Shown here one piece after another: positions 1 to 21,139 of a stretch of 21,139 nt of DNA (position 1 is its first letter; each line of letters opens with the position of its first letter). Below the pieces are notes generated by a model that ran no database searches, was not told the origin of the DNA, and saw nothing but the letters and a program-made list of their open reading frames with translations. Source of the DNA: Candidatus Baldrarchaeum yapensis (GTDB taxonomy: Archaea; Asgardarchaeota; Baldrarchaeia; Baldrarchaeales; Baldrarchaeaceae); NCBI GenBank assembly GCA_016840465.1, contig JAEOSH010000042.1, positions 1-21,139 of the forward strand, read 5' to 3'. The position numbers and the translations under genes are program-made.

Positions 1-215
1 GCACCAGAAATTAAAACATCACCGCGCATTCTTTGATAAAAAAGCGGAAGTTTAGGCGGTAATTCTTCCCCCTTCTTCCTAGGGGTGGGAGGCGATGGTT
101 GCATAAGCAGTAATGGGATTATTAACGTAATCATCAGCAGTAGGAGCATGAACGCTATGAATCCCCGCCGATCACCAACCAGTCCCGAGCGCTTAACCGC
201 ACGGATAAAACGCAT
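1..215 (-). CDS. Partial CDS (runs off left edge); secreted/membrane-anchored protein with putative class III (type IV pilin-like) signal peptide
   Basis: Not in ORF track. ATG at 215-213 preceded by GAGGAGGT (228-221). The frame is open to the window edge: MRFIRAVKRSGLVGDRRGFIAFMLLLLMITLIIPLLLMQPSPPTPRKKGEELPPKLPLFYQRMRGDVLISG. RG|FI followed by a hydrophobic stretch fits the FlaFind-type [KR][GA][ALIFQMVED][ILMVTAS] motif. Confidence 0.75.
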   Translation of the reverse strand, partial: MRFIRAVKRSGLVGDRRGFIAFMLLLLMITLIIPLLLMQPSPPTPRKKGEELPPKLPLFYQRMRGDVLISG

Positions 216-374
216 TGACTACCTCCTCACGTCGAAGCGTTATCCCCTAAAAGAATATTGACATAACGCCAACGCCGGTGCACGTGTTAGACCTTTTGTC
301 AGAACATTAAATAACACTATCGGCTTAACACCATGCTACGCCCCGCAACGAAAATCCTCCGAGAATTACGCCCT

Positions 375-1982
375 TCACCGCATCTCAACCCTTCTCATGA
401 GCGCCCTCAAAATTCTCTCACCAATGACTACGAGCAGAACGGATATTCCGGCAACTACGAAAATAAGATATGGAATGCTTATTACTAAGAAAAATAGTAG
501 CATCTGGAGCCCCGCAAACGCCCCAGCGACTGCCATCACGAGCATCATGATGAATTGCAGAGCCGGATCCCTCTGCACCTCCTCGGTATAGTAAAGCACT
601 GGCGAGAGGGGGCTCACCTTCACCCTTGTCCCCCATCGCACCCCTGTCCACCCCATCACCGGTATCATCAGCAGCACGTAGAAGGTCACGACCACAAACG
701 CCGCCGCTATCACTAGAGGATCTAGCGTAAGAACCATCATTGCGGCGGTCATCAAGGGCGCTATCATTCCCACAAGTAGCAGTTTTACAAAGATTATACG
801 TGCAATATCATTATCATTCACACCATTGCTCCTGTAAATCCAAAAACACTTCATCTCGTCAATCACGGATCCTACCATTAACGCCGCAATTGTTATAAAT
901 ATTACAATTCCGAATATCGGTCCCATGAACTCCCAAAACTCGTAAAGATCGCCGGATCCACCGAAAAGACCGACAAGATCCCCTAAAAATCTGACGAGTA
1001 AAGAGACCGTTGCCACGAGCGGTACTCCATACTTGTATATGGCAAAAATCTTGTACCGCTTTAAGTCGATAAAAATCTTTGATGTGAGAATTCTATTCAT
1101 ATCTACCATCTCCGCAAATCTGACAATCCCCGCCTCCTCTACTTTTCCGGTCTTGTCCCTGAGGTGCGGACCCGCTCCTATGAGAGTTACTATTTCTGGG
1201 GATACCCCCCGTGAGAGCCTCCTCAAAATGAACAATACCAGCGAGACCGAAAACACAGAGGACAGCGCTATTAACCCGAAAAATGGAAAGAAACTCCTCG
1301 ACATCAGGCCGACAATCAGATAAGCTACGGGTGCGCCTAGGAGTTGCGCAAATACTGGTACGGAACTGGTCAACACTCCAACTTCTACCGATAGCATCAG
1401 CCATAGCGCTCCCACGATCCTTAAAATTCTTTTCCTTCCCACAAGTTCCGCAAGATGGGTGATAACGATCCCCGTGTAATACAGCAACATCGCATAGAGC
1501 AATAAGAGAATAAACGCCGCGTACAACAGCGGGATTCGCCAGAGGGGTAAATTCAGTAGGGCGACCGGGAGAGGAAGGTATATAAACAGAATGACAGCGC
1601 CGACAAGTGGAGCAAGCACTCCCCCAAATATTGCTCTACCCACTACATATTCGTCCACTTCTATCGGCTGTGATAGAAGAAATGAATATTCCGCCGCCGA
1701 CATGATGCGTATCCTGCTCTGGCCACGTATTATCGGAATCCAGAACAGAAGCGATAGGAAGAACGATAGTAAGGCCGCGATAAGATACTTATCGACCCCG
1801 AATCTTTCAAGAACGTCAAGAATCCCCGCGCCGCCATGTCCCCCACTTAAAAACACCGAAAGAACTACCGGTATCTGTGACACGACAACAAATATCTGAA
1901 ACGCGAGCAACTTCCTTTGCTCCCTAAAACTTCCAACATAGTTCTTAAATAGAATCCCCGCTACCAGAATGTCCCTCCGCAC
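375..1982 (-). CDS. ABC-2-type exporter permease, 535 aa, multi-pass, two repeated halves
   Basis: About 12 or more hydrophobic segments. The motif EYSFLLSQPIEVDEYVVGR and a second-half counterpart (EMKCFWIYRSNGVNDNDIARIIFVK) are typical of ABC-2 permeases. Starts 1 nt after the ATPase stop. Confidence 0.8.
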   Translation of the reverse strand: MRRDILVAGILFKNYVGSFREQRKLLAFQIFVVVSQIPVVLSVFLSGGHGGAGILDVLERFGVDKYLIAALLSFFLSLLFWIPIIRGQSRIRIMSAAEYSFLLSQPIEVDEYVVGRAIFGGVLAPLVGAVILFIYLPLPVALLNLPLWRIPLLYAAFILLLLYAMLLYYTGIVITHLAELVGRKRILRIVGALWLMLSVEVGVLTSSVPVFAQLLGAPVAYLIVGLMSRSFFPFFGLIALSSVFSVSLVLFILRRLSRGVSPEIVTLIGAGPHLRDKTGKVEEAGIVRFAEMVDMNRILTSKIFIDLKRYKIFAIYKYGVPLVATVSLLVRFLGDLVGLFGGSGDLYEFWEFMGPIFGIVIFITIAALMVGSVIDEMKCFWIYRSNGVNDNDIARIIFVKLLLVGMIAPLMTAAMMVLTLDPLVIAAAFVVVTFYVLLMIPVMGWTGVRWGTRVKVSPLSPVLYYTEEVQRDPALQFIMMLVMAVAGAFAGLQMLLFFLVISIPYLIFVVAGISVLLVVIGERILRALMRRVEMR

Positions 1983-1983
1983 A

Positions 1984-2745
1984 TCAACCCCCTCTCACCA
2001 CTGCAAGAAACACCTCCTCTAGTGTTGCGTCCTCTCCTCCAAGGGCTCTCCTCTTAAGTTCGTCGACTTCACCTTCCGCTATGAGCACGCCCTTATTTAT
2101 TATTCCAACCCTCGTACAGAACCTCTCGACCATGTCCAGCATGTGGCTCGATATGAGAGCGGTGCTCCCATTCCTGACCAGTTTGCGAACTTCCTCCTTA
2201 AACACATGTTGGGCCTCTGGATCCATATTTGACATCGGCTCGTCCATTATGAGGACACGAGGCCTCGGTAGAAACGCGGATATCACGGCAAGCTTCTGCA
2301 ACATTCCGCGCGATAGGGTTTTTATGAGATCTCTCTCCTTTTCCTGTAGGTCAAATATTGAGAGGTAGCGTTCTATTCTTTCCTTAAGAATGTCCCTAGG
2401 AATTCCCCTTAACCTTCCGATGAACTCTAAAAACTCCCGCACCACCAGATTCGGAAAAATGTACGGATCCTCCGGAACGTAACCCACGTTTCTGAGAGCC
2501 TCCACTCGGTACCTATGCAAATCTATCCCCATTATTCTTACATGCCCGCGATCGGGCTTCAGAAGTGAAACTAGGATTTTAAGCGTGGTGGTCTTACCGG
2601 CGCCATTCGGACCGAGAAGCCCGTAGATTTCGCCCTCATTTATGACGAGGTTCAATCCTCTCAGGGCAACTGTTGACCCATACGACTTAACTAGGCCATA
2701 CGCCTCGATTACCGGAAGTCTCATCCCGCGGCCCAACTTCATCAC
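1984..2745 (-). CDS. ABC transporter ATP-binding protein (ABC-2/drug-exporter subfamily)
   Basis: Walker A GPNGAGKTT, signature LSRGMLQK, Walker B VLIMDEP, H-loop SSH, C-terminal TLEEVFL. Confidence 0.95.
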   Translation of the reverse strand: MMKLGRGMRLPVIEAYGLVKSYGSTVALRGLNLVINEGEIYGLLGPNGAGKTTTLKILVSLLKPDRGHVRIMGIDLHRYRVEALRNVGYVPEDPYIFPNLVVREFLEFIGRLRGIPRDILKERIERYLSIFDLQEKERDLIKTLSRGMLQKLAVISAFLPRPRVLIMDEPMSNMDPEAQHVFKEEVRKLVRNGSTALISSHMLDMVERFCTRVGIINKGVLIAEGEVDELKRRALGGEDATLEEVFLAVVRGG

Positions 2746-2983
2746 CGGGCAGAAAAAACAAATAACGGTTCAAAGGAAGATAAAAGGTTGCCTCTTTTAG
2801 TTTAGCGGTGTGTGAAAGTAGCATTATTGTATGACAAATTTCAGTGGGGTGAGAGGGGCATGCCAGTCCTTCGTAATCATCTCCGTATGAAAACCGAAAG
2901 AAGAGAGCGGTAGAGTCCATCCAGCCGTAATGCCAGTCACAATCCCCGGCACGATACCCAGTCTCTCTAACAGGTGCACAAGG

Positions 2984-2997
2984 TTAAATTTTAAAAC
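2984..2997 (+). promoter_or_regulatory. Candidate TATA box for hppA
   Basis: AT-rich TTAAATTTTAAAAC about 55 nt upstream of the hppA ATG, in the divergent ABC/hppA intergenic region. Confidence 0.4.
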
Positions 2998-3048
2998 GAG
3001 TACAATTTCCTAATCCTAAAGTATTAGTCAGGTTGCGAGGGAAGAAGC

Positions 3049-5232
3049 ATGCTCATGTTCATAGTAGGGTTGATACTTGCAACGGCAATCGCGGGCGTCG
3101 TGGGCGCAATAGGGTTCTTTTACCTTGTAAATAAATATGGAACCGGAACTGAGGAAATGCGGTCAGTGTGGGTGGGCATACGTCAGGGATCCAGCGCATA
3201 CCTTAACAGGCAGTTCAAGACAATTATGGGAATTGCGCTGATAATAGCGATCTTCATAGCACTTCTCGGAATAGCACTCCCCATACAGACGGAACATGGC
3301 CCAGACTACTATTATGGCGCGAAGATCGCGGGGTCGTTCATACTCGGTAGCCTATTCTCAATAACAGCGGCGTACATAAGCATGGACGCCTCAACGAGAG
3401 CAAACGTGAGGACAACCGCAGCGGCGGTCGAGAGCACCAGAAAGGCACTAACGGTCGCAACTTATGGAGGTGCAGTGTTAGGACTGATGGTCATTAGCAT
3501 GAGCCTCCTGGGACTGACAATCTTGTACATAATATTCAGAGACCCCGCAATACTCGCAGGATTCGGATTCGGAGCAAGCCTAGCAGCCCTATTCGCTCAA
3601 CTCGGTGGAGGAATTTACACAAAGGCTGCCGACATCGGTGCGGACCTGGTTGGTAAGGTTGAGGTCGGAATTCCGGAAGACGACCCGAGAAACCCGGCAG
3701 TGATCGCTGACCAAGTGGGCGACAACGTAGGTGACTGCGCAGGTAGAGGAGCGGACCTGTTCGAGTCCGTCACCGCTGAGAACCTCGGAGGTATGATCAT
3801 CGGAGTTATCCTCTACTTCATAACCGGAATAGAGCTGTTTATTATACTGCCATTGCTCGTCAGAGCAATCGGAATTCTGGCGACATTCATAGGGGTGGCG
3901 GTCTCCGTCAAGTATGAGAGGTTCAGCGACCCCATGACACCACTGCGAGTTGGGTTCTTCGTATCGGCCGCGGCATGCGCGATAATTCTGGGGCTTGTAC
4001 TGATGTTCCTGATTCCGGAAGCGGCACCACTCTACCTGTACGTTGCGGCCCTCACGGGAATAATTGCGAGCATCTTCATAGTGCTGGAAACGGAAATCTA
4101 TACCGCCAGTGAGTCCACTTACGTCAAAAGAACGGCCGAGTCCGCACAGACGGGAGCCGCGATCAACATCCTCTCGGGTCTCGCATCCGGTATGGAGTCC
4201 ACCGCGCTGCCAATAATAACGATAGCGGCAGCACTGGTGATCTCCTTCTGGCTCGGCATGGAGTGGGCGCAGGTCCTAGGATTTGACAAGTTCATCGGTG
4301 GAGTCTACGGAACAACAATGGCGACCATGGGAATGCTCTCTGTCTGTGGAATGGTACTGACGATGGACGGTGTGGGACCAATAGTCGACAACGCGGGTGG
4401 AATTGCCGAGTTAAGCGGGGCGGAGAAGGAATTAAGAGATAGATTGGATCCCCTAGACGCACTCGGAAACACAACGAAGGCGCTAACTAAGGGATATGCG
4501 ATGGCCTCCGCTGCGCTCGCCGCGCTCCTGCTGTTCCAAGCGTTCATCCTAGAAGTTGCGAGATACGAAGCGGGAATATGGGAGTTGACGAAACTCGATC
4601 CGGAAACTCTCAATTTGCTACTAAACAAGATTCACGGCTTCACTGATATGCTTGCTCTTAACAAGATAGTGGTAGTGATTGGTGCGTTCATTGGCGCAAT
4701 GATTCCGTTCCTGTTCTCAGCGACTGCAATTAGAGCCGTCGGAGACGCGGCACACGTGATGGTGGAGGAGGTCAGAAGGCAGTTCAGAGAAATACCCGGA
4801 CTGCTGGAGGGCAAGGCAAAGCCCGACTATTCCAGGTGTGTCGATATTAGCACCAAGTATGCACTCAAGAGAATGGTCGTACCGGGAGCCGTCGCAATAG
4901 TCTCGCCAATACTGGTCGGATGGCTGTTCGGATGGGTTGCAGTCGGCGCCCTCGTGGTGGGTGCCACCATAACGGGTGTGCCACTAGCGATAACGATGAT
5001 GTGGGGTGGATGTATCTGGGACAACGCAAAGAAGTACGTTGAGGCCGGACATTTCGGAGGAAAAGGATCCCCAACTCACGCGGCGGCGGTGGTCGGTGAC
5101 ACTGTTGGAGACCCGTTGAAGGACACCGCTGGCCCGAGCCTCCACATACTGATCAAGTTGCTCAACACGGTGTCACTGGTGTTCATACCGCTATTCCTCG
5201 CAGCGGTGCTCGCCGGAGTTTTCGTTATATGA
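3049..5232 (+). CDS. hppA: Membrane-bound proton-translocating pyrophosphatase, K+-independent type
   Basis: Motifs DIGADLVGKVE, EDDPRNPAVIADQVGDNVGD and GDTVGDPLKDTAGPS. GNTTKALTKG carries Lys at the position that marks K+-independent enzymes. 727 aa with many TM helices. Confidence 0.97.
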   Translation: MLMFIVGLILATAIAGVVGAIGFFYLVNKYGTGTEEMRSVWVGIRQGSSAYLNRQFKTIMGIALIIAIFIALLGIALPIQTEHGPDYYYGAKIAGSFILGSLFSITAAYISMDASTRANVRTTAAAVESTRKALTVATYGGAVLGLMVISMSLLGLTILYIIFRDPAILAGFGFGASLAALFAQLGGGIYTKAADIGADLVGKVEVGIPEDDPRNPAVIADQVGDNVGDCAGRGADLFESVTAENLGGMIIGVILYFITGIELFIILPLLVRAIGILATFIGVAVSVKYERFSDPMTPLRVGFFVSAAACAIILGLVLMFLIPEAAPLYLYVAALTGIIASIFIVLETEIYTASESTYVKRTAESAQTGAAINILSGLASGMESTALPIITIAAALVISFWLGMEWAQVLGFDKFIGGVYGTTMATMGMLSVCGMVLTMDGVGPIVDNAGGIAELSGAEKELRDRLDPLDALGNTTKALTKGYAMASAALAALLLFQAFILEVARYEAGIWELTKLDPETLNLLLNKIHGFTDMLALNKIVVVIGAFIGAMIPFLFSATAIRAVGDAAHVMVEEVRRQFREIPGLLEGKAKPDYSRCVDISTKYALKRMVVPGAVAIVSPILVGWLFGWVAVGALVVGATITGVPLAITMMWGGCIWDNAKKYVEAGHFGGKGSPTHAAAVVGDTVGDPLKDTAGPSLHILIKLLNTVSLVFIPLFLAAVLAGVFVI

Positions 5233-5248
5233 TCCACATCCCCACAAC

Positions 5249-5272
5249 TTCAAAAATTTATTATTTTTTGAA
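5249..5272. terminator. Probable bidirectional terminator between convergent genes
   Basis: TTCAAAAA...TTTTTGAA inverted repeat with A/T tracts just after the hppA stop. Confidence 0.45.
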
Positions 5273-5343
5273 ATCTTCTAGCAGATATCTCTCATTTCCT
5301 AAAAAGCCTCTTCCGATCGCGTGGGAATTCCGTTTTATTTTCG

Positions 5344-5739
5344 CTACAAAATAAACACCTGCACCTTTCTAAGCCTACCAGTACTTGCATCTGGTATCAT
5401 GCCTGCCGACTCCACGGTCGTGATTCCCACGACCACCGAATCGTCCACACCACTCTCCCTAAGAACTCTCTTAACGTTCTCGTTCATCTTAACGACTAAT
5501 ACTCTCTCGTAGTTGAGCACTTCTCCCTCTATCACAAACTCGCGAACGATCCCAATTTCGCCTTCCAGTTTGTGTCCCGTGATTCCCACAAGCCCCCTTC
5601 TCCTCCCCGTATAAATCACGCCTATAAAATCCGCTACTTTCTTGTCAATAACAGTAATGGCGGCTCCACCATCCACGAGCGCAGGATGACTACTCGAATT
5701 CCTACTCCCTTAAAGAACAACATGTGTCTTTACGAGCAT
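5344..5739 (-). pseudogene. Retropepsin-like (clan AA) aspartic protease, interrupted by in-frame TAA
   Basis: The single frame reads MLVKTHVVL*GSRNSSSHPALVDGGAAITVIDKKVAD...VVVGITTVESAG, with TAA at 5712-5710. ALVDxGA and the VG(I)TT(V)E motif are typical of small archaeal retropepsin-like proteins. The catalytic D-T/S-G is D-G-G here. Confidence 0.7.
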
Positions 5740-5753
5740 TATTATCCCGTTCT

Positions 5754-5931
5754 GACTCTCCGCCACTTTTGTTGCAATTGACGCGTGCGTGGCGGAGAGC
5801 CTTCCCGTCTCGGGGTCCATCGACGGGCCTTCGCGGGGAGCGGTACTCCGCACATCCATCTGACCCTTCGCTCCGCCCTTTCGGGCTTCCCTCCCTCTCA
5901 CCGTCCCTCCCACATCCCGGGCGGAGCCCGC
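5754..5931 (-). ncRNA. Candidate structured RNA / cis-regulatory leader of unknown family
   Basis: About 68% GC (hand count, 5761-5930). Stems: 5870-5878/5919-5927 (9 bp); 5754-5766/5789-5801 (13 bp with one G-U on the minus strand); GCCC-GAAA-GGGC (5875-5886); GCGG-AGUA-CCGC (5840-5851); CCCGUC/GACGGG (5804-5827). TATA box about 25 nt upstream. Confidence 0.5.
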
Positions 5932-5948
5932 TTAACACAGCAGAAGTC

Positions 5949-5964
5949 CTTTATAAGGGTTTTG
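5949..5964 (-). promoter_or_regulatory. BRE + TATA box (CAAAACCC-TTATAAAG) upstream of the structured element
   Basis: Minus-strand TTATAAAG at 5956-5949 with an A-rich BRE-like element upstream. Standard archaeal spacing puts the start site at about 5931, where the GC-rich segment begins. Confidence 0.55.
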
Positions 5965-6093
5965 AGGTTGCAAAGGTGCGTGAAGGCAGCAAATGCAACA
6001 CTATACGTTTCTGCCCCGATTCTTCCATTAAGCGTTTTCCTATAAAAACTCCGAGTTTTTAACATCAGAATCAATATGTCAGAGGAATACAAA

Positions 6094-6130
6094 TCTAAAA
6101 GAAAAAGAAGGAAGAAGAAAACTAACTAAA
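6094..6130 (-). terminator. Pyrimidine/T-rich terminator tract after the acyl-CoA ligase remnant
   Basis: Minus strand reads TTTAGTTAGTTTTCTTCTTCCTTCTTTTTCTTTTAGA immediately after the stop codon at 6135-6133. Confidence 0.5.
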
Positions 6131-6132
6131 TG

Positions 6133-6612
6133 TTAGGGTAACACGACATCCTTGTACTTCTCGCGCAGGACCTTCTTGTCCTTCTTCCCGACGCTCGTTT
6201 TTGGAATTGAGTCGACGAATTCGAACTTGTCCGGAATCCACCACTTCGGAATGACTTCCTGCTCCACGAACTTCATCAGGTGATTCCGTAGCTCATCCTC
6301 TATAATCTTGCCCTTGTACTCCGGCTTCGGAACTACGACCGCCAGAGATCGTTCACTCCACTTCTAGCTCCTGACTCCAATGACCGCAACCTTGGCAACC
6401 ACGGGATGCCTCGATATGAGATCCTCAAGTGTGGTCGTCGATATCCACTCACCACCGTTCTTCGTAACGTCCTTGGGCATGTCCACAATGAGAATATACC
6501 CTCCTCATCGACTTCCGCAACGTCTCCCGTCCTGAACCATCCATCTGGGGGTCTAGGACTCCGCAGTCCTCTCCGGATCCTTCCAGTAGCCAAGCGTGAG
6601 CCATATCAGGCG
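6133..6612 (-). pseudogene. C-terminal remnant of a fatty-acid/acyl-CoA ligase (AMP-binding family)
   Basis: Reconstructed: WLTLGYWKDPERTAES*(fs)DGWFRTGDVAEVDEEG(fs)...KDVTKNGGEWIS...HPVVAKVAVIGVRS*KWSERSLAVVVP...IPKWWIPDKFEFVDSIPKTSVGKKDKKVLREKY. TAG stops at 6555-6553 and 6366-6364, two frameshifts, and the N-terminal bulk of the gene is missing. Confidence 0.9.
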
Positions 6613-6999
6613 TCCTTCTGTCAGTTGGTTTGAGGCAGTATTACGATGCCAGCCGCGCCCTTCTACTTTTTCGCATACTTGTCATAGACAATCGTTAGCT
6701 TAGCAAGAGACAACCTTTTGGTGGGGCTCGATGCTACGGAGAATTTAAAATTATTTGAGAGCCTTGCAAAACCCCGTGGACGACCAGTCGCGGAAAGAAA
6801 CCATATATGAACTTTTTGAGAAAAACCAGCAAACCATATTGCGTTGAGCGGAATTATAATTCCTCGACATTCTTTGTGGCGAGATGTACGGAAGTTCCTG
6901 CCATGTGATGCTCACATATCAGCTGAAGGTGATTTCTTCATCATGCCGCCATGGAACACTAATATATCGGGTTAAGTATCGTATTTATGGTGGTACATT

Positions 7000-7275
7000 A
7001 TGTATCAAAAGAGATACAAAGTGAAGGTGCTGTCAGGCTACCGGATAACCATCCCTATGGAGGTCAGGGAAAGGTTCGGAATAAAAGTGGGGCAAGAACT
7101 CGAGATGGAGGTCGGGCCGGGAGAGATAAAAATAGTGGTTTCGAGAGATGATCCTGTTTTCGGGATGTTGGGAATCGCAGAGGGGGCGGTAAGGGAGAAG
7201 GGTGACGATCTTTTTGCAAGGGAGGTTGAAGAGAAGCTCCGAAGAGGGCGGGAAAATGAGGTTCGTGGACGCTAA
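7000..7275 (+). CDS. vapB: AbrB/MazE/SpoVT-family antitoxin (VapB-like)
   Basis: KVLSGYRITIPMEVRERFGIKVGQELEMEV is the AbrB-fold signature. Overlaps the downstream PIN-domain gene by 20 nt. Confidence 0.88.
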   Translation: MYQKRYKVKVLSGYRITIPMEVRERFGIKVGQELEMEVGPGEIKIVVSRDDPVFGMLGIAEGAVREKGDDLFAREVEEKLRRGRENEVRGR

Positions 7276-7726
7276 TATTTTCATAAACTGAATGTCAGCG
7301 GGACGGAAGCTAAAACTAGATGAGGCCCTCTCGGGTTATATACTTTTCAAAATTTCCAGATATGAGCGCGCACTCACAACCACGCTCGTAAAGGATGAGG
7401 TTCTGATATGGTTATCGAGACACAGGGCTAGCGCGCTGGCAAAGTTTCTGAACTCGGTAAGAATGATGCCGAACCTCGAAATAGTGGTCCCCACGATGGA
7501 GGACGAGAAGTTTGCGGTCGAAAACTTCGGCAAGTATTCCCTCGGAATTTCCGATCTTATAAACTTGGGGGTCATGAAGAGACTGGGAGTGAATGAAATC
7601 TACACCACCGATAAAGGTTTCGAGAATGTAGGCGTCAAGGTGGTATTTTCCGAATTGAAGAGTGAAAGCGAGTTTGAGGAATTCCTATTGGAACTAAAAC
7701 GGCGAGGCTATGAGGTTAAGACCTGA
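7256..7726 (+). pseudogene. vapC: PIN-domain toxin (VapC) with in-frame TGA at codon 12
   Basis: ATG 7256: MRFVDANIFIN*MSAGRK...VKDEV...ISDLI...YTTDKGF. TGA at 7289-7291. The conserved acidic PIN residues are otherwise present. The ORF-track call (7292-7726) lacks the first catalytic Asp. Confidence 0.85.
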
Positions 7727-8116
7727 TGCGTTTTTACAGAATACAAAACCGGAATCCGCTTGGAATATGAGAGACATCTTACTGTTATTGTTTGCCAAGA
7801 TATCTGTTCAAAAGAGGCGGGGTTGAAGGAAACCGATTACACAAAATTATGTGAAGGATTCCAAGGGGCTGGGGCCCTCTTTCACACAAAGGTGAGAAGA
7901 ATATTATTTAAGCATTACTAAGAAGGCGCACATAATGCGCTACTTGTGAGCGTTCGGTCGGCGTTTATCATGAGATTTAGTGGTCATATTTCAATTTTGA
8001 ACGGCTCAGGTGAGCAATACATGAGTATCACCGCTTAATCTGGCAATCCAAGCAGAGATTTATCAAGGCCAGCACGCAGGTCTACGGCTACAGTCCCAAG
8101 TGACAGTTTCTAGTCA

Positions 8117-8911
8117 TCACAGGATTTCCTCTAACCTCGGCGTAAGTGAGGAGTCCACCGTCACAAGGGCCCCTAGGGGGATCTCCTTCCAGCTTTCGTC
8201 CTCGGTCATCCTCTCGGACGAAATTATGACAGCTCTTTCTCCGGCTATGGCCTTCGACTCTATAAGCATTCTCGTCTGCTTCGAAACCGTATGTAGCGCG
8301 CGGTGCGACGGGGCCCTTTCGAGGTAATATAACGAGTAGTAATACACATCCACGGGCGCGTATCTGAACGCATAAAGCCGCATTCCATCGCTGAGCACGA
8401 AGTTCAGACCCCTATACTCTCGGCAGTTCTCGATTATCATACCAACGGCACTCCTTATTCCGGCGGAGAGGTCGCCCCCATGTCTATCGGCCTCCTGTAG
8501 TATCAGGTGGAAGTATCGCTCACTATCGGTATCTCCCACAATTCTGCGCTTATACTCATCCTCGAGGACGGTATCCAGCCAATTTCTGTCTATGTGCCCG
8601 TTATGGGCGAAGATGAAGTTCCGATATACGAAAGGATGAGTGTTCTCAATTTTACGCTCACCACAGGTCTTTAACCTCACATGTGCGATTATTATATTCG
8701 ATCGCACTTTTCTAATTACGCTATGCCCGCTTCTGCTCTCAAAAAGGGCGTTTACCTCCTTGTATACCCTTGCGGAGCCAGCCTCATACCACGCGATCCC
8801 CCAGCCGTCCTTGTGCACAAGACTTTGTAGCCTCAGCGATCTGGGCGCCTCGTAAAACGAAAAACTTACATCGACGGGCCTATTGGCGATGAGCCCGAAC
8901 AGACGGCACAT
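8117..8911 (-). CDS. Class II glutamine amidotransferase (Ntn hydrolase; YafJ/EgtC-like)
   Basis: N-terminal MCRLFG (nucleophile Cys2), HKDGWGIAWY, IAHVR, ENTHPF, FAHNG, GDTDSERYF. Confidence 0.92.
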   Translation of the reverse strand: MCRLFGLIANRPVDVSFSFYEAPRSLRLQSLVHKDGWGIAWYEAGSARVYKEVNALFESRSGHSVIRKVRSNIIIAHVRLKTCGERKIENTHPFVYRNFIFAHNGHIDRNWLDTVLEDEYKRRIVGDTDSERYFHLILQEADRHGGDLSAGIRSAVGMIIENCREYRGLNFVLSDGMRLYAFRYAPVDVYYYSLYYLERAPSHRALHTVSKQTRMLIESKAIAGERAVIISSERMTEDESWKEIPLGALVTVDSSLTPRLEEIL

Positions 8912-8947
8912 GGTTCTCCCTCATAAAAAATAAAGTGGAGAGGGTAT

Positions 8948-9400
8948 CTACTTTGGCGGGGTCGGGAAGAGGAACGTCCTCACCAGAGTCATCACCGGGG
9001 AAAGTACCAACACGAAGCCCAAGATTATTCCGAGTAGTCCAAGCACGAGCACCACGTAGAGCAGTATGCAGATGCACTCCTTGATCGCCGCGATCGCGAA
9101 TGGCACCATCACGAGTATATAGCCCACCACGCCGAGTGAAAGTCCCGCCGGTATTCCGGCCTCGAACTTCCCCTTAGGTAGCATGTTTGCGCCTGCAATT
9201 ATCGACACTCCTCCTATTATCCCGAGGATTCCTGCAAATATCAACATGTACGCCGCCGATGCCATTTCCTCTTTAGGAAGATAAACGGCGGCCCCATCTA
9301 TCAGCGCAAGCAACCCAGCGATCAAGAAGAGCACGCCCGTGCCCATCGCCGCACCTTTGAACTGCTTTGCCAGTTTTTCCCTCTCCTTCGGCGCCAGCAT
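8948..9400 (-). CDS. Hypothetical membrane protein, ~4 TM helices
   Basis: 150-aa ORF with four hydrophobic segments, upstream GGAGAGGAG SD-like site, 36 nt upstream of the amidotransferase on the same strand. Confidence 0.8.
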   Translation of the reverse strand: MLAPKEREKLAKQFKGAAMGTGVLFLIAGLLALIDGAAVYLPKEEMASAAYMLIFAGILGIIGGVSIIAGANMLPKGKFEAGIPAGLSLGVVGYILVMVPFAIAAIKECICILLYVVLVLGLLGIILGFVLVLSPVMTLVRTFLFPTPPK

Positions 9401-9959
9401 CCAACTCTCCTCTCCTTCCTAGTTTGGGAAATATGATACGATGACGGATTAAATAAAACTATCGTAGCGATCATGGATAGTTCGGGGGACTATGCCAGAG
9501 TCCTCACGTGCCTAGGAGCAAGCCGTATCCTCCTTACTCGCAATTAGTAAGCCGCTTGTGCACGATGTGGACTCCCCCTCAAATGATCAAAGTACCGCCA
9601 TGGATGTTGAATAATTCCCGTTATCTGGCCTCAGCGGTGGCGTATTTATTATTCCCTCCCCCATCAGCGTGTTCGGAGATTTTTCGAGCATTAAGTGACA
9701 AATATGATTAAAAGCTTCTTCGACCGGCGTCCCGATTCTTGCAAGAGACGTCCGAGCATAGTGCCTTTTCACCGCACTCATATTCTTCTTTAAACATTCG
9801 GTTACAAAACCCCGGTGTCGATCTCGATAATAACGTGACCTGTAACAGGGGCTCTTATCTTTCAAGAGGAGCGGTTGCCACATACGGATCGTACTCCTTA
9901 ACTGGCACTACCGCACATGGCGGAGTCCAATTCCCTTGACATCCGCAACCATCGAGACT

Positions 9960-10124
9960 TCAGTTGCCAGGAATGAATTTCCGCAACGCCGCTTTTAATT
10001 CGTCACCAAATTTCTCCGGTAAATGCTTCAGGAAAAATGTTTCGAAGTGCGTATCTGCAACTGTGGCGTCCCTTGTGCTATCTCCACAGATATCGGCATT
10101 TTCATCGTATTTATAATCGTGCAC
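9960..10124 (-). CDS. Possible small protein (54 aa) or gene remnant
   Basis: GTG start with GGAG upstream. MHDYKYDENADICGDSTRDATVADTHFETFFLKHLPEKFGDELKAALRKFIPGN has a protein-like amphipathic C-terminus. AT-rich TATA-like tract at 10161-10173. No recognisable family. Confidence 0.25.
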   Translation of the reverse strand: MHDYKYDENADICGDSTRDATVADTHFETFFLKHLPEKFGDELKAALRKFIPGN

Positions 10125-10210
10125 TCCGACGCTCCGCGCCCCGTTCTCGAGAAAACCAAAATTTTAATTTTATCCTTCTGCGTAATGTCTCTAACCCCCA
10201 CTCGGTGTGA

Positions 10211-10489
10211 ATGATGAAGTGGGCGGAAGTTTGGATCGGTGGCAAGAGAACCGGTGGTACCCATCGGGTTCCGATGATGTTAAGGGTCGAGGTAGCGGTT
10301 CCTAGAAACGTTGATATGCCCGCAGGCTTCAGGTTCATGGGAGTACTCGGTGATGGAAGGAGGCTCTTCGTATCGAGATGGGAGGAGGATCCGACCGCCG
10401 TGAGGGAAGAGGTTTTAGTGCTGGTTCAGCATTTTATGAGGCGGGGCGTGAAGGTCAGCGTCTTCAACTCCATAAGAAGGATAAGGTAA
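10211..10489 (+). CDS. Hypothetical small soluble protein (92 aa)
   Basis: Plausible composition, GGTGTG upstream, ends 9 nt before the dedA start; probably the first gene of the operon. Confidence 0.6.
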   Translation: MMKWAEVWIGGKRTGGTHRVPMMLRVEVAVPRNVDMPAGFRFMGVLGDGRRLFVSRWEEDPTAVREEVLVLVQHFMRRGVKVSVFNSIRRIR

Positions 10490-10498
10490 GGTGTCAGA

Positions 10499-11269
10499 AT
10501 GCCGTTAAGTGTCAATGGCGGTGGACAAAAGCCCGATGCCGCGCATCTAATCGCGGTGGATAGGTACCTCCTCTTCTTGATAGCCGTATCTTTGGGCATC
10601 GTTACCGCCACCGCCACCTTACCTATTTTTGAAAGCCTGCACTTCGGCATCGTCGAGTGGCTGGCAAACTTCGCAGTAGAGGTAATAGCAACGGCGGGCT
10701 ATCCCGGGGTTTTCTTTTTGATGCTGTTGGAAAGCGCGTTGGTGCCCATACCCAGTGAGGTGATCATGCCGTTCTCGGGGTACCTTTGCTATACGGGGCT
10801 CTTCGATTTCACAACGATAGTCCTCATGGGGGCACTGGGAAATCTAGCCGGTTCGTTAGTGGCGTACTTCCTAGGTTTAAAGTACGGGCGCGCGTTCATA
10901 GAAAAATACGGGCGTTATCTCCTGCTAAAGCGCGAGGTGCTCGACATCTGCGAGCGCCTGTTTGAGAGGTACGGGGACGTGATAGTCCTAGTTTCAAGGA
11001 TGCTTCCGGTCGTTAGAACGTATATATCCCTGCCCGCAGGCCTCGGCAGAATGAATCTGATACATTTCATCGTATATACGTTCGTGGGGTCGGTACCTTG
11101 GTGCATATTGCTGGCGTACATAGGATTCATGCTAGGACCCTATTGGGACTCGATGCTTTCATTCTTCAGGAAGTTGGACATCGCTGTCATAGTGATAGGA
11201 GTGATGGCGGTAGGATATCTCCTGTTCAGGTATAAATCTCAACATATCCCTGAGGGAGGATCACGCTGA
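10499..11269 (+). CDS. dedA: DedA family membrane protein
   Basis: LESALVPIPSEVIMPFSG, GNLAGSLVAYFLG and SRMLPVVRTYISLPAG are DedA motifs. Confidence 0.93.
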   Translation: MPLSVNGGGQKPDAAHLIAVDRYLLFLIAVSLGIVTATATLPIFESLHFGIVEWLANFAVEVIATAGYPGVFFLMLLESALVPIPSEVIMPFSGYLCYTGLFDFTTIVLMGALGNLAGSLVAYFLGLKYGRAFIEKYGRYLLLKREVLDICERLFERYGDVIVLVSRMLPVVRTYISLPAGLGRMNLIHFIVYTFVGSVPWCILLAYIGFMLGPYWDSMLSFFRKLDIAVIVIGVMAVGYLLFRYKSQHIPEGGSR

Positions 11270-12045
11270 TGTTTTGGGTATTAGTTCCCGTGCTGATCGA
11301 AGGCATCGGGGTGACTGCACTGAAATTTGTTGAAATCTTCCTAGTTCTGGGAAATACATCTGCAAATGATAGTAACCCGCGCGACGCAATGGCTCTGAGG
11401 TTATTTAAGGTACTTGTAATAGTACTCGGAGTGTTCGTGTTCTGCATGTTCCTTTACATTTCTGGAGCCGGCGCTGCCTTTCTCGAAATGGGATTGTTGC
11501 CGAAACTACTGATCGGAATGTTTTTCGGCGCATTTATCGGATACTCTGCGAACAGAGTTGCGATATGGATGTTGTTCCACCCGGCGAGACCCATAAACCT
11601 GGGTCCCTTCAAGATCCAAGGAATAATTCCGAAAAGGAAGAGGATGCTGGGAGAGAGGCTTGCAGATCTCGTGGCGAGGGACTTCCTATCCGGTGGTGAG
11701 ATAGTCCAGATAGTTGAGACCGCGCAGAGAACAGCACTCAGGAGAATGATATCCGACAGGATAAGCACTCTCCCCCTCCCTCGGGGAATGAGAGAGGGAC
11801 TCGTGGACTTCTTATGTGGCATAATCAGTGAAATAACAAAACGGTATCTGGAGGGACTCAAGGACCATATAGACGTACGCTCTTTTATAATACAGAAGAT
11901 AGAGTCCGTAAGCGATGAGGACTTCGACAGGATATTTAAGGAGGCGGTCGGCCGAGAACTGAAGTATATTTCGATAAACGATGCGCTTCTCGGAGCGATT
12001 GTCGGCATAGTGGAAATACTCGTGCTGGGCACAATACTGCATTAA
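11269..12045 (+). CDS. DUF445 (YheB-like) membrane-anchored protein with N-terminal extension
   Basis: GAFIGYSANRVAIWMLFHP...QGIIPKRKRMLGERLADLV and C-terminal ELKYISINDALLGAIVG match DUF445. TGATG stop/start overlap with dedA. Confidence 0.85.
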   Translation: MFWVLVPVLIEGIGVTALKFVEIFLVLGNTSANDSNPRDAMALRLFKVLVIVLGVFVFCMFLYISGAGAAFLEMGLLPKLLIGMFFGAFIGYSANRVAIWMLFHPARPINLGPFKIQGIIPKRKRMLGERLADLVARDFLSGGEIVQIVETAQRTALRRMISDRISTLPLPRGMREGLVDFLCGIISEITKRYLEGLKDHIDVRSFIIQKIESVSDEDFDRIFKEAVGRELKYISINDALLGAIVGIVEILVLGTILH

Positions 12046-12077
12046 AAAAATAAGGGAGCGATTGTGATAAGGTGTAA

Positions 12078-12710
12078 TTACTCTTTGAGGAACTTCTTCC
12101 AGTGGCCTCTCGTCAATTTAGAGAATCCATACGTGATGATGGGGTAAATGGCGAAGAGCATTATTGCGAAGATGTTCCACATAAACCCCGCGTTCCACGG
12201 ATCGGTAACTATTGTCTTCACAGTGGCTTTTCCTACCAGCTCTACCCCGACCATGTTCAGGAAGGAGTTCCACATGAAGTATGTACCACCTATTCCGTCC
12301 GCTGGCATTCCCCCAAACGGCAGGAGTTTGTCTCCCGCTATGTAACCTATTAGCGCTATTATCGGCGCCAGAACGACGTCTATTACGAAGAAAATCAGCA
12401 GGAGCACCGGAAACAGTAGGTACACGTATTTGTTCCTCATGAACCAGTAGAAAACAAGTGTCCCTAGCACGGCCCCTATCAGCGCTATCCCGAACGCAAG
12501 TGGTATGTTTTCCAGTGCCCTTATCCTCCACATGTTGCAGTACAGCGGAACCGCCGCCTGCCACCATCCTATCGACAAAATCCATGCCCACAGGCGCGAC
12601 CCCCTCTCCAAGGTCTTCATAACTCTTTCGTTTATCTCCATGGGGCAGAAAATGTAAGGGAACAGAAGCCCCAGAATCGCGAGTACTATTAGGTCGAGAA
12701 GGAAGGCCAT
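12078..12710 (-). CDS. Uncharacterised integral membrane protein (paralogue A)
   Basis: 210 aa, about 5 TM segments, GGTGAGG SD; shares motifs with 12722-13219. Confidence 0.85.
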   Translation of the reverse strand: MAFLLDLIVLAILGLLFPYIFCPMEINERVMKTLERGSRLWAWILSIGWWQAAVPLYCNMWRIRALENIPLAFGIALIGAVLGTLVFYWFMRNKYVYLLFPVLLLIFFVIDVVLAPIIALIGYIAGDKLLPFGGMPADGIGGTYFMWNSFLNMVGVELVGKATVKTIVTDPWNAGFMWNIFAIMLFAIYPIITYGFSKLTRGHWKKFLKE

Positions 12711-12721
12711 GACCTCACCCC

Positions 12722-13219
12722 CTACTTCTTTCTCATACCCCGTTTGACCTCGATATACCTTCTGGTTACCTCCGTTCCAATGTATGCGATTATCGGATAT
12801 ATCACGAACACCACGACTTCGAACGCAAGGTCTCCCAGGGGGATGAGATTACATTTGAGCTCCTGCATGCCCAGCATCAGCATTGCTTCCCACACTATTG
12901 CGTTCGCTATGAAGAGATCCAGCCACATTATCGCGAACATCGCAAGTCCGGGCCACACGCTTCCATAGTATACTGTGAACATCAGCCCTATGACGGCAGC
13001 GGCAATGAATGCGCTGAGCACGATGCTCGGGAATCCTCTCCAAAGCCCGAGCACCAGTGGAACGGTCACCTGCCACATGCAGATGGACCAGAAGAATGAC
13101 CAGCGCACCAGCCCGCGCTTCCAATACGGTATTGCACCGGGCAACGGGTACACGGGTTGCGTCAGGAAGGGGCCTATGAGTCCTAGTACGAACAGAACTA
13201 CTAGATCAACCACTAACAT
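12722..13219 (-). CDS. Uncharacterised integral membrane protein (paralogue B)
   Basis: 165 aa, about 5 TM segments; start overlaps the SDR stop by 14 nt; shares motifs with 12078-12710. Confidence 0.85.
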   Translation of the reverse strand: MLVVDLVVLFVLGLIGPFLTQPVYPLPGAIPYWKRGLVRWSFFWSICMWQVTVPLVLGLWRGFPSIVLSAFIAAAVIGLMFTVYYGSVWPGLAMFAIMWLDLFIANAIVWEAMLMLGMQELKCNLIPLGDLAFEVVVFVIYPIIAYIGTEVTRRYIEVKRGMRKK

Positions 13220-14378
13220 GTGCTACCCCCGCCTCCTTCTTCAACTCCTCCAGCATCTTGTGGCCTTTCGGCGCAAGAATTCCAGAGTCCTTTAGGGCCT
13301 CTAGAATTCCTACCTTGAAGTCCGGGTACTTGAACTTGTACCCGAGAGCCTTTATCTTCGAGTTGTCGAATATCAGCGAGTTGAATATCATGTTCAGCTC
13401 CTCGACTGTGAACTGGTGGGGCCATCCTCCGAAGAATCGGGGAATCCAGTCCATCAGGTAGAGGGCCTTCAACCCCATCTTCACTAGGCGGTCACTTGGG
13501 CATAACCACTTCAGCGGAGTTTCGAGCACCGCGTCCGCGCCGAAGGACAGCATATCCTGTATTGTCATCTCCGTGTCGAAGTTCAAGTTGAAGGCCTCAC
13601 CCTTCGCCTTCTCGTGGTTCTCGGCAAGGAAGATGGCCGCCTCTATCACATCCTCCAGGTGCACTATCGCCTTGTATCTTATCGGCTTTCTATAGAAGAG
13701 CATCCATCCTCTAAGTGCCTTCACAAATTTCCCTAGGGGTATTCCATAGAGCCCGAGGGCGAACCAGTGGGGTATCTTGTTGACGCTGTACACCCTACCA
13801 TATCCGAACGTTCCCGGACCTATTACCGTCCCTAACCTCATTATGATTATTGGTAGCCCTCTCTCCTCATAGTACTTCCAGCAGACCTTCTCCTCCTCAA
13901 CCTTCGCCGCAAGATACGAGAACTTCAGGTTCTCCTCGTGCTTTGGATCGGGATTATTTGGATCGCCGGGAAGTGGGTGATCCTCCTTTATCGGGAAGCA
14001 TTCCGGGCGATGGTGCAAATATCCATAAACGACCTCACTGCTCCACGTGACAACCGCTTTGGGCGCGCCCCTCGCCGCCTCCTCCAAAACATTTTCCGTC
14101 AATTGCTTTGTTATCCTAATCATAAGATCTCTAGGCGCGCCGAAATGGAAGATCGCGGCCGTATGAAATATGTACTCTGCATCTTCGAACGCCCCCTTTA
14201 TCGCCTCTCTGTCCGAAAGGTCTGCCTTGAACATCTCTACGTTTTCCAACCCCTCCAGTTTGTTCCACCGTGCGCCCGGTAGGTCTATCGCCCTCACCCG
14301 ATATCCCCGCTCCACCAACCTCTTAACAAGTAAAGCCCCTTGGAAGCCACATGCTCCCGTCACAACTGCAAGCGACAT
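13206..14378 (-). CDS. Extended SDR (NAD-dependent epimerase/dehydratase, 3-beta-HSD-like)
   Basis: TGACGFQG nucleotide-binding motif, acidic RAID, HTAA, catalytic Ser region WSSEVVYG, YLAAK (YxxxK), MRLGTVIGPG, VHLEDV. Confidence 0.92.
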   Translation of the reverse strand: MSLAVVTGACGFQGALLVKRLVERGYRVRAIDLPGARWNKLEGLENVEMFKADLSDREAIKGAFEDAEYIFHTAAIFHFGAPRDLMIRITKQLTENVLEEAARGAPKAVVTWSSEVVYGYLHHRPECFPIKEDHPLPGDPNNPDPKHEENLKFSYLAAKVEEEKVCWKYYEERGLPIIIMRLGTVIGPGTFGYGRVYSVNKIPHWFALGLYGIPLGKFVKALRGWMLFYRKPIRYKAIVHLEDVIEAAIFLAENHEKAKGEAFNLNFDTEMTIQDMLSFGADAVLETPLKWLCPSDRLVKMGLKALYLMDWIPRFFGGWPHQFTVEELNMIFNSLIFDNSKIKALGYKFKYPDFKVGILEALKDSGILAPKGHKMLEELKKEAGVAHVSG

Positions 14379-14441
14379 CTTAGAACCTCCTCTGAACCTC
14401 CAGCCCTTACCACCATTACGGAGAAAATGGTAAACCCCATG

Positions 14442-14452
14442 ATATATAAAGT
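14442..14452 (-). promoter_or_regulatory. Candidate TATA box of the SDR operon
   Basis: Minus-strand CTTTATATATC about 65 nt upstream of the SDR ATG; SD GGAGG precedes the start. Confidence 0.45.
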
Positions 14453-14695
14453 CTTCGTGTATAAGGTGCCGTCATGGGAAAATCGCCGGAGATAATTCTC
14501 CAAATCTGAAAAGTTTCACCTTTTCAACCGATCAATCTTTTCGGCTTTCCGACGGTATGAAAAATCGCACTCATTGGTTACGGAGACTTACCTCTCCGTA
14601 GCACCTATTCGTCGTATAGGTCAGAGGATCCGTCGCACATCGTGCCGCTGGGCAAATAATAGTTATATTTGGGGCGCAGAGTTAGGGATGGAGGA

Positions 14696-14968
14696 ATGGA
14701 CGTGAACGGCGTGATGCTCAATTTCCTGATCACACTATTGGTCTCATTCGTAGTACTCTTTGTAGCGGTCGAGTATCTCTGTAAGAACAAAAGCATCTTG
14801 CGGAATATGGGAGTCGCGGCTGTTCATGGCGATGGTAGTAGTTCTGATCATGTTCTCGATCGTGTGGTAGTTCTCCCTGCTCAATCTCATGCTCACGATA
14901 ATGACATTCGCCACCCTTGTGGTGCTGCTCATCGCGCTTTTTCCGCCATTTGGTGGCTATTGAGTTAA
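14696..14968 (+). pseudogene. Small ~3-TM membrane protein disrupted by two frameshifts and an in-frame TAG
   Basis: Frame 1 reads MDVNGVMLNFLITLLVSFVVLFVAVEYLCKNK. After a shift near 14790-14805 it continues IWESRLFMAMVVVLIMFSIVW*FSLLNLMLTIMTFATLVVLLIAL (TAG 14868-14870). It returns to frame 1 at the T5 run near 14940 as FSAIWWLLS*. TTATAT (about 14663) and GGAGG (14690) lie upstream. Confidence 0.65.
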
Positions 14969-15276
14969 GGGAGGCAATAATCGTGTTCTACGTGGTGCAT
15001 TTGTCCTTGCAGTAGTAATCTGCTGCCTTTCCTTCGAGTAGTTCTCCTTGGGAATGGTGTGACTGATTATGCATGGCGCTCATATTGATGGCATTTCGTC
15101 AACACATCGAATACCGAAAAGTTGCGTGACTGGCGACCGCATCAGTATACTTCGATAATTTCCACCATAGCGAAAATTTAGAAAGAATCTTTGCCTTTTA
15201 CATGAAATATGTCATATTAAGGTAAAATACGATAAGATAACCTTCATTAGTATGCATGAGAATATCTATCCTGTAA

Positions 15277-16593
15277 GTGGGCGAGATGGTGTCCATGCGC
15301 CACATAAAACCCGTGCGATACGATTTTGCCGCTTGGACACACCTCATTCCCGAATCCGAAATTCGCCGCCTTCTTAAATTTCAAGTGCCCTACTACTTCG
15401 CTGGCGGAAAGCCCGGCGTTCTCCCCCTTGAGATCTTCGCAAAGATCCTCATAGACCTAGGAACAGGGCAACTCGTGAAAATAGCCAGAGGCCAGGGAGG
15501 AGAGGTTATCGACGAGTACAACTACGGACCAACTGCCGGAATCAGGTCTTTCCGTGAAGTTCTGGCTGAGAGGCTCATACGAAAAGACAACATACCGCTG
15601 GGATCCGACGGTTGGGAAAAAGTGATAATTACAAGTGGATCCCAGCAGGCCCTCTATGGAGTACTCGATGTCCTCATAGACCCGGGAGATGCAGTGATCA
15701 CCCCAAGCCCTGCCTATCTTGGATTTTTAGGACCTGCTGTGAAGCTAGGGGCAAATGTTATATGCGTACCAACCGATCAGGACGGAATAATACCCGAGTT
15801 CGTGGAGGAGGCAATAGAAAAGGCGGTGAAGTCCGAAATCTTCCGGAAACCACCAGAAGTATTGTATGTCGTTGCGGACAGCGATAACCCCAAGGGGACA
15901 ACCTTACCAACCAAACGGCGGCAACAGCTGTTCGACATTGCAGAGCGGTGGAACATCGTGATAATAGAGGACGCCGCGTACAGGGAAATACAGTTTGAGG
16001 AGGAGAAGAGGCCCGCAATAAAGAGCTTCGATAAGGATAACGAGTGGGTGGTCTACGTAAGGAGCACATCTAAGGAGGCGGCCCCCTTTAGGATAGGGTA
16101 CACCGTACTGCCCGACGCGATCAGGGAACAGCTGGAGAAGGCCAAGGGATATCTCGATCTTTGCAGCCCCGTACTTGTTCAGAAAATACTCGAGATCTAC
16201 TACAAGAACTACATAGACGACTTCCTCAAGAAGGCGGTACCGATATACAAGAGACGATGTAAGGCGATGCGCGAGACAATAGATGAGACCTTCCCGGAGG
16301 GCGAGAGAACAAACCCCACTGGCGGCTTCTTCATATGGTGGGAGTCCAAGAAACCCTTCGACGCAAAGAAGTTCCTTGTGGAGGTCGCGGCACCCAATGG
16401 CGTCGTTTACGTTCCGGGAGCGGCATTCTACCCGATAAGGGGATACCAGTACAACCCGGACACGAAAGACTTCGAAAAGATAGTGCCGAAAACGAACACG
16501 ATGCGCCTAAGCTACAGTTATAACACCGAGGACGATATAAGGATAGGCATCGCAAAGCTTGGCGAGTTGCTTACCGAGTACCTTTCCTCATAA
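15277..16593 (+). CDS. PLP-dependent aminotransferase, class I/II (2-aminoadipate/aromatic aminotransferase-like)
   Basis: ITSGSQQAL, PSPAYLG, DNPKGTT, IIEDAAY, PLP-lysine motif STSKEAAPFRIGY, GGFFIW, VPGAAFY, MRLSYS. Confidence 0.93.
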   Translation: MGEMVSMRHIKPVRYDFAAWTHLIPESEIRRLLKFQVPYYFAGGKPGVLPLEIFAKILIDLGTGQLVKIARGQGGEVIDEYNYGPTAGIRSFREVLAERLIRKDNIPLGSDGWEKVIITSGSQQALYGVLDVLIDPGDAVITPSPAYLGFLGPAVKLGANVICVPTDQDGIIPEFVEEAIEKAVKSEIFRKPPEVLYVVADSDNPKGTTLPTKRRQQLFDIAERWNIVIIEDAAYREIQFEEEKRPAIKSFDKDNEWVVYVRSTSKEAAPFRIGYTVLPDAIREQLEKAKGYLDLCSPVLVQKILEIYYKNYIDDFLKKAVPIYKRRCKAMRETIDETFPEGERTNPTGGFFIWWESKKPFDAKKFLVEVAAPNGVVYVPGAAFYPIRGYQYNPDTKDFEKIVPKTNTMRLSYSYNTEDDIRIGIAKLGELLTEYLSS

Positions 16594-16616
16594 CCACTTT
16601 TGTTGATAAGGGGGAC

Positions 16617-17372
16617 TTGATGTCGAGGATCAAGAGGTTCTGCACAGAGTGCGGGAAGGAAGACATCAAGCTCACAAGTTCGATGCTCTGCGAGAAGTGC
16701 TTTCTTAAGAAGTTTCCGCTTTTCGAGTTAAAGGAGCATAGATTTCCTGTTAAGGTATGCCCATCCTGCTTTTCGTATAGTCTCAAGAGAGGATTCATAA
16801 GCACGAGATCCCGCAATTTTGAGCAAGTTTTCAGGGAAATTATAGAAAGAGTTGTTAAAAAAGCAATATCGGTGCAATTTTACGCAGATATCTCTGAAAT
16901 ATCGTATGATCCTCCGTCCGAGCCCGTACGTAGGGTTATACCCGTATCCGTAGTTCTGAAGCATAAAGAGGAGGATGTGCGCGACTCGGCGATAATAGAG
17001 GTGGAATTGATACCTGAAAAGTGCCCAATGTGCAGGAGGAGGGAGAGAGGGGTATCTGAGGCAATTATACAATTGAGAAAGGAAAAAGGCAGGGTATCGG
17101 ATGAAGAGGTTAACGCAGTATTGTCCATAATTGAGAATCTTGCGGCAAGTAGTGGCAACCCGAAAGCGTACGTCGCAGACGTTAGGAAAAGTGGAAAGGG
17201 ATACGACATTTTCATCGGGGATCTAAAGTTTGCCGAAAGGGCGGCAAACGCTGTTAAGAGGAAGATAGGCTGCAAGATCAAGATCTCCAGGACCGTATCG
17301 GGAGTGGACGATAGTGGGAGACCAATCATGACGGCTTCCATACTTCTGATCCTGTCAAGTAGACAGAGATGA
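16617..17372 (+). CDS. nmd3: Archaeal NMD3-family ribosome-associated zinc protein
   Basis: Four CxxC pairs (CTEC, CEKC, CPSC, CPMC) in NMD3 spacing, followed by EAIIQLR and GYDIFIG. Confidence 0.88.
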   Translation: MMSRIKRFCTECGKEDIKLTSSMLCEKCFLKKFPLFELKEHRFPVKVCPSCFSYSLKRGFISTRSRNFEQVFREIIERVVKKAISVQFYADISEISYDPPSEPVRRVIPVSVVLKHKEEDVRDSAIIEVELIPEKCPMCRRRERGVSEAIIQLRKEKGRVSDEEVNAVLSIIENLAASSGNPKAYVADVRKSGKGYDIFIGDLKFAERAANAVKRKIGCKIKISRTVSGVDDSGRPIMTASILLILSSRQR

Positions 17373-17737
17373 CAAAATTCAATTTACCGTCGCTATATAG
17401 GTTGTTATACCCGCGGAACAAAATGTTTACTCCTCAAAGAGGACTTTATGATTACAGCGATTCGGGATCTCGAGAATAAGGGCGTATAACCTCCGCATTC
17501 ATGCGAAATCTTGCAATCTTAGATACTGTGTTGCGGGCTGGTACGGATTTTCCTAATAAGTGTACTGACTAGGGCATTTGTTGTAACAGGCACAAAATGC
17601 AAGTATTAATTTGAGCGTTACAATAAAGCGTCGAATGCGTAGCATTTGATACGAGATAATCTTTTATTGTTCCAAAAGACACAATATATTACAATCTACT
17701 ACCACTCTGGGAAGAGGTGAACTGCGAGAGTGGTTAC

Positions 17738-18385
17738 ATGGGTCCAGAGGGAGGCCTCACCGACCTTGCAAAAAGCGAAGAGTTTCTAAAAACTGTTGCA
17801 GAAGAACTGGTAAAAAGGCCGCATTTGCTGAAGAAGCTTGTTGAGGCGGCAATAGGTGCAGCACTTGCCACGGACGTCTTTGAGGTGATAAGAAAAAGGA
17901 GGTCGGTGAGGAACTTTCAGGACAAGGAGATTCCCATGGAGAAAATACTTAAAGTTCTGGACGCCGCGCGGTGGGCACCTAGCGCCAAAAACAGTCAGCC
18001 ATGGGACTTCATAGTGGTCAGGGATCCGGAGAAGAAAAGGAAGTTAGCAGAAATGGCGCCGTTCGGGAAGTTCATAGAAAGAGCCCCGGTGCTGATAGTC
18101 GTCGTCACGGATCCGAAGAAATCCCCAACACACATAATAGACGGAGCATGCGCCGTCGAGAACATGTTTCTAGCCGCTCAGGCCCTCGGGTTGGGCACAT
18201 GCTGGGTCGATATCTTTGATCAAAGACGGGCGAAGGAACTTCTGTCCATACCGGAACACAAATACATACTCACTGTTGTGCCGCTAGGATATCCGGCGGG
18301 TGAACCGGCTAGGTCCACGCGCAAACCCTTAGAGGAGTGCGTGCATTTAGAGGAGTTCGGAAAGCGTCTTGCCAATCCCAAATAG
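17738..18385 (+). CDS. Nitroreductase family protein with ~44-aa N-terminal extension (start uncertain: GTG 17717, ATG 17738)
   Basis: DVFEVIRKRRSVRNF, AARWAPSAKNSQPWDFIVV, ENMFLAAQALGLGTCWV, LGYP. Confidence 0.92.
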   Translation: MGPEGGLTDLAKSEEFLKTVAEELVKRPHLLKKLVEAAIGAALATDVFEVIRKRRSVRNFQDKEIPMEKILKVLDAARWAPSAKNSQPWDFIVVRDPEKKRKLAEMAPFGKFIERAPVLIVVVTDPKKSPTHIIDGACAVENMFLAAQALGLGTCWVDIFDQRRAKELLSIPEHKYILTVVPLGYPAGEPARSTRKPLEECVHLEEFGKRLANPK

Positions 18386-18429
18386 TGTCTGATATGGATG
18401 GATAGAGGCGCCGGCAAATCTGTGAGGGA

Positions 18430-19761
18430 GTGGACATGGAGGACCTGACATTTATCGAGATATGGAATGTCATGATGGACCATGTTGAATCTGCCATCCG
18501 CGCGGTCATATTCTTCCTCCACCTTAGGAAGGTATTCGGCATGCTCGACTTCGAGATAGATCACTCCAGAAAGCGCATCGTGATAAAGAAATATAACCCC
18601 GATGCCGAGCTCCTCTGCAGGCTCTACATATTCAATGACACGATAATTCACATGATGAAGAAACTCCCGATACCCGTGGCATGCGCGGCAAACTTCCCAA
18701 GTTACGATAAACTCAACGGACTCTCGGTCGAGTTCGTTGCTAAACATCTGGGAATAAACGTAGATTCCCTTATGGAAGTCCTAAGGCGCGCAGAGAGGCA
18801 CAGTGTCATTTCAATAAGGGACGGAAGGGTCTTCATAGAGAGAAGCGCATACGAGCACATCAGGATACTCGCAACCATGTGGAGGCAGTTTCTAAATGAT
18901 GCGAAAAATCTAATGAAGGCGGTGATCGAGGCATATTCGTACGAGATACGAGGAAGACGCATGGAGTTCTCCGAGTTCCTCGATTTCATAAATCTGGAGA
19001 CGAGCAAAATAATTGAGAGAGTCGCATGGACCCTCAGAGGAATTCCGGAGGACTTCAAGTTTCCCGAAGAGGTGATAACACCCAATAGGAAACTCCTGCA
19101 ACATATCGAAAGCATAAGGAAGCTCATATACAAGGATGAATTTCTGATATTGAATAGTATGCTTATTGAAGCGTTCCACGCGCTCCGCCATGGGGATGTT
19201 AAAAAGTGCGAACAGGTACTGGGTAACCTCTTAAAGAAGTTCCCAAATGACCGGTACCTGAAGTGCCTGCTGGCCTTCGTGAGACTGGTTTCAGGGAAAT
19301 ACGAAGAGGTGGTAAGTCTGCTCGATGAAGTAATGCGCGAGGGATGCAACTCTTACATATCGAAACTCCTCCTCGCCTTCTCTCTCATGAGCCTAGGAAA
19401 TGAGGAAATGTGCGAGAAGGTCCTGCGCTTGGATGAGTACCAGATCACGCAGTCGTGTAGCTACGACGATGCGGTTCTCAGCAAATCATTGATGAGGCTC
19501 GGGGTCTTTGACCTCTTAGTGGAGGTATACAGCTGCCTTAAGGAAAGATTCCCCGAGAATTACAGGCTCAGGTGGGTCTTCGGCTGGATACTCGCAAATA
19601 TAGGGGCACTCGACAAGGCCCACGCGGAACTAACTGATGCAATAAGCATAGCCGAGTCCCTCACAAACAAGTACGCCACCTCCAGAGTCCTACATGACTT
19701 AGTCGCAATGAGGAGGATAGTTAATGGCATGGACTCCATATTCTTGAGCACACTCGCTTGA
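18430..19761 (+). CDS. Hypothetical protein with central winged-helix-like segment and C-terminal TPR-like repeats
   Basis: 443-aa ORF. LSVEFVAKHLGINVDSLMEVLRRAERHSVISIRDGRVFI is wHTH-like. Helix pairs such as FPNDRYLKCLLAFVRLVSGKYEEVVSLLDEV and FPENYRLRWVFGWILANIGALDKAHAELTDAI are TPR-like. The start may be ATG 18436. Confidence 0.8.
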   Translation: MDMEDLTFIEIWNVMMDHVESAIRAVIFFLHLRKVFGMLDFEIDHSRKRIVIKKYNPDAELLCRLYIFNDTIIHMMKKLPIPVACAANFPSYDKLNGLSVEFVAKHLGINVDSLMEVLRRAERHSVISIRDGRVFIERSAYEHIRILATMWRQFLNDAKNLMKAVIEAYSYEIRGRRMEFSEFLDFINLETSKIIERVAWTLRGIPEDFKFPEEVITPNRKLLQHIESIRKLIYKDEFLILNSMLIEAFHALRHGDVKKCEQVLGNLLKKFPNDRYLKCLLAFVRLVSGKYEEVVSLLDEVMREGCNSYISKLLLAFSLMSLGNEEMCEKVLRLDEYQITQSCSYDDAVLSKSLMRLGVFDLLVEVYSCLKERFPENYRLRWVFGWILANIGALDKAHAELTDAISIAESLTNKYATSRVLHDLVAMRRIVNGMDSIFLSTLA

Positions 19762-19812
19762 TTGCATACCTTTTTATTTTCGGAATTTAAATCTATTCAA
19801 GGGAGGGTTCTT

Positions 19813-21048
19813 ATGGAGGCAAAGCCCCGATCTGCGAGGTGGTTCATGCTCTTCCTAACGTGGTTCGTGTGTCTTGCATCATGTCTATCCTGGTATGCGT
19901 TTATTCCACTAAGACCGGAAATTATGAGAGATTTGGGCCTCGAAGAGACAGAGGTGTCGCTGATAGCATCCATGGTGCTACTGGGGTTTGCGGCGTTTTG
20001 CATACCTGGAGGGATCATTGCAGATAAGCTGGGAACGAAAAGGGCCATTGGCATATGGTCGCTGTTATTTGCCGCCTTTACCTTCGCCAAGGGCGCCACA
20101 TGGGGGTTTGTTGATTGGGTAATTGTAAATCTTCTCTTCGGAATGGCAATTGCGTGTGCATTTCCGGGATATCCAAGAGCAGTGGAAGAGTGGTTTCCAC
20201 GAGAAGAATTGGCATTTGCATCGGGTCTCTACTTTACGGGGTTCGGTCTCGGGTTGACCCTCGCTCTGGCCGTGACTCCCACAATGGTATTGCCCCTACT
20301 GGGAAGTTGGCGAACATGCTTCTACTTCTGGGGAACCGTTGCTCTCCTTGCCAGCCTAGCATGGTGGCTAGGGTACAGAACCGGACCGTACACCGCCGAA
20401 CGCTCACATGAACACGGGATTCCGCTGAAGAAGGCATTTATGAAGGTTATCAAGACGAAAACCTTATGGCTACTCGTAATAGCATACTCTTGTTCCCTCG
20501 CGGTGTTTTTTGAGTACAGCCATGACCTTCCATCCGAACTTATAGCAAGATGGGAGAGTATAATGGGACTGGAGGAGGCACGCGTGAGAGCCTCATTGGT
20601 GGCGTCCTCTCTCACATTCGGGGCACTTGTGGGAAACTTGGTGGGCCCCTTCATATCCGACAGGGTGGGGTTACGCAGACCCATAATAATATCCTGTAGC
20701 GCTCTGGCGGCTATCTTCGTGTATCTTGGAACTGTACCAGGCATTGAAGTCGTGGGAGCGTTTTTAGCAGGGATCTGCATGGGATCAATATACCCGATAT
20801 TTCTGACCATACCACTGGAAGCTAGCGATATAGGTCATGAGATCACCGGATCGGCCGTTGGAATCCTTTCTTCTATGGCAAACCTCTCTGCTGCGATCTT
20901 TGTCGCAGTAGGAGGAATTGTTGCCGAAACCTTTGGCACTCACATGATAGCCTTCTATATCGGAATGCTGCTTCTCGTCATTTCGGCACTCATGGGTGTA
21001 CTCCTTCCCGAAACCGGAAGGCGACATCCTACGGAATCTAAAAAATAG
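19813..21048 (+). CDS. Major facilitator superfamily transporter
   Basis: MFS motif A twice (GGIIADKLGTKR; GPFISDRVGLRR), EWFPREELAFASGL, about 12 TM. The start is placed at ATG 19813 because of a GGAGGG SD and a TTTAAA TATA-like site upstream. Confidence 0.93.
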   Translation: MEAKPRSARWFMLFLTWFVCLASCLSWYAFIPLRPEIMRDLGLEETEVSLIASMVLLGFAAFCIPGGIIADKLGTKRAIGIWSLLFAAFTFAKGATWGFVDWVIVNLLFGMAIACAFPGYPRAVEEWFPREELAFASGLYFTGFGLGLTLALAVTPTMVLPLLGSWRTCFYFWGTVALLASLAWWLGYRTGPYTAERSHEHGIPLKKAFMKVIKTKTLWLLVIAYSCSLAVFFEYSHDLPSELIARWESIMGLEEARVRASLVASSLTFGALVGNLVGPFISDRVGLRRPIIISCSALAAIFVYLGTVPGIEVVGAFLAGICMGSIYPIFLTIPLEASDIGHEITGSAVGILSSMANLSAAIFVAVGGIVAETFGTHMIAFYIGMLLLVISALMGVLLPETGRRHPTESKK

Positions 21049-21139
21049 TAGACGTAATTTTTAAACTATTAACTTCCCACAATTTTTCGTTTCTCAGTAC
21101 TCACTATATTTATAATGTCAATTGTGACAATATTCAGTG

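Follow-up and report, generated by a model that had tools for sequence, protein, structure and literature searches.

Elements of the IS607 family whose TnpB guide RNAs have been characterized are the closest described systems to the locus reported here. Their targets and TAMs are TGGG or GGG with a GG core dinucleotide, their scaffolds end in ...UCGG or CGG, the CGG present at an occupied site escapes cleavage, and in a studied system TnpA requires just ∼60 bp at each end (10.1101/2023.11.20.567912; 10.1101/2023.08.09.552727). TnpB guide RNAs contain three stem-loops, the first of which pairs with the 3′ end of the scaffold as a pseudoknot (10.1101/2023.11.20.567912; 10.1101/2023.08.09.552727). 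For ISXfa1 the guide is 17 nt long and is derived from the right flank, TnpA repeats are reported in stem-loop 3, and a single mismatch in the pseudoknot strongly lowers TnpB activity (10.1101/2023.08.09.552727).

We have examined a GC-rich island in a 21,139-nucleotide stretch of DNA (the window) from the Asgard archaeon Candidatus Baldrarchaeum yapensis. The best explanation, to which we assign a probability of about 0.8, is that positions 6013-5747 on the minus strand constitute a protein-less, non-autonomous derivative of the IS607 family that carries a TnpB guide (omega/re) RNA scaffold. As in CboIStron and ISXfa1, the core would be GG, the G-rich TGGG/GGG target would double as the TAM, and a scaffold ending in ...CGG would leave the occupied site uncut. 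The scaffold would likewise extend over the end of tnpB and fold into three stem-loops, the first of which would pair through its loop with the 3′ tail as a pseudoknot and the third of which would carry TnpA repeats. The element differs in being a natural deletion derivative that lacks tnpA and tnpB, whereas the mini-IS of those systems were built in the laboratory, in having an archaeal TATA box directly before the scaffold and an Asgard host, and in lacking both an 87-nt parental segment and an intron.

Gene-less elements are also found in the IS200/IS605 group, where PATE-like IS605 elements encode guide RNAs and a dependence in trans has been proposed by Meers et al. (PMC10055086). Those of Geobacillus stearothermophilus resemble the window element in that they encode no protein, have retained the ends of the transposon together with a scaffold for the guide RNA, and rely on TnpA and TnpB supplied in trans from other loci (PMC10055086). 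They move, however, as single-stranded DNA by means of a Y1 HUH transposase, with hairpin ends and a TTGAT-type TAM; the window element, in contrast, would belong to the serine-recombinase IS607 family and would use GG-core recombination.

ISC1733 is a member of the IS607 family, and Berkner and Lipps reportedly described in 2007 an element of Sulfolobus islandicus, SMN1, as a MITE mobilised by it. SMN1 and the window element are alike in being archaeal and non-autonomous, in their size of ∼300 bp and in their need for the transposase of a full-length IS, a likeness of description and not of sequence. The accessible part of the source gives SMN1 as a 320-bp MITE mobilised by ISC1733 and, as a point of difference, that part discusses neither a guide-RNA scaffold nor a promoter for it (PMC3718332). 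A literature search with the subjects TnpB, MITE, archaea and guide RNA returned no description of archaeal IS607 mini-elements that have a guide RNA and a promoter of their own. If our reading is correct, the locus provides a natural IS607 example of a mini-transposon equipped with just a guide RNA and an archaeal promoter of its own; a candidate new RNA of archaea is struck off, and a family of GC-rich islands in an Asgard genome is explained.

A GC-rich island and the repeat that contains it

The first-pass annotation of this DNA, which was made from the sequence alone, had flagged positions 5754-5964 as a GC-rich island with multiple hairpins. The island is real: GC content is 67.0% over 5747-5931 (minus strand) and 62.6% over the exact span flagged, compared with 47% and 41% in its flanks and 49% in the whole window, and stacked stems are present. 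Its single-sequence folding energy is unexceptional (z = -1.6 for the minus strand and -1.75 for the plus strand), such that the sequence by itself is insufficient proof of a structured RNA. The view that the island is non-coding is borne out by the near-identical copies described below, between which indels of 1-2 nt disrupt all reading frames. The suggested comparison with Rfam by cmscan was run and matched no known family, with nothing in the window reaching the gathering score and the GC island lacking matches even at E<=10, and ARAGORN finds no tRNA in the island. A scan for bacterial sigma-70 promoters and terminators gave nothing within the element, although its models are bacterial and irrelevant to archaea.

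A search of the same genome with the island yields 19 matches, 12 of them near full length. These 12 are 87-98.5% identical when compared by BLASTN with wider flanks, and there are besides two diverged copies (about 75-78% identical), two shorter variants and some fragments, several copies being located at contig ends. The total in the genome is about sixteen elements, decayed copies included. In an alignment of 14 copies with 60-nt flanks the homology begins CAGAAACG and ends ...CAGAACGG, the flanks are unrelated, and in every aligned copy the homology terminates exactly at the AGAACGG right end. The flagged island therefore stands as part of a larger unit, with the true extent being 6013-5747 on the minus strand. 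The features of this unit are as follows, in the order of the minus strand.

6014-6017, minus strand: left flank GGGG, TAM-like target that includes the GG core dinucleotide (comparison of the flanks of 15 copies)
6013-5747, minus strand: whole element of 267 bp, probably non-autonomous and IS607-derived (sharp ends in the multi-copy alignment)
5964-6013, minus strand: left end (LE); its counterpart in a full element at C96:26179 is 80% identical over 46 nt
5950-5956, minus strand: TATA box TTATAAA preceded by an A-rich BRE-like stretch (conserved in copies)
5927-5931, minus strand: predicted transcription start (from the usual ∼25-nt archaeal distance to the TATA box)
5870-5927, minus strand: 5′ domain with P1, a 9-bp long-range stem pairing 5927-5919 with 5878-5870
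5837-5849, minus strand: stem-loop 1 (nexus-like), 5849-5845 with 5841-5837 (99% of cells paired)
5838-5843, minus strand: putative pseudoknot strand CCGCUC, complementary to the 3′ tail of the scaffold
5804-5827, minus strand: stem-loop 2, 5827-5822 with 5809-5804 (two double changes, GC to UA and UA to CG)
5754-5801, minus strand: stem-loop 3, a 13-bp stem with a 22-nt loop (two double changes; CG to UA in 8 sequences)
5747-5753, minus strand: right end, which is the 3′ tail of the scaffold, AGAACGG; the final GG is the core dinucleotide
5730-5746, minus strand: would-be guide, ∼17 nt of host flank that overlap the ATG at 5739 (by analogy with ISXfa1)

The two ends, CAGAAACG and CAGAACGG, are direct and not inverted, and there are no terminal inverted repeats. 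The four nucleotides that precede the left end are GGGG in 11 of 15 copies, TGGG in two and another NNGG in the remaining two, and the right end reads ...ACGG, placing GG at both junctions. The left-end pattern allowed two substitutions and is loose, so only hits paired with a right end were used. Two motifs in the left end, CACGCAC (5982-5976) and TTGCAAC (5973-5967), both recur in the loop of stem-loop 3, where they are probable TnpA sites.

In contigs from four public metagenome runs, depth over the repeat is ∼5-20 times that of the flanks. Contigs of four DNA runs contain no empty-site joint at the window locus, and those that cover the flanks enter the element by ∼30 nt on both sides. When the element is deleted in silico at the loci of four other copies, frames of 118-276 codons become open again. 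The right-end pattern was not found in viral contigs.

Two further observations concern the variety of copies. Contigs in two of the metagenome runs join position 5811 to 5992 and skip 180 nt, which may mean that the community contains, at some other place, a far shorter derivative of the element, although we hold this with low confidence as one side of the join is only 20 nt long. Two copies share an identical left flank of 29 nt (C39:1-29 and C69:3436-3464) but have different right flanks; because C39 begins at a contig end, an assembly artefact is likelier than recombination between copies.

Kinship with an IS607-type tnpA-tnpB element

At two other sites in the genome the outermost parts of the repeat, its first 46 nt and its last 116 nt, occur ∼1.85 kb apart. 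One of these, C96:26179-28026, encodes both a TnpA serine recombinase and TnpB. The TnpA protein (204 aa) has HTH_17 at residues 5-53 and Resolvase at 59-191 (91.6 bits), which is the domain order of IS607-type serine recombinases. The TnpB protein (436 aa) has a Cas12f1-like TNB domain (76.8 bits), a weak OrfB_IS605 match, and CxxC...CxC and ADRD motifs, and it matches solved TnpB/Cas12f structures at E ∼1e-11. The interval C76:22493-24413 was considered as a second full element and rejected, because its right end is part of a short copy in its own right (221 bp; C76:24193-24413) and its two ends enclose unrelated ORFs (V4R domain).

Between the repeat and the C96 element identity is 80% over the first 46 nt and 83% over the last 116 nt, and a third block of the repeat aligns inside the Zn-finger codons of the C96 tnpB gene. 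The 5′ domain of the scaffold sits within these Zn-finger codons in the full elements, and the homologous 116 nt lie directly 3′ of the RuvC-III (ADRD) codons on the tnpB strand and extend to the boundary of the transposon. An 87-nt block of the full element that encodes the RuvC-III motif is absent from the mini-element, where it would fall between the 5′ and 3′ domains. Retained in the mini-element are the left end, a promoter with a TATA box, and a stretch of ∼185 nt that comprises the tnpB 3′ end and the right end; the TATA stretch appears to align with codons 3-7 of tnpA in the full element. The same 116-nt right end is located 3′ of tnpB in four or five genomes, these being the genome of the window itself, Candidatus Asgardarchaeum abyssi, two other MAGs of the phylum and one MAG labelled Undinarchaeota. 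Judged from these alignments, the GC island probably corresponds to the tnpB 3′ end and the right end, the region in which TnpB guide (omega/re) RNAs are encoded.

This relationship bears directly on the proposal of the first-pass annotation that the island is a gene for an undescribed, free-standing structured RNA with no tie to mobile elements. The lack of a match to Rfam or to tRNA is what such a gene would show, but the unit is multi-copy, has transposon ends in common with a tnpA-tnpB element and is homologous to the 3′ end of tnpB, and these results refute the proposal. An IS end, which the same annotation had named as an outcome that would count against it, is what the comparison revealed: the ends are those of an IS607-type tnpA-tnpB element.

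The tnpB frame of the full element has an unusual terminus, in that it is open through the GC-rich scaffold and continues in host DNA for 105 nt beyond the right end (C96:26822-28132; L025:1623-2933), such that the C-terminal ∼35 residues are encoded by the flank.

Right-end scaffolds were also seen in MAGs that carry various labels, at the loci L051:5884-6043, L054:978-1093, L052:5146-5256, L053 and L055 outside of the window genome. A MAG labelled as an uncultured archaeon contains a mini-element with the same TATA box, one labelled Undinarchaeota contains a full element, and one labelled Thermoproteota contains a full element and a mini-element, although a genome tool places this last MAG in the phylum of the window. 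The presence of the right end under the labels of other archaeal phyla suggests either horizontal spread or mislabelled bins.

Predicted promoter, scaffold and pseudoknot

The first-pass annotation had placed a BRE/TATA element at canonical distance from the island, and we agree with this placement: TTATAAA at 5956-5950 precedes the first stem by ∼25 nt. This box is conserved among all copies of the window type, including those that are only 75-80% identical and a copy in another MAG.

The hairpins that had been described are present as well. The GAAA-tetraloop hairpin is GCCC-GAAA-GGGC at 5886-5875, the 13-bp stem (5801-5789 with 5766-5754) contains one G-U pair on the minus strand, as had been stated, and further stems were also found. 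The tetraloop hairpin is enclosed by P1, to which it is an alternative. P1 also forms in the Zn-finger codons of tnpB in full elements, with 12 bp in C96 and 10 bp in G138b and with CG/UA and CG/GC exchanges, and it is retained in copy C76b despite the loss of the loop that it encloses; it is, however, unformed in two other full-length relatives, which counts against the guide-RNA reading. In the copy from the MAG labelled Undinarchaeota a natural deletion leaves a stem 3 of 8 bp, and this still pairs.

The check for covariation among homologues that had been recommended was made with an alignment of 22 sequences, all of them close relatives, and compensatory changes were found in the stems. 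Across the three stem-loops 95.8% of cells are paired, compared with 38-52% when the partners are slid, four pairs change on both sides, and none of 500 shuffles attains the observed covariation score. Because the sequences are closely related these statistics are inflated and overstate the independent support for the guide-RNA reading, which we take to be moderate. The cells that distinguish the strands are 25 G-U and 0 A-C for stem 1, and 24 G-U and 11 A-C for stem 3; in stem-loop 1 all of the G-U cells are on the minus strand. This one-sidedness indicates that the minus strand is the RNA strand, as had been supposed. The right end lying 3′ of tnpB, the stems that covary and the ACGG end all fit published IS607 systems.

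Taking these systems as a guide, the element could behave as follows. TnpA supplied in trans by the full element would excise the mini-element and insert it at the GG within GGGG or TGGG sites. The element's own promoter would give rise to an RNA of ∼200 nt composed of the scaffold and ∼17 nt of right flank as the guide, and this mini-element RNA would be bound by TnpB from the full element. After excision TnpB would cut the rejoined empty site, where TAM and guide match are both present, and recombination would restore the element; the occupied site would be spared because the guide is preceded there by ACGG instead of GGGG. Guides of 16 nt from 15 copies match the genome perfectly at their own loci only, which fits homing and gives no hint that host genes are targeted.

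The pseudoknot complicates this picture. The sequence CCGUUC, formed by the loop and the 3′ side of stem-loop 1, complements the last six bases of the scaffold, GAACGG, perfectly in 15 of the 22 sequences and is present in all of the full-length elements, and in C75 the complementarity is maintained by wobble pairs; among the 22 sequences there is no double compensatory change in the pseudoknot. The window copy is a member of the tightest cluster, six copies with 95-98.5% pairwise identity, and all six of these together with C28 – the window copy and its six closest siblings – have CCGCUC in its place. This variant converts a G-U pair of stem-loop 1 to G-C and introduces one C-A mismatch into the pseudoknot, and a single mismatch of the pseudoknot strongly lowers the activity of the ISXfa1 TnpB. 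A second point against the guide-RNA reading is the 87-nt segment missing between the domains, which bears on compatibility with the sole cognate TnpB. The RNA function of the window copy is unproven.

With the youngest subfamily carrying a C that weakens the pseudoknot, it may have spread without a working guide RNA, and the likeliest of the alternatives is that the window copy is an inert relic, an IS607-derived MITE moved by TnpA only and giving no functional guide RNA, with stems that were inherited from the parent or are only TnpA binding sites. The most recently amplified copies being those with the weakened pseudoknot does suggest that TnpB is unneeded for spread, and the genome has one cognate tnpB for its ∼16 elements. 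An inert MITE is nonetheless difficult to reconcile with the retention of a scaffold of ∼185 nt where ∼60 bp per end suffice for TnpA in the studied system, with the inclusion in that scaffold of a stem derived from tnpB coding sequence, with the conservation of the TATA box in 75-80% identical copies and in another MAG, or with the persistence of stem P1 in an internally deleted copy. We therefore consider it unlikely. The youngest subfamily is distinguished by its pseudoknot variant, which provides a straightforward way to test whether elements of this kind need TnpB.

A more elaborate view, which we regard as distinctly speculative and quite unlikely, is that these guide-only, promoter-equipped elements are satellites that exploit the TnpA of one IS607 master for movement and its TnpB for retention, with the youngest subfamily now escaping TnpB or nearing a host role. 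The mutation of that subfamily would then be one that strengthens stem-loop 1 while weakening the pseudoknot. Were this so, the host role could be that of a mobile outward promoter at G-rich ribosome-binding sites, or of a decoy RNA that soaks up TnpB.

Insertion site and neighbourhood

The window copy is flanked by ...AATCGGGG on the left and GATAATAATG... on the right. A TATA-like box (6048-6041) precedes the insertion by ∼30 nt, and an ATG (5739) follows it after 7 nt, 14 nt beyond the last stem, as had been noted; to judge from the sequence the insertion probably coincides with the position at which transcription of the downstream gene would start and with its G-rich ribosome-binding site. 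This gene (5344-5739, minus strand) has a weak retropepsin-like match of 23 bits, below the Pfam cut-off. Codon 10 is an in-frame TAA (5712-5710), and DGGA replaces the catalytic D-T/S-G-A motif, for which its intact paralogues at C69:18272 and C12:17574 have DTGS or DSGA; it is for these reasons probably a pseudogene. A search of 40 relatives for an orthologue, which could have supplied an empty site, found none.

The arrangement had suggested to the first-pass annotation that the island might be a regulatory leader of this protease gene, and in its fuller form the idea is that the outward TATA box transcribes the retropepsin-like gene with the scaffold as a long 5′ leader. It is in keeping with the 7 nt between the right end and the ATG, with the separation of the gene by the insertion from the TATA-like box at 6048-6041, with the terminal GG of the right end, which partly restores a GGGAU Shine-Dalgarno-like motif, and with the lack of a strong oligo-T terminator after the element. 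Yet an ORF on the same strand starts within 80 nt (<=80 nt) of the right end in only ∼4 of 15 copies, four or five copies lie inside ORFs, and the gene in question looks like a pseudogene. The 267-bp unit occurs ∼16 times, and since its copies are in unrelated contexts, some of them inside ORFs, the family is not the leader of any one gene. We consider the leader very unlikely, and read the scaffold at this locus as that of an IS607-derived element.

The neighbourhood of the locus, 5340-7290, is a patch of pseudogenes and repeats. To the left of the element on the minus strand is a decayed C-terminal fragment of an AMP-dependent acyl-CoA synthetase (6133-6602, minus strand) with several stops and a frameshift, whose DNA is 73% identical to a paralogue at C89:285-746. 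Beyond it, 6605-6734 is a member of a second and unrelated repeat family, ∼125 nt in length, of which the genome contains ∼8 copies that are 76-91% identical; its right boundary is sharp (...CCTTTTGGTGGGCTCG), metagenome contigs cover it at ∼10 times the depth of the flanks, and it could be a MITE or a small RNA. Ordinary neighbours are found on either side, a PIN-domain protein of 144 aa at 7292-7726 (plus strand) and a membrane H+-pyrophosphatase of 727 aa at 3049-5232 (plus strand; 796 bits).
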